Virus record (IMG/VR): IMGVR_UViG_3300028030_000008
Location: 21,700-85,699 of that record
DNA length: 64,000 nt
Source: a virus
Direction: 5' to 3' (one strand)
This document shows positions 1 to 64,000 of this stretch, one piece after another. The position numbers and the translations under genes are program-made. Numbering within the stretch: the first letter of the stretch is position 1; the number at the start of each line of letters is the position of its first letter. The notes beneath the pieces were generated by a model. It was given only the letters and a program-made list of their open reading frames with translations, was not told the origin of the DNA and ran no database searches.

Positions 1-226
1 CAACTCTCTCACGAAGCTCGTTCCAACGACCGTCAGGGTCTTCCCATGACAGTTTTTTGATAACATCGGTATCAACACGAGTACCAATTAACTCTTCGGA
101 CTTTCGAGAGAGTTTATCAAATGTTAATCCGGGGTGAGCTAAGTAGTATTCCTTTAGAATGTCAACATGCTCGTCTTGTACGGCTGTTTTCGCCGCTCTG
201 CGATGCACAACTCTCTGTTTCGTCAT
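1..226 (-). CDS. Partial ORF, possible terminase small subunit/HTH protein
   Basis: Manual translation MTKQRVVHRRAAKTAVQDEHVDILKEYYLAHPGLTFDKLSRKSEELIGTRVDTDVIKKLSWEDPDGRWNELRERV, open to window edge; HTH-like with W..LR motif; same strand as structural genes; not in ORF track. Confidence 0.4.
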   Translation of the reverse strand, partial: MTKQRVVHRRAAKTAVQDEHVDILKEYYLAHPGLTFDKLSRKSEELIGTRVDTDVIKKLSWEDPDGRWNELRERV

Positions 227-233
227 GGTATAG

Positions 234-262
234 AGTTTACACTAATTTTACCGAAAGTTCAA
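234..262 (-). promoter_or_regulatory. Sigma70-type promoter (leaderless)
   Basis: TTGAAC-17bp-TAAACT on minus strand, ATG (226) 7 nt downstream. Confidence 0.6.
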
Positions 263-297
263 ATCAAGGTTGCTAAAATGTTAATCAACCTTTGAAT

Positions 298-326
298 TTG
301 ACAAAACAGAAAGGGTGTGCTACAAT
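298..326 (+). promoter_or_regulatory. Sigma70-type promoter, extended -10 (leaderless)
   Basis: TTGACA-17bp-TACAAT with TG, ATG at 333 six nt downstream. Confidence 0.8.
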
Positions 327-332
327 CACTTT

Positions 333-743
333 ATGGATGGATGGAACGTAAGCGACGACGTAAGAAGGCTAAACCCTGACATTTTTGGTGGCAAGCCGGT
401 GAAGCGAAATAGGAATAAGTTTGGCGCAACCAAGACAGTGGTTGACGGTATCAAGTTTGATAGCAAGGGCGAAGCAAATAGGTACTTGGAGCTCAAAGAA
501 CTTCAAGAGCTTGGCGCAATTTCAAATCTCGAACTGCAACCAAAGTTTACGCTCATTCCGGCTTTCGAGCATGGAGGGAAGAAGTACAGGGCGATGACGT
601 ACTCTGCTGATTTTCGATACACCTCTGGTACACTCACATTTGTTGAGGATTTTAAGGGTTTTGAAACAGAGGTATTTAAGATTAAGCGCAAACTTCTTTT
701 GTATCAAAATCCAAACATCAATTTCATTACCACCCGAAAATGA
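333..743 (+). CDS. DUF1064 family PD-(D/E)XK nuclease-like protein
   Basis: NKFGATKTVVDGIKFDSKGEANRY..LELQPKF..YSADFRY..VEDFKG motifs. Confidence 0.85.
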   Translation: MDGWNVSDDVRRLNPDIFGGKPVKRNRNKFGATKTVVDGIKFDSKGEANRYLELKELQELGAISNLELQPKFTLIPAFEHGGKKYRAMTYSADFRYTSGTLTFVEDFKGFETEVFKIKRKLLLYQNPNINFITTRK

Positions 744-1273
744 AAGACATTAACCTAGATTTTGACGATAGTATTCAGGCGCGCGACGACAACATTTGGA
801 TACCAACCAAAAAGTTTAGGAAGCAGTACATTCGTGTAAAACCGAGATACCGAAACAAGATCGAGGTTGTTGAGGATTACGAGGGTAATCTCGTTGAGGA
901 AATTCCAGATGAAGAATACCGCTTGAGAATAGAGCGCCCACGAAGAACGCATTTCAAAGGGAGGGAAAGCGCGGGGACTAGAGGAGAGTGGGATTGGTTG
1001 ATAAAAATAGCGCAAGAGGTTATCAACGAATACGGAGATAAACCTGTAGAGTCAAAGAAAATAGTGGCTCTAATTTGCCCAAAGTACAACATGGCGCAGC
1101 AAACTCTTTCTCAGAGGCTAAGAAGATGTTGGCGCAGGGGGTGGATAAGGCGTTGGCAAATGCACAATAATCGAGGAGAGGCAATAGGGAGACACGGTAA
1201 AAAATTGCCCCACTTCTGGAAATTTGAAAGGATAGATGATGACAAATTTGGACACCCAAGAATTGACTATTAA
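740..1273 (+). CDS. Hypothetical protein, possible C-terminal winged helix
   Basis: 177 aa ORF, ATGA-type coupling to upstream gene. Confidence 0.55.
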   Translation: MKDINLDFDDSIQARDDNIWIPTKKFRKQYIRVKPRYRNKIEVVEDYEGNLVEEIPDEEYRLRIERPRRTHFKGRESAGTRGEWDWLIKIAQEVINEYGDKPVESKKIVALICPKYNMAQQTLSQRLRRCWRRGWIRRWQMHNNRGEAIGRHGKKLPHFWKFERIDDDKFGHPRIDY

Positions 1274-1532
1274 CGAGAATGACAAACGGTGGGAGATTTT
1301 GTATAAAATCCTACTCGCCGAGTACAAAACACAAGAGCCGCAAGTTTCTCTGACAATTAGAGAAATGGGACATCGTATGGCGATGGTGCTTGGACAAGAT
1401 GCGTCAATTTCGAGTAGCGTGATTGCCCACTATCTCAAAAAGTTAAAGGATAATGGGTATATTGATTTTCCAAAAATGCGCCCCGGTGTGAAGTCGCGGG
1501 ACGCAAGTAAAATTATTTTGAAACAGGTCTAG
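1236..1532 (+). CDS. Winged-helix DNA-binding protein (LexA-DBD-like)
   Basis: TIREMG..ISSSVIAHYLKKLKDNGYI pattern. Confidence 0.6.
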   Translation: MMTNLDTQELTINENDKRWEILYKILLAEYKTQEPQVSLTIREMGHRMAMVLGQDASISSSVIAHYLKKLKDNGYIDFPKMRPGVKSRDASKIILKQV

Positions 1533-1541
1533 GAGGGCCAA

Positions 1542-1805
1542 ATGAAACCGTTTTACAAAAGCAAGACCATGATATTCAATGCGGCGCTCGCAGCTTCGCC
1601 GTTCATCGTTGCAGCTTTAGTGTGGCTGCAATCTGTTTTCACCAATGAGGAATTTCTACCTGCGCTTGCATCTTTGTTGGCCGTACTTGGTGTAAATCTT
1701 GATATGGCGCTATCTGCGTCTGTTGTTACAGTTCTTGTTGCGGTGATTGGTATGATTTTGCGCTCAGTCACCGATACCGGCATTACCTTCAAGAAACTAT
1801 GGTAA
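1542..1805 (+). CDS. Putative holin
   Basis: 87 aa, KPFYKSKT N-terminus, 2-3 hydrophobic segments, GGAGG RBS, next to hydrolase. Confidence 0.65.
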   Translation: MKPFYKSKTMIFNAALAASPFIVAALVWLQSVFTNEEFLPALASLLAVLGVNLDMALSASVVTVLVAVIGMILRSVTDTGITFKKLW

Positions 1806-1908
1806 ACTACTGGCTAGAAGCAGTGACTATAGCGGTTCACTTGCTGGTACAAGTGTTCGTTGTAGTCGCTGCTTCACCTGCTTCGGTGCACGGGAGTCTC
1901 GTTGAAAA

Positions 1909-2331
1909 ATGGGAAGCAGCTTTTATCTTACTCGTTATCTCTTTATTAAATTTCGCGTTGTACTCATCATTGCGGTCTTATTTTTCGGAATTATATATCC
2001 CGCAAGCGCGGGTTCACCGGATATTGAGCTTGCAAGAATCCTCGAAGGAGAAGCATCATTCGAGGACTGTGGATTCTTAGGACTTATTGCTGTAGCGCAT
2101 GTTTATAGCCGTAATAGTATAATGTACGGTTACGCAAAATCATCTCCGCAATCAAGGTTGGTGGCAGAAGTGTGGGAAAGTATACCCGACCCAACACACA
2201 ACTCAACATATATTTTTGGTGAAGCAGATTTACAAAAAAGTAAAGTGCGCTTGCTAGTATCAAAGGAAAAGCTCAAGCTAAAGTTGAGGGTACGCTGTAA
2301 TAGCGGAGACTTATTCGCGTATGGAAAATGA
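1909..2331 (+). CDS. SleB-like (Hydrolase_2) cell wall hydrolase with N-terminal signal/TM
   Basis: LARILEGEA..G.IAVAHV..R and DPTHNSTY motifs. Confidence 0.65.
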   Translation: MGSSFYLTRYLFIKFRVVLIIAVLFFGIIYPASAGSPDIELARILEGEASFEDCGFLGLIAVAHVYSRNSIMYGYAKSSPQSRLVAEVWESIPDPTHNSTYIFGEADLQKSKVRLLVSKEKLKLKLRVRCNSGDLFAYGK

Positions 2332-2340
2332 GGTTTAGAA

Positions 2341-2898
2341 ATGACAAATGACTTACAATCCGCAGCTATACACATCTACGGTAGTGACGCTCTAGCTATA
2401 GGCAGGAATTTGATTTACCAAGATTCTGGGCTAGACACTTCAATTGATTTCGTGGACGGTATCTTGCCGCAAGTTAATGTGCTACTCTTGCACCCAGACG
2501 CAAAGATGCCAGCGCGTGGGAGAAAAGGCGACATTGGGTATGATGTAAGAGCTGTAGAAAAAACTGTAATTCCGTTTGGTGGATTTATGTGGGTTTCTAC
2601 TGGAATTGCAATGTCGTTTCCAAAGTATTTGTGGTATGAAGTTAAGCCAAGGAGTGGATTTTCCTTAAACAGGGGAATTTTCGTTCATCCCGGGACAATC
2701 GAGCATACATACACCGGGGAACTCAAAATTGGTATTCTCAACCTTGGAGGTAATTTCGGCAATGAATTGGTCATCAACAAAAGCCAACGTATCGCTCAAA
2801 TCCTGTGGCATAAAAGGGTGGATGTAACGCACAATGAAGTTGACAAGCTCCAAGAAACAGAAAGAGGGGCGCAGGGGTTTGGGAGTAGCGGGCTGTGA
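2341..2898 (+). CDS. dut: Trimeric dUTPase
   Basis: GYDVRA, PRSG, GTIEHTYTGE, RIAQ, RGAQGFGSSG motifs. Confidence 0.95.
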   Translation: MTNDLQSAAIHIYGSDALAIGRNLIYQDSGLDTSIDFVDGILPQVNVLLLHPDAKMPARGRKGDIGYDVRAVEKTVIPFGGFMWVSTGIAMSFPKYLWYEVKPRSGFSLNRGIFVHPGTIEHTYTGELKIGILNLGGNFGNELVINKSQRIAQILWHKRVDVTHNEVDKLQETERGAQGFGSSGL

Positions 2899-3152
2899 CA
2901 AGGGAAACCGCAGAATACTATAGCGAACTTGCAGAGTTGGGTTGTATTATTTGTCAAATGCCCGCCGAGATACATCACTTGACCGGCGCTGGGATGGCGC
3001 TTAAAAGCGAAAACGCAATACCGCTCTGCCCTCGACATCACAGAACGGGCGGATATGGAGTAGCTATTCACGCCGGAGAAAAGAAGTGGGAAGAAAACTT
3101 TGGAACGCAAGAGGAACTACTTGAGAGAGTAAAGAAGTTAATCGGTGACTAA
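2895..3152 (+). CDS. Ref/DUF968-like HNH-type nuclease
   Basis: GCIIC..AEIHH..IPLCPRHHR..H..WEENFGTQEELL. Confidence 0.75.
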   Translation: MTRETAEYYSELAELGCIICQMPAEIHHLTGAGMALKSENAIPLCPRHHRTGGYGVAIHAGEKKWEENFGTQEELLERVKKLIGD

Positions 3153-3438
3153 TAAACAAACAGCAGCGTTATTGAAACTTCTGAGACTTAAACTGGAAGC
3201 CGAAATATACGAAGCAGACGCTACACTTGGGGATAATGTTGTTAGAGTGCAAAATGACAAGTACATCGGCAATAACAGATTCGGAGAATTTCTAAGTTCC
3301 CCAATAACGCACCCCAATAAATGGGAAAAAGAGGATGGATTGGCCGTTGCATTAACCGGATTACTAGCCTTTACCATTGAAATCGAGGAAATAGAAGAAA
3401 TGCTAACGAGTGGTACAGAAGATGAAGACTCCGCCTGA
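3145..3438 (+). CDS. Hypothetical protein
   Basis: Coupled ORF in operon. Confidence 0.5.
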   Translation: MTNKQTAALLKLLRLKLEAEIYEADATLGDNVVRVQNDKYIGNNRFGEFLSSPITHPNKWEKEDGLAVALTGLLAFTIEIEEIEEMLTSGTEDEDSA

Positions 3439-4078
3439 AAAAGTTCTAAACGAAGTAAGCGAAAACGAGGAAATCACATACTGGACTCGTCGCTCTGAAT
3501 ATGAGATGGTCGAGGAGTTCGCTGAGGGATTTCTGTACATTTGGGTTTGGTCATTAGCAATGTTGGATATTTCCAACGCACTCGACATGCCATCAATTTT
3601 GTATGGCCTTCTGTTTAATCTCTTGTTTATCTGGACAATGGTTCGTGAATTTATCGAGTGGAAAGCAGAAGTACATGTTGTTACAGAGTACATTAGTGAC
3701 AAAGGTGGGTCTTACTACAAATTTTGGGGAGCTTTTAGGCAGAGAGACAAGGAAATCCCAATCTCAGGTTCATCGCCGGATATTTCGACAGATACGCTAC
3801 TCAGTGCAAGAATTTGGAGATTTATAACAGGCGAACATCTAAAAAAAATCACTTTGTCGTCTCAAGGGCGCACGTATATCAATGGTAGTAAAATGTCGCC
3901 ACAACTAAAAGCTGCAATCAAATCCGCCAGAGGAAGCCCAGCGGAAAAGAATGAAGCCGATTCTGATACAGTGCAGATTGCAAGAGAAGTCAGGAGGATG
4001 ATGAAGGACGGCACGCTTAGTAAGCACGAGGCAAGGCACTACGCAAGAAACTTAATCGAGAGAGCGGTAAATGGATAA
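3410..4078 (+). CDS. Membrane protein (2 TM)
   Basis: Two hydrophobic segments then soluble domain. Confidence 0.6.
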   Translation: MVQKMKTPPEKVLNEVSENEEITYWTRRSEYEMVEEFAEGFLYIWVWSLAMLDISNALDMPSILYGLLFNLLFIWTMVREFIEWKAEVHVVTEYISDKGGSYYKFWGAFRQRDKEIPISGSSPDISTDTLLSARIWRFITGEHLKKITLSSQGRTYINGSKMSPQLKAAIKSARGSPAEKNEADSDTVQIAREVRRMMKDGTLSKHEARHYARNLIERAVNG

Positions 4079-4627
<549 letters not shown>

Positions 4628-4646
4628 ATAGCGGGGCTAGGTAAGT

Positions 4647-5915
4647 ATGGAAGTTCAAACCTCGTGGTGGTTAATCCCACTTCTAGTAGAAGCAGCATTT
4701 AGAATAATCAGCAAAGGCAGAATAAAGCCTTCCGTTATGATTGGTACGCTTTTGTATGGCGTTTTCCTGATTTTGCTTAGAATTTACTCGAAGATTTACT
4801 CGAAGATTCAGGAGAATCGCTTCCAGAGAGCGATGCAAGCAAAAGAACTACCAAAGATCGCCAGAAACGCAACCGAAGCTGCATCAATTCATCGTTTGAA
4901 GCCAATGGAGGTTGTAAGCGGTAAACGTGGTAGAAGATTAGTCAAAACCAACTACCTTAGACATCACACGCTTATTGCATCACTGACAGGTGGTGGAAAA
5001 ACCAATTACATCAACTCGATGCTAGTTCAGTTCTTCTCAAAAGGTGTTGAATTTACTGATGTTGCAGACGTTTACCTGTTTGACTTGAAGGGAGTTGAGG
5101 AAGACTACTTGCACCTCTGGAAGCCTGTCGTGAAAGGCTACTTTAGCATCACGGCGGAAGGAAGCGGAATTAACAAGGCGATTGAGCAGCTTGAGGAAGT
5201 GGCTGACTTGCTCAAAAAGCCAAAGAGAAAGCACGCTATTGTTATTATCGACGAGGTTGCAAGTCTTACATCTTTTATCAAAGACCCCCAAATCAGGCAT
5301 TGGAGCGAAGCCACCCTTGATAAGTTGGCAATGCAATTACGCTCTCGCGGGACGCTGATTATAGCAACTCAGTATCCCAAGTTTGACATTATAGGGAGAG
5401 GTGTGACATCAAACTTGCCGCGCAAAATTGGTTTTATGGTAGACGATGTTAGTCAGGGGGAATTGATATTCAGAAGTAGGCCAAAGGAAAAAGATTTACC
5501 AAGATACCCCGGTGAGTTTTTAGTGAAAGAACCGGGAACAAGAGGGTTGATTTCCGGTAAATCCTTCCTCGTAAACTTACCCGACGAAATCAATAGCGCC
5601 GTAAAGAAGGTGCTTGATACCCAAATACAAGGAGACGCAAGGCTTGAATTTCTTGGGAAAATGATAGCAAATAAAGAAGTGGGAGCATCTCTCTTGGGTG
5701 TTAATAAGTTATCTGGTAACGGCTCCGGGATAAGGCAAGGGGATGCTCTGAGTATGCAAAGAAACTTTGTAGCAGCGAGTGCGTTAATTCCACCAAGCAA
5801 AAGAGGGCAACCGCACAAGCTGGCAGTAAGCTACGCAGAGGCATTTGGGCTTGTAAAAAAGTACATCGACGATGGTAGATGGGTAGAGGGATTGCCGCCG
5901 TCGCTGACAAAGTGA
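4647..5915 (+). CDS. FtsK/SpoIIIE-like P-loop ATPase with N-terminal membrane anchor
   Basis: HTLIASLTGGGKT Walker A, DLKG, IIDEVA Walker B, IIATQYP. Confidence 0.8.
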   Translation: MEVQTSWWLIPLLVEAAFRIISKGRIKPSVMIGTLLYGVFLILLRIYSKIYSKIQENRFQRAMQAKELPKIARNATEAASIHRLKPMEVVSGKRGRRLVKTNYLRHHTLIASLTGGGKTNYINSMLVQFFSKGVEFTDVADVYLFDLKGVEEDYLHLWKPVVKGYFSITAEGSGINKAIEQLEEVADLLKKPKRKHAIVIIDEVASLTSFIKDPQIRHWSEATLDKLAMQLRSRGTLIIATQYPKFDIIGRGVTSNLPRKIGFMVDDVSQGELIFRSRPKEKDLPRYPGEFLVKEPGTRGLISGKSFLVNLPDEINSAVKKVLDTQIQGDARLEFLGKMIANKEVGASLLGVNKLSGNGSGIRQGDALSMQRNFVAASALIPPSKRGQPHKLAVSYAEAFGLVKKYIDDGRWVEGLPPSLTK

Positions 5916-5924
5916 GGAGGAGTA

Positions 5925-6506
5925 ATGAGGGTTTTAGTTGCATGTGAATTTTCAGGGATAGTAAGGAGTGAATTTGCCAAGCTCGGACACGATGCTTGGA
6001 GTTGTGATTTACTCGAAACAGAAATTCCGGGTAATCATATCGTTGGGGACGTTTTAGATGTACTTGATGACGGATGGGATTTAATGATAGCACATCCCCC
6101 GTGTACGTATTTGTCAAACAGCGGAGTTAGGTGGCTACACACGCAAGAGGGGCGTTGGCAAAAAATGAAAGATGGGGCTACATTTTCCAGAAAGCTACTA
6201 AACGCGAATGTTCCAATGGTGGCCGCTGAGAATCCAATTCCTCACAAATACGCTGTAAATATAATTGGGGAAAAATACACCCAGATCATTCAGCCTTGGC
6301 AATTTGGTCACGGAGAGCAAAAAGCTACTTGTTTATGGCTACGAAACTTGCCGCCGTTAGTACCAACTAACATTGTTACAGGTAGGAAACAAAGGATATG
6401 GAAATTGCCACCAACGAAAGATAGATGGAAACTGAGAAGCGTAACCTACAAGGGAATCGCGGAGGCAATGGCGATGCAATGGGGAGGGAGCAAAAGTGGA
6501 CATTAG
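5925..6506 (+). CDS. Phage DNA cytosine-5 methyltransferase-like protein
   Basis: MRVLVACEFSG..AHPPCTYL..ENP motifs. Confidence 0.8.
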   Translation: MRVLVACEFSGIVRSEFAKLGHDAWSCDLLETEIPGNHIVGDVLDVLDDGWDLMIAHPPCTYLSNSGVRWLHTQEGRWQKMKDGATFSRKLLNANVPMVAAENPIPHKYAVNIIGEKYTQIIQPWQFGHGEQKATCLWLRNLPPLVPTNIVTGRKQRIWKLPPTKDRWKLRSVTYKGIAEAMAMQWGGSKSGH

Positions 6507-6879
6507 AACAATTGAAAAACTTGCTATCGAACTAGAAGATAAACTCAGCAAGGAAATTTCAGGAGTTGAATGGCAAGCTGGCATCCTTGTTAAAAAGAAG
6601 CTAATCGAGTTGACTGGTATCGCGGCGATTGATGGCCGACGCTCTACTACTCGTAGATTGCTCCTCCCTGAATTTGTGGAGGCAACAAGGGATGAGAATA
6701 TAATAATACAAATTAAAGAAGCCTTTCAGTCATTTCTCGAAAAAGTAACAGGAGTGCGGGGCGGAGTGTACCAACCTAAAGACTCAGAAGAAGGAGAGAA
6801 GCAAATGAAGGCATTAACAGTAGTCGATGCAGTAGAGAAGAAAAGAAAACTCGAAACAGGAGGTGGTAATGGATATTGA
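6496..6879 (+). CDS. Hypothetical protein (paralogue of next gene)
   Basis: N-terminus aligns with 6869..7138. Confidence 0.6.
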   Translation: MDIRTIEKLAIELEDKLSKEISGVEWQAGILVKKKLIELTGIAAIDGRRSTTRRLLLPEFVEATRDENIIIQIKEAFQSFLEKVTGVRGGVYQPKDSEEGEKQMKALTVVDAVEKKRKLETGGGNGY

Positions 6880-7138
6880 CAAAATAAAGGAGCTCGCTGT
6901 CAAACTAGAGAATGGTTTTGATAAAACTATCCCAGATTGCGGGTGGCAAGCAAAAGTTTTTGAGGATAAGGAAGTGATTAGGCTAACTGGCTTTATTGAT
7001 TACCCTCGCTATGCCATTCGTAAAAAAATAAACATTGAATTTGCGTACAAAACAAGTAAAGGCATGGCGTTATTGCAAACAATGCTAAAACTTGATAAAT
7101 CTATGTGTAAGCTTCTCAAGAGTGCGGCGACTACATAA
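6869..7138 (+). CDS. Hypothetical protein (paralogue of previous gene)
   Basis: MDI..I..LA..LE..WQA..I.LTG shared. Confidence 0.6.
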   Translation: MDIDKIKELAVKLENGFDKTIPDCGWQAKVFEDKEVIRLTGFIDYPRYAIRKKINIEFAYKTSKGMALLQTMLKLDKSMCKLLKSAATT

Positions 7139-7638
7139 TGCCAAACAGACCAACACATACCAAGATTACAATAGCACTAACAGCAAGTAGTCTGATACCG
7201 GCAATTATGATTGGGGCAGATGCGGCCATTCCGTTTCTTGGCGGAATTGCTTCCACGCTGTCAGTGAAACTTGGTAAATACTGGGTGGCGCTCAACCCTG
7301 ACCTAGACATTGTTCAAAACAACTCGGACTTAGCAAAAATGTTGGGCTTTTCATCCTACCAGCAATCAATTTCCCACAGGTCTGGATTGACAAAATCAAG
7401 TTGGAGGTATGTAGCAAAAAATCCACTTAATCTGATATGGATGTCTCATCTTCCCGTCATTGGGACGTTACCGAGATTTCTTATTGTATTGATTTTACTT
7501 GGGATTGTCGCGTTAATGCTTGGGGTTGAGTTAAAGGCGGTGTGGATACTGTGGTGGTTTCTGGGAATGGCGTGGTCTGATCTATGGCATATTATCGCGG
7601 ATATTTCGTGGAGTTGGATAAAAAGTAAGTGGAAATAA
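7138..7638 (+). CDS. DUF2227-like metal-binding membrane protein
   Basis: MP...TH, PDLD, HR, SH.P.IGTL.R, HIIAD. Confidence 0.7.
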   Translation: MPNRPTHTKITIALTASSLIPAIMIGADAAIPFLGGIASTLSVKLGKYWVALNPDLDIVQNNSDLAKMLGFSSYQQSISHRSGLTKSSWRYVAKNPLNLIWMSHLPVIGTLPRFLIVLILLGIVALMLGVELKAVWILWWFLGMAWSDLWHIIADISWSWIKSKWK

Positions 7639-7643
7639 CAGGC

Positions 7644-8036
7644 TTACCGCTTCGACAAAGACGGTTGCCGCTCTGGACACCCAAAAGGTTTTAGTTGGTT
7701 AGGGTTATCCAATATGCACTCATCCAATGGACAATTAAGGCACAATTCTCGACCAAGTTCGCATACCTTCCAGGGGGCTGACGATGCCAAAAAATCATTT
7801 CCGTTTCCATTACTAGCCCCTCTCCCCTTCCCTACATTCTTTGGTCTAACTATAGTTATGTTCATCAGGCCAGCTTCTTTAATTCTACGAAGGCGATACC
7901 AAACTGCTTGCATTGAATGAACTTCCGTAGCCAACCAAACCTTCTCCCGAATATCAGATACACCAACGGTTGCGCCGGGTGGAAAAACAGCATTGATTTC
8001 CTCAATCCACTTAGGCGCTTTAGATACTGCTTTCAA
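7644..8036 (-). CDS. Hypothetical protein, wHTH-like with Cys-rich C-terminus
   Basis: CLNCPLDEC motif. Confidence 0.5.
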   Translation of the reverse strand: MKAVSKAPKWIEEINAVFPPGATVGVSDIREKVWLATEVHSMQAVWYRLRRIKEAGLMNITIVRPKNVGKGRGASNGNGNDFLASSAPWKVCELGRELCLNCPLDECILDNPNQLKPFGCPERQPSLSKR

Positions 8037-8038
8037 CT

Positions 8039-8227
8039 CTACCCCTCCTCAGCCATATCTAATCCAAAGTAATGTTCGTTTTCCTCTGCCTTTTCCTCTA
8101 ACTCTCTTTCTTCTTGTACTATTTTTCTCCATAAATTCTGTAGTCTTCTGTAATCCTCACCATCCCCGACAGATGCAGCAACACTCATTGCGTTAAGAAC
8201 AGCTTGCTTCCTGTCACTTGCGTACAT
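8039..8227 (-). CDS. Small hypothetical protein
   Basis: AAGGAGG RBS. Confidence 0.55.
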   Translation of the reverse strand: MYASDRKQAVLNAMSVAASVGDGEDYRRLQNLWRKIVQEERELEEKAEENEHYFGLDMAEEG

Positions 8228-8236
8228 AAAACCTCC

Positions 8237-8761
8237 TTAAGAATTATCATCATTTGTTTTCGGTGAAACCATCTTTATTGAACTATGCAACAACCCAAGC
8301 TGTCGCCATGCCAATGTATCTGAAAGACGAACAACAGTTGTAGTGTGATGCGGCTTAATATTCAATAGAGCGCGTCTTTGCTGCTCGTGTAGCCAATAAA
8401 ACAATGTAGTTAAGGTTTTTAACAACACCCAGTAGGTGAGAATAATAGTGCCAAGTGAAATGATAGAGCCAATAACAGTCCCGGCAAGCAGCATAACGGA
8501 CAGCGAAAAGCTATGCCAACGATCTGCTAACGCAAACAGGAAGGCATTTCTACGCACGGCAAACGCCTCCCATGTATCCTTGCTCGACTGTCGATACGCC
8601 AAACGCTTACTCTCTTCTCCTCTCTCCCCTGCGATTTTCATAACAGTACGAGCGCTTTCTCGTTGCTCTACCGCACTATCAACACCACGAACCCCGATTA
8701 CACCAAGAACAACGCAGCAAAAAAGAAGACCGGCTATGACGGTAACAATAACGTTATCCAC
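8237..8761 (-). CDS. Membrane protein (2 TM)
   Basis: Hydrophobic N-terminus and central segment. Confidence 0.6.
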   Translation of the reverse strand: MDNVIVTVIAGLLFCCVVLGVIGVRGVDSAVEQRESARTVMKIAGERGEESKRLAYRQSSKDTWEAFAVRRNAFLFALADRWHSFSLSVMLLAGTVIGSIISLGTIILTYWVLLKTLTTLFYWLHEQQRRALLNIKPHHTTTVVRLSDTLAWRQLGLLHSSIKMVSPKTNDDNS

Positions 8762-8764
8762 AGT

Positions 8765-9319
8765 TTACCCCCTGTAAAACAGACGTGTATCTCCGGGCGT
8801 TTCAGGACTTTGCAAAGCATACGCCGCTGAGATTTGCTGGTACATCTCTCGTTTTGACTGCCCAGGCTGTAAAACAAAGAGCGTCTGCGTCGGAGGCGGC
8901 AATTTATTTCTGGCATTTGCCAACAACCCAAGCAAGAAAATCGCAACAATGACAATGCCGATTGTTCCAACAACGCCAATCCCAAACAATGTCAGCGCCA
9001 TTATTATGGCAACGCTATGAGTTGAAGAAGTCAACCCCATAGAAAAACTTTGAGCCGCACTCAAGGAACGTTCACTAAAAGCTGCTGCACTTGCCTGCAC
9101 TCGCTCACTGTAAGCCTGAGCGCTATCCAAGCGGCTGTCACCTTTGGCGCGAATGACGCTCGCCTCTCCTTGATAACGAGAATACACCTCATGCGCCCTC
9201 GCCGCATACTTGTCCGCAGCCGTATTATTGAGATAACCAAGACCAAAAATACCGGCCAATACTAACACGGCTATTAAAATAATCCCGAAGAATACGCTCG
9301 CTGCTCCGTTCATTTGCAC
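8765..9319 (-). CDS. Membrane protein (2 TM)
   Basis: Same TM-helical-TM layout as 8237..8761. Confidence 0.6.
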   Translation of the reverse strand: MQMNGAASVFFGIILIAVLVLAGIFGLGYLNNTAADKYAARAHEVYSRYQGEASVIRAKGDSRLDSAQAYSERVQASAAAFSERSLSAAQSFSMGLTSSTHSVAIIMALTLFGIGVVGTIGIVIVAIFLLGLLANARNKLPPPTQTLFVLQPGQSKREMYQQISAAYALQSPETPGDTRLFYRG

Positions 9320-9507
9320 TCCTCCTTAACAAGAAAAACGCATCTTGGGTAAGTATCCCTAGGGTCACTCTTTACCCTCTGGATTACGCCTCTATCCTGC
9401 AAGGACTGAATTGTTTCGGCTCTACGCTGATTCTTAGTTACCCAGAATATGGATACCACAGGGTGCGTTCGCAAAAAGGTGATGATTGCTTTTTCGTGCC
9501 TGTTCAT
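9310..9507 (-). CDS. Small hypothetical protein
   Basis: Coupled ORF. Confidence 0.5.
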   Translation of the reverse strand: MNRHEKAIITFLRTHPVVSIFWVTKNQRRAETIQSLQDRGVIQRVKSDPRDTYPRCVFLVKEECK

Positions 9508-9896
9508 TAAGTATACCTCTTTTTCTTCGTGAGTTTATTAAACACGTACCGCGCAAATCCAATACGCCCTTGCATTTGACGTTTCGAGAAGGCCACAGCG
9601 AGCCCCGGCGGAATAGGGATACTGCCGGCGACTATGTTAATGCCATTCACCATAAGTAGCCACTGCGTCCAATAAGACTGTGATTTTGCTACAGTCAAGG
9701 ATAAGTAGATGTCGTCTTTGCTTTCCTTGAATACCTTACCGTTGAAATCAAAAACATTCCACACATCAACATTATTGGATTTCAACATACGCTTGACATC
9801 TCCGATAGACCAATCTAGTAGGGCAATGTCAAACTCATGCGTTTTCCCGTGTTGAATTTTCTTGTAAAGCGTATGAAAGAATGATAGCATATACAC
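9507..9896 (-). CDS. Hypothetical protein
   Basis: GAGG RBS, coupled ORF. Confidence 0.55.
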   Translation of the reverse strand: MYMLSFFHTLYKKIQHGKTHEFDIALLDWSIGDVKRMLKSNNVDVWNVFDFNGKVFKESKDDIYLSLTVAKSQSYWTQWLLMVNGINIVAGSIPIPPGLAVAFSKRQMQGRIGFARYVFNKLTKKKRYT

Positions 9897-9926
9897 CTCG
9901 CTCCCTAGTTATCCATTTCCATCTTG

Positions 9927-10169
9927 CTATAGCGGTTTTTTGTACTCTCGTTGTTTTGCGGAATCCCGAATAATAAACGTTGGGCTAGAGAGCATTTCAA
10001 GTAACTTGGCGTTCTGCTCTAAGATTATTTCATTTTGATCTAAAACGCGATGGATAAATTTCACCCTATCCTTATCCATTCCCATTTTCTCGATATTCGG
10101 TTTCCATGTAGCCGATACACTATCCGCTGAATATGTTTTTGCCGTCCTAGCTGTATACTCTTTTGTCAT
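9927..10169 (-). CDS. Hypothetical protein
   Basis: AAGGAG RBS. Confidence 0.55.
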   Translation of the reverse strand: MTKEYTARTAKTYSADSVSATWKPNIEKMGMDKDRVKFIHRVLDQNEIILEQNAKLLEMLSSPTFIIRDSAKQREYKKPL

Positions 10170-10195
10170 CTTAAACTCCTTTCTCTATAAGCATT

Positions 10196-10582
10196 TCAAA
10201 TAGCGTCTTGAGGAAAATGCCATTCTGACTTTGGCTTTCCCTGTCGCCAACATTCCCCATGCGCTGACCGCGATTTATTACTCGAATCGTAACCAGCAAA
10301 CACCGCATCATCTAAATCGTCACGCTCGATTAACTCGCCACAAATTCGACACGGTTCGTTGACATACATTGATCTTGCAAATAATTGCACCTTACCGCTC
10401 AGTACAGCTTGCTTAATACACTTATCGCATTGCCACCCGTTTTTTGTTTTGCGCCATCCCTGACAACGGTAAAACGCCTCAGCGTCAGCCTTGTTATCAA
10501 ACTCAGAGTAATCTAACAAATTATCACAAGAGTAACACCATACAGAATATTGAATTGATTTATGGATTTTCCCGTCGCCCAT
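10196..10582 (-). CDS. Zinc-finger protein
   Basis: CxxC x3 plus HxxC. Confidence 0.6.
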   Translation of the reverse strand: MGDGKIHKSIQYSVWCYSCDNLLDYSEFDNKADAEAFYRCQGWRKTKNGWQCDKCIKQAVLSGKVQLFARSMYVNEPCRICGELIERDDLDDAVFAGYDSSNKSRSAHGECWRQGKPKSEWHFPQDAI

Positions 10583-10594
10583 GTCGCACTCCTG

Positions 10595-10720
10595 TTACCG
10601 CGCCAAATGAATGATGATAAACAGATTAAAAAACTTCACCGACACTTTCAAGCCAAGATTATCACGGCTAAAATAAAACCAAACGTAACGGGTTAAATGA
10701 GTTGAAAAGTTAGTCATCAT
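10595..10720 (-). CDS. Small 41-aa ORF not in track
   Basis: AAAAGGAAAC-ATG; MMTNFSTHLTRYVWFYFSRDNLGLKVSVKFFNLFIIIHLAR. Confidence 0.45.
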   Translation of the reverse strand: MMTNFSTHLTRYVWFYFSRDNLGLKVSVKFFNLFIIIHLAR

Positions 10721-10732
10721 GTTTCCTTTTCT

Positions 10733-11500
10733 CTAAAAACCAGTGCCACAATAAAGGCTGCATTGTATTGACGGCTCGGTATCGTACCGCCCGGCATTAG
10801 GAGGTAGTTCGTCCAAAAATACACGTACCATTTTACCATCTTCGTATCTTTTACAGATGGCTACATCGAGCTCTCGTTCAACCTCGCTCATTGTCCAAAA
10901 GACATCTGGTTTTACTACTCTAATACGATTCCAATACCCCATCCCCCCCTTAACGCACCCTGCCTTAAGACAATTTGCGTTCTTGAAACCAATATCGTAT
11001 GCAGATGGCCTTTTTATACCCTCACGCAATAGCAATTCCTGACAATTAGGTTTTGATATACCCCTCTCGACAAGAGGACATTCAATGTTTACAAGCGGGT
11101 TATTTTGCTTAAATCTTTCTAGCCTGTCCTTTTCTTCTACGCTAAAACCAAATATCTGCAAATCCGTATCTACTTTCTCAAAAGCCAGCCTTGGCTTCTT
11201 CTTCATTTCAAGTGAGCATCTTGCTCCCATTGGCCCAACAAGGTAGCGAGTTTTTCTGTAAACATCTATGGTATCAGTGTATTTTGGATTTTTCAAAACA
11301 GTCACTTTGTGGTTTAGCCAGTTTTGCAAATCATCCATAAATCGCCAATTATCGTCATCCTCCGAGCCAGTATCACATATTGCTAATTCTATTGGATAAA
11401 TGTCTTTGTACTTCTCAATTGCAAGTTTAGCTGCTATAGAAGATGTTACCCCTGCCGAAACCCACACTACAACGCGCTCGATAGTCCTTGTATTTTCCAT
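10733..11500 (-). CDS. PAPS-reductase-like (PP-loop) phage protein
   Basis: VVVWVSAGVTS, DTGSEDDDNWRF, CSLEMKK, NANC..CVKGG.GYW, terminal CSLYC. Confidence 0.75.
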   Translation of the reverse strand: MENTRTIERVVVWVSAGVTSSIAAKLAIEKYKDIYPIELAICDTGSEDDDNWRFMDDLQNWLNHKVTVLKNPKYTDTIDVYRKTRYLVGPMGARCSLEMKKKPRLAFEKVDTDLQIFGFSVEEKDRLERFKQNNPLVNIECPLVERGISKPNCQELLLREGIKRPSAYDIGFKNANCLKAGCVKGGMGYWNRIRVVKPDVFWTMSEVERELDVAICKRYEDGKMVRVFLDELPPNAGRYDTEPSIQCSLYCGTGF

Positions 11501-11545
11501 ACCCTACTTCTCCTACCGTGATTGCCAATACAGGTATTATAGCAC

Positions 11546-11574
11546 ATCCATCATATATATGCAACTCTACACCC
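11546..11574 (-). promoter_or_regulatory. Sigma70-type promoter, leftward operon
   Basis: TTGCAT-17bp-TATAAT with TG on minus strand. Confidence 0.75.
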
Positions 11575-11918
11575 CAGTATATTAGCCCCAAATACACCAA
11601 CAATCAAGAGCATAAGCACACTTGCAGCAAGTAGAACGCATGCACCTTAAAAATTAGATATTCACATTAAACAACTTCTTTATCTTTATAAAAGGAAATG
11701 GCAGTAAAAGAAACTGCCAGCCGCGACGCGAAAGCCCCCTGCCCTGCTCAGTTATCTCTCTTTTGTTTTAGTAAGCTATGCGTTATATATGTTCTATTCG
11801 GGAATTGGGGATGGGATTATCGGGAAGGCAGTCGATAACGCTTCAAGTCGGCGCTGCTAATTCCGAGTAGGGTACTCTGCCAGTCAAAAACAAGGTACTC
11901 TAGTATACCTTTTCATCT

Positions 11919-12261
11919 TTGTGCATATCACACAACAAAGCAGAGTATTATATCTCATAATCATCATATCTTTGTGCATATCACACAAGAGGATTGACAC
12001 CTAAAAAGATTATACCCTTATTTGCACAATTGGTACTCTGGTACTAATCCTTTTGCTTGTCATAATGCCTTATTCTATGCACATTGCACAAATAAACCGG
12101 CTATTGTGTGGTATATCCAGGTCTTTTATAGTGCATACTGCACAAGTCAACATAATAAATGTCATAGTCAATTTGTGACAAAATTATGTCAATAGACATA
12201 ATGCACAAAAATAACCGGCTTATCCCCTATTTTGGCCTGGATTGTAGTGCAATCTGCACAA
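11919..12261. repeat. Array of 17-bp palindromic sites, approx TWGTGCAnnnTGCACAA
   Basis: Copies at 11919, 11972, 12075, 12129, 12245; half-sites ending 12029 and 12208. Confidence 0.8.
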
Positions 12262-12294
12262 AAAAATTCGTTGAAATTAGTGACATTTGTCATC

Positions 12295-12323
12295 TTGAAA
12301 CTATGACACAAAATGTGTATAAT
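12295..12323 (+). promoter_or_regulatory. Sigma70-type promoter, early region
   Basis: TTGAAA-17bp-TATAAT with TG. Confidence 0.8.
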
Positions 12324-12380
12324 CTAAGGTATAGAAAATATGTGCAGCCAAATTTTATTCACCTAAAAAAGGAGACAAAA

Positions 12381-13145
12381 ATGAACATCCAAAATGAAGC
12401 AGTAAAAAAACTATCTGACAATAGCCGGAAGCAGTTAGTCGGGTACTTGGCTGAAATCGCCATGCGCCCGGAAGTCCTTACCCTGCTTAACCGCATGGCA
12501 AGCGCAAAGGCCGACGCCGCCAAAGTAATTCAGCAGGCGCAAGAAGACGCGCAAAAAGCCATTCAGGAATTCCTGCCGACTTACACGCAAGACATTCCCG
12601 GCAATGCGGCAAAGATGGCAGAACTTAGCCAGGCGGTAGTTGACGCCCAAAACCTTAAGCCCAGCGACCTACTGAACGGCTTAAAAGGTACGCTTTCTGG
12701 CAATGGCGCTTTTGTGGAAGTATCCACTCAGTATTTTGGGCGGGCGCCGATTGAACGTGCTAAAAAGTTGGATTATGTTGTGTCCTACTACAACACTAAG
12801 AGTAATAAAGGCTTTACCTTTGAACCCCTTGTTGATGACAAAGGGGAATTGACTGGCAAGGTGAAAATTTCCCAACTTGAACGTGTCAAGGATGGGAAGG
12901 TTAATTCCTGGAAATGGGTACATATTGCCGAAGTCAACAGCGACTCTTTCCGCAAACTGGTTGAAAAACACTGGGAGCTTTTGGGCATTACCGACCTGTT
13001 TGAAAGCGCCGCCGCGTTCAATAGAGACGGATTCGGACGTACCAGCGCCAAAAAGGACATTAGCCCTAATGCGCTGGTTGCTCAAGCCAACGGCGTATAC
13101 TGTGACAGAAACAACGTCTTGCCCAAACTTTTGAAGCGCATTTAA
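12381..13145 (+). CDS. First early gene, hypothetical
   Basis: AAAGGAG RBS before ATG 12381. Confidence 0.75.
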   Translation: MNIQNEAVKKLSDNSRKQLVGYLAEIAMRPEVLTLLNRMASAKADAAKVIQQAQEDAQKAIQEFLPTYTQDIPGNAAKMAELSQAVVDAQNLKPSDLLNGLKGTLSGNGAFVEVSTQYFGRAPIERAKKLDYVVSYYNTKSNKGFTFEPLVDDKGELTGKVKISQLERVKDGKVNSWKWVHIAEVNSDSFRKLVEKHWELLGITDLFESAAAFNRDGFGRTSAKKDISPNALVAQANGVYCDRNNVLPKLLKRI

Positions 13146-13236
13146 CCGGTTGTTTTCTAATGCTTGCTCACTAGCCGTCATTTAACCTTGCTAGTGGGCA
13201 ACAATTAGCAAATAACTCAAAAAAGGAGAAAGAACA

Positions 13237-13515
13237 ATGACATTTACAGCGCAAAACAAATCAGCAACAAAACAATTGACGTTACTGTACGGGCAACCAA
13301 CCCGTACTAAGACCATAGGTGATTATCATGAAGTTGTCTACAATCACAACATGAGCAAAACTTATCCGACTCGGTATATTGAAGTCGGGGTATGGGAAGG
13401 GATAGAACGACTTCCCATAAAAGAGGAAAAACGTATCTTGATTGAAAAGCACAACTATAACGATTTCGTGAACGAATATGAAATGTTTAACTTGCTTCAA
13501 GTTTGGAATGAATAA
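13237..13515 (+). CDS. Early hypothetical protein
   Basis: AAAGGAG RBS. Confidence 0.65.
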   Translation: MTFTAQNKSATKQLTLLYGQPTRTKTIGDYHEVVYNHNMSKTYPTRYIEVGVWEGIERLPIKEEKRILIEKHNYNDFVNEYEMFNLLQVWNE

Positions 13516-13653
13516 CCCGAAGCAAGCAGCCAAATAAAAAGCCACATGCCCCAGCATGTGGCTTCCCCTTGCTTCTCGTTTTTTTGGGCGGCAAGGGGAA
13601 GGCCATATACTCATGGCCGCCTATACGAGCGACTTACTCAAAAGGAGCTAAAA

Positions 13654-13818
13654 ATGAAAGTCACAAAAATGAAAACTATCTGGAAAAAAGGCGACGGCGG
13701 CAATAAGTTACGGAAAGTACTTGAAGACAACTTAGAAAAGTCTGTTGTCGCCCATGTTCCCCTTTATTTAGGGGATATGCTAATAGGAGAGGATGAAGAC
13801 GCCCTCTTGCAAGAATGA
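13654..13818 (+). CDS. Early small protein
   Basis: AAAGGAG RBS before ATG 13654. Confidence 0.55.
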   Translation: MKVTKMKTIWKKGDGGNKLRKVLEDNLEKSVVAHVPLYLGDMLIGEDEDALLQE

Positions 13819-14309
13819 CATGGCGATTTTTCTGACTATTTGACGATCTCTCCCTCAAGGGACGGCGCAAGAGCCGTTTTTGACGCCCACAGCATCGGGA
13901 GCATCACGCAGGATGAAAGCGGCGGTAAAATGCACTTCATCCTTATCGGTGACTATAAGGGATGGGAAGAAGAATTTTATCCAAAAGAAAAAACATGCGC
14001 CGATTGCGCCATCCCCTCGCTATACAAAAACGGGGAAAGTATTTGCGCTATCTGCAAGGACATGGACAAGTTTATAGAACTTCGCTAAAAATGCATGGCC
14101 GCGCGATTCCGGGGGAAATCCGGGGAATCGCGGTTTTGAAAAGTGCATGCCCGCCTTTCGGCCAAAAACTTGGCGACGGCTGACTTAGTTGACGATGACT
14201 ACCACAATACCATTAAAAAAGCAGCCATTGAAAAATGCTTTACCGATCCGGCGGCCATTTACGGCAGGCAATACGCTTCCTGGAAAGTTTGGTGGAATCC
14301 CGGAAGTAA

Positions 14310-14588
14310 CTAACCAAAAAACTCTGATAAGTCATCCAGCAACCCAGGATACCGACTTATCAGAGTTTCTCTTAAAGCCGCCATATTTTGCTCATGAGCG
14401 GCCAATTCTTCGCAGCAATCATCTTCAATTACTCGCTTTACTTGTGGTTGCTGATTACTTAGCAATTCCTTATACAACGGCGAGTTTTTAGCAATACTAA
14501 AATGAACACGGCAAGCCGGGCGGCAAAACCTGGAACGGCTTGTCTTTGCTTCATAAACTTTACCACAATAATCACATTGGCGTTTCAT
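14310..14588 (-). CDS. Small zinc-finger DNA-binding protein, antisense to early operon
   Basis: CDYCG..SRFCRPACR; AAGGAGG RBS. Confidence 0.7.
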   Translation of the reverse strand: MKRQCDYCGKVYEAKTSRSRFCRPACRVHFSIAKNSPLYKELLSNQQPQVKRVIEDDCCEELAAHEQNMAALRETLISRYPGLLDDLSEFFG

Positions 14589-14694
14589 TTTACCCTCCTT
14601 TCTTGCGTTATAACGATAAGTGTAGTACCATTACTACGGAACGCAGTTACCATTATAACGATACTTTTGAAACAAGCAAATTTACGCTCTGTTT

Positions 14695-14764
14695 CCCGCT
14701 AGGCTGGAAGAGTCTGGCGAAACTAGACGCCGAAAGATAACGGTTCGATTCCGTTATTGGCGGG
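14695..14764 (+). ncRNA. tRNA-like T-arm module
   Basis: CCCGCTA/TGGCGGG stem enclosing ATAACGG-TTCGATT-CCGTTAT. Confidence 0.5.
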
Positions 14765-14812
14765 CAATAGCGCGTAAGTTGGGCGCTAAAACTAATTAAA
14801 AGGAGAAAAACA

Positions 14813-15040
14813 ATGTCAAAAACACTCAGATTAAACGCGAACGCAGGCGTAAATATCATAAGATGCCCCGTTGTGAACAAAAGAGGGGAGCGCTGTTTCG
14901 GCCACCAACACGTTCGCATTAGCCTAGAAGAACTGGCTAAAATACGGCACGGCAACGAGAAAGTCGTAACAGCTAACTTCTCTTGCAATCACAAAGGCGT
15001 CAAAAAAATCGTGCTGTTTCGTCGGCCCGCGTGGAAGTAA
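14813..15040 (+). CDS. Early small Cys/His protein
   Basis: AAAGGAG RBS. Confidence 0.6.
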   Translation: MSKTLRLNANAGVNIIRCPVVNKRGERCFGHQHVRISLEELAKIRHGNEKVVTANFSCNHKGVKKIVLFRRPAWK

Positions 15041-15226
15041 TTTGGGATAAAATTTGGGATATTAGGAGAAAGGTACCATTTCCCACCGAAAGCCCCAAAA
15101 CAAGGCGAAAGTGGGGCAAAACGTGGGATAATAGGCCGTTTTTGGGGGTAAAGTGGGGGAAATAGTGGGACGGGGCGGAGTTTTCGGCAAATACAACCCT
15201 CTCAATATCCCAAATATCCCAAATTT
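15040..15226. repeat. Long imperfect inverted repeat with doubled ATTTGGGATA ends
   Basis: ATTTGGGATA x2 (15040-15063) vs TATCCCAAAT x2 (15204-15226) plus inner complementary G/C runs. Confidence 0.65.
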
Positions 15227-15297
15227 CGGCGACCATGCCGCGTTTCGGACATTATAAAATCAAAAAGTCATAAAATCAAAAAGTAAGGTGATAGATA

Positions 15298-15546
15298 ATG
15301 GACAAAAGAAATTTCAAAAAGATGATAAGCAACAAAAAAGCGCGGAAAGTATACGCGCTTGACGGCAATGAGTTATTCGCGGCTGCTGTGCGCTTAGGCG
15401 CTAAAGCGGCCGAAAGCGTCCAGGATAGCTTTGACGTGGAGTTGATTGACAATTACACATTAGTTGCCAACTATGACAAAAATACCGATAAGGTCATTGT
15501 CTCCTTCTGGGGAGACAATGGGGAAGTTATCGCCATTCAAAAGTAA
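15298..15546 (+). CDS. Early hypothetical protein
   Basis: AAGGTG RBS. Confidence 0.6.
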   Translation: MDKRNFKKMISNKKARKVYALDGNELFAAAVRLGAKAAESVQDSFDVELIDNYTLVANYDKNTDKVIVSFWGDNGEVIAIQK

Positions 15547-15575
15547 TTACATTGTAATTACACGAGGAGAGTACC

Positions 15576-16007
15576 ATGTTCAAAATAGGATACAACAAAA
15601 GCGGTAGTTTATTCGTGGATAAAGATGACGGGAACAGCGATGACGCCGTATTGGTTTTAACCAAGAAGCAATTAGTGCAATTACAGCAGTCTATTAACTT
15701 TGCGCTTAAAAGCCACCCGAATGTGAAGATATTTGACTTCGAGGGCGCGTATCGAAACTACCTTGTGCATAACATTAGCCTTAACTGGCCTCAAACGATT
15801 GAGTATTTGAGAGAATTTGACGAATTTTGCAATAAGACCTTCTTCTCAAAAGATGGCCTACGCCTAGCGATTAGACAGGCGCAAAAAAGAAGGAATTTCT
15901 ACGGCCTCGATTATACAAACAAAATATCGCGTATCAAAGGGCTGCGCGATGTCTACCCCCTCGGATTGATAGAAGCTAAATTCGTGGTAGAGATACTGTG
16001 GAGTTAA
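15576..16007 (+). CDS. Protein with C-terminal ribosomal L7/L12-CTD-like motif
   Basis: KISRIKGLRDVYPLGLIEAKFVVE. Confidence 0.55.
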   Translation: MFKIGYNKSGSLFVDKDDGNSDDAVLVLTKKQLVQLQQSINFALKSHPNVKIFDFEGAYRNYLVHNISLNWPQTIEYLREFDEFCNKTFFSKDGLRLAIRQAQKRRNFYGLDYTNKISRIKGLRDVYPLGLIEAKFVVEILWS

Positions 16008-16009
16008 AC

Positions 16010-16213
16010 ATGAAAGTCATAACATCGGCTAAACTGTTAAAAGAGCTTGAAAAGGCGGGCTTTATTACGTCTTTTCACCCAAAATATAAATACGTCAACG
16101 ATAACGCAGACCCGGACCCGTATAGAGTTTTCATGCACAAAGGGACTAAATACGAAGTCAACTATGTTGACGGATGTTTTTGTCCTTACGTGTTTCAGGT
16201 GGAGTCAAACTAA
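16010..16213 (+). CDS. Early small protein
   Basis: GGAG RBS; YVDGCFCPYV motif. Confidence 0.55.
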   Translation: MKVITSAKLLKELEKAGFITSFHPKYKYVNDNADPDPYRVFMHKGTKYEVNYVDGCFCPYVFQVESN

Positions 16214-16567
16214 ACGCTTTCTGGCAGTATCGCGTCACCTGCGTTAGTGGTGAGGGTAGCGAGCTATCGCCTCTAAATGAGACTGCGGTTTGTTTTACGC
16301 TTTCAGTCTATCTCTCGAAGGTAGATTGAGACTGTAGTACAAACTAAATAATATAAAGCTCACGCGAGCTGAGGAGGCAACACAGTCATCATCGGCGTAT
16401 CCACTCGAAAGAGACAAAGGGCTTGTAACCCGTTTGCGCGCTAAAGATGCTATTTTAATCTAAACCAGAAAGCGCCTCTATATGGGCGCAACGAAAGAGG
16501 TCGGCGCTATAGTAAATAGAGCCTCACTCGTTGCGCCACCTTCTTAATCAAAAAAGGACAAAATAGC

Positions 16568-16639
16568 ATGTTAATAGTTTTTGCAATCGCTTGTATTATC
16601 ATCGCCATTATAATCGCCGATGGCGAAAGCCCACTCTGA
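16568..16639 (+). CDS. 23-aa hydrophobic peptide not in track
   Basis: AAAGGA RBS; MLIVFAIACIIIAIIIADGESPL. Confidence 0.45.
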   Translation: MLIVFAIACIIIAIIIADGESPL

Positions 16640-16747
16640 AACTGAATGACATTTAACGAAACCGCGTTAATCAATACGGTTAATGCGGCTTTGTTAGACG
16701 TTATTCAAAACTTCCCTAACTTGGGGAACTTTCAAAAAGGAGACAAG

Positions 16748-17065
16748 ATGATAAATAAAACCAGAAAAGAAGCAATGGAAGACAAAATAGAACTCTGTGT
16801 TCAATTGCTCCACGAACGAAAACATATACACGAAAGAGTAAAAGACCAGTGGATATTCGCTACAAACTATTTTCGCGGTAGCTTTTATGCGTGGGGGGAA
16901 ACCGGGAAAAACGGCGAACCAGACTACTTTACACATGACGAATTGCGGCACATGGAAGCAGAAGCCGTAAAACGTCATAACGACAAATATGGCGCTCCGA
17001 TTGGTATAAACGTATTTCACTCGGAAACGTTCAATCGTCCGGCTCGCGTGAAACATTTCGCATAA
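16748..17065 (+). CDS. Early hypothetical protein
   Basis: AAAGGAG RBS before ATG 16748. Confidence 0.65.
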   Translation: MINKTRKEAMEDKIELCVQLLHERKHIHERVKDQWIFATNYFRGSFYAWGETGKNGEPDYFTHDELRHMEAEAVKRHNDKYGAPIGINVFHSETFNRPARVKHFA

Positions 17066-17091
17066 CCAACACAAAAAAGGAGACAAAAACA

Positions 17092-17475
17092 ATGAACGAA
17101 CCAAAAGTATCGATTCAAGTGAAAGTTCGGCAAAAGAATGACTACAGCGAGTGGGATGATATTCCCGTTCTCGCCTCTGCCCTCATCGAAGACAGCGACA
17201 AGAGCGGAGACGGGTACGCCAAATTCATTCTTGAAACAAGCGGCGGTGTAGAAGCCCGATGGAATAAGGTCGGCGACTCAAAAGGCCACCATGTCAGAAA
17301 GGAAGGGTATTATCCGTTCTGGCAAATTCAGATCGACAGCCAAACTATCGGCCCTCCCATGATGAAAAGTTTAGCCGAGGAATGGCTCGAAAGCCTGCAA
17401 CGGTGGATTAAGGCTGACAAGCTGCGAAAAAACACCAGAAGTACCATTAAGATTGTCCCGACGGAGGTGATATAA
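17092..17475 (+). CDS. Early hypothetical protein
   Basis: AAAGGAG RBS. Confidence 0.65.
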   Translation: MNEPKVSIQVKVRQKNDYSEWDDIPVLASALIEDSDKSGDGYAKFILETSGGVEARWNKVGDSKGHHVRKEGYYPFWQIQIDSQTIGPPMMKSLAEEWLESLQRWIKADKLRKNTRSTIKIVPTEVI

Positions 17476-18095
17476 TGAGAACAATAAATCAAGGCGACTA
17501 CAGTAACGAACTAAGGAAGCTCGGTATAAACATGCTTTCTGGTGAAGGCTGCAATATGGGTACTCGAATTGACACCGATGTTTCCCCTACGGCAGCCCCC
17601 TTTGTAGAAGAATACCTCGGTGGTATGAAACTAACCCATTCCGGCTTTAACGGGTGGGGTGTAGACGAGTTCGGCAAATATCATGTCAACAGGATGTCCG
17701 CCTATCACTACGTGAACGACAAGTTTGTCAAACGCGATGGCTGGTCAACAGAAGACGGCTATTGCTTCAAACTACCCCGCAGCATGATTGACGAATTACT
17801 CATTTTCCTGCTACTGAAACAGAATGAGCATGTTGTCTATGTGCCAGCCGACGGGAAACCAGGATTTGCCATCGGTGGATTTATTCTTGTTATGAGCGAC
17901 GATGAATACTCCATGTTTCGTGGAGGATTAGACTATGACGGTAATTACGCTGACGGTGTTGGGCTACCTAAACCAAAACGCGCCGGGCATGTAATGCGGA
18001 TACAGTCGGATAGATACGACTTGTACTGGCGACACTTTGAAGGCCAAGACGCCTCTGCTAACCGTCACGCTTTTTCTGGCAAAATGATTGCGTAA
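17475..18095 (+). CDS. Early hypothetical protein
   Basis: GGAGG RBS. Confidence 0.65.
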   Translation: MRTINQGDYSNELRKLGINMLSGEGCNMGTRIDTDVSPTAAPFVEEYLGGMKLTHSGFNGWGVDEFGKYHVNRMSAYHYVNDKFVKRDGWSTEDGYCFKLPRSMIDELLIFLLLKQNEHVVYVPADGKPGFAIGGFILVMSDDEYSMFRGGLDYDGNYADGVGLPKPKRAGHVMRIQSDRYDLYWRHFEGQDASANRHAFSGKMIA

Positions 18096-18105
18096 GGAGA
18101 AGAAA

Positions 18106-18411
18106 ATGATAAGCAGAAACCCGAAAGACTTAACCCTTGTTGTAGATGTACCAGAACAAAAGCAACTGTCGTCTAATCTACGAAACGGCTGGATAACAAC
18201 AGCCGGTATCGGCGCAAAAATTTGGGATAAAGATGTAACCGAAATTTACGCCATTACCAGCAAGGGAGATATAGCGACTGGAAACATTCGTGTCCCGCAA
18301 GACGAACTTGTTGAGTTTTGCTGGCGCGTCCTAGAAGAAACTGGGGAAATTCCGCCTATGGCAGAAACAATCGCAAATATCCTAAAGGAGCGTAAACATG
18401 AATCAAGTTGA
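18106..18411 (+). CDS. Early hypothetical protein
   Basis: AAGGAG RBS. Confidence 0.6.
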   Translation: MISRNPKDLTLVVDVPEQKQLSSNLRNGWITTAGIGAKIWDKDVTEIYAITSKGDIATGNIRVPQDELVEFCWRVLEETGEIPPMAETIANILKERKHESS

Positions 18412-18589
18412 ATTAGCTTTAGCGGTTTTAGCCGCTCGCATGGGTGAAAAGGAAAAAACCCTGTTCAATCGCTCAGGCGTCGGTATCAACACGCGCACAA
18501 AGCGTAGTGTAAGTCAACGTCGGTGCAAAAACAAACAGCGCAAGCAAGCGCGAGCGATTAACCGTAAGCGAGGCCAGAAGATGAAATAA
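18398..18589 (+). CDS. Small basic protein
   Basis: K/R-rich C-terminus, AAGGAG RBS. Confidence 0.55.
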   Translation: MNQVELALAVLAARMGEKEKTLFNRSGVGINTRTKRSVSQRRCKNKQRKQARAINRKRGQKMK

Positions 18590-18713
18590 CACTAAACGCA
18601 ATCCAATAATTAAATAGTGGGGACTGGTCATCCCCACCCTAACCCAACCGAGGCCGGTGGCAAGTCCGGGAAAATGGGGAGCCGGGTAAATTAACCACAA
18701 AAAGGAGAAAACG

Positions 18714-19118
18714 ATGGATAAACAAAAAGAAGCGATACTACTGGTAGAAGGATGGGGCAAGCAATACATTGATGCCCTGCTATCAAACAAAGTAGATGAG
18801 TACGGGATAATCACTTCGCCCGGAAAGTTTGAAGGCGAACACTTCATTGTAAAATTCTTCTGGGATGTTAGCTTGGAAGGTGTAGCCGACGAAGAAATAT
18901 ACGATGTAGACACCCAATACTTCGTTTTTGAGTTGGCAGAGTGGGAAAGCCTTATACCGGGAATTGTATACGGCCTAGACGAGTACAGCGAAGAATTATG
19001 GCTCGTCCTCTGGGAGGACGACAACGGCTTTATCAATTCGTACTGGCCCACAGAGAGCGCCCTAAACGACTTACGGGAAGGCGCTCAAAAAGAAGCAGAG
19101 GAGGCGCAAGATGAGTAA
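18714..19118 (+). CDS. Highly acidic early protein
   Basis: About 33 D/E vs 8 K/R in 134 aa. Confidence 0.65.
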   Translation: MDKQKEAILLVEGWGKQYIDALLSNKVDEYGIITSPGKFEGEHFIVKFFWDVSLEGVADEEIYDVDTQYFVFELAEWESLIPGIVYGLDEYSEELWLVLWEDDNGFINSYWPTESALNDLREGAQKEAEEAQDE

Positions 19119-19566
19119 AGACGGCCCGAAGTATTTAGACGAATTATCCGCGAACGGCACAGTGTGCCCAATTTGCGGAAGCGATAACGACGATTTGAGC
19201 TTTACTACAATTACTTACGAAAGCGCAGACGTTGCATTTGAAAAAGTTCACTGCGATAGATGCGGCTCAAAGTGGAACTCGGTTTGGAGTCCCGTTGCAT
19301 TGACTGAGTTTAAACCCAATGTAGAAATTCGGGATAACGGCGGTGTAACATTTGACCGCTACACTATTATTTACCCAGATGGAAGCTATGTTGCCGCAAG
19401 TGTAAACCCAACTCACCCGCAAGGCTTTTGGCAACATGGCGAGGGTTTGGAAATCGGTGGCGACAATCACCATCTCGGTAAGTTAATCACGTTTAGCGAA
19501 TTGCCTGATGTTTGCCAGCGTCTCGTAATTCAAGAATTACAATCAGAATTTCAAGGAGAAGAATAA
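19111..19566 (+). CDS. Zn-ribbon + DNGG.T.DRYT-motif phage protein
   Basis: CPICGS..CDRCG; DNGGVTFDRYTI. Confidence 0.6.
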   Translation: MSKDGPKYLDELSANGTVCPICGSDNDDLSFTTITYESADVAFEKVHCDRCGSKWNSVWSPVALTEFKPNVEIRDNGGVTFDRYTIIYPDGSYVAASVNPTHPQGFWQHGEGLEIGGDNHHLGKLITFSELPDVCQRLVIQELQSEFQGEE

Positions 19567-19826
19567 TGGTACACACAATAGTAACGAATAGCGCAATGAC
19601 GTATCACTCAACAGTCGTGGCGAGAATAGAAGATGGTAAAGTCATCCTCAACACGGGTGGATGGGAAACACCAACAACAAAGAAGCGCATGAACCAATTC
19701 GCCGAAATGATGGGGTTAAACTACACCGTTTTCCAAAAGGACTTTGAGTGGTTTGTTCAAGTTGGCAAAGACGATCCGATACCTTTTGACGGCAACACAG
19801 TTAAATTCGAGGTGCGCTATGGATGA
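19566..19826 (+). CDS. Conserved phage early protein
   Basis: YHST.VA..LNTGGW.TPTTKKRMNQ motif. Confidence 0.65.
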   Translation: MVHTIVTNSAMTYHSTVVARIEDGKVILNTGGWETPTTKKRMNQFAEMMGLNYTVFQKDFEWFVQVGKDDPIPFDGNTVKFEVRYG

Positions 19827-20283
19827 GATTACAGAACACGCGAAAAATCTCATGATACTCGCAGACGCTTTTGACGCTTTACAACAGTGGCTTAAAGATG
19901 AACTTGGCAGCGACGTTGAGTACATTCCAGACAGCGCTATCCAAGAAGCTATTGATGACTTCTGGGCCGAAGAAGGTGAAATTGATTTTGAGCAAGTGTC
20001 AGACGAAATTGTGTCTGCAACAAAGGATCACATCGCTGATACATTTATGACAAAGGATGACGCTATAGCCGAGTTCAAGGAAACTATCCTGCCGTCAATT
20101 CTTCAAAAAGAAGCCGAATATTACGTTTCCAGCGACGGAAAATACAGCGTAGACAAGCCAATGCGCCGAGAAGCGTGGAATAACTTCGTGGACTCTCTGT
20201 GCAAAGAGGGGCGCATTACACAAAACGCCTGCGATGACGACGATTGGTCTACTCCCGACGAATTGGAGAATGGATATGTTTAA
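19819..20283 (+). CDS. Acidic early protein
   Basis: GAGG RBS; D/E-rich. Confidence 0.6.
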   Translation: MDEITEHAKNLMILADAFDALQQWLKDELGSDVEYIPDSAIQEAIDDFWAEEGEIDFEQVSDEIVSATKDHIADTFMTKDDAIAEFKETILPSILQKEAEYYVSSDGKYSVDKPMRREAWNNFVDSLCKEGRITQNACDDDDWSTPDELENGYV

Positions 20284-20608
20284 TATGGAACTTACCCCAG
20301 AAGACGCAGAGGTGATTATCGCTGATGTTGATATTGACTCTCGGCTGACCGCTTTCGCCAAAAGCACGTTTAAGTGGAAGTATCACACGATTAGCAGCCA
20401 AGTGCTTTCTCGTATCGGCGCACTCAAAAAAGTCAGTGATGTCAAGGTTATCGCAAGAAAACTTCACTGTAAAATCCACCCCGACGAAATGGAAATTCTA
20501 CTCAAGCGACTCGTCTGGTTTGAGGAAACAAACGAGAGATTAGGCGAAAACGCCGGATTATTACTTGGTGACATTGTGTACGCCAAGTATGGCGTAGAGT
20601 TAATCTAG
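20276..20608 (+). CDS. Early hypothetical protein
   Basis: GGAG RBS. Confidence 0.55.
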   Translation: MFNMELTPEDAEVIIADVDIDSRLTAFAKSTFKWKYHTISSQVLSRIGALKKVSDVKVIARKLHCKIHPDEMEILLKRLVWFEETNERLGENAGLLLGDIVYAKYGVELI

Positions 20609-20618
20609 GAAGGCAACC

Positions 20619-21047
20619 ATGAGCCAAAGATTTACAAGTGTAAAAACCTTAACCAAAGCTCTCGGTATCTCCAAAAGGCAAGCAAAGGAAATCCGAGAAA
20701 CAATAAAAAATCCAACAAGCGTTTCTGCTATACGCAAGGCGCCAAAAGGCGACTGGGCGGTTGCCGTTTCACCAGAGCGTCTAGTAGAAATGCAGATGGA
20801 TCAAATAAACGAAATCCTCGGCTTACACGGAGTTGAAACAGTATACCTCGACAATCAAAAGTATCTCGGCAATAGCGGCTACTTTCGCCGCTACTATTGG
20901 GGCAGTTGTGTTTTGCTCTATATCAACACAGGGGAAACATACCAGCCAAGCATCGGTTACGAAGTGAGAACGGGGAAGTTTATTCTTCTTCCGGGCGGGT
21001 GGGGTTCGTGGCACGAAAACAATGTTGAGATTAACCCTGAGACTTAA
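20619..21047 (+). CDS. Conserved phage early protein
   Basis: NEILGLHGVE..YINTGETY motif. Confidence 0.6.
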   Translation: MSQRFTSVKTLTKALGISKRQAKEIRETIKNPTSVSAIRKAPKGDWAVAVSPERLVEMQMDQINEILGLHGVETVYLDNQKYLGNSGYFRRYYWGSCVLLYINTGETYQPSIGYEVRTGKFILLPGGWGSWHENNVEINPET

Positions 21048-21151
21048 CTCCTTCGGGCTCGGGTTATGAAGTTGCCGCATCGGTGTAAAACCAACGGGTG
21101 GAAGTCCCGTCGGTAATTGGTAGTTAAACAAATTAAAAGGGAGACAAGAAG

Positions 21152-21856
21152 ATGAAACTTACTATTCAGCAAGACTTGTACGCAGAAGACCCGCTTACCG
21201 AATGGGACAACCCCTTTCGTTTTATCAGCAACCACAAAGACTACTATACAAGTAGGCGTAACGTTACAAACGCGCACGGCGACTCCGTGTACGATAAAGA
21301 CGGTGAACCGATCGGTATTGACGATTTAGACGCAATGGGTAAATTCTTTGAAGTTGAAAGATATGTTGTTGTCCCCGTAAGAGCGTATATGCACGGAGGA
21401 ATTTCGCTTTCTACCGGGTACGGTTATCCGTATAACGATGTGTGGGACTCTGGAACTTTCGGCTGGTTGTATGCTTCACCAGAAGATATTCGTAACAACT
21501 TCAACGCAAAACGCGCTTCTAAGAAAATGAGAGAGACGTTTACCCAAATGATGAAGTCGTTTGTCGAAACATGGGACGACTACTTCACCGGGAATGTCTT
21601 TTGGTTTTCCATCGAAGACGACAATGGGGAAATCAAAGACTCTTGTGGCGGTTTTTACGGCGACGTTGAAAAGTCCGGTATAGAACATCACGTTTCAGAA
21701 GAAGCATACGAAGCCTTGCTATGCAATGACCGTAAAGATATAGGAGGTAGCGAAGGATGGGGATTTTACATTGAGTATCAGTCCCCAGAGGAAAGAAACG
21801 AAGCAGATGCGCTACTCGAAGCAATAATCGGAACGACTTCCGCAATAGTTATCTAG
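21152..21856 (+). CDS. Conserved phage early protein (acidic)
   Basis: YMHGGISLS..WDSGTFGW..DSCGGFYG motifs. Confidence 0.65.
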   Translation: MKLTIQQDLYAEDPLTEWDNPFRFISNHKDYYTSRRNVTNAHGDSVYDKDGEPIGIDDLDAMGKFFEVERYVVVPVRAYMHGGISLSTGYGYPYNDVWDSGTFGWLYASPEDIRNNFNAKRASKKMRETFTQMMKSFVETWDDYFTGNVFWFSIEDDNGEIKDSCGGFYGDVEKSGIEHHVSEEAYEALLCNDRKDIGGSEGWGFYIEYQSPEERNEADALLEAIIGTTSAIVI

Positions 21857-22197
21857 CAAACAATTATGCGTCGGTATAGCGGGATAATAATATACCTGCC
21901 TGTCCTAGAGACAGCGGCCTATCAAGTATTATATCAAGTGCGGTGGAGGGTAATCACCCGAAGAAGCTACACAAGACGAATATACGGATACCATCTCGGC
22001 GAGAAACCGGGGCGTATAACAAGTCGCGAATAACAAGAGGAAATGCACATGCTGCTTATCTCGAATCTTTTACATAGCATATACTTTTACTGCGTTATGG
22101 TGCCGAAGGCGGTTGTATTCGCCATACGCAACCCACCGAAAAAAGTACAGCCATATACCAAACTTCCCCAATCTAGGGAACTTTCAAAGGAGAACAC

Positions 22198-22521
22198 ATG
22201 AGTAAAAAGAAATTTGTCGTGACCGTCCCATTAACACGTGAGCAATGGTTTACGCTGATTAACGTTGCAGACAAACGCGGTTTATCCGTTTTTGAGCTTA
22301 TCGAGGACTTTGCGGACAGCCTAAACGCGAAAGAAGAAGACAAAGACATATACGTTGTAAACGCCATCAGGTCAATAACCCTCGCGGAAACATACGAGGT
22401 TCTCGCCAGCAATGAAGGAGAGGCCATTGAACTCGTAGAGGACGGCGACCCAAGTGTTATAGAAATTCGTTCCAGCTCAAAAGATGGCAGTCTCTATATT
22501 CTTGACGCCAAAGCTAAATAA
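22198..22521 (+). CDS. Hypothetical protein
   Basis: AAAGGAG RBS. Confidence 0.6.
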   Translation: MSKKKFVVTVPLTREQWFTLINVADKRGLSVFELIEDFADSLNAKEEDKDIYVVNAIRSITLAETYEVLASNEGEAIELVEDGDPSVIEIRSSSKDGSLYILDAKAK

Positions 22522-22625
22522 GTAACATAAAACACCGCTAGTTTGCCCTCAAAACAACACATTAGCCCGCTGCACTGTATGCAGTAGAATTTGTGCGTAA
22601 TAGTCCATCATGGTATACTTAGCAC

Positions 22626-23171
22626 ATGAATACAGTGATTGGAAAGTGTAAAGAGTGCTTCAAAAACACAGCGCTGAACCAAGATGGACTTTGCAAAAAA
22701 TGCCAACTCGAAACGGTAGACTCTTTCGAGATGGCAGAAATAAGAGCGAAACTTCTGCGCTTCTATTACAGCGAGTTTGGCGCAAAAAGCGTTATTGCTA
22801 ATTGGCAAAAACTCGCCGACAATCTCTCCCGTTTAGTAAAGAGAGATAAAGCATGGACAGCGAGGTACATTAGGAGTATAGCAAACGGGGACAAAGGCTT
22901 TCGTCGTATTCCAGCGCAATTAAAACAAGCGATAGAAGGCTACTCTCCAAAGATTGTATTCACCGATGGGTTTGCTGTTGAAAATACGGTAAGTAAATAC
23001 CAACTTCCGGTTGGCTCAATCATCCTCGGTAAACCACGCAAGTGTAAATGGAGAGACTGCAACGTATGGTTCGTCCCGAAGTGGGACAGTCAGCTATACC
23101 ACACAAAAAAATGCAAAAAGCTCGCTCGAAACGAGCGCAGAAAAAAGCAAAGAGTACAAAAGAGATTCTAA
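22626..23171 (+). CDS. HTH/zinc-finger protein (leaderless)
   Basis: TG-TATACT 6 nt before ATG; N-terminal CxxC pairs, C-terminal CKWRDC..YHTKKC. Confidence 0.6.
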   Translation: MNTVIGKCKECFKNTALNQDGLCKKCQLETVDSFEMAEIRAKLLRFYYSEFGAKSVIANWQKLADNLSRLVKRDKAWTARYIRSIANGDKGFRRIPAQLKQAIEGYSPKIVFTDGFAVENTVSKYQLPVGSIILGKPRKCKWRDCNVWFVPKWDSQLYHTKKCKKLARNERRKKQRVQKRF

Positions 23172-23227
23172 CTTTTGTGCTTCATAATTTGTTATGAGGT
23201 ATATTTACGGTCAATGAATTGTTAGCT
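23166..23227 (+). mobile_element. Degenerate attC-like site
   Basis: TTCTAAC at stop codon ... CGGTCAA-TGAATT-GTTAGCT; left L box not recognisable. Confidence 0.45.
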
Positions 23228-23254
23228 GGCTACGCGCTAGAGAGGAGTGGAATA

Positions 23255-23470
23255 ATGAGCGTTACAATTTTGGAAGTTTTACAAAATGCAGACCATAACA
23301 TCAACGCTACGCATCCTGTACAAATTGAAATGGGAAAAGAGCAACTAAAAAATGCTATTGTCCTGCTGGAAAAAGGATATGATATTGATGCGATTTTTGA
23401 TTACATTGTAGAATCATACGGTAGTGTTGAAGATGCACCAGAAGCAGTAGTCACAGAACGCGCCAGCTAA
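23255..23470 (+). CDS. Gene cassette 1 ORF, hypothetical
   Basis: Bounded by GTTAGCTGGC (23221) and its reverse complement GCCAGCTAAC (23462-23471). Confidence 0.7.
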   Translation: MSVTILEVLQNADHNINATHPVQIEMGKEQLKNAIVLLEKGYDIDAIFDYIVESYGSVEDAPEAVVTERAS

Positions 23471-23589
23471 CAACCCGTTGTACGCGAAAAGCTATCAAGC
23501 CATACCTCATAGCTAATTCGCCTACAACCCAACTGCGATAGCGGCGCAATACGGCCAACCCGCGATCGCGTAAACTCTGGCCGTTATAT
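23465..23589 (+). mobile_element. attC recombination site
   Basis: AGCTAAC ... TT(G)TACGCGA / TCGCGTAAA ... GTTATAT; single extra base in left L box. Confidence 0.8.
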
Positions 23590-23620
23590 TACTCAACTAA
23601 TAAGCAAAAGGAGATTAAAA

Positions 23621-23881
23621 ATGTCAGTAGCAAGCGATTTAATTGAACGAATGGAAGCAGAAACAGGTCAGCGTATTGATGCCAATGATGGTAATAATTT
23701 GGCTATGGCTGGCCTGCTCGGAGCAATGTCTCGGCTAATGGGGAAGTCGCCGTCAAGTTACACTGAACGTGATGATGTTGCAGTCGGAGTGCTTATCAGG
23801 CATCAAATGTCCCCGGAATGGCAGCGAGAGAAAAAAGGTAAACAAATGTTGGCGTCTTTGGGCAAGTGGAATGTCGCCTGA
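23621..23881 (+). CDS. Gene cassette 2 ORF, hypothetical
   Basis: Bounded by GTTATATTAC (23583) and GTAATATAAC (23909-23918). Confidence 0.7.
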   Translation: MSVASDLIERMEAETGQRIDANDGNNLAMAGLLGAMSRLMGKSPSSYTERDDVAVGVLIRHQMSPEWQREKKGKQMLASLGKWNVA

Positions 23882-23911
23882 CGTTTTGAAAGCTATTGCC
23901 GGATAGTCGTA

Positions 23912-24037
23912 ATATAACCAGGGTATGCAGGCGAATTGCTAGACCTGCTGCCCTCGAAGCAAGTGCGTTTTACAAACTTATCAAACAAGAGGCATCAGAC
24001 GATTTACCCGCAATCGCCTGATCACCCTCTGTTATAC
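23912..24037 (+). mobile_element. attC recombination site
   Basis: ATATAAC-CAGGGT-AT(G)CAGGCGA ... TCGCCTGAT-CACCCT-CT-GTTATAC. Confidence 0.8.
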
Positions 24038-24064
24038 CGCTACGGCGGGAAAGGAAATGAAGCA

Positions 24065-24472
24065 ATGTCAGCAGGTATGAATATTGGCGATAGAGAAGAT
24101 TATTGGCAATCTTATCGCTTCCCTACTACCCTTGATAAAGATGCCCCGCTGCATACATCTCCGCATTACACCGACAAACGTTTCAATAAAGAACAAGCAG
24201 TTTTTGGGAAACATCCAAAATCGCGGTATGGACACGACAATCTGAAATATGATTATTCTGATCGTCTTTGGCAATGGGATTATGACAAAGCTGAAAAATC
24301 CGTTGAAGTTGCAAACGCCAGCGGCGCGACATTAAGAAGTTGCAAACGGTACGAGGCCTATCTGTCTGCATACTTTAATAAGCCAATCGAGATTAAACAC
24401 ATTATTGCAGGTGTCAATCGTGGTAATGGTTATCCGTATTGTGTATTTGGCTACAAAAGCGCAGACAGTTAA
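24065..24472 (+). CDS. Gene cassette 3 ORF (own attC missing)
   Basis: Starts after GTTATAC core; no matching inverse core downstream. Confidence 0.6.
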   Translation: MSAGMNIGDREDYWQSYRFPTTLDKDAPLHTSPHYTDKRFNKEQAVFGKHPKSRYGHDNLKYDYSDRLWQWDYDKAEKSVEVANASGATLRSCKRYEAYLSAYFNKPIEIKHIIAGVNRGNGYPYCVFGYKSADS

Positions 24473-24495
24473 TAGCTTCAACCTTAAAATTTCAG

Positions 24496-24536
24496 CTATC
24501 CACAGGTTATCCACAGAAAGAGGTGAGTTATCCACA
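24496..24536 (+). promoter_or_regulatory. Three DnaA boxes
   Basis: CTATCCACA 24496, TTATCCACA 24507 and 24528. Confidence 0.7.
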
Positions 24537-24544
24537 GGCAAAAG

Positions 24545-24572
24545 TTGCAAAATAGCACACAATTCCTATAAT
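24545..24572 (+). promoter_or_regulatory. Promoter of tRNA cluster
   Basis: TTGCAA-16bp-TATAAT. Confidence 0.65.
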
Positions 24573-24585
24573 ATCAAGTAATCAT

Positions 24586-24657
24586 TGCGGAATAGCTTAA
24601 CGGTAGAGCGCCAGAATCATAATCTGGATGTTGCAGGTTCAAATCCCGCTTCCGCAA
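24586..24657 (+). tRNA. tRNA with CAT anticodon (Met or Ile2)
   Basis: Cloverleaf: TGCGGAA/TTCCGCA, CCAGA-atCATaa-TCTGG, GCAGG-TTCAAAT-CCCGC. Confidence 0.9.
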
Positions 24658-24737
24658 CATGACCTTAGAGATAACCGAGTTCAATAAGGTCATTCTAATC
24701 TAAGTTGAACGGACGGTGACAGCCGGAGAGACGACGT

Positions 24738-24858
24738 GCAGGCGTAGCAGAATGGGTATATGCCATGTCGAAAGACGAGGGGATGTCACGGACGGGTGTT
24801 CGGATGGGTTCGAGTCCCAGCTTCTCCTAGTGTAAGGTTAGATTCCTTGCCGCCTGTA
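24738..24858 (+). ncRNA. tRNA-like RNA with nested second T-arm in place of anticodon arm
   Basis: GCAGGCG/CGCCTGT acceptor, D arm, GTAAGG-TTAGATT-CCTTGC; inner TGGG-TTCGAGT-CCCA. Confidence 0.65.
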
Positions 24859-24874
24859 TTTAAATAAACCGAAG

Positions 24875-25026
24875 ATGGCAGCGGCGTGTGGGAAACGCTA
24901 TGACTGGGAGTAGCAAATGGTTGGTGTCACTACCCTGAAACGGACCAACGTGAAACGCGAGACTGGTAAAACAGTGCCGTACAATGGATTGACCAACCAA
25001 AGCCGGTTCAAATCCGGCCTGCCATT
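24875..25026 (+). ncRNA. tRNA-like RNA with about 100-nt insert replacing anticodon arm
   Basis: ATGGCAG/CTGCCAT, GCGT/ACGC D stem, GCCGG-TTCAAAT-CCGGC; insert has TGGTTGGT/ACCAACCA stem. Confidence 0.65.
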
Positions 25027-25045
25027 CAAAAAAGCAACTGAAAAT

Positions 25046-25074
25046 TTGCAACAACAAATGTAACATGCTATAAT
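25046..25074 (+). promoter_or_regulatory. Sigma70-type promoter
   Basis: TTGCAA-17bp-TATAAT with TG. Confidence 0.75.
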
Positions 25075-25086
25075 TTCTTTAAGCCG

Positions 25087-25267
25087 TTGGCCCCGGCTAA
25101 AGAGACAAAGCGAACAATAGACTTCTGTTTTTCTATAGGTGTTGGTTGTTTGTTGGTTTTAGCTGAAAAGCAAAAAGCCTTTGTCTCGCAACCAACAATG
25201 GGCCTAACCAACATCTATAGAAGCGCAGAAGTTTTTTTATTGCCAAAAGAAAGTCCGGGGAGGCAAA
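25087..25267 (+). ncRNA. C4/CI-like antisense leader
   Basis: Long hairpin 25121-25232 whose loop CTTTGTCTC complements upstream GAGACAAAG. Confidence 0.55.
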
Positions 25268-25474
25268 ATGCAAACAGTGCAGCTAAAATCAATCACAGTA
25301 ATTGCAAACAAGCAAACCGTAGAAATTCCTCGTCATGAATTAAAGGTTGTTGATGGTGGATTTGAGTATGCCGACTTATTTATACCAATCCCAGAACCAG
25401 TAATGACAACTAATAAATACCCCGGATTCGTAATGTCTCTCAAGGAAGCTCTACAATGCAAAAAGAGTTACTAA
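25268..25474 (+). CDS. Small protein behind antisense-type leader
   Basis: GGGAGG RBS. Confidence 0.55.
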   Translation: MQTVQLKSITVIANKQTVEIPRHELKVVDGGFEYADLFIPIPEPVMTTNKYPGFVMSLKEALQCKKSY

Positions 25475-25680
25475 TAGGATGACAATATATTACTAAGAAT
25501 TTAGACGAAAAACCGGATGGTTAGCGGTCGGTGAATCCAAGTCCTAAAATCGCTGTGTGGTTGAGAGTACCACTACGTAGGTAGAAAACAATACCGACAA
25601 AAACTGCCTACACACTGAGTATCTATAAATTCCTAAAATGTAAATTTGACAATCAAGTAATAAGGTGATAAAATATGGGT

Positions 25681-25908
25681 ATGAAGCCAAGTTCGCATAA
25701 TCCGACTTTTTCAAACGTCACGCCACAACAGGTACTTAAATTGCAAGAATTTGCACTAGAACTAACCGGAAAAAGAAGTGCGTCTGCGTTGCTCCGCTTA
25801 ATCGCAGATGACGGTTTTGTAACAAGTGCGCCCAATATCGGTATATCAATGGCGACACCGTTTGACGGTAAACAAAAAAGAGTGCTGGTCGTCGAGCGGC
25901 CAGAATAA
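25681..25908 (+). CDS. Small RHH-like protein, paralogue 1
   Basis: Own promoter TTGACA(25646)-17-TAAAAT, terminator about 25915-25938; SALLRLIA helix. Confidence 0.55.
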   Translation: MKPSSHNPTFSNVTPQQVLKLQEFALELTGKRSASALLRLIADDGFVTSAPNIGISMATPFDGKQKRVLVVERPE

Positions 25909-25993
25909 GGCACGGCAGTCCTAATAGGGCTGTTTTTTATTTAACCACCCTAGATTTGACAAATAGGAACATAAGGTATAGAATATGTCTCAA

Positions 25994-26212
25994 ATGAAAA
26001 CAACCATTTCCGGGCTAACAGAAACAGAAAAAGCAAAACTTGAACTCCTGTCATTACAGCTACTTGGCAGGGCAAACATGTCAGCACTGATACGCCACAT
26101 AGCCAGTAATGGCGTCGTAAAAGATAAAGAAAGCATGAGCATGTCAGAATCGCTAAACGGGACTTTTGACGTTGGACTTAAAAAAGTGCTAATCGTAAAA
26201 ACACAAGCCTAG
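25994..26212 (+). CDS. Small RHH-like protein, paralogue 2
   Basis: Own promoter TTGACA(25956)-17-TAGAAT; SALIRHIA helix; hairpin+T run after stop. Confidence 0.55.
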   Translation: MKTTISGLTETEKAKLELLSLQLLGRANMSALIRHIASNGVVKDKESMSMSESLNGTFDVGLKKVLIVKTQA

Positions 26213-26279
26213 CGCGGTGCGTCCGCCGACATACTGAGGCTTGTTTTTTATTCACAAAGCCCCTGTTATACCAACAATA

Positions 26280-26604
26280 AGCCCGGCCCAACCGTCTCAG
26301 GGGAGATGAGTGGTCACAAATACCTGCAAACCAAGATGCTAACCGTGAGGGAACGCCACCGGGAGAGGCCGGAAAATTCTTGGAAAGACGCGGAAATGCG
26401 AGAGTGTGGACAATTAGCTTGAGAGTGCCACGACATGCAGCGGATAAAGCGATGAAACTTGGAGATAGGCCCCAGGTGGAGCAGAGGGAGTTCTGGTAAC
26501 ATCAGGAATGATGTGCAATGTAAATCCGAGCCGGGGTTGTTAAACCAGAAGCCTGAAAAATAGTGGCGGATAGCCTGTGCAAATCGCACAGGGGAGCATG
26601 GGCT
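26280..26604 (+). ncRNA. Unidentified structured RNA, copy A
   Basis: AGCCC/GGGCT closure, many internal stems, blocks shared with 41368 copy. Confidence 0.6.
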
Positions 26605-26730
26605 CAGTGTGTCTATCGAGCAATGTGACATCAAAACATAAAAGAGTTCTTTCAGTGATGTGAAGAATGAACATCACAGGAAGGGTTGGCAAATGCAGTT
26701 TTTGCCAACCATACTGTAAGGAGAAATAAA

Positions 26731-27012
26731 ATGCTAACAATATCAGAAGTTTTAGATTACGAAAATGCAGCGTACCTCGCTTGTATTAGTAAACGATGGG
26801 GGGTTGTCTATTCGGAAATTCAAGAGAGCGACTACTGGTTGGGTGGTGATGTTGGAGGATTTACAAACGATAGTAACATTTTCTTTAGAACACCCCATCA
26901 AGCAGAAACGTACTATCAACGAAATTACCAACAAGTATTCGTGTTTGATAACGAGGGCGAAGCACAAGAGAAATGCAACGAACTTGAGGCTGCAATGCAA
27001 GAAAATGAATAA
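26731..27012 (+). CDS. Hypothetical protein
   Basis: AAGGAG RBS. Confidence 0.6.
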   Translation: MLTISEVLDYENAAYLACISKRWGVVYSEIQESDYWLGGDVGGFTNDSNIFFRTPHQAETYYQRNYQQVFVFDNEGEAQEKCNELEAAMQENE

Positions 27013-27541
27013 GAAACGAAAGTGGTACGTTGTATGGAAAGGGAGAAAACCGGGCATATACATAACATGGTTAGCTTGCAAAAAACAAATTCACAAATAC
27101 CCGGGAGCAAGGTACAAAAGTTTTCCAACGAAAGCCGCAGCAGAAAAAGCCTTTGGAAACAACTTTGATAAGTTTCCAAAACACCGCAAAACGACAGCAT
27201 TTTCTCCTGAAACTGTGACTAAGGAAAGTAAGTCTGAAAGGATCAAACAACCTTCTCAAGCACCGAAACCCACTTTCAGGAAAAAGAAATTCAAAACAGT
27301 TCAAGTTTCATGTCCGTTATGCTTAGGGACAGGAACAGAACGAGACGGGGAGTCGTTCTGGGATTGTCGTAAGTGTAACGGAAAAGGAACTATCGAAATT
27401 TGGGTTGGAGTGACAGACAAGATTGTTTCTCAAGCTGTAATGAAAAAACGCTTTGACTACAAAGAACGTTTGGGTAAACAATATTTAAGAAGACAAAAAG
27501 ATTTTACCAATCGGCTAAATTTAGCGAAAGGAGCAAGATGA
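27005..27541 (+). CDS. RNase H1 N-terminal (Cauli_VI) hybrid-binding domain + DnaJ-type zinc finger
   Basis: WYVVWKGRKPGIY.TW..C..QI..YPGARYKSF; CPLCLGTG..CRKCNGKG. Confidence 0.75.
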   Translation: MNKKRKWYVVWKGRKPGIYITWLACKKQIHKYPGARYKSFPTKAAAEKAFGNNFDKFPKHRKTTAFSPETVTKESKSERIKQPSQAPKPTFRKKKFKTVQVSCPLCLGTGTERDGESFWDCRKCNGKGTIEIWVGVTDKIVSQAVMKKRFDYKERLGKQYLRRQKDFTNRLNLAKGAR

Positions 27542-27753
27542 ACGCTATAAGTAATTTTGTTTGGTTTGATAATAGCTCTATAGGTGTTAATATGGGGTCT
27601 GTAAGTGACTTTGACGTTGATACGATAAAAGATGTTGACGGCAAGAAACGTAAATTGTTACGCTTTATAATACCCGGCAGAACCCCTAGTGTTTTGATTA
27701 TTAACAACAAAGACGACATTGACAACTTTCTACAAAACGTCGCAAGGGTGTAG
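27538..27753 (+). CDS. Small hypothetical protein
   Basis: AAGGAG RBS. Confidence 0.55.
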   Translation: MNAISNFVWFDNSSIGVNMGSVSDFDVDTIKDVDGKKRKLLRFIIPGRTPSVLIINNKDDIDNFLQNVARV

Positions 27754-27755
27754 AA

Positions 27756-28058
27756 ATGAACGGGATAATAAGCAACGCAGACATTGATAAAAAGATAGAC
27801 GAACTTGCCGTTTTGTTTTCAACTCAATCCATTGAAGAAATAAAAAGCTGGCTTGAAATCCTAGACGAAAGAATAATAGAATGGGATGGAGTTGGCAGGT
27901 TGTGGGTAGTTAATAGCCTTGCGGCAGAAATACATGACCTCAGAGTTGATCGTGAGGAACTGCAAATAAATCTTGATAAATTAGAAGCTGAGTTTGGTGA
28001 ATTAGAGGCAAAATACGAAGAATTAAAGGAGGAGCACGGAGGCAACGATGATAAGTAA
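27756..28058 (+). CDS. Acidic coiled-coil protein
   Basis: Heptad-rich C-terminus. Confidence 0.55.
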   Translation: MNGIISNADIDKKIDELAVLFSTQSIEEIKSWLEILDERIIEWDGVGRLWVVNSLAAEIHDLRVDREELQINLDKLEAEFGELEAKYEELKEEHGGNDDK

Positions 28059-28419
28059 TCCCGTTTCATTTTTTACAGATGGGTACACTGAGCGCAAATT
28101 CACACACGAGGGTGGAGACACACTGTATCATTTTTGCCCACACGACAATGGGCTATCAAATGTTTTTGATACCAACATTGTGTTTTTTGCAAATAGCGAA
28201 CAACATGCTATGAAAGTGCTTCAAGATATGTTTGAGTTTGTAATTTCTTGCTTTAAGGAACACCTGAACAATAAGCCGTCAAATAGCCACATTACCCAAA
28301 AAAGGATGACAAGATACGCAACATATCTTACTGCATTACGCAAAGGGAAGATTCGGTTAGAGAAAGCTCCGACCAACCAGTTCTACAAGGTTGGATGGGC
28401 AGAGAACGATACTATTTAG
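28048..28419 (+). CDS. Hypothetical protein
   Basis: GGAGG RBS. Confidence 0.55.
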   Translation: MISNPVSFFTDGYTERKFTHEGGDTLYHFCPHDNGLSNVFDTNIVFFANSEQHAMKVLQDMFEFVISCFKEHLNNKPSNSHITQKRMTRYATYLTALRKGKIRLEKAPTNQFYKVGWAENDTI

Positions 28420-28428
28420 GAGGCGACT

Positions 28429-28668
28429 ATGGCAATGCGATTAACCGAAAAGCAAAAAGAGTTCATACAAATCACACTTGATGATATTGGGCGTCACGAT
28501 GGGGATACAAAGTGCTTTTGGGAATGTTTCCCAGCCGAAAGACGCACGGCGATTTCCTTGCAGAAAAAAGGGCTTGTTGAATTTAAGGACGGGGAAGAGC
28601 CGGTTGCTGGTAGTCACGACATGCTAATGGCGAGATTGACAAAGGCTGGACTAGAGGTGCTAAGATGA
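28429..28668 (+). CDS. Small wHTH-like protein
   Basis: SLQKKGLV..LTKAG wing motif. Confidence 0.5.
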   Translation: MAMRLTEKQKEFIQITLDDIGRHDGDTKCFWECFPAERRTAISLQKKGLVEFKDGEEPVAGSHDMLMARLTKAGLEVLR

Positions 28669-29261
28669 AAGCATGGCATGTTTTCTTGGCAGATGACCCG
28701 ATAGAGTATTCTGATATTGTTTTCGCCGAAACAAGTGGCAAAGCAAAGGCTGCTTTTGCTAACAACCAACTGCTTGATTTTACAGACGTGCGTTGTCGGC
28801 GTGTGCCAGAATTAGATGGGGAAGTATTGAACAAAGAGGCAATACATAACGCTGGATTTGGGCTTCACTGTGATAATTGCCAAGCGCTTACATACGATCC
28901 GTTTTTTATCCATGATATGGTATACTGTGAGGAGTGTAAAATGAAAATTCCACAAATGATGATTGGCAATGTAGCAAGATGTGGTAGCAAAGAACACACG
29001 CTAAAAGGTAGATGTGGCGAGCATGGTATAGAAATCTTCTGTAAGGATTGCGACGCCTTGATTTTATGGCCGACACCGGATATTAGAGAACTTGATCGAG
29101 ATAAAAAGATGCAACTACAGGTTGGCTTGGCAATGGGCTACAACGTTGATGAATTTACTATTAACCATTTTCTACTCGAAGGCGGTTTTAAGGTTGTCAA
29201 CAATAGCAACTTTGAACAAGCGTTTAATTATGTCAAGAACGCATTACTTAATACCCTTTAA
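28665..29261 (+). CDS. Cys-rich hypothetical protein
   Basis: IVFAETSGKAK motif, several CxxC. Confidence 0.6.
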   Translation: MKAWHVFLADDPIEYSDIVFAETSGKAKAAFANNQLLDFTDVRCRRVPELDGEVLNKEAIHNAGFGLHCDNCQALTYDPFFIHDMVYCEECKMKIPQMMIGNVARCGSKEHTLKGRCGEHGIEIFCKDCDALILWPTPDIRELDRDKKMQLQVGLAMGYNVDEFTINHFLLEGGFKVVNNSNFEQAFNYVKNALLNTL

Positions 29262-29301
29262 TTATGTCAAACGGCCACCTGTCAAAAACTGAGATGTAAA
29301 T

Positions 29302-29330
29302 TTGCCAAAATATAACAGGTGTGCTATAAT
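29302..29330 (+). promoter_or_regulatory. Promoter of DNA-metabolism operon
   Basis: TTGCCA-17bp-TATAAT with TG. Confidence 0.75.
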
Positions 29331-29352
29331 TCTTATGCAGGATAAATCAAAC

Positions 29353-29478
29353 GTCATTGGGGAATGACCAGTCATACACGCGCTAATCTCCTCATCTGTC
29401 AGGAGCTTTGTTTTTTACCCACTACGTTGCGTGGCGTAGGGTAAATTCCCCACAAGGCTTTTGACAAATGTGGAGATT
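29353..29478 (+). ncRNA. Second C4/CI-like antisense leader
   Basis: Hairpin 29385-29478; loop ATTCCCCA complements TGGGGAAT at 29358. Confidence 0.5.
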
Positions 29479-29522
29479 TTTAATTAGCAAAAGATTTTTA
29501 ATTAACGAAAGGAGCTAGTAAG

Positions 29523-29849
29523 ATGAACGATGATAGTGCAAAAATTCTTGGATGTTTCGGTAGTATTGTTGGCTTTATAGCATTGATGGTAGTCGGAAGT
29601 TTAGCGAGGGGGTGGGCGTTAGCTACAACTTGGGGATGGTTTATTGCGCCGTATTTCGGGCTACCGTCTCTCGGCGTAGTTCAAGCTATCGGCATTGCCC
29701 TGGTTGTATCTTTGCTAACATATCAAGGTACTGAAACAAAAGATGATGACAAAGACATACTAGAGGTACTGGCGTCACTTTTTGCAAGAGTGATATTTGT
29801 TCCTCTATTTTTTGTTGGTATTGGATGGATTGTGGTTCAATTTCTTTAA
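29523..29849 (+). CDS. Membrane protein (3 TM)
   Basis: W.WFIAPYFGLPSL...QAIGI pattern. Confidence 0.65.
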   Translation: MNDDSAKILGCFGSIVGFIALMVVGSLARGWALATTWGWFIAPYFGLPSLGVVQAIGIALVVSLLTYQGTETKDDDKDILEVLASLFARVIFVPLFFVGIGWIVVQFL

Positions 29850-29861
29850 TTGGAGGTTAAT

Positions 29862-30494
29862 GTGGAAATTAAAGCAGGTCAAGTATTCGAGGAATTAACG
29901 AATGGCACAGTGTTTGTTGTCAAGAAGGTTTTAGCGCCCGTCAACGGAAACCCTATTATCGCAGTTGATACGTTTGGACAAAGACGCAACATAGAGTACA
30001 TCAAGAAGGAATGTCGTCTTGTTAGTGAAAAAGCAATGTTTCCCGAAGAAGCGCCATCTTCATTCAAAATTAAGGTAGGTCAAACGTTTGAGGAACTATT
30101 AACCGGTAAAGTATTTACTGTTCAAGAGATTTTAACATCTATTGATGGTAGCAGAGCAGTTGCAATTGGTGCAAACGGCGAAAGATATGACACATCGTTC
30201 ATTAAAAGACAATGCCGTTTAATTGGGGTCAAAGAAGAAACCCCATTACCATCTAGTATTAAGGCGTACATCATAGAAAACCACACAGTTACACATTTTT
30301 CACAACAAGACCCCTGGACGTTTATAGAAATAATGGTTACTTATGAAGGCCATGAATACTCTGGTGTTGGCTTTGCTCGTAGGGTTTACAAGGATAAGTG
30401 GATCGCAGAACTCGGTAGGGATATTGCTCTTGGTAGAGCTATCAAGGACGTAATTCGCAACATTGCCAATAACGATTGGGCTATTCCATTTTAG
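29862..30494 (+). CDS. Hypothetical protein with tandem internal repeat
   Basis: IK.GQ.FEEL..G.VF.V repeated twice. Confidence 0.65.
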   Translation: MEIKAGQVFEELTNGTVFVVKKVLAPVNGNPIIAVDTFGQRRNIEYIKKECRLVSEKAMFPEEAPSSFKIKVGQTFEELLTGKVFTVQEILTSIDGSRAVAIGANGERYDTSFIKRQCRLIGVKEETPLPSSIKAYIIENHTVTHFSQQDPWTFIEIMVTYEGHEYSGVGFARRVYKDKWIAELGRDIALGRAIKDVIRNIANNDWAIPF

Positions 30495-30502
30495 GAGATA
30501 AA

Positions 30503-30916
30503 ATGACAGCTAGGGCTAAGGAAATCAAAGAAGACCTTTTCAAGCGTAATTTTGCGGAACTTGCCAAGGTGCTAAGTTCCGATGGTGTACTGCCCAGTGT
30601 TACTCTTTTGAGTGAAAAAAAAAACGTATTACCGCCCGCTGGCACGGAAGAAGCGTCTTTGTTTTTCAATATCAAAACGTATGTTGAGAAGAATTATCAA
30701 ATTAGTGACTTTTGGCAAAAAACTCCTTGGACTTATGTCGATGTGTATGTTGTTTACGATAATAGGTCTTATTTTGGTACAGGTTTTGTTCGCAGAAACT
30801 ATAAGGTTAAGTGGAATAAAGAGGCTGATATGGACGCTGCTTTGGCTAAAGCCATCGAAACTGCTACTTTTAGTATCATTAGTTTTTTAAGGAGACAAAA
30901 TGCTATTACTTGTTGA
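30503..30916 (+). CDS. Paralogue of C-terminal domain of previous gene
   Basis: Q..PWT...Y.G.GF.RR.YK.KW shared. Confidence 0.6.
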   Translation: MTARAKEIKEDLFKRNFAELAKVLSSDGVLPSVTLLSEKKNVLPPAGTEEASLFFNIKTYVEKNYQISDFWQKTPWTYVDVYVVYDNRSYFGTGFVRRNYKVKWNKEADMDAALAKAIETATFSIISFLRRQNAITC

Positions 30917-31766
30917 TGCAAACTCAGTATTCGCTAGAGGCTATTTTGCTCCGGTGGACGATGAATACCAAGACAGTAAGCACTTTGCGGTGTACAGATT
31001 TGGGCAACGTCTTATTTCCTTCCTAAAAGACTATGAGCCAGAAACAGTTGTGTTAGCGTGGGACGGCTCAGTTCTTGTCCGTAGAGAATGGTATCCAAAG
31101 TACAAGGTTGGGCGTAAGCCTAAACCGGACGACTATTATCAGCAAATGGATTACACTAAAGGACTTGCTTTTAATTCCGGTTTCCTGAACGTGGAAATCG
31201 AGAACAGGGAAGCGGATGATGTCATTGCGGCTTACGCGAACTCTCATCGCGCAAATGTGTTAATCGTTACAGGGGATACGGATTTACTTCAACTAGTATA
31301 TGCAGAAGATTTCCTCAGTGTTCAAGTGGAACTTTTGAAGTGGAATCCGAAGATTGGCTCTCATCGTTTGCGGTTTGCAGCCCCAAGAGATGTTTATGAT
31401 TATATGGGTGTTTGGCCTAGTTGTGTTGCGGACTACAAGGGGATAGTTGGGGATTCGTCTGATAACTTTCCTGGTGTCACTGGTGTTGGCAAGGCAAAAG
31501 TTGCGCCTTGGCTAGAAGAATATGGAACGCTTGAGGAAATCTATGACTTTCTTGATGATTTACCCGGTATGAGGTTAAAATCTGGAAAGTGGTCAGCGGT
31601 TAGGCAAAAAATGATTGATGGTGAGGAAATGGCTTTCTTGTGCAGAAAACTGGCTAGACCGTTACCAATTGAAAGCAATGAACTTTCGTTTCCATTATTA
31701 ACCCCAAAGGCACAAGACATTCACAGTGCAATTAAAAAATTCAGGGAGGTACATGGTGAAAATTAA
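30900..31766 (+). CDS. 5'-3' exonuclease/flap endonuclease (PolI N-terminal-like)
   Basis: LLVDANS, YK.GR, EADDVIA, TGDTDLLQL, GDSSDNFPGVTGVG. Confidence 0.92.
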   Translation: MLLLVDANSVFARGYFAPVDDEYQDSKHFAVYRFGQRLISFLKDYEPETVVLAWDGSVLVRREWYPKYKVGRKPKPDDYYQQMDYTKGLAFNSGFLNVEIENREADDVIAAYANSHRANVLIVTGDTDLLQLVYAEDFLSVQVELLKWNPKIGSHRLRFAAPRDVYDYMGVWPSCVADYKGIVGDSSDNFPGVTGVGKAKVAPWLEEYGTLEEIYDFLDDLPGMRLKSGKWSAVRQKMIDGEEMAFLCRKLARPLPIESNELSFPLLTPKAQDIHSAIKKFREVHGEN

Positions 31767-31971
31767 CATAGTAAATATTGGAATTGCCAGAAAAATGAAT
31801 GGAATAAAAGCTGCTCCTGCGGTTATTATTCTTGTCGAAAAGATACCAAGAGAGCGCACTTGTGAATACCATGAGGAACAAGCTCGTCTTCTTGCAAAAA
31901 CTCTTGAGGACGCATTGCCATATAGCACGCTAAAGAGTCTCACTAATACATTGCATCGAAGGTGGGGATAA
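31753..31971 (+). CDS. Hypothetical protein (paralogue of next)
   Basis: Y..EQA..LA..L..ALP shared. Confidence 0.5.
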   Translation: MVKINIVNIGIARKMNGIKAAPAVIILVEKIPRERTCEYHEEQARLLAKTLEDALPYSTLKSLTNTLHRRWG

Positions 31972-32400
31972 ATGAAAATAGTGAAATGCAGTATTGCTAA
32001 TCCACTTAATGACACAGAAGCGAAAAAGGCAATAATCGAGCTAACACACGGGCTGCCAAAAACCAACTCTTTACCAGAGACAGAGAGATACTTCGACGAA
32101 CAAGCGCAAGAAATAGCTAATGCTTTGTTTGAAGCGTTACCGCAAGGAACGTTTGACAGATTGGTAATTGCACTTATGTCAAAGAAGATGTCTCTGTATC
32201 ATGGAGTGTGTTCTAGTCTTGGCCGACAAATTCATTGGATGCCAGCTAGTGAAGCACTTCCTGTTGTTGGCTGGCTTGTACTTACAGTGGGTACTGATGG
32301 TGTTCTTGTTGGCACATATCATGTGGTTTTTAGGGGGTTGAATGGCGAAGAAATTCACGGCGTTACACATTGGGCTTACGTATCGGATATAGTACCATGA
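31972..32400 (+). CDS. Hypothetical protein with DUF551-like C-terminus
   Basis: WMPASEALP..VTHW. Confidence 0.55.
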   Translation: MKIVKCSIANPLNDTEAKKAIIELTHGLPKTNSLPETERYFDEQAQEIANALFEALPQGTFDRLVIALMSKKMSLYHGVCSSLGRQIHWMPASEALPVVGWLVLTVGTDGVLVGTYHVVFRGLNGEEIHGVTHWAYVSDIVP

Positions 32401-33155
32401 CAAAACTTCCCTTGATTGGGGAATTTTCACGCAACTCTATAGTTCAAGGTGACTGTGGAGAGTTGCTTGATAAACTTCCCGACGAGAGCATTGACTTGGT
32501 GATAACATCGCCACCTTACAATATGCTTGTGTCTTCTGGTGGTGGCGTGAAAAATAGTATGTCCGGTGGATGGGCAGCAGAACTAAGAAACGGTTACGAC
32601 AACTACGGGGACGATATGACTTGGCCTGAGTATATGGGATGGCAATATGAAATCTTGTTGAAGTTGTGGAGAGTTATCAAGCCAACTGGCGCAATCTTTT
32701 ACAATCACAAGCCACGTGTCCAATATGGGAAACTCGTATGGGCTATTCAGTGGATACCGGAGTCTACGCCGGTACGCCAGATGATTATTTGGCGAAGACC
32801 GGGAGGGTTAAACCACTCGAAGACTTTTTTCACCAACCAACACGAACATATTTGGTTACTAGCCAAGCCGGATTTCAAACTCAAAGGGAAGGGTATAATG
32901 GGTGATGTATGGGAAATGAAACCCGCGAAAAATCCTCATCCTGCGCCATTCCCGATTGACCTACCACGTAGGGCGTTGGTAGCATCTAAAATCCCAGATG
33001 GCGGCATTGTCCTTGACCCGTTTATGGGGAGCGGGACTACCGCCGTAGCGTGTAAGGAGGCTGGTATAAACTATCTTGGGTTTGAGCTTTCAGAGAAATA
33101 CATTGGGTGGGCTAACGAAAGACTTACTGCTATACCTGTAAGTTTTTCGACGTAA
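32397..33155 (+). CDS. N4-cytosine/N6-adenine DNA methyltransferase (beta class)
   Basis: TSPPY, HPAPFP, DPFMGSGTT. Confidence 0.92.
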   Translation: MTKLPLIGEFSRNSIVQGDCGELLDKLPDESIDLVITSPPYNMLVSSGGGVKNSMSGGWAAELRNGYDNYGDDMTWPEYMGWQYEILLKLWRVIKPTGAIFYNHKPRVQYGKLVWAIQWIPESTPVRQMIIWRRPGGLNHSKTFFTNQHEHIWLLAKPDFKLKGKGIMGDVWEMKPAKNPHPAPFPIDLPRRALVASKIPDGGIVLDPFMGSGTTAVACKEAGINYLGFELSEKYIGWANERLTAIPVSFST

Positions 33156-33274
33156 AAAGAGGTCGCCCGGCTGTGGGGACCGGGCGATTGAGAAAAAGGA
33201 GTAAGTATGGGGGAGTGTGGAGGCATTGGTATTGTACCTCACTATTTTTATTCAGTCAAGAAAAGGAGAGTAGT

Positions 33275-33838
33275 ATGGACGCAAAACAATTACAATTCAC
33301 AGTAACGTCGCTTGAGCCCGCTGTACGTAAAATACTCGAAACCGGATGGAACGGTGTACCTGGCGGTTCAGCCAGGCATGTTTTTAATGTAGTGATAGCG
33401 TGTGTCAATGGGACTTTAGTTGAGGACGCAGCATATTCGATGGATGCAGATTTCAGGAAAGCTGTTTTCGATTTAGATAAAGTAATTGATGTCAAAATCT
33501 ATCTCGAAAATGTATTGAGCGCTATCCTTGATATTGCCGGCGACTACAGTTTTTCTGTTGAAAACTTCCTTGTGTTAAGAGATGAAGAACGACTGGATAT
33601 GCTTCACCTGTTTTACAGCGACGATCTTGGAAAAGTTAAGCGTGTTCACTCTATTGGGGACAAGATATTTGTTATCGAGACTTACGCCCCGTTTCACGAC
33701 AGTGCACTGTTTTTCCCGTACTTTATCAACTTTGACGGAGACCGTGATAATTGCGTGTGGTTCTATGATATAAACCACGCAATCCTAATGGAAATCTCCG
33801 CGAAGTGGGGAGATGCGTTAATTAAATTAGTATCCTAA
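33275..33838 (+). CDS. Hypothetical protein
   Basis: AAGGAG RBS before ATG 33275. Confidence 0.6.
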   Translation: MDAKQLQFTVTSLEPAVRKILETGWNGVPGGSARHVFNVVIACVNGTLVEDAAYSMDADFRKAVFDLDKVIDVKIYLENVLSAILDIAGDYSFSVENFLVLRDEERLDMLHLFYSDDLGKVKRVHSIGDKIFVIETYAPFHDSALFFPYFINFDGDRDNCVWFYDINHAILMEISAKWGDALIKLVS

Positions 33839-33875
33839 AACCCCAAAACCTGGTATAATCACAAAAGGAGATTTC

Positions 33876-35027
33876 ATGCAGACATTTAAGTTTGCCCATA
33901 TCGCCGACGCTCATATTGGGCACGGGCAATGGTGGGGAGAGATAAAGAAGAAGCGCAGAGAAGACTTTGGTAACGCCTTCCTGTACGCAATTGATATGAT
34001 GATTTACCATGCTGTTGATTTTGTGGTGGACGCCGGCGATTTGGTTGATAAGCAATTTGCCCCGGAGTGGGATAGGTCTTTTGTGAGAGAAGGGCTTAAC
34101 AGGCTAAAGCAGAGTGGTATCCCATACTACGCAATTGACGGCAACCACAATTACAAGGACAGTATTGACGGGTTGTCTTTGCTGGACGAACTGGAAGATA
34201 TGGGGCTAGTTGAGCAAGTTGGTGAGTGGGCGCAGGTTTCATTGCAAGACGGTATCAGTATTGGTATATGTGGTTTGCCTTGGTCTGGCGCAGCTACACA
34301 GTCCTTACTCTCAAGTATCGGAGCGCCTGATTTTACCTCGCATTACAACATTCTTGTTGCTCATTGCGGCTTGGAAGGTTTAATGCCTCAAATGTACCCA
34401 GAAACAGTTCCTCTTGAAACATTCTACGGTATGAAATCCTATATTGATTACGTCGCTCTCGGTCACATTCACAAGCCGTTTAATGATGGCTTTATCAGGA
34501 TGCCGGGTTCTCCCGAAGTCTTGAATAAGGGTGAGGCTAATTACGATGGCGGTATCAACATTGTTACCGTAACTATTGACGATGATGGCAAGGCGACAAC
34601 CGAAGTCGAAAAAGTGGGAGTACCGCGCCGTCCCTGGGTATTTCTCGAAAGTGATGTTGGAAAATTTGACACCACAAGGGAGCTTTTTGCTGACATTCAA
34701 GATCAGATTGGGGATGAGGGGTTTTCTCATTTTACAAAAGAGCCAATTGTTGTTGTTGAGTTGACCGGGGGAAAAACATTCAGAGTCAATCGTCAAGGTA
34801 TCAGAGAGAGTATGGCAAAAGCGTATGGTGTATTTGTTTGTCAAATTGACGACAACTCTGTTCCCGTTGGAGTAGATACGGATGTTGAATTAACCGGCAA
34901 ACTAGCGTCTGAAATCGAGGTAGAGTTTTTTGGAAGGAACTTGGGTGATGACGCTCAAACTGCTCTTGAAATTAAGCGTCTGGTGTTGGCTGGATTTGAC
35001 AGTGAGAGAATATTGGAGGTGCTATGA
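33876..35027 (+). CDS. SbcD/Mre11-like nuclease
   Basis: HIADAHIG, AGDL, GNHN, ALGHIH, PGSPE. Confidence 0.9.
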   Translation: MQTFKFAHIADAHIGHGQWWGEIKKKRREDFGNAFLYAIDMMIYHAVDFVVDAGDLVDKQFAPEWDRSFVREGLNRLKQSGIPYYAIDGNHNYKDSIDGLSLLDELEDMGLVEQVGEWAQVSLQDGISIGICGLPWSGAATQSLLSSIGAPDFTSHYNILVAHCGLEGLMPQMYPETVPLETFYGMKSYIDYVALGHIHKPFNDGFIRMPGSPEVLNKGEANYDGGINIVTVTIDDDGKATTEVEKVGVPRRPWVFLESDVGKFDTTRELFADIQDQIGDEGFSHFTKEPIVVVELTGGKTFRVNRQGIRESMAKAYGVFVCQIDDNSVPVGVDTDVELTGKLASEIEVEFFGRNLGDDAQTALEIKRLVLAGFDSERILEVL

Positions 35028-35449
35028 AAAAGCAAACTACTCTGGTTGTACAACGGGCGGATATTGATAAGCTTGATTGCGATTTACTTTTGTCTGATTT
35101 TGGTATTGACGCAACAGATGAGGAGCAGTATTACCGTGTCGGCATTGTCAACAATGGAGTGTGTGGAATATCGAGACTTTTGCTGAAAAACACAACACCG
35201 CATGACGCTTATGCGCTAAAACTTACTTCTGGTAACATAACAATTAGCGTCATTGCTGAGTGCATAGGTGCTGTTGCAAAATCGGTAAACTCTGGTATAG
35301 CTACAGTTGACATCTTTTGCAATTGCCGCCCTAGTACCGGTGATAGCGTGGGTGGTATTATCGTCGAGCTAAAAGATAATTTCGGGAATGGACAAAACTG
35401 CTATACGCATGAAGCGCTCCTTGATGTTGTTGAGGTGTTAAATGGTTAA
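35024..35449 (+). CDS. Hypothetical protein between sbcD- and sbcC-like genes
   Basis: Overlap-coupled on both sides. Confidence 0.55.
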   Translation: MKKQTTLVVQRADIDKLDCDLLLSDFGIDATDEEQYYRVGIVNNGVCGISRLLLKNTTPHDAYALKLTSGNITISVIAECIGAVAKSVNSGIATVDIFCNCRPSTGDSVGGIIVELKDNFGNGQNCYTHEALLDVVEVLNG

Positions 35450-37796
35450 ATCAATTCAACTCAAGGATTTTTGTTCTCACGAAGATACTTTTATCGAGTT
35501 CACGAGTGGCGTTAATGTAATTACAGGGCAATCCGACGCCGGTAAGTCAAATATCATTTACGCCATTCAGCTTGCGTTATTCGATTCCGTCGCCAGTAAA
35601 TTCAATAAAATGAGCGATATGATTAAGTGGGGCGCAACGGTAGCGGAGATTGAGATTAGCCTTGAGTTTGCAGGACAAGAGGCTACCATCGAGCGTACCA
35701 TTACTAAATCGTCAAGCTCTTGGCGATTAGAGACACCGGATGGAATTTACAAAGGTTCAAAAGAAGTAATCCCTCATCTTCTTGGTTTTCTTCAACTTTC
35801 CCCAACAACAAACTTGCCCGTTCTATGGGACAATGCAATAGCCATCAATCAATTTGGCGTAAAGGATGGTTTCGAGAATACACCGACCAAGCGTAAAGAA
35901 ATCTTCAACAAAGTGCTTGGCGTTGATGATTATAACTACGTGTGGGGGAAGTTGGCCGGTGCGGTTTCTTTGCTGAAAGAACAACAGCAAGGGAAAAAAG
36001 AAAGCGTCATAGCGCTTGAACCCATTGCATCTCAGCTTGACGATTTAGCCACAGAGCTTGATATGATGTCAGATAGAAAGACTGAGATTGAAGGGACTCT
36101 TGTGTCAAAGGATGAGGAGCTTGGTGAGCTAAAGTCTCGATTAGACGAACTGGAAGGTGTAAAGGGCAAGATTGATACACTTAAGCAGGAAGTCGAGCAA
36201 CTGAAAAATAAACTTGCTGTAGCGAATAACGAGCTTGCTGCAATTGACATTGAAATTGAGAGCGCTCGTGCAAGTGGGGTAGTTGTTGCAGAGCTAGAAG
36301 TCAAAGTTAAGTCCCTTCAAGAGAGTCAAGAAAAACTCAAGGCGCTTGAGGAAGCGCTAAATTTAGCCTATGAGCAATTGAGAAAATACGACCAACTTGA
36401 TGCACAGGGCAAATCAATAGATGCGGAAATTAGCGTCCTGAAAGATAAACTTGCACGCAGGGATGTTTACCTTGATGAACTCGACAGAAATGAGGGCATA
36501 GAAAATGAGGTTCGTTCTCTGTCTAGTAAGGTTGATGAGGAAACAAGAAAACATGCAGCCGATACTGTAGCGGTTAATCTGGAAATTACTCAACACGAAG
36601 GCGTAATTAAAAATCTCAAAAGTGGCTATGGTGTATGCCCAACTTGTGGCTCTGTTCTAAATGATGATTATTGTAGCCTAAGAGTCAGTAAGCTGGAAGG
36701 CGAACTTGAGTCTCTTAGATTGCGTAAGGCGGAGCTAAATAACCGAGATAGCGAGCGCAATAAGGCGTTAATAAGTATGCGCTCAAAGTTAGACAACTTA
36801 CGCGCAAAACAAGGCAGGGTGCGCTTTGTAAGAGACGAGTTGTCTCGTTTTGATGGTACCGAAGACGATATAAGAATAAAGGAAAAATTACGAGAGAGTA
36901 TTGCCGCTCAACTGATGTATATGGCGCGTCCTAGCATACAGGAGGCAAAAGAGCTTGTTGATTTAGCCAAAGCGGAAGTTGATGCTTTTGGTAGAATCGA
37001 AGCTAATTTGGCTGTGGCGCAATCAAGTGCAAATAAGTTACCGTTACTTTTTGACAAAAGAAATAAGTTGCAAGAGTGGATTAGCTCTCTTCAAGAAAAC
37101 GTCAATGCTGTGTCTCTCCGGCTTAGTGATCTAGAGGGTGAGTTTAGTCAAGAGTTGCTGTTTGATACGCGCAATTCCGTTACATCGGTATCTACAGAAA
37201 TCGCGGCATTAAACGCAGAGTTACACTCGCTCGAAAAAAGCATCAGAGAAGTATCTGTTAGGTATAGGCAGGCCGAAGAAGCAAAGTCTTCTCTCGATAA
37301 ACTTGCGCTTGATATGAAGGCGGATGAGAAAAAGATGACTCGTCTGACAAGCATTAGGGGGACAATCCGCGAAGCGGCTGGTGTTATCGCCGGTAAGTTA
37401 GTGCCAATCATTTCCCATGAGGCAAGCAAGATGTTCCAAAAGGCGTGGGAAGGGCGCAAGGATGTTTCTCTTGAGTGGACACCGGACTACGCTATCAATA
37501 TTACTATTGACGAGCAAGAAATTGGCTACACTTCCGGTGGGGGGATGCAGGTACTCGCCGCTCTTGCCGTTAGGCTTGCAGCGATGAAAACTATTGGCTC
37601 AATTGGGCTTTTGGTGGCAGACGAGATAAGTATGGGCGCTGTTGACGATGAGCTTAAAGAGGTTGTTCCAAGCATGATAGCAGATGTTTCTGAATACTCT
37701 CAAGTGATAGCTATAGATCACGGCGGGCTATTTGACAATGTAATTTCAAATAAAATAAAGGTGTGGTATAGGGATGGAAAATCAATTATTAGCTAA
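35442..37796 (+). CDS. SbcC/Rad50-like SMC ATPase
   Basis: GQSDAGKS, coiled coil, CPTCG hook, SGGG, LLVADE. Confidence 0.9.
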   Translation: MVKSIQLKDFCSHEDTFIEFTSGVNVITGQSDAGKSNIIYAIQLALFDSVASKFNKMSDMIKWGATVAEIEISLEFAGQEATIERTITKSSSSWRLETPDGIYKGSKEVIPHLLGFLQLSPTTNLPVLWDNAIAINQFGVKDGFENTPTKRKEIFNKVLGVDDYNYVWGKLAGAVSLLKEQQQGKKESVIALEPIASQLDDLATELDMMSDRKTEIEGTLVSKDEELGELKSRLDELEGVKGKIDTLKQEVEQLKNKLAVANNELAAIDIEIESARASGVVVAELEVKVKSLQESQEKLKALEEALNLAYEQLRKYDQLDAQGKSIDAEISVLKDKLARRDVYLDELDRNEGIENEVRSLSSKVDEETRKHAADTVAVNLEITQHEGVIKNLKSGYGVCPTCGSVLNDDYCSLRVSKLEGELESLRLRKAELNNRDSERNKALISMRSKLDNLRAKQGRVRFVRDELSRFDGTEDDIRIKEKLRESIAAQLMYMARPSIQEAKELVDLAKAEVDAFGRIEANLAVAQSSANKLPLLFDKRNKLQEWISSLQENVNAVSLRLSDLEGEFSQELLFDTRNSVTSVSTEIAALNAELHSLEKSIREVSVRYRQAEEAKSSLDKLALDMKADEKKMTRLTSIRGTIREAAGVIAGKLVPIISHEASKMFQKAWEGRKDVSLEWTPDYAINITIDEQEIGYTSGGGMQVLAALAVRLAAMKTIGSIGLLVADEISMGAVDDELKEVVPSMIADVSEYSQVIAIDHGGLFDNVISNKIKVWYRDGKSIIS

Positions 37797-38280
37797 AGTT
37801 GTTAATTTACACATATCTTCTTATATCGGGACGGCAATTGGCGCAACTCATTTTTACGGTGAACTTCAAATGCGCGGCGAGGGTGATGTTGAGTTGTTTA
37901 ACGTTTTAACAACAAAACAAGCCATTCGCCTTAGAAAAGAAGGGTATAGCCACTACGAAGCAGGTGACAAGTACAGAGGTTTTGAATGTAAAGACGATGC
38001 GATAGCCGAGGGCAAGAGGGTATGGAAAGAGCATTTTCCAGACGCGCAATTTCTTGTTCTTGGGAAGGTTATTCATATTGAACCCAAAAAACTACTAGAT
38101 GCGCCCAATGACGATGTGATAGCCGAGGTAAATGCTATCGTCGATGAATACGACGAGCGTATGAAGAAATACGAAGGCCGGAAAAACCTCAGAAAACCAA
38201 TCAGCATGGAAGATGAAAGATTTTTCGACGATAGCTACAAGGAGTGGGTAAGGTTGCTAAATGAAGCTATTACAAACTAA
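37774..38280 (+). CDS. Hypothetical protein
   Basis: Coupled ORF. Confidence 0.55.
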   Translation: MENQLLAKVVNLHISSYIGTAIGATHFYGELQMRGEGDVELFNVLTTKQAIRLRKEGYSHYEAGDKYRGFECKDDAIAEGKRVWKEHFPDAQFLVLGKVIHIEPKKLLDAPNDDVIAEVNAIVDEYDERMKKYEGRKNLRKPISMEDERFFDDSYKEWVRLLNEAITN

Positions 38281-39430
38281 TCAGGTAGTAAACGGGGATT
38301 GCCTTAAAATAGTAAAGACGTTTCCTGAAAACAACATAGACAGTATTATCACCGATCCTCCGTACCACTTGAAATCAATTGTCGAAAGGTTTGGCAAGAA
38401 AAGCTCTGTGCCAGCGCAGTATGGCAAGGACGGTAGTTTTGCTAGACTGTCCGGTGGATTTATGGGTATGAAGTGGGACGGTGGTGATATTGCTTTCCGC
38501 CCTGAAACGTGGGCTGAGTTTCTTCGAGTGGCGAAGCCCGGTGCGACATTGATGAGCTTTGGTGGGACAAGAACGTTTCATCGTATTGCCTGCGCTATTG
38601 AGGATGCTGGTTGGATTATCTACGATACGATTATGTGGGTTTACCTGACTGGTATGCCAAAGTCCAGAGACATCGGTAAAGACATAGACCGCACACTAGG
38701 TTTCGAGAGGGAGGTAATTGAAACCAGAGCGCAGGGTGGGGCAAAATTCAGGGCGACGCAGGAGTTGATTGACAACGGCGGCTTCAACGATCCGAGCAGA
38801 ACTGAATATCAAGTAACTGCGCCTGCTTCCGATGAAGCAAAAGTGTGGGACGGATATGGCACTGGATTATCTCCTGCATTTGAACCCATCATTGTTGCGA
38901 GAAAGCCGGTTGACGAGACTTACGCCAAAAACGCCTTAGAGTGGGGTGTTGCTGGACTAAACATAGAGGCGGGAAGATTAAATGGCAATTGGGCCAAGAA
39001 CGTGATTTTGTCTGAGGAGTTTGCTAACGCCATTGGAGATTTGTCCAGTTTCTTCTATTGCCCAAAACCTTCAATTAAAGAAAAAGAGGCTGGATTAAAA
39101 GATTTTGCTCCGAAGAAAGTTGACCCATCTAGGCTTGAGGGAAATCCGGGCGGCGACAACCCAAGAAATAGAGGAGTGAATAAACGCAAAAATACTCACC
39201 CATCGGTAAAGCCGATAAAACTATTAGAATATTTAGTTAAGCTCACGAAAACACCGACGGGTGGTATTGTTCTTGACCCGTTTGCCGGTTCAGGAACGAC
39301 AGGTGTTGCTTGTAAAATGCAAGGCCGTCCGTATATTTTAATCGACCAAAGTGAAGAATATTGCAAAATTGCAGAAGCAAGGATAGCTGCATATCATACA
39401 GCAGTGCAGGCATCTTTGTTTGACATCTAA
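38261..39430 (+). CDS. N6-adenine-type DNA methyltransferase (beta class)
   Basis: TDPPY, HPSVKP, DPFAGSGTT. Confidence 0.92.
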   Translation: MKLLQTNQVVNGDCLKIVKTFPENNIDSIITDPPYHLKSIVERFGKKSSVPAQYGKDGSFARLSGGFMGMKWDGGDIAFRPETWAEFLRVAKPGATLMSFGGTRTFHRIACAIEDAGWIIYDTIMWVYLTGMPKSRDIGKDIDRTLGFEREVIETRAQGGAKFRATQELIDNGGFNDPSRTEYQVTAPASDEAKVWDGYGTGLSPAFEPIIVARKPVDETYAKNALEWGVAGLNIEAGRLNGNWAKNVILSEEFANAIGDLSSFFYCPKPSIKEKEAGLKDFAPKKVDPSRLEGNPGGDNPRNRGVNKRKNTHPSVKPIKLLEYLVKLTKTPTGGIVLDPFAGSGTTGVACKMQGRPYILIDQSEEYCKIAEARIAAYHTAVQASLFDI

Positions 39431-39441
39431 AGGAGATTACA

Positions 39442-40005
39442 ATGAGAACATGTCCGTTATGTAGTCATCAATTTAGCCGCGCAAAAACGGTAGAGCCACG
39501 AAGTAAGTTCCATTATTGTCCAAGTTGCAACGGGGTGATTTACTACGATAAGAAGAAAACGCTAGGAAGAAAGCAAGGAGAGCGTATTGAGGAAGAAAAA
39601 GCGGCTGCTAATAAAATAGTCGAAACGTTTGAAAAAAGAGCGTCAAGTGTTCGTCAAGCTCCCTTTTACTTCGAGGGCGCTGCGAGAGTAAAAGAACTTG
39701 CAATGGCAAGAAATTTCATTGCCAAGTGTCGTACTTATATAAGCCGCTCCTCCTTGAACGGAAAGATTACAGCCTCAGACTTTGCATTAAGGATGGTGGA
39801 ATTTGTGTTCTCTGACAGTAGATGGGGGTGGATGGCTCAAGTGGCTAGTGGGCTATCCTCGATTATGGGGGTAAAGTTTGCTTCTATTGCGTCTGATTTG
39901 ACACGCTTGGTCAGTATAGAGATTACCAGAAGTGAAGCTGTTAGCAGGCGAATGAATTACCGCCCACCCGTAAATTTCAGTTCTGTGACCTATGCGGTTA
40001 TTTAA
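39442..40005 (+). CDS. Zn-ribbon protein, possible replication initiator/loader
   Basis: CPLC..CPSC; directly upstream of DnaB-like gene. Confidence 0.45.
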   Translation: MRTCPLCSHQFSRAKTVEPRSKFHYCPSCNGVIYYDKKKTLGRKQGERIEEEKAAANKIVETFEKRASSVRQAPFYFEGAARVKELAMARNFIAKCRTYISRSSLNGKITASDFALRMVEFVFSDSRWGWMAQVASGLSSIMGVKFASIASDLTRLVSIEITRSEAVSRRMNYRPPVNFSSVTYAVI

Positions 40006-41074
40006 TCCAACAATCAGTGGCCTTGTCGCCGCAACAGAGGAAGATTGGGGCGATACTAAACAAAATGTCGAAGATGCGATACGGTATCGCATTAAGCCAA
40101 TTGACGACGCCTTGTTTGGTATCAACATGAGAGACGGCGAAATGATAGGCGTCCACGCCGTCAAAAAGATGAGAAAGTCAACTCTTGTCCTCAATCTTGT
40201 TCTAGGTTTTGCTCATCAGCTAAAGGGAAGGTCGGAGGGGTATTGGGTGTGCGCCGACACACTGGAATCCGGTATGCCACCACAGGCGTATCGAGACAGC
40301 CTTATCGCTATGGCTGCTACAAGGTTGCTTGTGTCTAGGTTTTACGGGAATGACAGGGATAAATGGCCTAGCGTTGAAACGATAAAGGCTCACCCAGAGC
40401 TTGGCCCGATGATGAACATATCTCGTGAGTTTTTCTTGTACGGGAGACGAACACCGGAACAACAGGAGGCAATCGAACTTGCGAAAAGAGCGGTTGCAAG
40501 TATGCCAATCTCAATATTTGGCGCGGCGTCTTTTCAGGGAAAAACACGGAACGTTGATGCTACGGTAAAACGGTGGTCTGAGTTATATCACGGGAAGTAT
40601 ATTCATCGTCACAAGATTGGTGGCGAGATTAAAGAAGTTGATATGACTGGCTTGCATCATAGAATATTTAGCACTGACCACATTTCTCAACTATCAGGCT
40701 TTGGTGCATCGTCTTTCGAGATGCAAGAGACGGTTGTCAGTAAGTACGCTGAATTTTGCACTGAGCATCCTGGCTCTGTTGTTATTGCTGTTGGACAGAT
40801 TGGCTCTAGCTCTGCTAAAGACGAGAAGCGCGGCTTCGGAGATGCAAACACAAAGGGTGGTACTGCCCTTGCTGCCGAAGTGACGGTTTTATTCCGTACT
40901 GAATACGATAAGGACAAGTCACCGTTCAAAATGAAGATTTGGGTGCAAGATACGCGCAAAAGGCCGCCGCCGCCGATTATTCAGGATATAGATGACCAGT
41001 CTGGCGCGTTTCTTGGGACAAGAGTTGCAAGGAATGGAGAGGAAGGTGGTGTAAGGATAGATAGAAGATATTAA
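39992..41074 (+). CDS. DnaB/RecA-fold helicase-like protein, degenerate Walker A
   Basis: IDDALFG..GEMIGVHAVKKMRKSTL, TLES, TDHIS, VGQ. Confidence 0.6.
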   Translation: MRLFNPTISGLVAATEEDWGDTKQNVEDAIRYRIKPIDDALFGINMRDGEMIGVHAVKKMRKSTLVLNLVLGFAHQLKGRSEGYWVCADTLESGMPPQAYRDSLIAMAATRLLVSRFYGNDRDKWPSVETIKAHPELGPMMNISREFFLYGRRTPEQQEAIELAKRAVASMPISIFGAASFQGKTRNVDATVKRWSELYHGKYIHRHKIGGEIKEVDMTGLHHRIFSTDHISQLSGFGASSFEMQETVVSKYAEFCTEHPGSVVIAVGQIGSSSAKDEKRGFGDANTKGGTALAAEVTVLFRTEYDKDKSPFKMKIWVQDTRKRPPPPIIQDIDDQSGAFLGTRVARNGEEGGVRIDRRY

Positions 41075-41131
41075 CCTTTAGCAATAATTTCCTGTATTAG
41101 TTTTGACAATAAATGAAAGGAGGTGTACAAT

Positions 41132-41368
41132 ATGGGTGTGAGACAGACTAGATTACCTAAAGGTGTGAAAGCAAGACCAATTACGGCGAATTTACCGGAG
41201 GATTTGTATAATCGCCTGCTTGAGCTTGCGCGTAAAAATAGACGCTCCATGAGCGCCGAGGCTACTTTTGCAATCGAGGAGTACCTTAGCGAATACGAAT
41301 GGGCGACTAACAAGCCTTGGATAACTAAAAATTCTTTTGACAAAACCCCCGCCATAGAAGATAAATAG
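41132..41368 (+). CDS. Arc/RHH DNA-binding protein
   Basis: ITANLPEDLYNRLLELARKNRRSMSAEA; promoter TTGACA(41103)-17-TACAAT. Confidence 0.8.
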   Translation: MGVRQTRLPKGVKARPITANLPEDLYNRLLELARKNRRSMSAEATFAIEEYLSEYEWATNKPWITKNSFDKTPAIEDK

Positions 41369-41575
41369 CCCTCCGCCCCAACCATCGCGGGGGCGATGAG
41401 TGGGCGCGGATAAACGCGATTGCTTGCAACGCGCATCCTCTCGATGATTTTGACCGTTTCTGCTGCTGTGATTACGCCCTGGTTTTGGCCTCCGGGGAAA
41501 CGAGGCAGGGGAGAGTCGTAGCCGTAGGAATACGGCGCGTGTACACAGAAACCGAGCATGTTAAGCGACTGGCTG
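41368..41575 (+). ncRNA. Unidentified structured RNA, copy B (interrupted by IS; 3' end at about 42936-42946)
   Basis: Homologous blocks to 26280 copy; several hairpins. Confidence 0.6.
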
Positions 41576-42935
41576 GTCAACTACATATCGACTAAAAGTC
41601 GGTAACTTGCCCGTCCGGTTGAAAACCGGCTAAAGAATTAGCCGAACCAGCGTGCTTAAGGGGCGGTTGACACGCCCCATCACCGACCAGGTCTTGCCTG
41701 GCGATGATACCGCGCAATCTAATGTTGCGGGCGGCATTTAGGTCAGAATTAGCAGAGTAACCGCAAGCTCCACACTTAAAATTATGACGCTTACGATTAG
41801 ACTTGGCAACAAAACCGCATACAGAACAACCCTGAGACGTGTGCTTTGGATCAATCTTGATGACCTCAAAGCCTTCGCTTCTGGCTTTGTAGCTAATAAA
41901 TTCATCAAGTTGATAGAAAGCCCATTGATTAAGGTCAGTACGGAACGCCTTACGCAGTTTGCGTCCCTTCCTGATACCCTTCAAATCTTCAAGGGCAATC
42001 ATTGGGTCGCCAGTCTCTTTAGCAAACTCAATAATGCGCTTACTGATAACGTGATTTGTATTCTTGGTAAAACGCGCTTGCTTTCCGCTTTGCCGTTTCA
42101 GAACGCGCCTGATGGAGCGCGTGTTCTTCTGTGCCTTCTTCCTTTGGAGGCTAGAGCGCGTTTTTTGATAGCGACCTCTAACGTGTTTCGTTTGACCGCC
42201 GCCAAAAAACAAACTACGTTTACCATCGGTCACAACAGCAAGATTGTTAATCCCCCTGTCAATACCGATAACCGCATCATTTGGCTTGCTAATTTCCGCT
42301 ACTTCCTTTTTGAACGTTACGGAAAGAAATACGCCGCGCCTGGAAACGTGAAGCCTTGCATCTCCAAGCTGCCAATCAGCAAGATATTCTTGCAACTTGG
42401 GTTCACCCTGAAATGTGACCCCTTTAATTCTGCCTGCGGTAGTCCAGATACTAAGGCCGGTTTTCTTGAAACCGAAGTCCCGTTCACGCGCCCCGCCTTG
42501 AAGCACAACCGCCGCATTTTTGAAATGTATTGGCTTCTTTGGCATCTTTTTGGCGGTACGCATTGCCTTGTACTTGGATGTAACGAACCTGAACAGGCTG
42601 CCAGTTACTTGCGCGGACAATCCGTAATCGGCCTTAACCTGATGGTAAATCAGCTTATGCAGCTTTACAGGATTAAGGATATTACCATTATCAAAAGCTA
42701 CCTTACTGGCAAAGTTACAAGCATCATTCCATGCCCTGATAGTGTCAATGGCGGTTTGCCTGTCAAGATTTATTTTAATCTTTGTAGCGCGTATAATATC
42801 CATATAGTAATTATAGCACAAGCTATAGGGATATGCAAATATATTATTGCGAGGCTGGGAAGTTACCCAAACTACGGGCGACCCGCTATCCCCCGTATCG
42901 CTTAAAGGCGGTAGTTCCTCGCGGGGGGAAAGACT
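41576..42935 (-). mobile_element. Non-autonomous IS200/IS605-family (tnpB-only) element
   Basis: Right end hairpin CGACT-ttt-AGTCG then GTAGTTGAC; left-end-like hairpin about 42885-42930; no tnpA; left boundary approximate. Confidence 0.75.
41592..42803 (-). CDS. tnpB: TnpB RNA-guided nuclease
   Basis: IGIDRG, IALEDL, TSQGCSVCG..CGACG, NSDLNAARNI; RuvC D-E-D intact. Confidence 0.95.
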   Translation of the reverse strand: MDIIRATKIKINLDRQTAIDTIRAWNDACNFASKVAFDNGNILNPVKLHKLIYHQVKADYGLSAQVTGSLFRFVTSKYKAMRTAKKMPKKPIHFKNAAVVLQGGARERDFGFKKTGLSIWTTAGRIKGVTFQGEPKLQEYLADWQLGDARLHVSRRGVFLSVTFKKEVAEISKPNDAVIGIDRGINNLAVVTDGKRSLFFGGGQTKHVRGRYQKTRSSLQRKKAQKNTRSIRRVLKRQSGKQARFTKNTNHVISKRIIEFAKETGDPMIALEDLKGIRKGRKLRKAFRTDLNQWAFYQLDEFISYKARSEGFEVIKIDPKHTSQGCSVCGFVAKSNRKRHNFKCGACGYSANSDLNAARNIRLRGIIARQDLVGDGACQPPLKHAGSANSLAGFQPDGQVTDF

Positions 42936-42972
42936 ATAGAGAGGGTGCGCCCGTTGGTTGAAAGGAGTGCAA

Positions 42973-43602
42973 ATGAATACATACCATAAAATTCAAACCG
43001 TTTTTAAGCGAGACCCAAATAACAAATACAAGACACTGTTACTCGGCGAATACGCATTAAGGGAATTTGAGTATCTTGCCAACAACGAGTGGGTTTTCAC
43101 TGAAAAGATTGATGGTACAAACATCAGAGTGATGTTCGATGGAGAAAGAATTACATTTGGCGGCAAAACTGACCGCGCTCAAATTCCAGCGCCTCTTGTT
43201 GCCCGGTTGAATGAGGTGTTTTTACCGGAGACAAGCTTATTCAAGGAAAAGTTCCCTGATGGAGTATGTCTGTACGGGGAGGGGTATGGCGCAAAAATCC
43301 AGAAAGGTGGAGGAAACTATCGCCAAGACCAAGACTTTGTTTTGTTTGATGTAAAAATTGGAGATTGGTGGTTACAGCGCGAGGATGTTCACCAAATAGC
43401 AATTGAGCTCGGGATTGACGTTGTGCCAATTATTGGCAGTGGAACGTTGCCGGAAATGGTTGATATTGTTTCTAGGGGATTTAATTCGACTTGGGGTGAT
43501 TTTGTTGCGGAAGGCATTGTTGCTCGCCCGAAAGTAGAATTAAAAACTCGTGGCGGTAATCGAATTATCACAAAAATAAAGCACAAAGATTTCACGAAAT
43601 GA
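42973..43602 (+). CDS. RNA ligase (Rnl2-like nucleotidyltransferase domain)
   Basis: TEKIDGTN, LYGEGYG, FVLFDV, AEGIVARP, TKIK. Confidence 0.85.
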   Translation: MNTYHKIQTVFKRDPNNKYKTLLLGEYALREFEYLANNEWVFTEKIDGTNIRVMFDGERITFGGKTDRAQIPAPLVARLNEVFLPETSLFKEKFPDGVCLYGEGYGAKIQKGGGNYRQDQDFVLFDVKIGDWWLQREDVHQIAIELGIDVVPIIGSGTLPEMVDIVSRGFNSTWGDFVAEGIVARPKVELKTRGGNRIITKIKHKDFTK

Positions 43603-44066
43603 GAAACATACCATTAGAACAAGTACAGCAACTAAATAGGCATGGTTATACATTTTGGGGCAAAGGAAGAAACCGCAAGTTAATCGCGCCGGACGGGTTT
43701 AGTATTAGCCCTAACGAGGCAATTGCCAATATCCGCAAAGAAATTGAGCAGCGCAGAGTTGCCATGCAGGTCAATATTGATGATGGCGACTTTGACTTGC
43801 GGAGCTACCGAAGAAGAAGACGGCGCGAGGTGATGGCGAGAGTTTCGAGACTAAATCTTGAACTTTTGAAAGTTGATTTGAACCTTGTTAAAAGTTCAGG
43901 TAAACCTTGCCGATGTGGTGGTGAGCATTACTCTTTAATTGTCGGTGATGCTGAATTGTGCCCTGTTAGAACTGGCTTGCAAATGGTAAGGTTGATGCTG
44001 AATGAGAAAATTGAGCGAGTAGATGATAATATAGTCAATCTATTGCTAATAAAAGCGAGGAGGTGA
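43599..44066 (+). CDS. Hypothetical protein
   Basis: Coupled ORF. Confidence 0.55.
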   Translation: MRNIPLEQVQQLNRHGYTFWGKGRNRKLIAPDGFSISPNEAIANIRKEIEQRRVAMQVNIDDGDFDLRSYRRRRRREVMARVSRLNLELLKVDLNLVKSSGKPCRCGGEHYSLIVGDAELCPVRTGLQMVRLMLNEKIERVDDNIVNLLLIKARR

Positions 44067-44266
44067 GTATGACGATGAACAGAGAGGAACTGACAGAATT
44101 GGTAAACGATCTTGACAAGCTGCACGATTTAATGCGTGCTATTTCATCTAGGATGACACAAGCCGATGGGGAAATGCTAGTACATGGGAGAGAGCTAGAT
44201 GGTGCATCACTGAAAATTCTCAGTTGGATTAAGGCTATTGAAGCTATACTGGATGGTGTGCAATGA
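44063..44266 (+). CDS. Small hypothetical protein
   Basis: GGAGG RBS. Confidence 0.5.
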   Translation: MSMTMNREELTELVNDLDKLHDLMRAISSRMTQADGEMLVHGRELDGASLKILSWIKAIEAILDGVQ

Positions 44267-45384
44267 AGTTCACAGTACCAGATATAAAAAAGTTCTATGA
44301 AGGGGTGAAAGAGGTTGAGGTTTCCACTAAAGGAGCGTTTGGGCAAGGATTGCTTATTGTTGCTACAGGTGGCCTTGTTACCGTTACCGGATACGGAGAT
44401 GGGACGTATGCAAAATATGTACAAAATGCAGATGTCTCCGTTGATGGGACGTGTGTAATTTCAACAATGAAGACACTGGACGCCTTGACCGGAGAGGCTA
44501 ACTTTAAGATTGCCAACAACCGCCTAAAGGTTACGACCAACGGGTATATCACGCTACCGATCACGAGCGACGATCCGAGCTTGTGGGATTTCGATATACC
44601 ACAAGAGCAGACTTATTTTCCTGCCGGAAACATCAAGGCGCTGACGCATATCCAAAGAGATGACACCGGAGCGAAGGTTGCGTGGGACAATGTGTTTGTG
44701 TGGGATGGCTTGGCGTTTTGTGTCAACTCAAACGCAATTGCGTTTGCTACGCAACCATCCGAGTATGATGGGGACATTGTGCCCATACATTTGTCTTTCG
44801 TTGACAAGCTAACCAAGGGTACAATGATTAGTGCGTCTGATGGTAGTGTGTGGGGTGTTCGTGATGTTGGCGACGGTGTGCTGACGATGAAGTATTCGAC
44901 AACCGAAATTAACACTGTCGCGCAAATGCTAAACAACCTAAAGTTTATGCACAATAAGGCAATTCTTGTGAGTAACGGTAAAGTTACTGGACACTACTGC
45001 AAGGTGCAAAAATCCGATATTGTCAATGCCCTCTTACTAGCCAGAGCGCAATGGACGCAATGGAGTGAAACGAAGGTCGGGTTGGTGTGGATTGAGTCTA
45101 CAGAGGATGGGCTAAATATCAAGTTGATTGATAAAAGCTCAGAGATGGACAGAACGATAGACTCGATATTTGGCGGAGAGCCATTTGGCGCTGTGTTTCA
45201 TTTGCAAAAAACGCTCCAATGCGCTCAAGCGCTACAAGGAGGGGAAATCACCTTGTACGGTGGATGGAATAGCGGGATGCCACTGTCGTTCACAGATGGC
45301 GTGTCTTCCCACATGATTTTCCACTCGGAATCCCCAGAGATAAAAATGTACCCGGAACGTGGAGCGTTCAATGTTGACACCTAG
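44263..45384 (+). CDS. Possible sliding clamp (beta)-like protein
   Basis: 373 aa, beta-rich, N-terminal pattern and replication context resemble DnaN; weak. Confidence 0.4.
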   Translation: MKFTVPDIKKFYEGVKEVEVSTKGAFGQGLLIVATGGLVTVTGYGDGTYAKYVQNADVSVDGTCVISTMKTLDALTGEANFKIANNRLKVTTNGYITLPITSDDPSLWDFDIPQEQTYFPAGNIKALTHIQRDDTGAKVAWDNVFVWDGLAFCVNSNAIAFATQPSEYDGDIVPIHLSFVDKLTKGTMISASDGSVWGVRDVGDGVLTMKYSTTEINTVAQMLNNLKFMHNKAILVSNGKVTGHYCKVQKSDIVNALLLARAQWTQWSETKVGLVWIESTEDGLNIKLIDKSSEMDRTIDSIFGGEPFGAVFHLQKTLQCAQALQGGEITLYGGWNSGMPLSFTDGVSSHMIFHSESPEIKMYPERGAFNVDT

Positions 45385-46873
45385 AAAGCGCAAAATACCA
45401 CTATCGCTAACCGAGCGCGTGAGGCGTGGTGACGATATTGGTATTCGGACTGATACTGACGCTGATTACATTTGCAAAAAGTGCTTTGATGATGGTGTTG
45501 CAAGTTGGACTTACAAGAAGAGTGGTAAGAAGTATTGCGCTATTTGTGGTGAAATCAAACAAAGAATCCATCGCTCTGTTTTAGAGCAAACCCCTGAGTT
45601 TAGGGGAACTTACGAAAGAGAATTAGTCGAAAGGCTACGAAAGGAGAGTAGTATGAATACAACGTTGGCAAGAAGTGTCGATGATGAAAGAAAGTTGGCA
45701 TTGTTCACCCAAGAGCGTATTTTGGAAGAAAAGAATAATATGCTTAAGGCGATGATTGTTCCGGCCAAGATAACAGACCCGGTGCAGCGAGATGCTGCCG
45801 CGATGATTTTGGCGGATTTCAAAGTAAATTGGGGTCTTAACGCTTTTGTTGGTGAAGTCTATATTATGGACTTAGGTAATGGAAAATGGGCTGCTCCAAT
45901 TGGATACAAGGGTTATATCAAAATTGCCAGACAGCAGGATGTAAAACTTGGACAAAGACATGTTCTTGGCAAGAGAGTAATTTTGAGCGAGGCGGAGATT
46001 ATCCAAGATAAAGCTCACTACTGCTCATTGTGCGGCGGTATTGGCACAATTGGAATTAACAAAAAATCCTGTTGGGTGTGCAACGGCAAGGGAGAGTTTG
46101 ACCCCAAAGATGTTATTGCTATTAAAGTACCATTGTATGTTATCGAAGATAAGGTTGCGGCAGAGGCAGCCGGTATTGAGTATGAACCAACATGGGGTCT
46201 TGGGGTGTGGCAGAAAGGAGCAAGTAATATCGCAAAAAGTAAGTCGCCTGCATGGGGCGCTTACAAGAACGCGGTCAAGGACGCTATTCGCAAAGCGTAC
46301 TCCCTCGACGACATAAGTATTGCTGGTCACAATGTTGCTATTGTAGATGCAGACACTTACGAGGGTAACGTTGTTGACAGCGAAGCAACTGTCGTTGACG
46401 AGAAGTATGATAAGCTTGACAGCGCCATTGAAGCTTCCGGTGTTGAGTATGACAACAAGGGAGCATTTATGAAATGGCTAAAGGAGAGAATATCGGCGTC
46501 AGACCTCTTTGGTGATTACGAAGAAATCCTGACAATTATGAATGACCTTGAGTTATCATATTTAACAAAAGACGAGCGTGCCTTAGCCCTAAAGGTTGGC
46601 GGTTGGAAAATGAATTACTACCCACTAGGTCGTGGCGTGTTCTTGCAACTCGTGAAAGATAAGCCAATAGACAGCGTGCTTAAAATGCTGATTGAGCTTG
46701 ATTTTAAAAAGCCAGCCGAGGTGTCTACTGCGTTGTATGGCAAAGAACTTAAAGCGCTTACGCCTGTCGAGGCCGCGAACTTGTGTTGGTTCTTGTCACA
46801 AGATAAGCAGAGCGAGCCAAATAAGAAGAAGGCAGTCGAGGCTACTGCGCTAGGAGAGATGCTTGAATGGTAG
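45371..46873 (+). CDS. RecT/Bet-like single-strand annealing protein (second start at 45653)
   Basis: GLNAFVGEVYI..IGYKGYIKIA..K.A...AIRKAY. Confidence 0.7.
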   Translation: MLTPRKRKIPLSLTERVRRGDDIGIRTDTDADYICKKCFDDGVASWTYKKSGKKYCAICGEIKQRIHRSVLEQTPEFRGTYERELVERLRKESSMNTTLARSVDDERKLALFTQERILEEKNNMLKAMIVPAKITDPVQRDAAAMILADFKVNWGLNAFVGEVYIMDLGNGKWAAPIGYKGYIKIARQQDVKLGQRHVLGKRVILSEAEIIQDKAHYCSLCGGIGTIGINKKSCWVCNGKGEFDPKDVIAIKVPLYVIEDKVAAEAAGIEYEPTWGLGVWQKGASNIAKSKSPAWGAYKNAVKDAIRKAYSLDDISIAGHNVAIVDADTYEGNVVDSEATVVDEKYDKLDSAIEASGVEYDNKGAFMKWLKERISASDLFGDYEEILTIMNDLELSYLTKDERALALKVGGWKMNYYPLGRGVFLQLVKDKPIDSVLKMLIELDFKKPAEVSTALYGKELKALTPVEAANLCWFLSQDKQSEPNKKKAVEATALGEMLEW

Positions 46874-47700
46874 ACACACTAACAACAAAGTCGACAATGG
46901 ACACTTACTTTGAGATGATTTCTGGTCAAGGGCTAAAGATAACATCTCAGCCAACAAAGGAGGCTTATCTTGAAATGGCGCACTTCCTGAGAAACGTGCG
47001 CCATACAACACGCTTGGCTTGGGGTTATCTCTTGGTTTCAATCCCAAAGAAGTACGGCGATACATATAATCAGGTGGCTGCAATTTCCGGTTATTCGCCG
47101 TCAACATTAGCCAACCTGAAATCAATTGCAAATCGTATTCCTGTTGAACGTGTTCCGCCCGGCCTGACAGATGGGCATTTGATAGCTGTGTGCGACCAGC
47201 GAGTACCGAGGGAAGTTGAGGATGAACTGCTACAGGCATGTGCGGACTCCGCTCATAGCGATGAAGGGCTGTGGACACCGGCGAGGTTTCGTCGAGAGAT
47301 AAAAGAAAGACTTGGATTGCCAGACACGCAAAGGTCATCTGCTACGCAAGATACAATGGAGGAGAACTATGAATTGAACTTGAAATTAGCGGAAGCGTCA
47401 AGGGTTGTTTTGCAAGCAACTCAACTTGTAGAGCAGATGGCAGCAGTAATTGACGACGCACCGCTCGGCCCAGAAGCAGAGGAGCTTTCGACAAAAGCTC
47501 AGAAGTTTGTGAGCGAGCCGTACCCTATGCCAGTTGAGATTGTTGGTGAATGGGAGTTCAAACAATCAGTAAAGGGAGGTGTAGTGCCTGTGTTTGTAGA
47601 AGAAACAGCAATTGGGAAGGTTAAACATGCGTCTGATATGGGATTGCCGGACGCAGCGATGCGTGACCTCGAAATGAGATTAGGAGTGAATAATGCTTGA
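46867..47700 (+). CDS. LmbU-like HTH DNA-binding protein
   Basis: WG..L..KYGDTY.Q.A..SGYS.STL.NL.SIA..R..LT..H. Confidence 0.55.
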   Translation: MVDTLTTKSTMDTYFEMISGQGLKITSQPTKEAYLEMAHFLRNVRHTTRLAWGYLLVSIPKKYGDTYNQVAAISGYSPSTLANLKSIANRIPVERVPPGLTDGHLIAVCDQRVPREVEDELLQACADSAHSDEGLWTPARFRREIKERLGLPDTQRSSATQDTMEENYELNLKLAEASRVVLQATQLVEQMAAVIDDAPLGPEAEELSTKAQKFVSEPYPMPVEIVGEWEFKQSVKGGVVPVFVEETAIGKVKHASDMGLPDAAMRDLEMRLGVNNA

Positions 47701-47827
47701 GATACCTTACATTTATGTCTCGTTTGCCTCTGGATTTTGCTTAGGGACAATGGCAATTCTAGGTTTAGCTTGGCTCGCCGCTCGCGATGCCAAAAAGAAA
47801 GACAACAAGAGAAAGGAGAAAGAATGA
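47693..47827 (+). CDS. Small membrane protein not in track
   Basis: AGGAG RBS; MLEIPYIYVSFASGFCLGTMAILGLAWLAARDAKKKDNKRKEKE. Confidence 0.5.
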   Translation: MLEIPYIYVSFASGFCLGTMAILGLAWLAARDAKKKDNKRKEKE

Positions 47828-48993
47828 ACACGCCAACTATTCAGATGAAACGATTTTTTACTGTGGGAAATGAAGTTGTACAAAAAGGGAAGGACGATCA
47901 ACTCGTTACGACGCTCTCGCTACTCATGTCTGGATTGAACAGTAATTTAACTGCGACCAAAGTGAACGGAAGCGAGATTGGATTACCGGACGCAGCAATG
48001 AAGGCGCTTGTACATGAGCGCGGTGGCTTTCCTTGGAAGGCGTTCTCTCATCCGGCGCTCACGCTTGATTTACGAAGGGGCTTACTCGAAAATCTGGGGA
48101 GTGATAAAGAAGTTCTCTTGCGTTTGCGAGACAATACTATAACCAATGTGTTCAGCGCGGATTACTCGGTTATCGACAACTTTGACGTGGCCGAGGCAAT
48201 GATACGCTTGCAACTCAACGGGGATATTCCCGGTATTGACGATTTGCTGGTTGAGAAGTTTTTCTTATCAAATGATAACCGCAGGATGCACATGCGGTTA
48301 GTTGCGCCAAATGCGTGGAGCTTTAATCTGAGCGACAATGACCCGTACTATGGCTCAATTGTTATCTCGAACAACGAGGGAGGTGAAGGAAGTTTTACCG
48401 TGCAGGCTGCTGTGCAACGGCTAGCTTGCTTTAATTACCAAATTGGAGAGACCATTGTTTCCGCAGAACATCGGCTCGGGAACGGAGATGACTTAGGCGG
48501 TACAATTGGAAAGGCTTTTGATAGCTTGGGCGGTGCGATTGGGCGTATGAAGGACAGCCTTGCTAACATGATGGATGTGAGTGTTCGGTATCCAAACAAG
48601 ATGCTTGAGAAGCTCATTGAGGACTTAGCTTTACCAAACAAAGCGGCAATCGAAGCAAGAGACTACCTGGTTGGCAATCTCGAAAACAGAAATATGTATG
48701 AGGTTGTACAAGCTGTAACGTGGGGTAGCCAGCAGCTAAGTCACGGAAGAAGTGACACAAGATGGGCGCGAAGAACTGGGCTTGAGGCAAATCTATGGAA
48801 TGTGTCACTTGATACCCTTCGTGCTGTTGGGGATGGGATTGATATTGAGGCCCTGTACTTATCACCGGAGGATTCCATTCAGCAAGCAATTGCTACCTAT
48901 TTGCGTAACAAGGCGATGGTAGTTGATGGTGTGGCGCATGAAGTCCTCGATACGACAGCCAATGAGGTTGCGGTGATGGATTTTGCTAGTTAG
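47824..48993 (+). CDS. DUF932-like protein
   Basis: SADYSVIDN, ISNNEGGEGSF, RLACFN. Confidence 0.65.
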   Translation: MNTPTIQMKRFFTVGNEVVQKGKDDQLVTTLSLLMSGLNSNLTATKVNGSEIGLPDAAMKALVHERGGFPWKAFSHPALTLDLRRGLLENLGSDKEVLLRLRDNTITNVFSADYSVIDNFDVAEAMIRLQLNGDIPGIDDLLVEKFFLSNDNRRMHMRLVAPNAWSFNLSDNDPYYGSIVISNNEGGEGSFTVQAAVQRLACFNYQIGETIVSAEHRLGNGDDLGGTIGKAFDSLGGAIGRMKDSLANMMDVSVRYPNKMLEKLIEDLALPNKAAIEARDYLVGNLENRNMYEVVQAVTWGSQQLSHGRSDTRWARRTGLEANLWNVSLDTLRAVGDGIDIEALYLSPEDSIQQAIATYLRNKAMVVDGVAHEVLDTTANEVAVMDFAS

Positions 48994-49004
48994 TCGTAGT
49001 TTTA

Positions 49005-49033
49005 GCCTCCCTCGTGTGGAGAGCGGGGGAGGT
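49005..49033. terminator. Hairpin between convergent operons
   Basis: GCCTCCCTCG/CGGGGGAGGT. Confidence 0.6.
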
Positions 49034-49037
49034 CAAC

Positions 49038-49433
49038 TTACCGTGACGACGGAAAAAGCTTCTCTTGTCTATCTTCTGGCAAGTTGCCAATAGCTGTTCT
49101 GAGAACCGCGTCGTCAACGTTATTCAGGAAGCGCTCTATCGTTGGTAAATCAACTTGCAAGAACACGTCAAGGTTTCTTCCGATGGTGACACTGTTTACA
49201 AGCGCGATTAAATTATCCTCATCTATAGCATGTGCTTCTTTTTCTCTACCCGAAATCGCCTCTAGCATCTCCAATAGAGATAACTGGTCTTTTACAATAA
49301 TCTTGTAGCGCTCAAGGGCAACTTCGAGCTGTTCGGCTATTTCTGCGCGTTCCTCAAACGCCAGCTTTTGTTGACGTACTGAGTGTACTAATGCGTGTCC
49401 AACGCGCGAAACTATATCGCCTTTATTCTTCAT
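49038..49433 (-). CDS. Hypothetical protein
   Basis: GGGAG RBS before ATG 49433. Confidence 0.55.
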   Translation of the reverse strand: MKNKGDIVSRVGHALVHSVRQQKLAFEERAEIAEQLEVALERYKIIVKDQLSLLEMLEAISGREKEAHAIDEDNLIALVNSVTIGRNLDVFLQVDLPTIERFLNNVDDAVLRTAIGNLPEDRQEKLFPSSR

Positions 49434-49773
49434 TATCTTTTTCTCCCTTGAGATAGATATGAGATTTAATAATAATCGCCAAGCTGATAATTGCACTTGC
49501 GGTCAACCACGCAGCTAGTGTGGATATTGCTGTTTTGTGCATGGACACGGTTACGCTATTACGTAGTGGTGTGAACATGGCAATGGTGATTCCAAGAGCT
49601 ATACCAGATAGTGATTGTATTCCAAGTGTCGCTAAAATCATCATAATAATTCCGGTTAATCCGTTTGCGCCAGAAAGGACGCTTTTACCTAAGTTGACTA
49701 TCCAAATTGTTAAAAAAATAAGTACCAGCAAATTTGCAATAGCGCAAATCATACCAGAAATTTGTACTATCAT
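49423..49773 (-). CDS. Membrane protein (3 TM)
   Basis: Hydrophobic segments, end of late operon. Confidence 0.55.
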   Translation of the reverse strand: MIVQISGMICAIANLLVLIFLTIWIVNLGKSVLSGANGLTGIIMMILATLGIQSLSGIALGITIAMFTPLRNSVTVSMHKTAISTLAAWLTASAIISLAIIIKSHIYLKGEKDNEE

Positions 49774-49921
49774 CTTGCCACCTGTCTGAGTCTAATGTTT
49801 ATTTCGTTGATAAGAGTTTTATTTTCACGAATAAGGACAATGTGCCTTTCTTGCTTCTTGTCCCGACGAGCTTTTTTGGGTTTCTGCTCTATGGATTTTT
49901 TTTTCCTGAGAAACTTAAGTA

Positions 49922-50203
49922 TCATTGTTTTCTTAGCTCGCTATGAATTGTGTCTTTTACAACTTCCTCTAGTGAGATTGATTTTATAATACTCTCTAGT
50001 GTCGCGTGTAGCTTTTCTTGCAAGCGAGTTAGCTCTGCCGCTTGCAAATGGTACTTCTCTGTCATTTGCTCAACTCTTTCGATGTCATCTTTATGTTGAC
50101 GCCACAAAAACCACACTGCAATAAATAGTGTGATATTGTTAAGTATCAGCGCTCCGTATACGTCTATGAGCCTTGAGCCTAGTCCGAAAACCTCAGTCTC
50201 CAC
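49922..50203 (-). CDS. Holin-like TM + coiled-coil protein
   Basis: Single TM then coiled coil after tail genes. Confidence 0.45.
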   Translation of the reverse strand: METEVFGLGSRLIDVYGALILNNITLFIAVWFLWRQHKDDIERVEQMTEKYHLQAAELTRLQEKLHATLESIIKSISLEEVVKDTIHSELRKQ

Positions 50204-50381
50204 TATCGAGAAGCTCCCTTAATTTGACAATTTGTGCGTTTACTGCTATTTGTAAGCGTATATTGCTGCTTAACGCAGTATTGGCTTCATCACGCATTTT
50301 AACAAGCTCTTTCGCTTGTGTGGTTGCTTGTTGCATTTTTGCTTCCAGTGATAGGATTTCTTTTTCGATTTTGTCTTTCAT
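50193..50381 (-). CDS. Small coiled-coil protein
   Basis: AAGGA RBS. Confidence 0.5.
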   Translation of the reverse strand: MKDKIEKEILSLEAKMQQATTQAKELVKMRDEANTALSSNIRLQIAVNAQIVKLRELLDSGD

Positions 50382-50422
50382 TACGTTTTCCTTGTTGTTA
50401 CACTATATGTAAAGGAGTTGCT

Positions 50423-50662
50423 ATGTCTTGGAAAAGTAGTTTGATGTTTGCCGTTGTACTGTTAATCGCACTGCTCGTTGTTATTGCTATTGGGTTTAAT
50501 TTAGGTTCAAGCGCAAGTGGGCAATATACTATATTTATGCCTATAGTTTTTGATGACCACCAGAGTCAACCGGACTGCGATTGGGATTATTGGATGAGTC
50601 GTCCAATGACGGGAACTGCTTTCCTCCCCCCTGTTGGTTGTTCTCCGATACCTACTCCTTAA
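50423..50662 (+). CDS. Small exported/membrane protein, antisense within late operon
   Basis: AAGGAG RBS, signal-like N-terminus, FMPIV motif. Confidence 0.6.
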   Translation: MSWKSSLMFAVVLLIALLVVIAIGFNLGSSASGQYTIFMPIVFDDHQSQPDCDWDYWMSRPMTGTAFLPPVGCSPIPTP

Positions 50663-53600
50663 ACTATTTTTAGAGTACCACTATCGCTCCAAACGTCACC
50701 GGAGGACAATCCAGAAGAAGATGTTGGGATAGCTGATATATTTAACGTAGCTGTTTTTGTTCTACTACTTACGTCTAAGTTGTAATTAACGACAGTGTTT
50801 TTACTTTGTAGTTCGAGTGGGGTTACATAAGTTGAAGATATTGGGTCGTGTATTTTGAAATACATTACGTTTGGAAACATTCCAGACGCTCTTTGACCAA
50901 CAGCATTTATTTGTGCTAAATAGCCACTGTTTGTTTCATCATACCACTGAATTGATTTTGTGTCTTCGTATGTACTTGCTGTGGCAAAGCGTAATCCGTT
51001 TGTGTTTAATGTTACGTCTCCGCCGCCAGTAACAAAACTTCCATCTGTATCAATATAAGCCTGCGTAGTAGTTCCACCACGAAAGTTCAATTTCCCCTCA
51101 GAGGCATCGAATAAGATATTTGCTTTACTAGCGGAATTATCCCCAAGGAGAACATCACGGGTGTTTAATGTCTCGCTGTTCCAAGAAACGCCATCTGCGT
51201 TTATTAAGGCAAAGCTAGGGTTGCTGTCATTGTCAGTTGCAAATAACCCATTTTCGTTCAGCCAAACTTTAGCGTTATCTTCCCCAACTGCCATAAACTC
51301 GTGAGTTGAATTTCTTACGGTAATTGGAGCATCGCTTGCGTAGATTGCTGCTATTTCGTCTGCTGCGTATGCACGCTTTGTTATAGTAAAATTAGAAATA
51401 TAGCCATTCCATGAACCAACAAATTTGATTGTACTTAAAAAGTCTACTGATGTGTAAGTGGTTGTTCCGATACTCACGTCGTTTATATATAAAGTTGCTG
51501 TGCCGTTATTAAGTGTTACGGTAATATGCAGCCATGTTTGTTGTGGTAGCTGTGCGGCGCTAAAGGCAATACTATTCCCGTCAATCCTTGCCGCGCCAGT
51601 GCCGTCTGAGCGATAGAAGAAGTCAAAATCGGTCGTTGCGTTTCCCCCATCAAATAAATACCCATAGCTGTAGTTATCCTCTAGGTACGCCCACATCATT
51701 ATGGTAAGTTCATCGTCGTTTGGAGACCAAGCATAACGCAAATCGGTGGCAGAAATTGCAGATGTCGACCCATCACTTCCAGTTGCTCCGTTCATCGCGT
51801 AGTAGAAAAAAGGTATGTGGTGGTCAAGGTTTGTTATTTGAATATCATCCAGATAAACCGTATGTGTTACATTACTACCGTAAGCGGCATAGACCCTAAT
51901 ATAACTTAGCGTTTTTAATGGGTTTATCTCTAATGACAATTGCAATTTATGCCATTCGTTTAGACTTGTACCTATGTAGACATTTTCCCCAATCGAATCA
52001 TTAGTAGCATCAGTATAATAAATTCTAAGTAAAAATTGAATGGTATTAGTTTGTGATAGAATGAAATAACGCAGCGATAGTGATACATCGCCGGTCAATG
52101 CTGTTCCACTAGCGAAATCCCCTTGAATACCTGAGTATCCGCTACCCGTTGCTGTTATTTTGCAACTATATCCAGCGTGTAACGATTGATCGCTACTGCG
52201 CGTATAGTTTGTGTTCCCTCCGTAGCCAGTCCAACCCGTAGTGTTAGATTCAAATACAGGGTTGGTGATGTAGTTTGTTGCCGCTTGGCTTACTCTTAGA
52301 GAGCCTAGATTGAATGGGGACTCTATTGATGGGCCATTTACTGCTGTTTCTGTGGTTGGTTTTTGCCCTAGATGTCCGTTGGTATTTACTTGGTATCCCC
52401 GCGAATTAAACGGTGTGTACAAGCTAACGTCTGTCGCAACAAATCCAATCCCGTTCCCACTAATAATTCCTCCGCTTATTAGCAGTTGGTCAGCCGAATG
52501 GTCATATAGTAGCCCGTGACTATTAGAGTAGTCTCCAATTTCAACATCACCTACGTCCGTTCCGGTAGTAGTTAATTGGAACGTTTTGTTAGTGCTATCT
52601 TCGCCCCACCAAGAATTTCCATCTGCGCCAATTGATACGGTTTGTGTTGCGCCATCGTACATACTCAAGTCTAAACCGTGAACCTCGAAATTCGTATCAG
52701 ATAGCAGCAGGTATTTACTTGTTGTATCTTGCCCCGCCCATAATCCGTACTCTAAGCCAACTCCGCTAATTCCATCGAGATTTCCAAGTCTTACGTGTGT
52801 AGTAAAATTGCTCGGTTCCCCTCCTGTGACTGTATCCCAAGTTTGCACTTGAGAGTACGGCGCACCCGCTGCATCAAGTACAGTGGCTTCCCACACGCCT
52901 GTCGAGCCTGATCCTGTCTGTCCATAAGACATTGCAATAGACCCAGCGTTCACGGTTTCTGCGCTACTGTATCCAGTTGTCGTTGTTGTGAATGTCCAAG
53001 ATTGTTCGCCGCCACTTAGGTCTGAGTAGCTTGTAACTTGTCCGTACACATTGGATACAACCAGTCCTCCGCCAGACGTGTCTATAACTTGCAGTTTCAC
53101 ATAATCATTCGCTACGAAAACGGCTGTGTTGTCCCATCCTTCCAAGTCTTCGATGTATAGCGTTGCCGTACTTCCCGTATTCGGGATTGTAAAGACCCTA
53201 CTTAATCGCGCTCTTGACTTGGTAATGGTTAGTCCCCCGGCCAAAGCTGCGTTTACATCAGCGGTAAACGACTGAACGTGCATCTCGTCTGCGTACATCG
53301 AGCGAAAGTCGGCGTGTCCTCCGCTTGAGCCATAAGAAATGCCCCATCCTGTAGTTTGTGACACATAATCATCTGACGAGAGAGACTTACTGGCTGCCCA
53401 ATTTGAGAATACAACATCATCGCCTTGAGGATTTAGGAGCAGGTCTGCGGTTGGGGTAATAGTTAAATCACCTGCTGTAGTTGTGATACTTTGCGCTCCG
53501 ACAAAATCAAGGTCGGCGTCAAGTTGTATGTCTGATTGAAATGTATGAGAGCCAGTCCAAGTTGGGGTTATTGTTAAGTCGAGGTCAATATTGTTACTGG

Positions 53601-54042
53601 TTTCAGTTAGCCCGTAGCCGAGGAAGTCAGTGACATCAATATCAAAAGTTCCGCCTGTAGCTATGTTCCCTCCGCCATCAAGTCCGTTCCCGGCAGTAAA
53701 TGAGACTGTTGTGTGGTCTATATGCTCGTTTGCGACAAAGTTCAATAGGGCATCATGGTCAACCCCGGCAGGTAAAACAACACCAGATACATCCTGCCCT
53801 GACAGTGATAAATCAATGCTTGATGTATCACTTACTGTTACGGGTGCATGGTGTTGTGATGGGGTAACACCACTTAAGCTGTCATGTGATGTTGTTGGTG
53901 CGCGGTTTACACTGACCGGGGTTGCTAACCCGGACGTGTAATTTATTCTGTCTTCGAGGTTGCGGCGAACAGCTTTTAGCCTGTCGATTTCGAGGTCTAT
54001 CTGTTTGAATTTTCTTTGAATTTGCGCGTTTGTTAGTGTCAT
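50659..54042 (-). CDS. Tail fibre/receptor-binding protein with CBM-like and LamG-like domains
   Basis: 1127 aa S/T/G-rich; NYITNPVFES..YLDDIQ; WLHITVT..TLYIND..DEIAAIY. Confidence 0.75.
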   Translation of the reverse strand: MTLTNAQIQRKFKQIDLEIDRLKAVRRNLEDRINYTSGLATPVSVNRAPTTSHDSLSGVTPSQHHAPVTVSDTSSIDLSLSGQDVSGVVLPAGVDHDALLNFVANEHIDHTTVSFTAGNGLDGGGNIATGGTFDIDVTDFLGYGLTETSNNIDLDLTITPTWTGSHTFQSDIQLDADLDFVGAQSITTTAGDLTITPTADLLLNPQGDDVVFSNWAASKSLSSDDYVSQTTGWGISYGSSGGHADFRSMYADEMHVQSFTADVNAALAGGLTITKSRARLSRVFTIPNTGSTATLYIEDLEGWDNTAVFVANDYVKLQVIDTSGGGLVVSNVYGQVTSYSDLSGGEQSWTFTTTTTGYSSAETVNAGSIAMSYGQTGSGSTGVWEATVLDAAGAPYSQVQTWDTVTGGEPSNFTTHVRLGNLDGISGVGLEYGLWAGQDTTSKYLLLSDTNFEVHGLDLSMYDGATQTVSIGADGNSWWGEDSTNKTFQLTTTGTDVGDVEIGDYSNSHGLLYDHSADQLLISGGIISGNGIGFVATDVSLYTPFNSRGYQVNTNGHLGQKPTTETAVNGPSIESPFNLGSLRVSQAATNYITNPVFESNTTGWTGYGGNTNYTRSSDQSLHAGYSCKITATGSGYSGIQGDFASGTALTGDVSLSLRYFILSQTNTIQFLLRIYYTDATNDSIGENVYIGTSLNEWHKLQLSLEINPLKTLSYIRVYAAYGSNVTHTVYLDDIQITNLDHHIPFFYYAMNGATGSDGSTSAISATDLRYAWSPNDDELTIMMWAYLEDNYSYGYLFDGGNATTDFDFFYRSDGTGAARIDGNSIAFSAAQLPQQTWLHITVTLNNGTATLYINDVSIGTTTYTSVDFLSTIKFVGSWNGYISNFTITKRAYAADEIAAIYASDAPITVRNSTHEFMAVGEDNAKVWLNENGLFATDNDSNPSFALINADGVSWNSETLNTRDVLLGDNSASKANILFDASEGKLNFRGGTTTQAYIDTDGSFVTGGGDVTLNTNGLRFATASTYEDTKSIQWYDETNSGYLAQINAVGQRASGMFPNVMYFKIHDPISSTYVTPLELQSKNTVVNYNLDVSSRTKTATLNISAIPTSSSGLSSGDVWSDSGTLKIV

Positions 54043-56292
54043 CTATAACTCCGCCAATCTCGCCAAGTTCTGCATGTAAACTTCAAAGGTTTTTTTTGCA
54101 GAACCCGGTGTTAGCTTAACAGTTTTTGCATCGTAGTCAACTTCAACTGCTACAAGTTGCTCTCTCGCCCAATATGAGCCCAAGTCTGTGCCACTTGCTC
54201 CCGATTGAACCGCTCTCCAATCTTCAATCTCAATTGCCTGTCCTGTAGCTTTAACTTCATCAAACGGAACTTCAACTCCGCTTGGTGTGAATATCGAACC
54301 ATCTTGCGCTGAGTATTGAGAGCCCATGCGAGCATACTTGTTTTCACCGAGCCATTTTTGCACAAGATACTCAGCCTCGTCTTCTGTATCAACATTGTCA
54401 AGCTGAATTGTTATTGCTCGGTAGTATCCATTGAAGTAAGCATCGGTATCGCTAAACCAATCGGTGAGAGTTTCCTCGCCGAGTTTGTTTACATACTTAC
54501 CGCGAACCTTTTGGTGAGCTTCTTGCATATCACCGCCTGTTGATGCTTCAACTGGTGCGGTACGGCGAATTTGATAAACTACAGTGTCAGGGTCTTGTGT
54601 TTCCAAGTACATTGTTTGGCTGTCATCTGTTTTGACGCCCCAAGCTAGTTTATTGTAGCTCCCGTCTCCAAACGCGCACGCTTTAGATAGAGCGTCTTTT
54701 GGTGTCTCAAACTCGTAAACCATTGGCTCTATCTCGTAGGATATTGTTTCGATATTTGCGGTGCTGTTGCTCAGGTTATGACCTGACTGACTTAGTTGCT
54801 CAACGACGTATTCTGCAAGTGTCGAAACTGTTATACTGTCCGTAGTTGAATAGACTCTTACGTTTGACAATTGTGCGAACATTGTCTCAAGACCCGTTCC
54901 ACCAAGATATGACTTAAATACCAGCCTAAACTTGGTTGGGCTGCCACTTGTTGTTTCATTGATAGCAGTTCGATTTTGCGCTATTGCCCCTGCTCTCCAA
55001 TCGGTGGGCCAAATAGTAGCGTCGTTATCGTCTGTAATCGAAAATGCGTAAGCTGCGTAAATTGCAAGCTCGTCATTATCTACCCACGCGGAAATATCAC
55101 CGGACGCAGTTACGTCAACCTGCTTACTTGCGATAGTCCAACTGGACACTGTTGCGTAATCGTCTTGGGTTACATTGTAGAGAACCCACCCGGTAGATTG
55201 AGAAACAACCCTCTCTCCAATGTCATTATCGTAGGTTATTGTTGTACCGCTCGGTGTTCCGTTTATCAACGCGGAGAACATTGGGTATCCGGTGGAAATT
55301 TCATCGTTGATTGCCCATCCGGTAATGTCGTTTTCATCGTCAACGGTAATAGTATCTAGGCTAGTGTCATTTGATTGAATTGTGGCTACGGCTTTTTGGG
55401 AGGTGTTGACCAACATTTGTCCTGCCGCGAGCGTGCTTTCTCCCAAGTCACTTGTGTAAGTAATAACTGCGCCAGAAACGCTTGAGATTTGTGCTGAAAA
55501 TGGAGGCCCATAAACAGTAATCTCGTCGTCTGATGCCCAACTCGATATGTTGCCGTCAACCGTAAACCCACTGGATGGTGCACTTGCGTCTGTGATTGTT
55601 ACACTTGCGTTTTGCGTAGTGTTATACAAAATCATAGTGTTGGCAACGTTACTTACGCCAGATTCATTCTTGTAGTAAACGTACCCATTGCCATCGTCAA
55701 TCGAGTCAACTTGTCCATCAAAGATAACGCCGCCGCCGAGTGACATTGACAAGTCTAGCTTGATACGCTGCGCGGTTTCTGCGCTTCCATCGTAAAGCTC
55801 CCCCTTAAATTCGTACTCAAGCTCGGTGTAGGCATTTACATCTGCTTCCTCTGTTGAAGCGTGCATAAATAAACCGATAGCGTTTGAACCAGTGCCAAAT
55901 TGGTCTGGGCGGTACAGCCCCCTTGGGACTTCCGATGGAGTATTCCACATATTCAGGCGTTTATCGCAGAAATGTCGGTAAAGCTCATCATCGCCCGCGA
56001 TAACGCCAAAGCCAATGGCGGTTACTGAGATTTTGTCACCAGACGGCGAAGATGTTTCTTCAACTTGGCGGATTTGACCCACAAAGAGGTAAGTGCTAAG
56101 ACTTTTGCGAATAATAAGCTTGCATCCAAAATTGAACTCTGGATAACTATGCCCAATTTCTCTTTCAACATAAAACTTGAGATAGCCAAAGCCTCCGCCT
56201 TCTTCTCCGTAGTGATTGGAAAATTGGATACCGAGGGCGTCGGTGATAACTACTTGATTATCTCTATCGTCGTATGATTCAATGTGTAGCAT
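54043..56292 (-). CDS. Tail/baseplate hub-like protein with three internal repeats
   Basis: Position after Dit-like gene; repeats ending W..DDE(I/L). Confidence 0.65.
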   Translation of the reverse strand: MLHIESYDDRDNQVVITDALGIQFSNHYGEEGGGFGYLKFYVEREIGHSYPEFNFGCKLIIRKSLSTYLFVGQIRQVEETSSPSGDKISVTAIGFGVIAGDDELYRHFCDKRLNMWNTPSEVPRGLYRPDQFGTGSNAIGLFMHASTEEADVNAYTELEYEFKGELYDGSAETAQRIKLDLSMSLGGGVIFDGQVDSIDDGNGYVYYKNESGVSNVANTMILYNTTQNASVTITDASAPSSGFTVDGNISSWASDDEITVYGPPFSAQISSVSGAVITYTSDLGESTLAAGQMLVNTSQKAVATIQSNDTSLDTITVDDENDITGWAINDEISTGYPMFSALINGTPSGTTITYDNDIGERVVSQSTGWVLYNVTQDDYATVSSWTIASKQVDVTASGDISAWVDNDELAIYAAYAFSITDDNDATIWPTDWRAGAIAQNRTAINETTSGSPTKFRLVFKSYLGGTGLETMFAQLSNVRVYSTTDSITVSTLAEYVVEQLSQSGHNLSNSTANIETISYEIEPMVYEFETPKDALSKACAFGDGSYNKLAWGVKTDDSQTMYLETQDPDTVVYQIRRTAPVEASTGGDMQEAHQKVRGKYVNKLGEETLTDWFSDTDAYFNGYYRAITIQLDNVDTEDEAEYLVQKWLGENKYARMGSQYSAQDGSIFTPSGVEVPFDEVKATGQAIEIEDWRAVQSGASGTDLGSYWAREQLVAVEVDYDAKTVKLTPGSAKKTFEVYMQNLARLAEL

Positions 56293-57753
56293 TTACGCTA
56301 CCTCAAATGGGTAGATAGTTCCGAACGTGCAATACATATCAAATGTTAATAAAGTTGTACCTTCTGTATACTGATTTTCAGTACCCTCTAGCGGTAAAAT
56401 TGCTACGTTGTAGTTTTTGTCAGAGTCAATAATAAAACTTTCCGGTGGAGTGCCCTTCTTCCAACTCACTCCGCCTTCTATTCGTTCTGTAATATCAACT
56501 CCACCTACTCTATCTGTCGTTATATACGCACTTCCATCAACAGCAGACACTATCAGGTATCTGTGATAATCGCTGTTGTACCCGAAATCTGTTACCGTGT
56601 ATGTGCTAATGTGCGCTACAATGGAGTCTTGAGGGATAAACCATAGAAAGTCAAAGTCTATTTCTGCTGTGGATGGTGTTCCGCCTGTCAGGTCAAAGTA
56701 AACATTGACAGACATTGTGTCATTGTTAATCATTTCTTCTTTTGCGGAAAATGGTGGCAGTGCTACAGAGTGAAAATCGTAATTCACTGCAAGGATAGAA
56801 TCGCTTTGTGTAATATCTATAGACTCATCAGACCACGCACTTATTCTAATGCTTGTACTCCAAGTTCCGCCACTGCTGTTGATATTATACCCAAATAGCA
56901 CATTGAACATTCCAAAATGCGTACTTGAGATGTTCATATCGTTGAATATATCAAATGCGATACTGTTAGTATTATCTGGGTTAGTTAGCTCGTAATATTG
57001 CCCACCAGAGAACGAGCTATTAGACACAATACTCCAAGTCCCACATTGGTATCCAGTTTGAGGTGTTCCATCTTCTGCCTCAACTAGCCCCGGTACTGGG
57101 TCGGTGTAGTTATCAACCTCAGACACAGCGATAATAACGTTGTTCGACGAGTTAGCCCCGATTGCTGTAGCTGTGTGGCATGTTATTTTTGCATGCAATA
57201 GTGAAATATCGCCCTTAAGAGACGAGGATGATATACCGAGAGAGTCCGTTATTGATGTTTGGACAGTTTGCCCAAGATGAGTTAATGAGTCTGGATCGCT
57301 TGTTGCCCAAGCCTTAATCATTACCTTGTACTCGAAAAGTTGAGCCAGCTTGTAATTAGAGACAACAGGCTTGTTGTTTTTTCCAGTAGATTTCGGGGGG
57401 CTAGAACGAAGGTAACGATACCAAGTTGACATTACGGAACTATCAAATTCGGCGGGTCTAAACTCGATATATCCCCCATCTTTGTCCCTAAAAGCTCGCG
57501 ACAGGGTTCTTTGCGCCGCAGCAATTTCTTCCCATGTGTCACCGGCGATGATGATGCGTAAGTCTATCTCTACATCTCCGTAGTCTATGCCGTTTACTTT
57601 TCCGCCGGATAACCCCTCTGAGTACAATACCTTTTCTCTCTCTGCCTCTTTGAAGTCGTAGGTGGAAATAATGTAAGTTTCGTTATCGTCATTGGTAAGC
57701 GAGCAGGTAATGGTGCTGCCATTCTCTGGATGAATTTTGAATAACCCTGCCAT
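56293..57753 (-). CDS. Distal tail (Dit)-like protein
   Basis: Immediately after tape measure gene. Confidence 0.55.
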   Translation of the reverse strand: MAGLFKIHPENGSTITCSLTNDDNETYIISTYDFKEAEREKVLYSEGLSGGKVNGIDYGDVEIDLRIIIAGDTWEEIAAAQRTLSRAFRDKDGGYIEFRPAEFDSSVMSTWYRYLRSSPPKSTGKNNKPVVSNYKLAQLFEYKVMIKAWATSDPDSLTHLGQTVQTSITDSLGISSSSLKGDISLLHAKITCHTATAIGANSSNNVIIAVSEVDNYTDPVPGLVEAEDGTPQTGYQCGTWSIVSNSSFSGGQYYELTNPDNTNSIAFDIFNDMNISSTHFGMFNVLFGYNINSSGGTWSTSIRISAWSDESIDITQSDSILAVNYDFHSVALPPFSAKEEMINNDTMSVNVYFDLTGGTPSTAEIDFDFLWFIPQDSIVAHISTYTVTDFGYNSDYHRYLIVSAVDGSAYITTDRVGGVDITERIEGGVSWKKGTPPESFIIDSDKNYNVAILPLEGTENQYTEGTTLLTFDMYCTFGTIYPFEVA

Positions 57754-57755
57754 TT

Positions 57756-60700
57756 CTAACCTCCGATTACAGCAGCGGCTCTTGAGCGAGCTATGACTGC
57801 GTTGATTGCGTCTTCTATGCCTCTAGCGTCGTTGGGGCTTGTTACATTCGGGAATTGCATAGTGACGCTTCCAATTACAACACCGCTGCCAACCGAACCA
57901 GCGTTACTACCTTGAGACGGCATACCAATATACCTTGAGCCAATTCCAACCTTGTCGAGTGACATCATTAGGTTTCTAAAATGACTGGCTACATTTGAGG
58001 GAAGAACTGTTTCATCTTTGTGGAGTATGGCCCTGTAGCCGTCAAATGGTATTTTCCAAGCGCCAGACGCAAGTGCGCCGTCAGCGCCGCCACCGGAGGG
58101 GCCAACATTTCCACCAAGCGTATCGCCAATACCCTTAGCAGCTTTTAGTGCTGCTTCGAGATACTTCTTTAGTTTCTTTGCGTCACTTGCCGTACTACTC
58201 ATTTTGTCAGCCATAGTACCCATCCAAGATATAACATTTGACAGGTCTAGTTCCATTAGGGCTTCAATCGAGGAGATAAGGTTTCTTATTGCCGTTTCAA
58301 CATCGTCAATTGACTCCATCATTGCCTTGAAATGCTCAACAACGGCTTGGATGTATGTGTTTAGTAGCGTGAAGGTTTCGCTAACTGTAGCAGTCATTGT
58401 TGACAATCTAGTCTCAATATTCGCTGACATCACATTGAACTCTGTCGTAATTGCGGTGTTCATATCTGGGATAATCGAATGACCAACAAGATTGTCGCTC
58501 ATCGTTTGCATTGCTGTTTCGGTGTCGAGTGCGGCCTGTTTCATTGGTGCGGAAACAGCTTCTCCTGCGGCAAGACTTTCCGTATTCAAGCTAGGTGTTA
58601 AGGTTGAAGCTATCCACGAAGGAATACCTTCCAGTGGGGCAATGATGTCGGTATTGAGAACTTCTGACACGCCCGCGAAGCCAGCTACAATGCCAGCGCC
58701 CTCTTGTAACCCCCCGCCTTCGCTGAGGTTATTCGATGCTTCAAAAAATCTATCAACGCTGCCAGTTGTGCCGTCTATTGCAGCTTGCATGGCTATAGAG
58801 TTGGCTTCAATTCTCGCGGCTGCATCTTCGCCACTAACAGCAGTTGCATTGAAGAACTCTGTCATCTTTGGCGTCATTGTTTCTATGTAAGAAAGAAGCT
58901 CTCTCGGTATCGCGCCTTGGAATGTTCCATTTAGGATTTCATCCATTGCGTTTTTGTTTTCTGCAAAGAATTGGTCGAATTGCCCACTTGCCTCGGCAGA
59001 TGTTAGTCCAAGCGCTATCATCGCCTTGTCCGGGGCCTCAGTAAACATATCTATTGCATCTTGGGTTTGCGATTTTATACGCTCAAGTGAGGTATTAAAC
59101 TCTTTTTCTGCATCCGTCAAGCCAGAACCAAACCATCCACTACCCTTTATTTCCTCCATTTGCACAGCTATTGGCGGGATATTTGCAATTTCGTTGGCGA
59201 TGGCGGTTCGCATTTTGTTGCCGCCTTCTTGCCCAATTGCGCTCATTTGGGCCGGTAGCGGAGCGAATGTTTCGGCCAGCTTCGGTCCAACACTTCTAGC
59301 AACTTCTTCGAGATTACCGATGACGATTGGCTCCCAGTCTGGCGCAACTGATAGCGGCCCTTTTTCTGCTAAACTGCCGGGCAGGTATGATTTTATCCAG
59401 CCCATAGCGTTGCTAATGTCGCCCAGTCTATCCTTAACACCCTGGACGAAATCATCTATCATATCAGAGGCGTAGTCCTTGAACTTTTGGGGCCAAGTTG
59501 AAACTACTTCTTTAATTTTGTTCCAAATGGTTTTTATCGCAACGTCAAACAGATACGCTTTTCTTTTTATTTCGTCTGGAATACCTTGAATGTATTCGAT
59601 AAAGTCAAGAGCAAGGGTGGCTACTACTTCGAGTAAATTATCCTTCATGTTTGTAATGATTTGAATAGCATCGTCCTTGATGTCGGTAATAATAGAGTGT
59701 CCAACTAAATCATCCCATAGCTTCGTAAACCATCCAACGACCTTACTCCAAATTTCTTCTGCAACGCCAACGATTACGTCAAGGAATACCCCCCATGCTT
59801 TTCCTACATCGCCGCCAATTAACTCCCATATAGTTTTGAGTTGACCAACTAAGCCGTGCAAAATAGCTTTTGCTTCATCAACTTTTTCTCGTATCCAATC
59901 AATTGCCTCTCCCACCTTAACTGCTGCTGCGTCAAACTGGTCAGCGATTGCATCTTGCCCAAACACTCTAAGAATATCGGCGATTCCGCTGAGTATATCT
60001 TCTCCCATTGCTAGTAAGAACGTGGCAATACCAGAACCGGCATCAATTACAATTTGAAGTATACCGGCAAATAAGTCTGTAAAACCGCTGTTTATTTGTT
60101 GAAAACCTTCGTCGAATGTGTCTGCACTGAATAATTTTACAAACCCGCTGACAGCTTCAACAACACCCGTAAACCCACGAACTATTCCGGCTAACACACC
60201 TTCGAGATACGGCCATAATTCATTAAAGTGTTTGACGGCTGTTACTACTACAGTTATAACCAGAGATACTTTGCCTAAAAATACAGCCAGCTTACCGAGC
60301 ATTGGCAATAATGGCGTTACTTTCAAAAGTACAACCCCGATAACAGCCGCGACGGGCTTGATGTTTTCCGAAATTGTTTTGAACAACAGCGCGACTTCTC
60401 CGCCAAGTCTACCTTCTCCCATGAAATCTGCAAAAGCCTGTGTTAGTCCTGCTTGCTCCAATCCAGAACGAAAGGCGTCACTGAGCGCAGTCGCTATAGC
60501 CTTACCAAGTGGCGCAAACAAGTTAGCGATTGCGCCACCTAAGTCCCACTTTTGTAAATCAGTAAGCAGTTTACCGAACCTGTCTCCAATTGCGCTCGTG
60601 TCCCCTAGCAATATAGAGGCAAAAATATCTGAGATTGCAGCAACAATTTCGCCAAAAACGCCGGAAAGACTAAGAAGCAAGCTACTTAGTTTCTTGACAA

Positions 60701-63700
60701 GCCCCTCTGTTCCGCCAGACAATTCCTTCCATCGTTCAAGGATATTGTTGACAAACGAGCCTATCGGTAGAATCAAGTAGGTGGCGAGTAGTTTTGGGAA
60801 CTTTTTTATCATCCCGCCAACTTGAAGTATTATTGTAAGTAATGTTCCGAAGGCAACTTTGAAATTATCCATTGCAAACTGAAATTCTTGGTTGTTCTTT
60901 AGCTTGGTAAATATTTCCGACACGCTTTTGAAAAATTCACCAAAGCCATCCATGAAACCTTGCCAAACGTCTTTGGATATTTCAACAACAGTGTCCCAAT
61001 TCTGGATAACGCCAATGATGATTGCGCCAATGATGCCAAATTTGAACCCAACTTTAGCCACCGTTTTGAGTAGTTTTCCGAAGCCTCCGCTTCCTTGTAG
61101 AAATGTTGCAACCTTGGCGAAGATTGCGGCAATGCGGCTTGTGATAGGCGAAGTTGTAAAGCTTACGATGCCACCAAGTATAATTGACAAAATACCAAAG
61201 TTTTCACTGGTAACGTTTTCGGCTACCCATTTTCTAGTTTTACCAAATAGACCGCTGAGTGCGGTTCGTATGGTGTCCCCAATGCTAGACAGGGCAGCAC
61301 TGATTTTCTTCTTTGCCCCTTCTCCGAATTTCTCAACGACAATTGTTCCGGCTTCTTCTGCCAAACCACCTATTCTTCTAGTGGTTTCCTCTGCCAAGCC
61401 CTTACCATCACCGCTTACGCCAAGAAAGTCGTCGATTATCGTTGTTCCTTCTGTGAAACCTTTTGTTTTTCTCGCGCCAGCGCCACCAAGTTCGTCTAAA
61501 TCTTTTTTTAGTTGGACTAGCTTTGCGGAATGTTCATCTATACCCGCGAGTACACCAGACCTTCGAGATGCGTCAAGGTACTTTGTTTCCAGGCGGATTA
61601 GTTCTTTTGTGTATTCTTTCTGAGAAATTTCACCTTTACTCAGTTTGTCATCAAGCATAGCAAGTTCTCTTGCATAGCCACTGTTGATAAATTCAAGCTG
61701 TCTATTTACAGCCCCTTTGATCGCTTTAGTTGCCCTCGCTGCACCTTTAGCTCCAGCGGCCCCGACACTGGCTGCTGCCCTTGCTGTTCTTCCAAACGAA
61801 TCTTCTGATAAATTCTGGAAGTCCAAGAACTTCTCTTGCCAGCTAACTTGCTCTTTTGTAGCAGCAACTTGCTTCTTTGCATTTCTTAGTTTGTCTCGCA
61901 ATTCTTTTGGTACAAAGCCAGCTTTTTCGGCAGCAGATATTTCTTCTTCTATTCTTGAAACATCTGCCATTGCTTTTTTATTTTCAAGTTGCAAGCGTAA
62001 GAATTTTTTAAGAGCGTCATTACCTTCACCAAGACTGTCAGTAACTCCCTGAAATGCAGTTTCGTCTATTTTACCAGTACGGTTAAGCTCCTCGACGATT
62101 TCAACGAAATTGTCTCTAACGTCAGAGAACATCTGGAAACCACCTTTGCCAAATTCCTCAGCAAAGTAGTCTTGAATTGGTGATAGCGCCTTTTCGACAA
62201 ATGAGAAGTCAGCAGATTCCCAACTGCCGCCAAAGGTGTCAACCAGCCCATTACCCCACTCGTCTATGTTTGAGAGTGGCCCTTTTTTCGGAGGTGAACC
62301 CGGCATTAGGTAGTCTGCTATTGCATTTCCAACTTCGATAACGGCGTCAATAATTTGGCCTATTACGCTGTAAATGCCTTCCGCCACTTGAGACATAAAA
62401 CCAGCGCCCCAATCGAAACCTTGCTCGACTAGGGAGTTGAGGTATTCTGAAACACCTTCAACCATACTTGCAATCAGTCCATGAACCCAATTGATTGCGC
62501 CCTCCCAATCTCCTTGCGTAATAGCGTCTGATAGAGATTCTAGCTTTCCTGACAACCAATCTATTATCGGAGATATTTTATCAAGCGCGGATTGGAACAG
62601 CGGGAATATTCTATTACCAAGCGCTAAGAGTGACTCTTGTACCGGGAGAAATGCAAGTTTGATATTTCTCATTGCCTGAGACATCATTGAGGCAAAGTCT
62701 GTGTACATAATATTGGCTTGTTCGGTTGCGCCAGTCAAGTCACTCATGGCTACGCCGGTTGTACTTAGAGCCTCAACTGCCTTGCCGCCCAAGTCTTCAT
62801 ACATAGTCCCCATCAGGGCTACACCGGCTTGCTGTTTAGTCATATTCCCATTGGCTTGTCTTATTTGCTCGACGACAAACTCAAAGGCATCAGCAACTCC
62901 AACTGTCCCGTCAGATAATTTAGCAAGTAAATCATCTGAGGCGATACCAAGTTGCTTTAACCCCTGCTTCGTTGTATCTGTACCATCAAGTATTCTTACC
63001 CGAAATTCTTTGAATAGGTCGATGGCTTTGTCTGTACCTAGCGTCCCGGAACCTTGAAAGCCAGTTTCTAGCAGGTTGAATAGCGTTTCTGCATTGCCAC
63101 CGGCGTTTGCAATTTGTACAGAATACTCAGTAATAGAGTCTAGGACATCTGGCCCAATTACACCCCTCTGGGATAATCCCGCAATAAAATCAAAGGACTC
63201 GGCGGATGTTAAACCGAAGTTCTTGATAAGAACTTGCACTGCATCGAAACTGTCTTGTACGTCAATGTTATAAGCGTCTCTTAGTCTAAACGCATCTTCT
63301 ACTGCGTCTTGGATAACTTCATTTGAGGTTATCCCAAGTCGTTGAAATCTTGAAACGGCAATATTAACAGCATCCCCGACATCTGTAATATCTCGGCCAA
63401 AGTTATCACCAAAAACACCTTTAACAATATCACCGCCCTCTGTGAACTGAAAGGCGGCTTGCAGTTTAAGGTCTACAGATTTAATCTCAGCAGCGATACC
63501 GCCAGTCAATCCAGATATTGCGCCGCGCACATCTGTAATATTTGCCAGTAGAGTTCCACCAAATGCGCCAAGAAACGCGCCCTTAAGAACATCGAGGGAT
63601 TTGTTTAATGTTCCTACAGTTTGGGTTGTTTGGCTAAGAGCCTGTTTTGTTTTGTCAATATCACCGCTACCGGAAGAAAAGATACCAAATAGTTTTCTTA

Positions 63701-64000
63701 ATCGTTCTGATAGTCGCCCAAATAGGTTTGTGTCTTGTTTCGTTTCGGTGCCGAGGGATTTTTGTTTTTCCTCTAATTGTTCGCTTTCTTTGCCTAGCTT
63801 GTTCATGCGGGCAATCATACCGCGAGTGGCATTAGTCGTTTCGTTTAACACCCTACGCTGGCTGTTCGCCATTTCTACAATCTTTTTTCCAGCTTCGGTT
63901 GACGTATCTGTAGTCTTCACTAGCCGCTCAAGACCGGCCTCGTATTTTGCTACAGCCGTCATAGCTCTATTGAACTCTCTATCGCTGACCTTGCCGGTAC
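57756..64000 (-). CDS. Tape measure protein (5'-partial)
   Basis: >2068 aa helical; LDSITEYS..GTDKAIDLFKEF..GTMYEDLG; frame stays open to window edge. Confidence 0.92.
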   Translation of the reverse strand, partial: TGKVSDREFNRAMTAVAKYEAGLERLVKTTDTSTEAGKKIVEMANSQRRVLNETTNATRGMIARMNKLGKESEQLEEKQKSLGTETKQDTNLFGRLSERLRKLFGIFSSGSGDIDKTKQALSQTTQTVGTLNKSLDVLKGAFLGAFGGTLLANITDVRGAISGLTGGIAAEIKSVDLKLQAAFQFTEGGDIVKGVFGDNFGRDITDVGDAVNIAVSRFQRLGITSNEVIQDAVEDAFRLRDAYNIDVQDSFDAVQVLIKNFGLTSAESFDFIAGLSQRGVIGPDVLDSITEYSVQIANAGGNAETLFNLLETGFQGSGTLGTDKAIDLFKEFRVRILDGTDTTKQGLKQLGIASDDLLAKLSDGTVGVADAFEFVVEQIRQANGNMTKQQAGVALMGTMYEDLGGKAVEALSTTGVAMSDLTGATEQANIMYTDFASMMSQAMRNIKLAFLPVQESLLALGNRIFPLFQSALDKISPIIDWLSGKLESLSDAITQGDWEGAINWVHGLIASMVEGVSEYLNSLVEQGFDWGAGFMSQVAEGIYSVIGQIIDAVIEVGNAIADYLMPGSPPKKGPLSNIDEWGNGLVDTFGGSWESADFSFVEKALSPIQDYFAEEFGKGGFQMFSDVRDNFVEIVEELNRTGKIDETAFQGVTDSLGEGNDALKKFLRLQLENKKAMADVSRIEEEISAAEKAGFVPKELRDKLRNAKKQVAATKEQVSWQEKFLDFQNLSEDSFGRTARAAASVGAAGAKGAARATKAIKGAVNRQLEFINSGYARELAMLDDKLSKGEISQKEYTKELIRLETKYLDASRRSGVLAGIDEHSAKLVQLKKDLDELGGAGARKTKGFTEGTTIIDDFLGVSGDGKGLAEETTRRIGGLAEEAGTIVVEKFGEGAKKKISAALSSIGDTIRTALSGLFGKTRKWVAENVTSENFGILSIILGGIVSFTTSPITSRIAAIFAKVATFLQGSGGFGKLLKTVAKVGFKFGIIGAIIIGVIQNWDTVVEISKDVWQGFMDGFGEFFKSVSEIFTKLKNNQEFQFAMDNFKVAFGTLLTIILQVGGMIKKFPKLLATYLILPIGSFVNNILERWKELSGGTEGLVKKLSSLLLSLSGVFGEIVAAISDIFASILLGDTSAIGDRFGKLLTDLQKWDLGGAIANLFAPLGKAIATALSDAFRSGLEQAGLTQAFADFMGEGRLGGEVALLFKTISENIKPVAAVIGVVLLKVTPLLPMLGKLAVFLGKVSLVITVVVTAVKHFNELWPYLEGVLAGIVRGFTGVVEAVSGFVKLFSADTFDEGFQQINSGFTDLFAGILQIVIDAGSGIATFLLAMGEDILSGIADILRVFGQDAIADQFDAAAVKVGEAIDWIREKVDEAKAILHGLVGQLKTIWELIGGDVGKAWGVFLDVIVGVAEEIWSKVVGWFTKLWDDLVGHSIITDIKDDAIQIITNMKDNLLEVVATLALDFIEYIQGIPDEIKRKAYLFDVAIKTIWNKIKEVVSTWPQKFKDYASDMIDDFVQGVKDRLGDISNAMGWIKSYLPGSLAEKGPLSVAPDWEPIVIGNLEEVARSVGPKLAETFAPLPAQMSAIGQEGGNKMRTAIANEIANIPPIAVQMEEIKGSGWFGSGLTDAEKEFNTSLERIKSQTQDAIDMFTEAPDKAMIALGLTSAEASGQFDQFFAENKNAMDEILNGTFQGAIPRELLSYIETMTPKMTEFFNATAVSGEDAAARIEANSIAMQAAIDGTTGSVDRFFEASNNLSEGGGLQEGAGIVAGFAGVSEVLNTDIIAPLEGIPSWIASTLTPSLNTESLAAGEAVSAPMKQAALDTETAMQTMSDNLVGHSIIPDMNTAITTEFNVMSANIETRLSTMTATVSETFTLLNTYIQAVVEHFKAMMESIDDVETAIRNLISSIEALMELDLSNVISWMGTMADKMSSTASDAKKLKKYLEAALKAAKGIGDTLGGNVGPSGGGADGALASGAWKIPFDGYRAILHKDETVLPSNVASHFRNLMMSLDKVGIGSRYIGMPSQGSNAGSVGSGVVIGSVTMQFPNVTSPNDARGIEDAINAVIARSRAAAVIGG

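Follow-up and report, generated by a model that had tools for sequence, protein, structure and literature searches.

The 64,000-nucleotide window analysed here (positions 21700-85699 of the 85.7-kb IMG/VR virus record G000) quite probably contains at 23166-24477 an integrase-less integron-type array of gene cassettes, whose content would be exchanged by an integron integrase (IntI) of the host. Integron cassettes are a main bacterial route for trading accessory genes, anti-phage defences included, and an attC cluster without an integrase is called a CALIN. The array is labelled a CALIN and not an integron because no tyrosine recombinase is found on the record: the integron-integrase model TIGR02249 and the tyrosine-recombinase model PF00589 gave no match anywhere in the 85.7 kb, so that the absence of IntI first noted for the window extends to the whole record, and a complete integron, with intI, an adjacent attI and a Pc promoter, was not found in it. 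The integron-type reading proposed in the initial annotation has held up, since the architecture, the orientation and the boundary rule fit it and the site attC1 is recognised by a covariance model trained on bacterial sites.

Organization of the cassette array

As shown in Table 1, the array comprises two cassettes with full attC-like sites, a degenerate site before them and a third unit behind them, and it is set in a run of small + strand ORFs in an early or accessory region of the phage. The order is that of bacterial integrons, in which the gene comes first and is followed by R''-L''...L'-R', and the top strands of the sites are co-oriented with the genes. Each of the two cassettes holds a single ORF, as had been described, and the lack of an evident promoter is likewise borne out, the promoter scan giving only 9-of-12 matches in and around ORF1-3 and none inside attC1; terminator-like sites were not found on the + strand.

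Table 1. Positions of the array components and of the preceding gene in the window.
Feature	Position	Strand	Remarks
Backbone ORF	22626-23171	+	181 aa; upstream of the array; stop codon within the TTCTAAC box of the degenerate site
attC0	23166-23230		Degenerate attC-like site; core GTTAGCT 23221-23227 is the putative array entry point
Cassette 1	23222-23583	+	Bounded by TT of the preceding core and G of its own R'; ORF1 and attC1
ORF1	23255-23470	+	71 aa
attC1	23465-23589	+	Full-length covariance-model match
Cassette 2	23584-24031	+	ORF2 and attC2
ORF2	23621-23881	+	86 aa as it stands
attC2	23912-24037	+	Weak by score
Third unit	24032-24477	+	ORF3; no attC and no matching R''
ORF3	24065-24472	+	135 aa

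In integrons, a cassette opens with the TTRRRY by which its own attC is completed, which makes its start complementary to its own R'', and this rule is followed by cassettes 1 and 2. The start of cassette 1, GTTAGCTGGC (23221-23230), is exactly complementary over 10 of 10 bases to GCCAGCTAAC (23462-23471), and the start of cassette 2, GTTATATTAC (23583-23592), is complementary to the same extent to GTAATATAAC (23909-23918), so that both of the 10-mer pairs reported earlier were recovered. Since the site ends fix the positions and GTTA/TAAC is consensus, only six further bases enter into the calculation, and their matching by chance has a probability of about 2e-4 per cassette. The ORF3 unit does not follow the rule, the complement of its start GGTATAAC being absent downstream on the + strand.

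The cargo ORFs received no functional lead from Pfam, PHROG or the Atlas. ORF1 has seven homologs at 52-64% identity, all unnamed, and none of the three resources gave a lead for it; the Atlas search returned nothing usable for ORF3, whose homologs sit in other, high-GC viral contigs, where no cassette context was seen. For ORF2, a confident all-helical structure was predicted (pLDDT 88), and this model had no match among PDB or viral structures.

Several minor features surround ORF1. Part of the interior of attC1 (23502-23518) has an 88% complementary counterpart of 17 nt upstream of ORF1, at 23186-23202 (AATTTGTTATGAGGTAT); together with a 19-nt pair at the cores, this places an extended, interrupted inverted repeat around ORF1. 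Read from the - strand, the flank to the left of ORF1 resembles the left half of an attC site (GCTAAC AATTC ATTGACC).

Anatomy and folding of the attC sites

An attC site is characterised by R'' RYYYAAC and R' GTTRRRY, with unpaired spacers of about 5 and 5-6 nt. attC1 consists of R'' AGCTAAC, spacer AACCC, L'' GTT(G)TACGCG, L' CGCGTAAAC, spacer TCTGGCC and R' GTTATAT, with a branched variable part of 79 nt between the L boxes; attC2 consists of R'' ATATAAC, spacer CAGGG, L'' TAT(G)CAGGCG, L' CGCCTGAT(c)A, spacer CCCTCT and R' GTTATAC. Both have the geometry 7-5-L''...L'-6/7-7, with spacers of 5 and 7 nt in attC1 and of 5 and 6 nt in attC2; both keep AAC/GTT and TAAC/GTTA in the R boxes, and the RRR positions deviate (ATA). 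Paired L boxes with spacers are present in attC1 and in attC2, but the attC2 spacers can largely pair with each other (AGGG/CCCT), and an unpaired central spacer is doubtful in this site. In both sites, the top strand has one extrahelical G at L'' position 4; in attC sites, such a base distinguishes the recombinogenic strand. Class 1 attC sites have a C at this position (G on the bottom strand), while Chloroflexi-type sites have the G on the top strand, and attC2 shares with the latter the core TGCAGGCGA ... TCGCCT.

The structure of attC1 is strong (z -3.9 and -5.7). In the context of the array, its minimum-energy fold consists of two separate domains without an end-to-end hairpin, whereas attC1 rejoined to the start of its own cassette, as it would be in an excised circle, folds end to end. 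attC2 folds end to end on both strands; in attC1 and attC2, each rejoined to its own cassette start, an R stem of at least 10 bp closes around the branched variable part. attC0 (23166-23227) has only R-box-like ends, in agreement with the degenerate third site of the initial annotation, and the covariance models give it 7.2-10.5 bits, on the - strand.

Covariance-model searches

The covariance models used here were built by ourselves from genuine sites and are not those of IntegronFinder; Rfam contains no attC family. R1 was made from six class 1 attC sites of a P1 phage-plasmid and a Salmonella island; R2 from Vibrio, Shewanella, estX and dfrA12 sites; and R3 from a structural alignment of R1 matches in bacterial loci only (class 1 and Chloroflexi MAG arrays), no phage-borne candidate being taken into its training. 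With R3, attC1 scored 21.1 bits (E 0.01 over 184 kb) and attC2 10.3 bits (E 4.9 over 184 kb, and 0.079 within a 1.5-kb region), these E-values being rough, as the calibration was shortened. Within 23100-24600, attC1 and attC2 are the two best R3 matches, full-length and with exactly the predicted ends, and the covariance alignments thus return the coordinates at which two sites with R boxes, paired L boxes and an extra G had been described. With R1 and the filters off, attC1 scored 13.4 bits (roughly calibrated E 0.28) and is the best match in all 64 kb.

Vibrio attC sites unseen by R3 score 10.5-21.3 bits and serve as a yardstick, and background matches with R3 reach 10-13 bits; by this comparison attC1 is supported, and attC2 is not significant by score alone. 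attC2 had no match with R1 or R2, and attC1 reached only 5.2 bits with R2, with which held-out class 1 sites score 14-34 bits. R2, whose scores are weak, comes from a MAFFT alignment of attC sites of very unequal lengths in which Vibrio-length columns dominate. The covariance-model check suggested at the outset had a mixed outcome, positive for attC1 with R3, weak for attC2 with its 10.3 bits and poor for attC1 with R2. A simple scan for R and L boxes (7 of 8 pairs) gave 27 matches in the window and is therefore non-discriminating.

The ORF2 family and other arrays

ORF2 belongs to a family of 146 homologs of about 95 aa. It is frameshifted: the family C-terminus (GMSPDVLKAIAG) is read in the +1 frame and stops at a TAG (23904-23906) that is separated by two bases from the 10-mer containing R''. 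The cause, in 23840-23906, is either a genuine truncation or a misassembly of the G run in TTGGGC. No homolog of the family was found when 185,579 bacterial and archaeal species were searched with one genome per species, and the family appears from this to be phage-only.

Fifty loci of the family, viral and metagenomic, were examined, and their neighbouring genes are unrelated to those of the window. In 8 of 39 non-identical loci, the flank upstream of the gene and the region of its stop codon share a GTT-led complementarity of 8 nt or more, compared with 0.8% of mismatched pairs; the upstream member lies 31-55 nt before the ATG, or 105 nt in one doubtful locus (L031), and one of the eight complements (GTTTTTGG) may be due to chance. 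The end sequences occur in five different, still complementary versions: GTTATATTAC, GTTATATTGC, GTTAGACCCC, GTTAGGCGGC and GTTAGCCCG. The elements downstream of the ORF2-family genes in these loci score 19.8-34.9 bits with R3, and several of these cassettes use the attC type that adjoins integron integrase genes in Chloroflexi genomes.

One locus of the family (L018) belongs to G001, a complete IMG/VR virus record of 80,305 bases, in which 11 attC sites, all co-oriented and homogeneous in type, extend over about 4 kb (L018 4397-8451) and in which no tyrosine recombinase was found; this would be a phage CALIN much larger than the array of the window. Its attC type, AAC-N4-CGTGCAG ... CTAACG-CAARCC-GTT, is also present in 23 bacterial MAG contigs, mostly Chloroflexi/Anaerolineae, on which R1 finds class-1-like attC sites at 22-51 bits. 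An IntI above the TIGR02249 cut-off is encoded in four of five such genomes tested and in none of 14 control genomes, and in one case the distance between a bacterial site of this type and intI, which is on the other strand, is about 1 kb. The shared attC type suggests that the host of G001 is a member of the Chloroflexi.

Content differences between relatives

Relatives of the window phage were represented in two other studies (runs X2 and X3, the latter also vent-derived) by contigs that match the backbone at 93-99% identity and the region 22600-23162 at about 93%. Each run has a contig whose homology to the window reaches 23224, where the A of GTTA stands in the entry core, and which carries unlike sequence from there on (TATGCTTTACC...). 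One relative has a copy of attC1 that is about 89% identical, with homology from CTAAC at 23467 to GTTAT at 23587; in the other run, the homology of attC1 stops at GTTATAT, 23589. Past the relatives' attC1 copy there is other DNA with a ribosome-binding site and an ATG of its own, and the homology resumes at 24478, six bases past the stop codon of ORF3, where no clear core is seen. Counting was limited to contigs that continue into unlike sequence, and three of the four breakpoints lie in cores that had been predicted in advance.

Differences in content between the relatives and the window accordingly begin at 23224, 23587 and 23589, and these positions agree with the gain, loss or reordering of cassettes at G/TT for which a comparison of relatives had been suggested. 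The unlike parts are visible as 30-nt ends only, short of whole alternative cassettes, and the X2 and X3 contigs do not cover ORF1, ORF2, attC2 and ORF3. Upstream of the relative's attC1 copy, whose homology begins exactly at CTAAC, lies a sequence unlike ORF1, which may represent either a different cassette with a related attC or an exchange of the gene body alone.

Proposed mechanism and alternative explanations

In the proposed mechanism, the bottom strands of the attC sites would fold during infection, and the integrase would be supplied by the host's own integron. IntI would cut the R' cores at G|TT and would excise, insert or exchange cassettes, with attC0 providing the entry core GTTAGCT; related phages would consequently hold different accessory genes at one fixed place, and the cassette genes would be transcribed by read-through from upstream phage promoters. 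A host IntI is the likely enzyme, and exchange may still occur. If it does, host integrases would shape the plasticity of phage genomes, and phages would move cassettes between bacterial lineages. A broader proposal, which we put forward tentatively as possible, is that lytic phages keep an attC-borne pool of phage genes of their own, shuffled by host IntI and possibly serving anti-defence, the arrays being active and not fossils. If this were true, the attC sites of the pool would be of several bacterial lineage types, and the integron machinery would be an exchange engine for phage genes too.

It could also be supposed that the attC sites are genuine but inert, a piece of an integron having been captured once or the cassettes having landed once in a secondary site, and that the differences between relatives result from ordinary homologous or illegitimate phage recombination aided by the repeated attC sequences. 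In favour of such a capture, the record has no integrase, and the locus looks decayed in the ORF2 frameshift, the degenerate attC0 and the third cassette without a site; illegitimate recombination is also raised as a route of entry in the part of Qi et al. (PMC9892861) drawn on here. But the cargo is of phage type, with an ORF2 family not found in the genomes searched, one for each of 185,579 bacterial and archaeal species, and with viral homologs of ORF3; the three breakpoints lie within cores of 4-7 nt instead of being spread over the 125-nt sites; and a single gene family is associated with five different self-complementary end pairs. A fossil capture is for these reasons considered unlikely.

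The sites might also be used by a recombinase other than IntI, namely host XerC/XerD or a Xer-like enzyme since lost from the phage lineage, and this would be compatible with the poor R2 score of attC1 and with the fact that no IntI is tied to the window phage. R3, which contains IntI-associated bacterial sites only, nevertheless finds attC1 and all of the ORF2-linked sites; the geometry, the extra base and the GTT core fit attC and not dif-type sites; a sister attC type adjoins intI in bacterial genomes; and neither G000 nor the complete G001 has a tyrosine recombinase gene, so that the use of a Xer-type enzyme is very unlikely. Alternatively, the hairpins may act in RNA, as terminators, processing sites or mRNA stabilisers, with the complementarity of the cassette ends being coincidental. 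Such a role would suit intergenic elements between co-oriented small genes and the strong structure of attC1 (z-scores given above), and attC sites are thought to be weak terminators according to the part of PMC9892861 drawn on here. It is opposed by the lack of a terminator-like site on the + strand and of an Rfam match, by a pairing between gene start and gene end over 240-330 nt that is kept through different sequences in homologous loci, and by breakpoints at GTT cores, which are not expected for RNA elements; an RNA-level explanation appears extremely improbable. Exchange of cassettes by a host IntI is accordingly kept as the preferred reading in what follows.

Comparison with known systems

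The window array resembles sedentary chromosomal arrays, such as those of Vibrio (VCR) and of Chloroflexi/Anaerolineae, in the gene-then-attC order, the G|TT cores, promoterless, mostly single small ORFs, long attC sites (90-130 nt) and a start complementary to its own R''. It differs from them in lacking intI, attI and Pc, in having two or three cassettes and in its location on a viral genome; in addition, the attC sites of sedentary arrays are homogeneous, whereas the two of the window are unlike.

Promoter-stem-loop elements (PeSLs), mobile regulatory cassettes of T4-type phages reportedly described by Arbiol, Comeau and Krisch in 2010, have an early promoter and are recombined through homology. 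Small early phage genes bounded by repeated stem-loops that mediate modular shuffling are common to PeSLs and the window array, but the sites of the window are promoterless, match attC models and break at GTT cores.

Phage CALINs have already been published (2023), and the window locus is a further case; a literature search found no paper on phage CALINs later than Qi et al. 2023. In the part of that paper (PMC9892861) drawn on here, 17 CALINs are reported from 10,705 phage genomes, three of the 17 being located in isolated, characterised virulent phages, and IntI1 recombined five of six phage attC sites tested; the experimentally active TJE1 and PH101 sites have R boxes of the ATATAAC/GTTATAY kind, with deviating RRR. 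As far as that part goes, the window phage is like these phages in being lytic-type and without an integrase and in having 2-4 co-oriented small cassettes with unknown or accessory cargo, and its sites share the ATATAAC/GTTATAY-kind R boxes of TJE1 and PH101. The sites of the window are 125-126 nt long with a branched variable part, and those described in the same part are about 50-65 nt; one site of the window is weak by model score. Compared with what that part of PMC9892861 covers, the window adds core-joined content differences between relatives and a phage-specific cargo family. Overall, the locus contributes the breakpoints at cores between natural relatives, the widespread, apparently phage-only cargo family behind several attC types, and the link of one phage attC type to integron-bearing Chloroflexi, which would provide a handle on host assignment.

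The phage and the surroundings of the array

The record is about 90% complete (CheckV), and the phage is siphovirus-type, encoding an SbcC-like ATPase and a tape-measure protein that exceeds 2000 aa. The probable source of this uncultured phage is a metagenome run from a hydrothermal vent, which contains its DNA in full. GenBank phages included neither a close nor a distant relative, and a search of IMG/VR with the flanking proteins gave the same result. The R3 scan of the first 21.7 kb of the record found no further attC sites, and the backbone ORF that precedes the array matched no family. A 409-aa ORF at 41592-42821 on the - strand, in the replication/recombination region, is a candidate TnpB, and tnpA is absent from the record.

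The array is directly followed at 24495-24537 by three direct repeats G(C/T)TATCCACAG, each with a perfect DnaA-box consensus TTATCCACA, which precede a promoter-like site (TTGCAA-16-TATAAT, 24545-24572). An attI-like role of the three GTTATCCACAG repeats was considered and rejected, since the repeats are on the wrong side of the array for it and fit the consensus of the DnaA box; they may serve to titrate DnaA or in regulation, or may belong to an origin. Downstream of the repeats lies a tRNA-Met gene (24586-24658), a tRNA being the sole match of the Rfam scan. In the contig of a relative from run X2, about 20 extra bases are scattered in the tRNA-Met region at 24611-24631, and the tRNA-Met of this relative differs or holds an insert.

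What the first reader, a model, noticed from the sequence alone, without database searches (positions are those of the whole stretch)
24875..25026. tRNA scaffold carrying a ~100-nt structured insert
Seen: perfect 7-bp acceptor and canonical T arm flank an insert with TGGTTGGT/ACCAACCA stem and inner hairpins (CGTGAAACG, ACTGGTAAAACAGT). Too short for tmRNA or a group I intron. Inference: tRNA shell used to stabilise a cargo RNA, or a non-canonical intron that the phage RNA ligase (42973) might seal.
Basis: partly seen in the sequence, partly recalled or inferred. Interest (0 to 1): 0.7.

Follow-up and report, generated by a model that had tools for sequence, protein, structure and literature searches.

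The report
Anticodon-less tRNA-shaped phage RNA gene
An uncultured hydrothermal-vent phage carries, right after a normal tRNA gene, a 152-base gene for an RNA that keeps the upper body of a tRNA but has a knotted 100-base domain where the anticodon arm should be. It resembles the long-known but unexplained "stable RNAs" of phages T4 and T5, and its job is unknown.

Summary

ARAGORN with introns allowed finds only this and the neighbouring tRNA-Met in 64 kb, and nothing in 15 shuffles.

Contigs of about 94%-identical relatives from three other sequencing runs (two other studies) differ at 11 sites:
- three are haplotype-consistent compensatory pairs, one in the T stem and two in a new helix (24906-13/24930-35);
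- three keep pairing as G-U;
- two are unpaired;
- none breaks a pair.

The "anticodon" GGG proposed by ARAGORN is one strand of that covarying helix and reads GAG in the relatives. So this is not a decoding tRNA and not an intron.

Together with the new helix it forms a pseudoknot.

There is no Rfam hit even at E<=10, no sequence homologue in any collection searched, and no expression data.

Best reading: a tRNA-framed, non-decoding RNA that the tRNA maturation enzymes would process. It is built like T5 RNA1 and T4 species 1 RNA. Its function is inferred only.

This scan has flagged similar "tRNA frames" in many other phages, but never this sequence.

The parts
24545..24572 (+). Sigma-70-type promoter (TTGCAA, 16 nt, TATAAT) that heads the RNA cluster
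   Evidence: Both hexamers are unchanged in the relatives.
24586..24658 (+). Canonical tRNA-Met (CAU), first gene of the cluster
   Evidence: ARAGORN; Rfam RF00005, 66.7 bits.
24738..24828 (+). Neighbouring second tRNA-shaped RNA. It is the subject of another finding and is context only here.
   Evidence: ARAGORN at a lowered threshold; weak tRNA-Sec-like hit, 18.4 bits. In relative X3, T24822G and T24823C improve its acceptor pairing.
24875..25026 (+). The tRNA-shaped RNA gene, from acceptor base 1 to discriminator U
   Evidence: In relative X2 the sequence becomes unlike at 25027-25029, directly after the discriminator.
24875..24881 (+). Acceptor stem, 5' strand; pairs with 25019-25025
   Evidence: Seven Watson-Crick pairs. 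A24880G in X2 keeps the pair as G-U.
24884..24898 (+). D arm: 4-bp stem GCGU/ACGC with loop GUGGGAA (G18 G19 equivalents present)
   Evidence: It does not vary in the relatives, so it is untested by covariation.
24906..24935 (+). Helix H1: GGG(AG)UAG / CUACCC with a 16-nt loop
   Evidence: Two haplotype-consistent compensatory changes: G24907A with C24934T in X2, X3 and X4, and G24913A with C24930T in X3. C24933T gives G-U in X2. Two such pairs in one helix anywhere has p = 0.0035.
24918..24925 (+). UGGUUGGU in the H1 loop; 5' strand of the long-range helix (pseudoknot stem 2)
   Evidence: Eight Watson-Crick pairs with 24992-99. Ensemble probability is 0.41 in the window and 0.89-0.995 in relatives X3 and X2.
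24949..24959 (+). Small hairpin CGUG-AAA-CGCG
   Evidence: A24954G in X3 falls in the loop.
24962..24975 (+). Small hairpin ACUG-GUAAAA-CAGU, inside the 41-nt stretch 24955-24995 that is invariant in all relatives
24992..24999 (+). ACCAACCA; 3' strand of the long-range helix
   Evidence: A24996G in X3 keeps the pair as U-G.
25002..25018 (+). T arm: GCCGG / CCGGC with loop UUCAAAU
   Evidence: Compensatory C25003T with G25017A in X3. A compensatory pair in the tRNA-frame stems set beforehand has p = 0.027.
25019..25026 (+). Acceptor stem 3' strand plus discriminator U. No CCA is encoded.
   Evidence: The neighbouring tRNA-Met also lacks an encoded CCA.
25046..25074 (+). Next promoter (TTGCAA, 17 nt, TG-n-TATAAT), which marks the end of the RNA cluster
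25116..25237 (+). Long hairpin followed by a U run. It is the likely terminator for read-through from the cluster and for the next unit.
   Evidence: it gave only spurious miRNA-like hits. Relatives X3 and X4 become unlike right after 25238.

Best explanation
This is a gene for a non-decoding, tRNA-framed structured RNA. It is probably transcribed with tRNA-Met and a second tRNA-shaped RNA from the promoter at 24545-72.

The frame consists of a 7-bp acceptor stem stacked on a 5-bp T arm, with a D arm to form the elbow. This is the part of a tRNA that RNase P, the 3'-end trimming and CCA-adding enzymes and the T-loop modifying enzymes recognise. The host's tRNA maturation machinery would therefore cut the RNA out of the precursor at 24875 and after 25026, and give it the stability of a tRNA.

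In place of the anticodon and variable arms sits a 103-nt domain. It has a 6-bp hairpin (H1) whose loop pairs with ACCAACCA 67 nt downstream, forming an H-type pseudoknot. The long connecting loop holds two small hairpins and a 41-nt invariant stretch. This domain is the working part and most likely acts by binding a protein.

Shown: the frame, selection at RNA level on the T stem and H1, and the inability to decode.

Inferred: transcription, processing, stability, simultaneous formation of both pseudoknot stems, and any function.
For: - Frame present and above chance.
- Eleven variable sites in about 94%-identical relatives from three runs: 3 compensatory pairs, 3 G-U-preserving changes, 2 unpaired, 0 disruptive.
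- Permutation tests: p = 0.0035 for two haplotype-consistent compensatory pairs in one helix anywhere, p = 0.027 for a compensatory pair in the frame stems, and about 2e-4 for both together.
- The would-be anticodon is base-paired and its middle base differs in the relatives.
- The antisense ORF 24860-25066 is not coding: 10 of the 11 changes would be non-synonymous and none is at a third codon position.
- Gene context: a sigma-70 promoter and a tRNA directly upstream, and a new promoter directly downstream.
- Boundary: X2 diverges 1-3 nt after the discriminator.
- Precedent: T5 RNA1 (annotated 'tRNA-like stable RNA with unknown functions') and T4 rnaC lie in phage tRNA clusters and are called by ARAGORN in the same forced 'tRNA plus intron' way.
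Against: - There are no expression data of any kind.
- All comparative evidence comes from three close relatives, so the D arm, the two small hairpins and any helix around 24940-80 are untested.
- The long-range helix rests on thermodynamics and one G-U-preserving change. An 8-bp perfect complement somewhere in 152 nt is expected about 0.16 times by chance (my estimate).
- H1 has near-zero probability in nested folding, so H1 and the long-range helix could be alternative states.
- The frame deviates from tRNA at positions 8 and 14 (C and G where tRNAs have U and A), and a 7-nt linker follows the D arm.
- In run X4 the gene is interrupted or recombined at 24929/24930, so it is dispensable in at least one lineage.
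- No binding partner or target was found: antisense matches in the phage genome are at chance level.
Confidence: 0.6

Rival explanations
1. tRNA-mimic decoy. The frame itself is the working part: it occupies a host protein that binds the tRNA elbow or acceptor, such as a tRNA-targeting defence nuclease or a maturation or modification enzyme. The insert mainly keeps the RNA out of translation.
For: The frame is kept and the T stem covaries. Phage tRNA clusters are known to counter tRNA-targeting defences (my own knowledge, not tested here). The phage carries an RNA ligase gene, which in other phages repairs cleaved tRNA (my own knowledge).
Against: Known anticodon nucleases need an anticodon loop, and there is none. 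The insert is under selection too: two compensatory pairs in H1 and a 41-nt invariant stretch. A mere spacer would not need that.
Confidence: 0.2
2. Decaying tRNA gene: a former tRNA that suffered an insertion and now drifts without function.
For: No homologues exist beyond close relatives. The gene is interrupted or recombined in X4. Overall divergence (9 of 152 sites in X3) is similar to that of the flanks.
Against: All 11 substitutions are structure-neutral and three are compensatory pairs, which drift does not produce. The acceptor, D and T arms carry no mismatch.
Confidence: 0.1
3. tRNA-Pro(GGG) gene with a 66-nt intron that is cut out, with the ends sealed by the phage RNA ligase.
For: ARAGORN with introns allowed makes this call at its default threshold. 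An RNA ligase gene is present at 42958-43602.
Against: The anticodon stem is weak (4 of 5 pairs, including one U-G) and the variable region is 21 nt and unpaired. GGG is paired with CCC in the 'intron' and covaries, so the relatives would carry GAG, a leucine codon reader, on the same body. No group I or other intron family matches at E<=10. The promoters are bacterial. ARAGORN makes the same forced call on T5 RNA1, which the T5 GenBank record annotates as a stable RNA of 144 nt.
Confidence: 0.04
4. Reduced tmRNA-like ribosome-rescue RNA.
For: It has an acceptor and T arm with a pseudoknot and no anticodon, which superficially resembles a tmRNA tRNA-like domain plus its first pseudoknot.
Against: No tmRNA family of Rfam matches at E<=10. 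ARAGORN finds no tmRNA at the default threshold and only a spurious permuted call with an unidentified tag at a lowered one. Pair 3:70 is G-C, not the G-U needed for alanine charging. There is no room for a tag reading frame. A normal D stem is present, which tmRNA lacks.
Confidence: 0.02

Closest known systems
Phage T5 RNA1 (AY543070 30501-30644) and RNA2, annotated 'tRNA-like stable RNA with unknown functions'
   Same: It lies inside a phage tRNA cluster and is about 145 nt long. It has a 7-bp acceptor-like stem, a D arm, a T arm and a large insert where the anticodon arm should be. ARAGORN calls both as 'tRNA plus intron plus long variable region'. The function is unknown in both.
   Different: T5 RNA1 has a leucine-tRNA-type D loop (GGAAUUGGUAGAC) and two mismatches in its acceptor stem. 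The present RNA has a short GUGGGAA D loop, a perfect acceptor and discriminator U. No sequence similarity was found: the covariance model R1 finds nothing in the T5 locus. T5 RNA1 is annotated in its GenBank record as a stable RNA; this one has not been observed as RNA.
Phage T4 species 1 and species 2 stable RNAs (rnaC, rnaD; NC_000866 70908-71171)
   Same: They are small stable RNAs encoded at the end of the phage tRNA cluster, next to each other, as the two tRNA-shaped RNAs are here. rnaC ends with a canonical T arm (CCGGG-UUCGAAU-CCCGG) followed by a terminal stem. Their function is unknown (annotation; my own knowledge).
   Different: The rnaC terminal stem is shorter and irregular, and its arms are long simple hairpins, not a pseudoknot. 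rnaD has no recognisable T arm. There is no sequence similarity.
Bacterial Y RNAs of the YrlA type (PMC4201824)
   Same: They are non-decoding RNAs with tRNA-like D and T arms and an acceptor stem. At least one, with a 7-bp acceptor, is cleaved by RNase P and receives CCA. Some are phage-encoded.
   Different: In YrlA the acceptor stem is a closed stem-loop and the RNA ends form the Ro-binding stem, so the topology is permuted. YrlA genes lie next to a Ro60/Rsr (TROVE) gene, and none is present in this phage record. No Rfam match was found.
tmRNA tRNA-like domain
   Same: An acceptor and T-arm minihelix without an anticodon, followed by pseudoknotted RNA.
   Different: See the fourth rival: no G3:U70, no tag frame, a normal D stem and no model match.
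Engineered 'tRNA scaffold' for recombinant RNA expression (Ponchon and Dardel; method used in PMC3753655)
   Same: A foreign structured RNA replaces the anticodon arm of a tRNA, so that the cell processes and stabilises it like a tRNA. This is the mechanism proposed here for a natural RNA.
   Different: It is a laboratory construct and not a natural family. The resemblance is in working principle only and is untested here.

Membership tests
Canonical tRNA (Rfam RF00005) | 7-bp acceptor stem, D arm with GG, and T arm with a T-Psi-C-R-A-type loop | tested here: met
   Direct reading and the ARAGORN drawing. The T stem is supported by a compensatory change.
Canonical tRNA (Rfam RF00005) | Anticodon arm (5-bp stem, 7-nt loop) that presents a constant anticodon, and an overall match to the tRNA model | tested here: not met
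   No RF00005 match even at E<=10. ARAGORN finds it at default settings only when introns are allowed. The proposed anticodon GGG is paired and reads GAG in the relatives.
tRNA gene with intron (group I, or archaeal bulge-helix-bulge type) | A self-splicing group I core, or a bulge-helix-bulge motif at the exon-intron borders, and a credible mature tRNA after removal | tested here: not met
   No intron family matches at E<=10. The insert of 66-103 nt is shorter than group I cores (my own knowledge). The mature product would have a weak anticodon stem and a 21-nt unpaired variable region. Helix H1 spans the proposed border and covaries. A bulge-helix-bulge motif was looked for by eye only.
tmRNA | G3:U70 alanine identity pair, tag reading frame with resume codon, and a match to tmRNA models | tested here: not met
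   Pair 3:70 is G-C. No tmRNA model match. ARAGORN reports none at the default threshold and only an implausible permuted call at 80% threshold.
YrlA / bacterial Y RNA | Gene next to a Ro60/Rsr (TROVE) gene, with the RNA ends forming the Ro-binding stem and a closed acceptor stem-loop | tested here: not met
   No TROVE match in the 85.7-kb record, while the control genomes rang. The RNA ends form the acceptor stem. Defining features taken from PMC4201824.
Phage 'tRNA-like stable RNAs' of tRNA clusters (T5 RNA1/RNA2, T4 species 1), a kind defined by architecture and not by homology | Encoded in a phage tRNA cluster, on the same strand, directly beside tRNA genes | tested here: met
   tRNA-Met lies 217 nt upstream under one promoter.
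Phage 'tRNA-like stable RNAs' of tRNA clusters (T5 RNA1/RNA2, T4 species 1) | tRNA acceptor and T-arm frame with a large insert in place of the anticodon arm | tested here: met
   The same ARAGORN behaviour is seen on this RNA, on T5 RNA1 and on T4 rnaC.
Phage 'tRNA-like stable RNAs' of tRNA clusters (T5 RNA1/RNA2, T4 species 1) | Accumulates as a discrete stable RNA in infected cells | not testable with these tools
   No RNA run holds the sequence, and the host is uncultured.
Phage 'tRNA-like stable RNAs' of tRNA clusters (T5 RNA1/RNA2, T4 species 1) | Sequence or profile homology to T5 RNA1 or T4 rnaC (for example a leucine-type D loop) | tested here: not met
   Model R1 finds nothing in the T4 and T5 loci. 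The D loop is GUGGGAA against GGAAUUGGUAGAC in T5 RNA1, and the discriminator is U.

The most novel reading that the evidence does not exclude
The phage uses a tRNA frame as a natural expression and stabilisation scaffold, the same trick that RNA biochemists invented in 2007. The scaffold delivers a pseudoknotted aptamer-like domain that binds and redirects or blocks a specific host protein, for example a defence or RNA-metabolism factor. The two adjacent tRNA-shaped RNAs would then be two different 'cargoes' in one processing cassette.
Probability: 0.3. Interest if true: 0.75.

Novelty: new variant of a known kind. Interest (0 to 1): 0.45.

Why it matters
Stable tRNA-shaped RNAs without an anticodon have been known in the tRNA clusters of T4 and T5 for about fifty years, and no function has been assigned to them. 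This element shows the same architecture in an unrelated, uncultured vent phage, with a different frame and a pseudoknotted insert. It also shows that both the frame and the insert are kept by selection at the RNA level.

Together with the many similar elements this scan has flagged in other phages, it suggests that "tRNA frame plus cargo" is a general phage way of making small RNAs. On its own this copy is an orphan with no expression data and no target. Its value is as one more well-delimited example, with a testable structure, for whoever takes up the function of the class.

Tried and rejected
- Rfam: gathering threshold on the whole window and E<=10 on 24400-25400. Nothing covers 24875-25026.
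- Similar sequence elsewhere: blastn against 50,697 phage records found none for 801 nt and only chance 22-28-nt hits for the RNA alone at E<=10.
- Exact-pattern scans: the 3' frame and an invariant 24-mer of the insert found nothing in viral and metagenome contigs. A 22-mer of the T arm plus acceptor found nothing in genomes of 185,579 species, so the frame is not a copy of a known bacterial tRNA 3' half or an attachment-site relic.
- Relatives through neighbouring proteins: only distant ones (41-50% identity) or none. Their records hold no copy. The best match is 12.9 bits on an odd tRNA in L002, due mostly to the T arm.
- There is no second copy in the phage's own record.
Their differences are known only from the tables, which omit some variants.
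- No RNA holder was listed among the sequencing runs.
- Antisense targets in the phage genome are at chance level: 33, 8 and 2 matches of 10, 11 and 12 nt, against 23, 5.6 and 1.4 in shuffles.
- Duplex formation with the neighbouring RNAs is no better than with shuffles.
- ACCAAC/GTTGGT motifs recur in the downstream hairpin, but enrichment in the genome is only about 1.5-1.9-fold over a uniform-frequency expectation, so I did not pursue it.
- The 30-nt loose ends of the X4 and X2 breakpoints match nothing in the phage genome or in viral and metagenome contigs.
- Compensatory pairs counted without a structure set beforehand are not informative: three or more occur in 74% of random placements. 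Only the haplotype-consistent and co-located tests carry weight.
- Literature searches found no paper describing this RNA or a function for the T4 and T5 stable RNAs. The T4 genome review could not be read.

Full report
**Setting.** The window is bases 21700-85699 of an 85.7-kb IMG/VR virus record, about 90% complete. The sequencing runs that hold it are hydrothermal-vent metagenomes. The genes around the finding are small, mostly unknown phage early-type genes. Recognisable ones in the window include a 5'-3' exonuclease, two DNA methylases, an Mre11/Rad50-like pair, a TnpB gene and a small RNA ligase. Promoter-like sites are of bacterial sigma-70 type.

**The observation.**
- acceptor 24875-81 / 25019-25, seven Watson-Crick pairs;
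- T arm 25002-18 with loop UUCAAAU;
- TGGTTGGT 24918-25 and ACCAACCA 24992-99;
- hairpins at 24949-59 and 24962-75.

So the whole upper body of a tRNA is present.

Default ARAGORN and Rfam see only the neighbouring tRNA-Met at 24586-24658. Even at E<=10 no Rfam family covers the element. With introns allowed, ARAGORN at its default threshold calls 24875-25027 a "tRNA-Pro(GGG) with a 66-nt intron". That and tRNA-Met are the only calls in the window and in the whole record. Fifteen dinucleotide shuffles of the window gave none. The frame is therefore not a chance match.

**Comparative evidence.** No homologue exists in cultured phages, IMG/VR, JGI metagenome contigs or 185,579 reference genomes. 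Relatives reached through neighbouring proteins are too distant and lack the RNA.

Public sequencing runs did help. Besides the probable source run, three runs from two other studies hold contigs about 94% identical over 24749-25238. Inside the RNA they differ at 11 sites, sorted here by which relatives carry them:
- G24907A with C24934T, in all three relatives;
- G24913A with C24930T, in X3 only;
- C25003T with G25017A, in X3 only;
- A24880G, C24933T and A24996G, each turning a Watson-Crick pair into G-U;
- C24945A and A24954G, at unpaired positions.

Nothing breaks a pair.

The third pair lies in the T stem. The first two define a helix that no energy-based fold had proposed: GGG(AG)UAG 24906-13 with CUACCC 24930-35.

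I checked how easily such patterns arise. Without a fixed structure, three compensatory pairs somewhere occur in 74% of random placements, so that count alone means nothing. When both partners must occur in the same relatives, two compensatory pairs within one helix anywhere has p = 0.0035. A compensatory pair in the frame stems set beforehand has p = 0.027. Both together have p of about 2e-4.

The antisense ORF 24860-25066 is not a gene: 10 of the 11 changes would alter its protein and none is at a third codon position.

**Structure.** C24945A, present in all relatives, destroys the local pairing (24918-22/24943-47) that the unconstrained fold of the window sequence prefers. A24996G keeps that helix as U-G.

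The 5' strand of this helix lies in the loop of H1. If both form, the insert is an H-type pseudoknot:
- stem 1 is H1;
- loop 1 is CAAA;
- stem 2 is the 8-bp helix;
- the 56-nt third loop holds the two small hairpins and a 41-nt stretch (24955-95) that does not vary in any relative.

Nested folding cannot show both stems, and they could instead be alternative states. A 4-bp helix 24940-43/24977-80 is energetically better than ARAGORN's "anticodon stem" 24899-02/24978-81, but neither is tested by variation.

**What it is not.**
- It is not a decoding tRNA. There is no anticodon arm, and ARAGORN's "anticodon" is one strand of H1 and reads GAG in the relatives.
- It is not an intron-containing tRNA.
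- It is not tmRNA. No model matches, pair 3:70 is G-C, there is no tag frame, and a normal D stem is present.
- It is not a YrlA-type Y RNA. The topology is permuted and the record holds no TROVE gene, while the control genomes did respond.
- It is not an attachment-site relic of a host tRNA. No genome holds the 3' half, and the 5' strand and D arm are complete.

**What it works like.** The closest described things are the stable RNAs of the T-phage tRNA clusters.
- The T5 record annotates RNA1 (144 nt) and RNA2 as "tRNA-like stable RNA with unknown functions" among its tRNA genes.
- T4 has species 1 and species 2 RNAs side by side at the end of its cluster.
- T5 RNA1 has an acceptor-like stem, a leucine-type D arm, a T arm and a large insert. 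T4 rnaC ends in a canonical T arm.
- ARAGORN treats T5 RNA1 and T4 rnaC exactly as it treats the present RNA.

The resemblance is one of architecture and genomic position. There is no sequence or profile similarity, and the frame here is not leucine-type.

The proposed mechanism is inferred from what the tRNA upper half is known to do. RNase P, 3' trimming and CCA addition would release the RNA from a tRNA-Met / RNA-A / RNA-B precursor and give it tRNA-like stability. Neither the tRNA-Met gene nor this gene encodes CCA. The insert would be the effector. A 7-bp acceptor stem is reported as the feature that lets a bacterial tRNA mimic be cut by RNase P and receive CCA (PMC4201824).

I found no RNA target in the phage and no pairing with the neighbouring RNAs above chance. 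I therefore favour a protein partner, with low confidence.

**Limits.** There are no RNA data. In run X4 the gene is split at 24929/24930 between two contigs that continue with unlike sequence for at least 470 and 319 nt.
- The two unlike ends share AAGCCCA...TTTA, and the right end can form an imperfect hairpin, as the ends of IS200/IS605 elements do.
- On the other hand, the right-hand contig brings its own GGGUAG directly before CUAC(U)C, which would restore H1 with a tetraloop. That could mean a swapped 5' half and not an insertion.

I could not decide between these readings. Either way the intact RNA is not indispensable in every lineage.

**Earlier notes of this scan.** Similar "anticodon-less tRNA frames with cargo" have been flagged in many other phage genomes, and the neighbouring RNA at 24738-24858 was followed up separately. 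None shares sequence with this element. Those notes gave me the T5 RNA1 lead, which I checked in the GenBank record and with ARAGORN. One such earlier claim was later marked as partly fallen, which is a reason for caution about calling the class "widespread".

**Verdict.** This is a real structured RNA gene kept by selection. It is tRNA-framed and non-decoding, a new variant of a known but functionally unexplained kind of phage RNA.

Noticed in passing
window 24929-24930 (relative in run X4): Two X4 contigs each carry one half of the RNA gene and continue with unlike sequence for at least 470 and 319 nt. The unlike ends share AAGCCCA...TTTA, and the right end forms an imperfect hairpin, as in IS200/IS605 elements. 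The right contig also supplies its own GGGUAG partner for CUACCC. This is either a mobile-element insertion or a swapped 5' half; it is unresolved.
   Followed up: partly
window 25027-25092 (relative in run X2): In X2 the sequence becomes unlike 1-3 nt after the RNA's discriminator and continues with what looks like a ribosome-binding site and an ATG. Another X2 contig lacks 25060-25091, which removes the -10 box of the promoter at 25046-74. The spot just after the RNA is a site of gene gain or loss.
   Followed up: no
window 25238 onward: Relatives in X3 and X4 are about 93% identical up to the end of the long hairpin (25237). After that they carry different DNA, the same in both, in place of the 68-aa ORF at 25268-25474.
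   Followed up: no
window 24738-24744 / 24821-24827: In the neighbouring tRNA-shaped RNA, T24822G and T24823C in X3 turn a C-U mismatch and a G-U pair of the ARAGORN acceptor stem into C-G and G-C. This supports that stem over the alternative that starts at 24726. G24807A in its T stem has no listed partner change.
   Followed up: partly
L002:987-1061 (IMGVR_UViG_3300020047_006434): A distant relative phage carries an odd tRNA with a 4-bp anticodon stem and a 10-nt loop (ARAGORN 'tRNA-???'). Its T arm (GCCGG-UUCAACU-CCGGC) is nearly identical to the one here. It is the only weak hit of model R1 (12.9 bits).
   Followed up: partly
window 41592-42821 (-) and 42958-43602 (+): A TnpB gene (OrfB_IS605 plus the Cas12f1-like TNB domain) sits back to back with the small RNA ligase gene (PF09414). 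Its ends do not resemble the X4 breakpoint sequences.
   Followed up: partly
window 24860-25066 (-): A 68-aa antisense ORF overlaps the whole RNA gene. It is not coding: 10 of the 11 substitutions in relatives would be non-synonymous and none is at a third codon position.
   Followed up: yes
window 24617-24658: Short contigs at very high depth (up to about 1,100x) in X2-X4 match only the 3' part of tRNA-Met, with 7-9 mismatches. These are tRNAs of abundant cellular organisms in those samples, not the phage.
   Followed up: no

Follow-up and report, generated by a model that had tools for sequence, protein, structure and literature searches.

The boxB hairpins of lambda nutL and nutR and the putL and putR hairpins of HK022 are promoter-proximal phage RNA elements that act in cis. 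RHH proteins are binders of double-stranded DNA, and RHH operators normally sit at the regulated promoter. For TnpB, the guide is supplied by the right flank of the element. In T4-like phages, the promoter and stem-loop repeats known as PeSL cassettes, in which a terminator stem-loop is followed by an early promoter, are present in many copies per genome and mediate insertions and deletions (Comeau et al. 2014, PMC4122927; Arbiol et al. 2010, PMC2839356). The locus discussed here shares some features with PeSL cassettes, some with the nut and put sites, some with TnpB elements and their omega-RNAs and some with the large phage RNAs GOLLD, ROOL and HEARO. We conclude that the hairpin cassette repeated in this orphan phage is real but small, and that an ordinary TnpB element later struck one of its two copies.

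The analysis covered a window of 64,000 nucleotides, namely bases 21700-85699 of an 85.7-kb IMG/VR record, and all positions given below are those of the window. Between 23 and 49 kb all genes lie on the plus strand except tnpB. The two copies of the cassette, A and B, are each preceded by small genes and followed by a GC-rich spacer, and the features of both loci are collected in Table 1. The gene that follows the 93-aa ORF at locus A encodes a protein with an RNase H1 N-terminal (duplex-binding) domain. A preliminary description of this DNA had proposed a single structured non-coding RNA in two copies, 26287-26604 and 41377-41580, lying downstream of small RHH-like genes. Past the first ~80 nt, this proposal is unsupported.

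Table 1. Features of loci A and B, with positions in the window
Feature	Position	Strand	Basis
Cassette A1: TTGACA-17-TAAAAT abutting ATG, 77-aa ORF (25675-25908)	25646-25908	+	
Intrinsic terminator after A1	25914-25934	+	terminator scan
Cassette A2: TTGACA-17-TAGAAT abutting ATG, 75-aa ORF (25985-26212)	25956-26212	+	
Terminator-like hairpin after A2: CAAGCCT/AGGCTTG stem, 27-nt loop, then T-run	26203-26250	+	read by eye
Conserved block, copy A: TTCACA box, CCCC(T)G box, AGCCC, hairpin H1 at 26287-26313	26246-26322	+	
Spacer A: no plausible ORF, GC- and purine-rich on the plus strand	26323-26730	+	
Three plain hairpins of spacer A	26573-26591, 26652-26683, 26684-26711	+	
93-aa ORF, family unknown, directly downstream of spacer A	26731-27012	+	
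Cassette B: TTGACA-17-TACAAT abutting ATG, 78-aa Arc/ParG/TraY-type RHH protein (RHH-B, 41132-41368)	41103-41368	+	
Conserved block, copy B: TTGACA box, CCCCCG box, AGCCC, hairpin H1 at 41377-41403	41332-41412	+	
Spacer B, left part, containing GCGCATCCTCTC (41431-41442)	41413-41575	+	
Predicted omega-RNA guide, first ~20 nt of the flank past the right end	41556-41575	-	position
tnpB-only IS200/IS605-family element, ~1.36 kb	41576-~42933	-	
Right end and predicted omega-RNA scaffold	41576-~41700	-	homologous elements
tnpB CDS, 403 aa	41592-42803	-	ORF
Left end of the element, with its own TTTGCA-18-TATAAT promoter; border +/-2 nt	~42933	-	
Spacer B, right part: GAGAGGGTGCGC (42938-42949), GTTGG, AAGGAG RBS of the RNA ligase gene	42934-42972	+	
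RNA ligase gene, directly downstream of spacer B	42973-43602	+	Pfam RNA_ligase 1.2e-18; PHROG 548

The core of the repeat is a 27-nt match between the two loci. Its earlier reading was accurate both in its coordinates and in its identity (23/27 nt), and the degenerate pattern derived from it occurs exactly twice in the window, against none expected from 100 shuffles, and likewise twice across the whole 85.7-kb genome. The match folds into a hairpin, H1, with a 6-bp stem, an (A/G)GGG loop, a 2x2 AC/AG internal loop and an outer CCCA/UGG stem. Both stem changes reported earlier are present, that is, U-A to G-C at pair 11-18 and G.U to A-U at pair 8-21; the fourth differing base lies in the loop. 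On the plus strand both stem differences keep the pairing and no change is disruptive, while the G-run of the loop, the 2x2 internal loop and the flanks are invariant between the copies. Read from the opposite strand, the G.U pair of copy A turns into a C.A mismatch, so that the pairing is preserved only as plus-strand RNA. With two copies and no homologues, the substitutions that inform on RNA structure are two in number.

Both BLAST and local alignment extend the similarity beyond the hairpin to a block of ~80 nt, for which the alignment score is 29 compared with 8.5 +/- 1.5 for shuffles (z~13). Taken alone, the 40 nt upstream of the hairpin reach p~0.016. In copy B these 40 nt are the last 11 codons of RHH-B, within which the TTGACA box lies at 41337-41342; the protein tail over the block reads SFDKTPAIEDK*, and the same frame in A reads FTKPLLYQQ*. 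What is shared upstream may thus be the decaying relic of a gene tail, a promoter, or both. A weak promoter, TTCACA-16-AACAAT, was called in block A; in block B the promoter scan gave a perfect -35 box without an acceptable -10 hexamer. Further, the upstream CCCC(T/C)G box is able to pair with the 3' part of the 5' arm of H1 together with its loop, and this alternative helix contains one co-varying position, A-U in copy A and G-C in copy B. For the 85-nt block of A, the C-box alternative is the fold of minimum energy; in B, H1 is far more stable. Predicted from two sequences, the C-box/H1 alternative is a lead. Two other ideas about H1 were rejected. An ATG inside the hairpin opens a frame of 38 codons in A versus 5 in B, which speaks against a conserved small ORF. 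Mimicry of a CRISPR repeat was considered for GCGGATAAAC, which we take to resemble the 3' part of type I-E repeats; it was dropped, as no Rfam CRISPR-DR family matched at E<=10 and the geometry of the hairpin differs.

The reading that we tentatively favour is that the repeated unit is this ~80-bp cassette, composed of a TTGACA-type box, a C-rich box and H1, and not a 300-nt RNA gene. H1 would be a conserved 27- to 45-nt stem-loop that functions as plus-strand RNA. Each copy would head a long GC-rich untranslated leader of the next plus-strand gene, leader A serving the 93-aa ORF and then the RNase-H1-N-domain protein, and leader B serving the RNA ligase. Transcription would start so as to place H1 at or near the 5' end of the leader, where it would act in cis, either by stabilising the transcript or by being recognised by a protein or by polymerase; it may also toggle with the alternative helix involving the upstream C-box. 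Past H1, the two leaders would be different sequences. The action of RNA is favoured because the block is duplicated and unique, and because the changes in H1 keep plus-strand pairing. The fold scores of the A core (26276-26545; z -1.56 on the plus strand, +0.19 on the minus strand) also favour plus-strand RNA. That the RNA is a leader is favoured by the weak promoter of block A, by the plus-strand orientation of the neighbouring genes, by the terminator scan and by the composition of the spacers. No terminator was called from the T-run at 26250 to the ATG at 26731, nor between the RHH-B stop codon and the insertion element, and both spacers are GC islands (GC 0.51-0.57, compared with 0.35-0.43 around them) with a purine excess on the plus strand. 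The duplication, the RNA-compatible substitutions, the composition islands, the borders of the insertion element and the lack of RHH-B in one contig of another run are observed; the start of transcription, the action in cis and the role of H1 are inferred, and regulation of the downstream genes by the leaders is hypothetical. The lack of an acceptable -10 in block B and the modest thermodynamic support count against the leader reading.

Among described RNA elements, the nut and put sites are among the nearest to such a leader. As in those phages, there are two copies per genome of a conserved hairpin that would lie early in a transcription unit, with co-variation in the stem and a conserved loop and flanks. 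However, no boxA-like sequence (by reading), N-like protein or downstream terminator was identified here, and H1, with its G-rich tetraloop and 2x2 internal loop, is unlike boxB or put. If a cis-acting RNA signal is indeed present, it would add a new example of promoter-proximal control by RNA, from a phage lineage of which hardly any relatives have been sequenced, and the hairpin cassette would show how such signals travel with small gene cassettes.

Three small genes lie before the two copies of the block, A1 and A2 before copy A and RHH-B before copy B. The terminator-like hairpin after A2 went uncalled in the scan because its loop exceeds 8 nt. The near-identity of the promoters noted previously was borne out: TTGACA-N17-TAnAAT-ATG occurs three times in the window, where 0.01 occurrences are expected, and three times in the whole genome, each time before one of the three small ORFs. 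The description of these genes as RHH-like stands for gene B, which matches Pfam RHH_5 (28.8 bits, cut-off 26) and TraY (24.9, cut-off 21.3) as well as Arc-like PHROGs. It does not stand for A1 and A2, for which no family, PDB or confident fold support was obtained. These two proteins, which are 34% identical to each other, have no Pfam match even at E<=10 and no PHROG match, and their one PDB match, a hypothetical protein at E 0.93, is uninformative. Alignment of A1/A2 to B with hhalign gave an E value of 0.014 but a probability of 3%, the AF2 monomer model of A2 (pLDDT 54) is too poor to use, and the Atlas gave only leads, at 0.83-0.86, to RHH-clan clusters. Together with a beta-alpha-alpha pattern read by eye, this makes membership of A1 and A2 among the RHH proteins a lead. 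The only homologue of A1/A2 is P0123, a protein encoded on a 91-kb contig and 68% identical to A1.

The linkage of the hairpin to RHH genes, which the preliminary description had also put forward, is correct in so far as a small gene precedes each copy, but the link is not obligatory. One contig of another metagenome run, X3, joins position 41075 to 41340, and is thus without the RHH-B cassette while keeping at least 65 nt of the block; this indel rests on a single contig, in which the letters between the joined points are not known. The TTGACA box coincides with the right border of the X3 indel (41340) and also with the point at which A and B become homologous (41332-41337). This coincidence favours a shuffling of cassettes, and under the leader reading the hairpin cassette and the small strong-promoter genes A1, A2 and RHH-B would have been moved by recombination at TTGACA boxes. 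Such shuffling would place a small gene before each copy without any functional partnership between the two, and the case for a functional link from RHH protein to hairpin is weak.

The same observations bear on the possibility that the block acts as DNA. It could mark a cassette boundary, be a site of recombination, or be an inverted repeat to which a protein binds, such as the operator of a small RHH-type protein. Conservation would then concern the double-stranded DNA of the block, with the spacers as unrelated filler. The common promoter-ATG architecture of the three small genes is cassette-like, the apparent indel in the single X3 contig is bordered at the TTGACA box, the conservation between A and B is confined to the block, and B folds equally well on either strand. 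PeSL cassettes provide a precedent (PMC4122927, PMC2839356), being likewise short composites of promoter and stem-loop that lie, in a variable part of the phage genome, beside small genes whose function is not known; to judge by the single X3 metagenome contig, an indel may have its border on the repeat here as well. However, the order of the PeSL, stem-loop before promoter, is reversed in the present block, where the TTGACA/TTCACA box comes before the hairpin; there is no U-tract, the copies are two and not many, and no sequence similarity to PeSLs was found. The PeSL order is seen at the junction of the A1 terminator and the A2 promoter (25914-25984). As for an operator, the G.T position of copy A makes the DNA palindrome imperfect, yet is fine in plus-strand RNA; the stem varies while the loop and flanks are fixed, which is the opposite of what is expected of an operator read by its bases; and the hairpin lies downstream of the genes, unlike RHH operators. 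On balance, we consider an element acting at the DNA level rather unlikely. A symmetric change in an inverted repeat would, it may be noted, also look compensatory in a DNA palindrome bound by a dimer.

Whether the two spacers belong to one RNA family is a separate question, and here the larger part of the preliminary description did not hold. With the transposon removed, the rest of A aligns to the rest of B with a score of 15, against 11.9 +/- 2.0 for shuffles, a value reached by 29 of 300 shuffles (p~0.1). The short motifs said to be shared do occur at the positions given (GCGGATAAA at 26440 and 41406; GAGCATG at 26594 and 41554), but they carry no weight: by arithmetic, stretches of this size are expected to share a 9-mer ~0.2 times and a 7-mer ~4 times, and with the similarity of the remaining spacers not significant, both co-occurrences are at chance level. 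The terminal GCCC/GGGC stem is absent from the minimum-energy folds, and the extra multibranch domain ascribed to copy A (26323-26442) folds no better than shuffles (z -0.5). For copy B with the insertion element removed, the fold z is about -1.9 on both strands. The sole strong signal comes from 26546-26730 (z -4.5 on the plus strand, -3.5 on the minus strand), where the three plain hairpins give rise to it and the strands are almost alike. Three coding segments that served as controls ranged from -1.1 to +1.4. A minus-strand ORF at 26314-26634 has no family match. The RNA is, as had been stated, not a recognised one, since Rfam 15 yields no match for either region. At E<=10 the two regions gave only chance matches to miRNA, SECIS and lncRNA families, and the sole match past the gathering threshold in the whole window is a tRNA-Met (24586-24657). 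In being GC-rich, gene-free phage islands of several hundred nt near a tRNA region, the spacers resemble the loci of GOLLD, ROOL and HEARO. However, neither matches these large phage RNAs in Rfam even at E<=10, both are much smaller, and no family could be assembled.

It has to be asked, nonetheless, whether A (about 26280-26604) and B without its insertion (about 41368-41575 plus 42934-42960) represent, as two paralogues, a phage RNA that is new, structured and autonomous, with an extra domain in A and possibly working together with a protein. All the support for plus-strand RNA, from H1 pairing, composition and fold z, would serve this reading as well, and hairpins with GNRA-type tetraloops read well only on the plus strand. 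A covariance model of the B core (41453-41556, predicted fold) found A at 26439-26530 with 11.1 bits and E~1.1, the third match in the window; B itself aside, A is the best match that aligns most of the model. The alignment includes a hairpin (A 26499-26514, B 41517-41532) with an identical GGAA loop, four double-compensatory pairs and conserved flanks (GCAG(A)GGGAG..GTA / GC..TGTA). Long-range closing helices are predicted in both A and B, and Rfam has no family for them. Against this, the similarity past the 80-nt block is not significant by either measure, the predicted architectures of the two spacers differ, the domain specific to A has no fold signal, no terminator defines a 3' end, no homologue was found in the collections searched, and the X3 contig shows that the RHH link is not obligatory. 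Owing to the GGAA-loop hairpin with its four compensatory pairs, the reading is kept, at a level that we would call unlikely and without statistical support. Equally doubtful is a variant in which the spacers are paralogues of a new family of structured phage leaders or non-coding RNAs, headed by a bistable hairpin (H1 versus the C-box helix) and controlling genes of RNA repair (the RNA ligase) and RNA binding (the RNase-H1-N-domain protein); a TnpB element would have homed into one of the paralogues, which it uses as its guide. The available data thus do not bear out the wider proposal of a new structured RNA family tied to RHH proteins, which keeps a low probability. Two GC-rich spacers are not made into an RNA family by the short motifs that they share.

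A tnpB element that was absent from the preliminary description breaks copy B at 41575/41576. The encoded protein has OrfB_IS605 and Cas12f1-like TNB domains and 955 homologues; in an alignment of 30 of these, D188 and E278 are invariant and D360 is nearly so, and we take these residues to be the RuvC acidic triad of TnpB. A comparison of 37 homologous tnpB loci showed that DNA homology stops within a few bases of the tnpB stop codon. Eleven homologous elements end in ...GGGCAAGC-hairpin-GTARTTGAC followed by unrelated flank, and the same end is present at 41576 on the minus strand; the distance from the tnpB stop to the end is within about 0-20 nt in 11/11 homologues. The last 125 nt of the related elements share a common fold of 35 pairs, 25 of them with compensatory changes, and this fold (41576-41700) is, judging by the covariation, the omega-RNA scaffold. 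On the left, the elements have GCGCAGGGGAC-hairpin-GGGGAATGCGC in common, with a (C/T)ATAG-like target before it, and this sets the left border in the window; a TATAG-like TAM adjoins it at 42938-42934. A six-frame PF07282 search found this tnpB to be the only one in the genome.

The position of copy B directly 3' of a minus-strand tnpB gene, like that of an ISDra2-type omega-RNA, invites the view that B is the omega-RNA scaffold or right end of the element and that A is an orphan right end, the more so as gene-less omega-RNA relics are common in phages. The conserved fold, however, lies wholly within 41576-41700, and the element ends there, as its 11 homologues do at ...GTARTTGAC, so that an omega-RNA identity is refuted for copy B. 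At least 164 nt separate the block (41332-41412) from the right end, the regions downstream of homologous elements share nothing with the block, region A has a minus-strand z of +0.2 to +0.3, and there is no second TnpB fragment in the genome. Taken as an account of both copies, this view is very improbable. By their position, the 27-nt hairpin and the next 164 nt belong to the target DNA outside the element, to which the omega-RNA owes only its predicted guide of ~20 nt of flank. A structured stretch beside tnpB, then, is not automatically an omega-RNA.

Under the leader reading, the tnpB-only IS605-type element would have entered leader B at a later time, 3' of the TATAG-like TAM, parting the leader from the RNA ligase gene and turning leader sequence into an omega-RNA guide. 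The two flanks of the element are complementary to each other. On the left, GCGCATCCTCTC pairs with GAGAGGGTGCGC in a 12-bp helix across the insertion site, and further pairs follow. The duplex energy is -37.3 kcal/mol, a value attained by 1-2% of shuffles (p~0.01-0.02); among 334 natural 37-mers of similar GC, 7 attain it. By base-pair count the 12-bp helix is not rare (6-7% of shuffles, G.U allowed), and it is the energy-based test only that puts the complementarity at p~0.01-0.02. Because the flanks are mutually complementary, the insertion appears to have split a folded unit, whose end lies about 25 nt before the start of the RNA ligase gene. The insertion offers a clean natural case of an IS605-type guide aimed at a putative regulatory spacer of a phage, and the guide bears on the competition between IS-carrying and IS-free phage genomes.

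Relatives of either copy were sought in several collections. In INPHARED phages no similar DNA was found for either region. Among IMG/VR viral contigs the strict hairpin pattern had 0 matches and the relaxed pattern 9 chance matches, none with the full stem. Across 185,579 prokaryotic genomes the pattern matched 27 times, and none of the matches was judged a homologue: the flanks of the recurrent ones look like conserved coding DNA from GC-rich bacteria, and those of the remaining ones are unlike the flanks of the block. IMG/VR relatives were also approached through neighbouring genes (the 360-aa gene, the RNase-H1-N protein, the Rad50-like protein and P0123), of which none led to a usable record; the sole weak relative, the L041 record, is without the block. 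No RNA run is among the sequencing runs listed as containing the region. Contigs of runs X2-X4 leave most of 25.2-27.7 kb and of 41.43-43.4 kb uncovered and were counted neither way. A covariance model of the block recovers only the two copies in this genome. All sampled words of the genome are contained in X1, a hydrothermal-vent metagenome run, which may be the source of the phage sequence.

Each of the three small-gene cassettes (A1, A2 and B) presents the same arrangement, in which the annotated ATG directly touches the -10 hexamer of the promoter. Because the hexamer abuts the start codon, a transcript from that promoter would begin approximately 7 nt later. In A1 this position coincides with a second in-frame ATG (25681) and in B with a GTG (41138), while the next ATG of A2 is located 10 nt past the hexamer. 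The mRNAs of all three cassettes may be leaderless, and the AGGT/GGAGGT ribosome-binding site within the promoter spacer would then serve read-through transcripts only. Further, a single contig from X3, a sequencing run of another metagenome, leaves out 264 nt at 41075-41340, as judged from the sequence on either side of the gap, and is therefore without the RHH-B cassette.

Features of the small-gene promoters, of spacer A and of the region downstream of it (window positions)
Feature	Position	Remark
Promoter/ATG junction, A1	25669-25683	
Promoter/ATG junction, A2	25979-25996	
Promoter/ATG junction, B	41126-41140	
Near-perfect hairpin 1	26573-26591	the ORF at 26731 has its ribosome-binding site directly after the three hairpins
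Near-perfect hairpin 2	26652-26683	
Near-perfect hairpin 3	26684-26711	
93-aa ORF	26731-27012	
258-aa ORF	26765-27541	

The stretch holding the three hairpins gave fold z values of -4.5 on the plus strand and -3.5 on the minus strand, and none of the hairpins has a U-tract. Hairpin 3 (GGTTGGCAAA/TTTGCCAACC) carries CCAACC again, as in the conserved block, the repeat heading each GC-rich spacer; on the copy B side, GTTGG is also present, 18-22 nt ahead of the RNA-ligase ATG. The 93-aa and 258-aa ORFs overlap in different frames. The true start of the longer ORF is probably near 27010, since its Pfam domain begins only at residue 86 (~27020).

Among loci L004-L034, which carry TnpB elements related to the IS of the window, the TAM-like (C/T)ATAG at the left end sits at several loci within GCCATAG or GCCATAA. 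Read on the opposite strand, these strings give an ATGGC... start codon, and elements of this clade may insert directly upstream of divergently oriented genes. Outside the window, the minus strand of G000:C1:3700-3940 has a promoter and, after it, a short stretch resembling what would remain of a tnpB 3' end; next come a hairpin with TCAC at its end, ~24 nt and a strong terminator. BLAST of this region against the IS of the window found no similarity, and the end motifs differ (TCAC versus TTGAC in the IS); if the region is a relic, it is from another TnpB clade.

A second GC island (0.50-0.55) lies at 24700-25000, directly past tRNA-Met (24586-24658). Odd tRNA-like folds had been remarked on here in the preliminary description; ARAGORN and Rfam called nothing in the island. 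Contig cover from three other runs peaks in this bin.

What the first reader, a model, noticed from the sequence alone, without database searches (positions are those of the whole stretch)
41368..42946. Intact TnpB inserted in the ncRNA; its guide is the ncRNA locus itself
Seen: right end ends ...GTAGTTGAC at 41576, so the predicted guide is CAGCCAGTCGCTTAACATGC (antisense 41575-41556). Removing about 41576-42935 brings GCCCTC (41368) next to GAGGGT (42941), restoring the closing stem. RuvC residues are intact, tnpA absent. Established: TnpB guides come from right-flank DNA and cut IS-free alleles. Inference: homing-like weapon against sibling phages with the intact ncRNA; TAM tentatively CTAT.
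Basis: partly seen in the sequence, partly recalled or inferred. Interest (0 to 1): 0.7.

Follow-up and report, generated by a model that had tools for sequence, protein, structure and literature searches.

The report
TnpB-only jumping gene in vent phage

Summary
Window 41576-42935 (minus strand) is a complete tnpB-only (IS1341-type) element of the IS200/IS605 family. It has an intact 403-aa TnpB (D182/E272/D354 and a four-Cys zinc finger). Its omega-RNA scaffold is supported by covariation and ends exactly at 41576. It has a left end with its own promoter, and the 85.7-kb phage record holds no tnpA.

The predicted guide (41575-41556) and the TAM (CTAT, 42939-42936) have two independent supports. 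All eight homologous elements carry CYAT just outside the left end. Sibling phages in two other vent metagenomes leave the window exactly at 41575/41576 and show CCAT at that junction.

Two parts of the interpretation are not shown.
- The 208-nt flank is a GC-rich, ORF-free spacer with only weak structure signals, no Rfam family and no relatives outside this phage, so "ncRNA" is unproven.
- Beyond the junction the siblings' DNA is unlike the window's right flank, so the "restored stem" allele was not seen.

Homing against sibling phages is plausible but untested. It is already proposed in the literature, and this scan has noted it many times on other DNA. Verdict: a new member of a known kind, of modest interest.

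The parts
41576..42935 (-). Whole tnpB-only IS200/IS605-family (IS1341-type) element, 1,360 bp
   Evidence: Right-end limit from homolog conservation and from the break in sibling contigs at 41575/41573. Left-end limit from the CYAT motif conserved outside the left end in 8 homologs and from CCAT at the sibling junction. The left limit is uncertain by about 2 nt.
42936..42939 (-). TAM / target motif CTAT (reads ATAG on the + strand), immediately 5' of the left end
   Evidence: C[C/T]AT lies 7-13 nt upstream of the conserved left-end box in L051, L053, L055, L080, L081, L082, L084 and the window. Sibling alleles read ...CCGCCCAT|CAGCC on the minus strand.
42804..42935 (-). Left end (132 nt): conserved box CCGCGAGGAAC, a subterminal hairpin region, and the tnpB promoter (TTTGCA-18-TATAAT with TG, 42839..42810). 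The ATG lies 6 nt after the -10 element, so the mRNA is probably leaderless.
   Evidence: Left-end alignment with homologs; promoter scan.
41592..42803 (-). tnpB, 403 aa, RuvC D182/E272/D354 and CxxC...CxxC zinc finger intact
   Evidence: Pfam, PHROG 506, PDB Cas12f/TnpB matches, 1,521 homologs with 100% query cover in the closest ones, residues checked.
41576..41759 (-). Omega (right-end) RNA scaffold. It overlaps the last ~168 nt of tnpB and adds 16 nt beyond the stop codon.
   Evidence: RNAalifold on 10 homologs: 37 pairs, 22 with compensatory changes. The covariance model R1 matches 41759..41576 at 127 bits and nowhere else in the window; the window sequence is one of the ten it was built from, so that match is by construction.
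41556..41575 (-). Predicted guide / self-flank CAGCCAGTCGCTTAACATGC (first 16-20 nt after the right end)
   Evidence: Position follows from the right-end limit plus established TnpB biology. The sequence occurs once in the window and in the whole record, allowing up to 3 mismatches.
41369..41575 (+).
   Evidence: 53-55% GC against 41-50% around it. No ORF, tRNA or Rfam family. Fold z about -2. The first ~65 nt recur at about 26254-26320. 96-97% identical in sibling phages.
42936..42972 (+). Right flank: 37 nt up to the RNA-ligase ATG (42973). It includes GAGAGGGTGCGC (42939-42950), complementary to 41431-41442, and the ligase Shine-Dalgarno GGAG.
   Evidence: Duplex of spacer with right flank -37.3 kcal/mol against -30.2 +/- 3.0 in shuffles (23 of 1000 as good) and 6 of 754 genomic 37-mers as good.

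Best explanation
Window 41576-42935 is a complete, probably active, tnpB-only insertion sequence of the IS200/IS605 family (IS1341 type). It lies on the minus strand in the non-coding spacer between a ribbon-helix-helix gene and an RNA-ligase gene of an uncultured hydrothermal-vent phage. Shown by sequence: an intact TnpB, a covariation-supported omega-RNA scaffold ending at 41576, a left end with its own promoter, a CTAT motif outside the left end, and no TnpA in the phage. Inferred from established TnpB biology: the omega RNA reads on into the flank, giving a 16-20 nt guide CAGCCAGTCGCTTAACATGC. TnpB would then cut any DNA that carries C[C/T]AT followed by that sequence, which is the same site in phage genomes that lack the element. 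The phage's own copy is spared because the right end (..TTGAC) stands where the TAM would be. With no transposase of its own, the element most likely persists and spreads by this cut followed by recombinational repair from an element-bearing genome during co-infection (non-restorative homing). Where the TAM-side flank is too diverged for repair, the cut would simply damage the competitor. The flanking 'ncRNA' is best read as a structured spacer or leader, not as a demonstrated RNA gene.
For: Family and integrity. Omega RNA: conservation in 11 homologous loci ends at ...TGA(C/T), which is window 41576; 22 of 37 helix pairs covary. Model R1 shows no second copy in the window; its 127-bit match at 41759..41576 is to one of its own training sequences. 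TAM: CYAT lies outside the left end in all 8 non-redundant homologs. Sibling alleles: contigs from two other runs and studies, X2 and X3, are 94-100% identical over 40600-41575. They have no cover in the element, and they leave the window at 41575 and 41573 to continue with ATGGGCGG(T/C)GTACCGAATTTTTGCAAAA. That places CCAT directly beside the guide-matching target. No tnpA and no second tnpB in the record. The guide is unique in the genome. Clade behaviour: in L053/L054, two related viral contigs with a homologous element at one site, the element is 98.9% identical and its flanks 92.9% and 86.9%. Run X4 holds tnpB pieces at 98-99% identity while its related phage flanks are 88-94%. Concept: PMC13565253 and the abstract of PMC10690162 describe TnpB as a homing endonuclease that cleaves vacant sites, and name co-infecting phages as possible targets.
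Against: No cleavage, RNA or expression data exist. The siblings' 41-51 nt beyond the junction are unlike the window's right flank. The window-minus-element allele was therefore not observed, and repair-based homing into these siblings would lack nearby homology on that side. Sibling X3 has C for T at 41574, which is guide position 2 in the TAM-proximal seed and may block cutting. The other mismatch positions in the X2/X3 targets were not listed. The sibling evidence rests on short, low-depth Logan contigs. The left-end limit has no isogenic empty site. The window's left-end hairpin looks weaker than those of the homologs. No empty sites were found for any clade member in IMG/VR or JGI.
Confidence: 0.6

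Rival explanations
1. Passive passenger. The element hopped into the phage from a host chromosome, using a host TnpA in trans, and merely rides along. TnpB has no effect on phage-phage competition and the element is on its way to decay.
For: No tnpA in the phage. The nearest chromosomal homologs, at 55-60% identity, are in Chloroflexota genomes. The element is antisense to the phage genes and sits in non-coding DNA, where insertion is cheap. The left-end hairpin is imperfect.
Against: Every functional part is intact: the nuclease triad, the zinc finger, the omega helices and the promoter. The element is 98-99% conserved in run X4 against 88-94% for the phage flanks. A homologous element is far more conserved than its flanks in L053/L054. 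The sibling target with a TAM exists.
Confidence: 0.27
2. The flank is a discrete functional ncRNA gene that the element has split, and TnpB is a weapon aimed specifically at phages that keep that RNA intact.
For: GC-rich, ORF-free 208 nt. Complementarity across the insertion point is better than in most shuffles, with a 12-bp helix and p about 0.01-0.02. A conserved ~65-nt head with a hairpin recurs after another small RHH-like gene at about 26254-26320. The spacer is 96-97% conserved in siblings.
Against: No Rfam family at any threshold. The z-scores are weak. No homologs exist outside this genome, so covariation cannot be tested. Similarity to the paralog fades after ~65 nt. The 3' strand of the proposed closing helix is absent from the sibling alleles.
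Confidence: 0.1
3. The 208-nt flank belongs to the element itself, as a long omega RNA or the relic of a second element. The true right end would then lie near 41369 and the guide would be elsewhere.
For: The flank is GC-rich and structured like an omega RNA and abuts the element.
Against: Homolog conservation and every covarying helix stop at 41576. The omega model finds nothing in 41369-41575 or in the paralog. The siblings keep 41417-41575 at about 97% identity while lacking the element.
Confidence: 0.02

Closest known systems
IS1341-type (tnpB-only) members of the IS200/IS605 family, with ISDra2 TnpB and its right-end/omega RNA as the studied model (Karvelis 2021 and structures 8BF8/8EXA from my own knowledge; PDB matches)
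   Same: An OrfB_IS605 plus zinc-ribbon RuvC nuclease; an omega RNA that overlaps the 3' end of tnpB and ends at the right end; a guide taken from the flank; a short TAM outside the left end; no inverted terminal repeats.
   Different: The protein is only distantly related to ISDra2 TnpB (E 7e-9; it is nearer to Cas12f-like chains, E 4e-31). The TAM appears to be CYAT rather than TTGAT. The element is carried by a phage and has no TnpA partner in the genome.
TnpB-driven homing ('peel, paste, cut and copy', and the 'non-restorative homing' of the 2026 OMEGA review, PMC13565253; IStron paper PMC10690162)
   Same: The element-free allele carries the TAM plus the guide match. The element-bearing allele is protected because the right end replaces the TAM. 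Spread is expected by break repair.
   Different: The recipients here would be co-infecting sibling phages. The review treats that case as theoretical, with experimental support only in plasmid populations. The siblings found here differ on the TAM side, so killing may outweigh copying.
Free-standing homing endonuclease genes of phages (T4 Seg/Mob; 'Nuclease genes occupy boundaries of genetic exchange between bacteriophages', PMC10448857)
   Same: A selfish nuclease gene lying between conserved phage genes, exactly at a point where identity to relatives changes abruptly.
   Different: Target recognition is by RNA guide, not by protein. The boundary here rests on short metagenomic contigs.
Phage-borne tnpB of cyanophage A-1(L) (bioRxiv 10.64898/2026.02.14.705889)
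   Same: A tnpB present in one phage and absent from its close relatives; a long open frame on the reverse strand of tnpB.
   Different: The A-1(L) copy is identical to host copies. No host copy of the present element is known.

Membership tests
IS200/IS605 family, IS1341 (tnpB-only) group / OMEGA TnpB | TnpB protein with OrfB_IS605 and a C-terminal zinc-ribbon (TNB) domain | tested here: met
   PF01385 E 5.8e-12 and PF07282 E 5e-22, both above the curated cut-offs; PHROG 506.
IS200/IS605 family, IS1341 (tnpB-only) group / OMEGA TnpB | RuvC catalytic D-E-D triad and CxxC...CxxC zinc finger | tested here: met
   D182, E272, D354, C326, C329, C344 and C347 are present. D182 and E272 are kept in 36 of 36 homologs and D354 in 35 of 36. 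They align with Cas12f chain 9nzq.
IS200/IS605 family, IS1341 (tnpB-only) group / OMEGA TnpB | Structured omega RNA that overlaps the 3' end of tnpB and ends at the right-end boundary | tested here: met
   37 consensus pairs, 22 with compensatory changes in 10 homologs. Conservation ends at ..TGA(C/T), which is 41576. The R1 match of 127 bits is by construction, since the window is one of the model's training sequences.
IS200/IS605 family, IS1341 (tnpB-only) group / OMEGA TnpB | Short conserved target motif (TAM) directly 5' of the left end; insertion without target duplication or terminal inverted repeats | tested here: met
   CYAT lies outside the left end in 8 of 8 homologs. CCAT abuts the target in sibling alleles. 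No inverted or direct repeat is seen at the ends. The absence of duplication cannot be proven without an isogenic empty site.
IS200/IS605 family, IS1341 (tnpB-only) group / OMEGA TnpB | No Y1 (HUH) TnpA in the element | tested here: met
   PF01797 is absent from the whole 85.7-kb record, while the control genomes gave matches.
IS200/IS605 family, IS1341 (tnpB-only) group / OMEGA TnpB | RNA-guided, TAM-dependent DNA cleavage | not testable with these tools
   Needs a plasmid interference or in vitro cleavage assay.
Homing element (non-restorative TnpB homing between co-infecting phages) | Natural element-free alleles that carry the TAM plus the guide-matching target | tested here: inconclusive
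   The X2 and X3 contigs break at 41575 and 41573 with CCAT at the junction. However, X3 has a mismatch at guide position 2, the other mismatch positions are unknown, and the TAM-side flank is unlike the window.
Homing element (non-restorative TnpB homing between co-infecting phages) | The element is more conserved than its flanks across diverged carriers | tested here: inconclusive
   Met for a clade relative: L053/L054 show 98.9% against 92.9% and 86.9%. For the window's own element there is only a hint, from two 151-nt X4 contigs at 98-99%.
   No Rfam match up to E=10 apart from noise. No homologs were found for a covariation test. z is about -2.
IStron (group I intron fused to an IS200/IS605 or IS607 element) | Group I intron core at the left end; insertion within a gene on the same strand | tested here: not met
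   No group I intron hit. The element is intergenic and antisense to its neighbours.

The most novel reading that the evidence does not exclude
The element is an RNA-guided homing endonuclease working between co-infecting vent phages. On this reading, the abrupt loss of similarity to siblings exactly at its right end is a co-conversion scar: the element entered this lineage together with a foreign 5' end of the RNA-ligase gene. That would be a natural example of TnpB driving modular exchange of an adjacent phage gene. The seed mismatch in sibling X3 would be a resistance allele.
Probability: 0.25. Interest if true: 0.6.

Novelty: new member of a known kind. Interest (0 to 1): 0.33.

Why it matters
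This is a clean, fully readable natural TnpB element in a virulent-looking phage of an extreme habitat. The TAM, the guide and a matching site in sibling phages can all be read from sequence. That gives a concrete, cheap test case for the idea that transposase-less TnpB elements survive in phages as RNA-guided homing or competition nucleases. The literature treats that idea as theoretical for phages. It also yields a candidate compact nuclease, probably from a thermophile, with an unusual CYAT TAM. It does not reveal a new kind of system, and this scan has already recorded many similar phage TnpB cassettes on other DNA.

Tried and rejected
1. Close relatives of the locus in public phage records: megablast found nothing, and blastn found only a 305-nt ligase match.
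2. 48 IMG/VR loci with the RNA-ligase homolog: none shares the spacer, the RHH gene or the element. The 360-aa upstream gene has no relatives there.
3. Exact-pattern scans for the sibling junction, the RHH gene, the conserved spacer head, and the predicted empty sites of the L053 and L055 elements in IMG/VR and JGI metagenomes: all empty. These scans are exact-match only, so this is weak evidence of absence.
The DNA context of the closest TnpB proteins (P0003 at 78%, P0004 at 72%) could therefore not be read.
5. Multi-copy comparison in four Chloroflexota genomes to fix the element ends: each genome has only one copy of this subfamily.
6. Spacer as a second omega RNA, tRNA/tmRNA, small protein gene or group I intron: rejected.
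7. The sibling post-junction 30-mer was compared with the window's right flank and with the whole window: no similarity beyond chance.
8. An integron-type core (GTTAAGC at 41559-41565) as the cause of the homology break: rejected by my own reading of the sequence, because the siblings stay homologous for 10 nt past it.
9. Lack of cover of 42936-43278 in runs X2 and X3: contig holes prove nothing, so it is not used as evidence.
10. A sigma-70 promoter at 41337-41365 (TTGACA-17-GATAAA) heading the spacer: seen by eye, but it fails the scan's rule for the -10 element and is left open.
Full report
WHAT IS THERE.

The window is part of an 85.7-kb IMG/VR virus record, about 90% complete. Its reads come from a hydrothermal-vent metagenome. 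Around the finding the + strand carries, in order:
- a DNA methyltransferase and two genes of unknown function;
- an 81-aa ribbon-helix-helix gene (41123-41368);
- a gene-free stretch;
- an RNA-ligase gene with its ATG at 42973.

Inside the gene-free stretch, on the minus strand, lies an ORF 42803..41592. It encodes a 403-aa protein with the Pfam domains OrfB_IS605 and Cas12f1-like TNB. The protein has 1,521 homologs; the closest are 78% and 72% identical, and many lie at about 60%. Its nearest solved structures are Cas12f and TnpB chains. The RuvC triad D182/E272/D354 and the four zinc-finger cysteines are present. They are invariant or nearly so in 36 homologs.

CHECK OF THE OBSERVATION.

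- GTAGTTGAC is the reverse complement of 41576-41584.
- The 20 nt that follow on the minus strand are CAGCCAGTCGCTTAACATGC (41575-41556).
- GCCCTC is 41368-41373 and GAGGGT is 42941-42946.

The right end was then tested in two independent ways.

First, I collected homologous tnpB loci at 51-60% protein identity. Six came from IMG/VR contigs and five from Chloroflexota genomes (Caldilineales, Ardenticatenaceae). Aligning their 3' regions shows conservation running through the end of tnpB and stopping in every locus at ...TGA(C/T). In the window that point is 41576. The conserved stretch folds into five helices with 37 pairs, and 22 of those pairs show compensatory changes. A covariance model built from it aligns the window's own copy, one of its ten training sequences, at 41759..41576 (127 bits, as expected by construction) and finds no second copy in the window. 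This stretch is the omega-RNA scaffold.

Second, I laid public contigs on 40600-43600.
- Two runs from other samples and studies (X2, X3) carry a sibling phage that is 94-100% identical over 40600-41575.
- They have no cover inside the element.
- Their contigs leave the window at 41575 (X2) and 41573 (X3) and continue with ATGGGCGG(T/C)GTACCGAATTTTTGCAAAA.

LEFT END AND TAM.

Upstream of tnpB the homologs share a box (C)CGCAGGGGA, then a hairpin, then GGAATGC, then a sigma-70-like promoter close to the start codon. In all eight non-redundant homologs a C[C/T]AT lies 7-13 nt upstream of that box. Six have CCAT. L051 and the window have CTAT, which in the window is 42939..42936 on the minus strand. 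By my own estimate, a CYAT would fall within such a short stretch by chance in roughly one locus in five, so eight of eight is not chance.

Independently, the sibling alleles read ...CCGCCCAT|CAGCCAGTCGC on the minus strand. That places a CCAT exactly at the junction with the guide-matching target. A CYAT at one fixed position has a chance of about 0.8%.

The left limit stays uncertain by a base or two, because no isogenic empty site was found. The record holds no Y1 transposase and no second tnpB. The guide sequence occurs only at its own flank. This is an IS1341-type member of the IS200/IS605 family.

THE 'ncRNA'.

The 207 nt between the RHH stop codon and the right end (41369-41575) are GC-rich: 53-55% against 41-50% nearby. 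They hold no credible ORF, tRNA or Rfam family.

Folding gives z-scores of only -1.7 to -2.3. The minimum-energy fold of the joined sequence, however, uses GAGAGGGTGCGC (42939-42950) in a 12-bp helix with GCGCATCCTCTC (41431-41442).

The spacer and the 37-nt right flank are more complementary than expected. The duplex energy is -37.3 kcal/mol, against -30.2 +/- 3.0 for shuffles; 23 of 1000 shuffles and 6 of 754 genomic 37-mers do as well. The pairing includes CCUCC at the head of the spacer with the ligase Shine-Dalgarno GGAG. This fits a structured leader that the element has split, but it is no proof.

I confirmed a significant similarity (score 62 against a shuffle maximum of 49), but it is confined to the first ~65 nt. 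No copy exists in IMG/VR or in other windows of the scan, so covariation cannot be tested. I therefore call this a structured spacer or leader, not an established ncRNA.

Because the siblings' sequence after the junction is unlike the window's right flank, the 'restored closing stem' allele has not been seen in nature.

WHAT THE SIBLINGS ADD.

The sibling sequence after the junction reads ATG GGC GG(T/C) GTA CCG AAT TTT TGC AAA ATT, which translates to MGGVPNFCKI. The one X2/X3 difference is synonymous. The ending F-C-K-I resembles the Y-[HP]-K-I motif that opens this ligase family. A hint, no more: in the siblings the ligase may start right at the junction, with the TAM overlapping its ATG.

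The element thus sits exactly where similarity to the siblings changes from about 97% to unalignable, for at least 41-51 nt. Protein homing-endonuclease genes in phages are known to occupy such exchange boundaries (PMC10448857). This is compatible with co-conversion of the ligase 5' end along with the element, but ordinary phage mosaicism is not excluded.

Sibling X3 has C for T at 41574, which is guide position 2. From general knowledge of TnpB seed sensitivity, that change could block cutting. The other mismatches of the X2 and X3 targets were not listed.

Run X4 holds two 151-nt tnpB pieces at 98-99% identity, while its related phage flanks are 88-94% identical. This weakly suggests that the element is younger than the divergence of the backbones.

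A clearer case of the same pattern comes from clade relatives. The viral contigs L053 and L054 carry a homologous element at the same site. The element is 98.9% identical between them and the flanks are 92.9% and 86.9% identical.

MECHANISM.

Shown: the anatomy, the intact catalytic residues, the conserved omega structure, the absence of a transposase, and the existence of element-free siblings with a TAM beside the target.

Inferred from established TnpB biology:
- The omega RNA extends 16-20 nt into the flank.
- TnpB cuts CYAT-plus-target DNA.
- The carrier is immune because ..TTGAC replaces the TAM.
- The break is repaired from an element-bearing genome.

The basis for these steps is Karvelis 2021 and Meers 2023, from my own knowledge, together with the abstract of PMC10690162 and the review PMC13565253. 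The review lists 'non-restorative homing' into co-infecting phages or plasmids as a theoretical mode, with experimental support in plasmid populations only. Given the unlike TAM-side flank, cutting these particular siblings might kill them rather than convert them. My odds are about 0.6 for an active homing or competition nuclease and about 0.27 for a passive passenger.

COMPARISON AND NOVELTY.

All testable defining features of an IS1341-type TnpB element are met; only the cleavage activity is untested. Phage-borne tnpB is known: PHROG 506 and cyanophage A-1(L). The homing idea is published, and this scan already holds about 196 notes of phage TnpB cassettes aimed at siblings on other DNA. 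This is a new member of a known kind. Its merits are a fully readable TAM, guide and target, sibling alleles from other vents, and a position on a mosaic boundary.

LIMITS.

The sibling evidence comes from short, low-depth contigs whose full sequences I could not fetch. No exact-pattern scan recovered further alleles.

Noticed in passing
window 41784-42905 (+), opposite tnpB; also L051, L052, L053, L055, L080, L081, L082, L084: A 373-aa ORF lies codon-for-codon antisense to tnpB. All 8 homologous tnpB genes keep a stop-free antisense run of 261-401 codons in the same frame. The window's tnpB has only 2 TTA/CTA/TCA codons against 13.9 expected from neighbouring phage genes. The ORF has no Pfam hit. 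It recalls the 'TnpB_rev' reverse-strand protein, with peptide evidence, reported for cyanophage A-1(L) and Anabaena.
   Followed up: partly
L037:3843-5570 (IMG/VR 3300025736_000211): The RNA-ligase homolog of another phage is interrupted by an intein carrying a LAGLIDADG homing endonuclease (Pfam Intein_splicing, LAGLIDADG_2). This ligase family attracts homing elements of more than one kind.
   Followed up: partly
L053:2409-3718 against L054: Two related viral contigs carry a homologous tnpB-only element at the same site. The element is 98.9% identical and the flanks are 92.9% and 86.9% identical. The first differences on the guide side fall at guide positions 2-3.
   Followed up: partly
window 42804-42839 (-) and the homologous left ends: The tnpB promoter (TTTGCA-18-TATAAT with an upstream TG) ends 6 nt before the ATG. 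Homologs show the same tight spacing, which suggests leaderless tnpB mRNAs in this clade.
   Followed up: no
window 41369-41374 and 42963-42966: CCUCC at the very start of the spacer can pair with the RNA-ligase Shine-Dalgarno GGAG in the element-free arrangement. This might be a translational control that the insertion has uncoupled.
   Followed up: no
window 41075-41340 as seen in run X4: One X4 contig matches both sides of the RHH gene but carries 265 unlike letters in place of 264 window letters. A more distant sibling therefore has a replaced or strongly diverged RHH allele of the same length.
   Followed up: no
window 41592-41594 against the homologs: In most homologs the tnpB reading frame runs on to the TGA that forms the very end of the right end. 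In the window it stops 16 nt earlier, at TAG.
   Followed up: no
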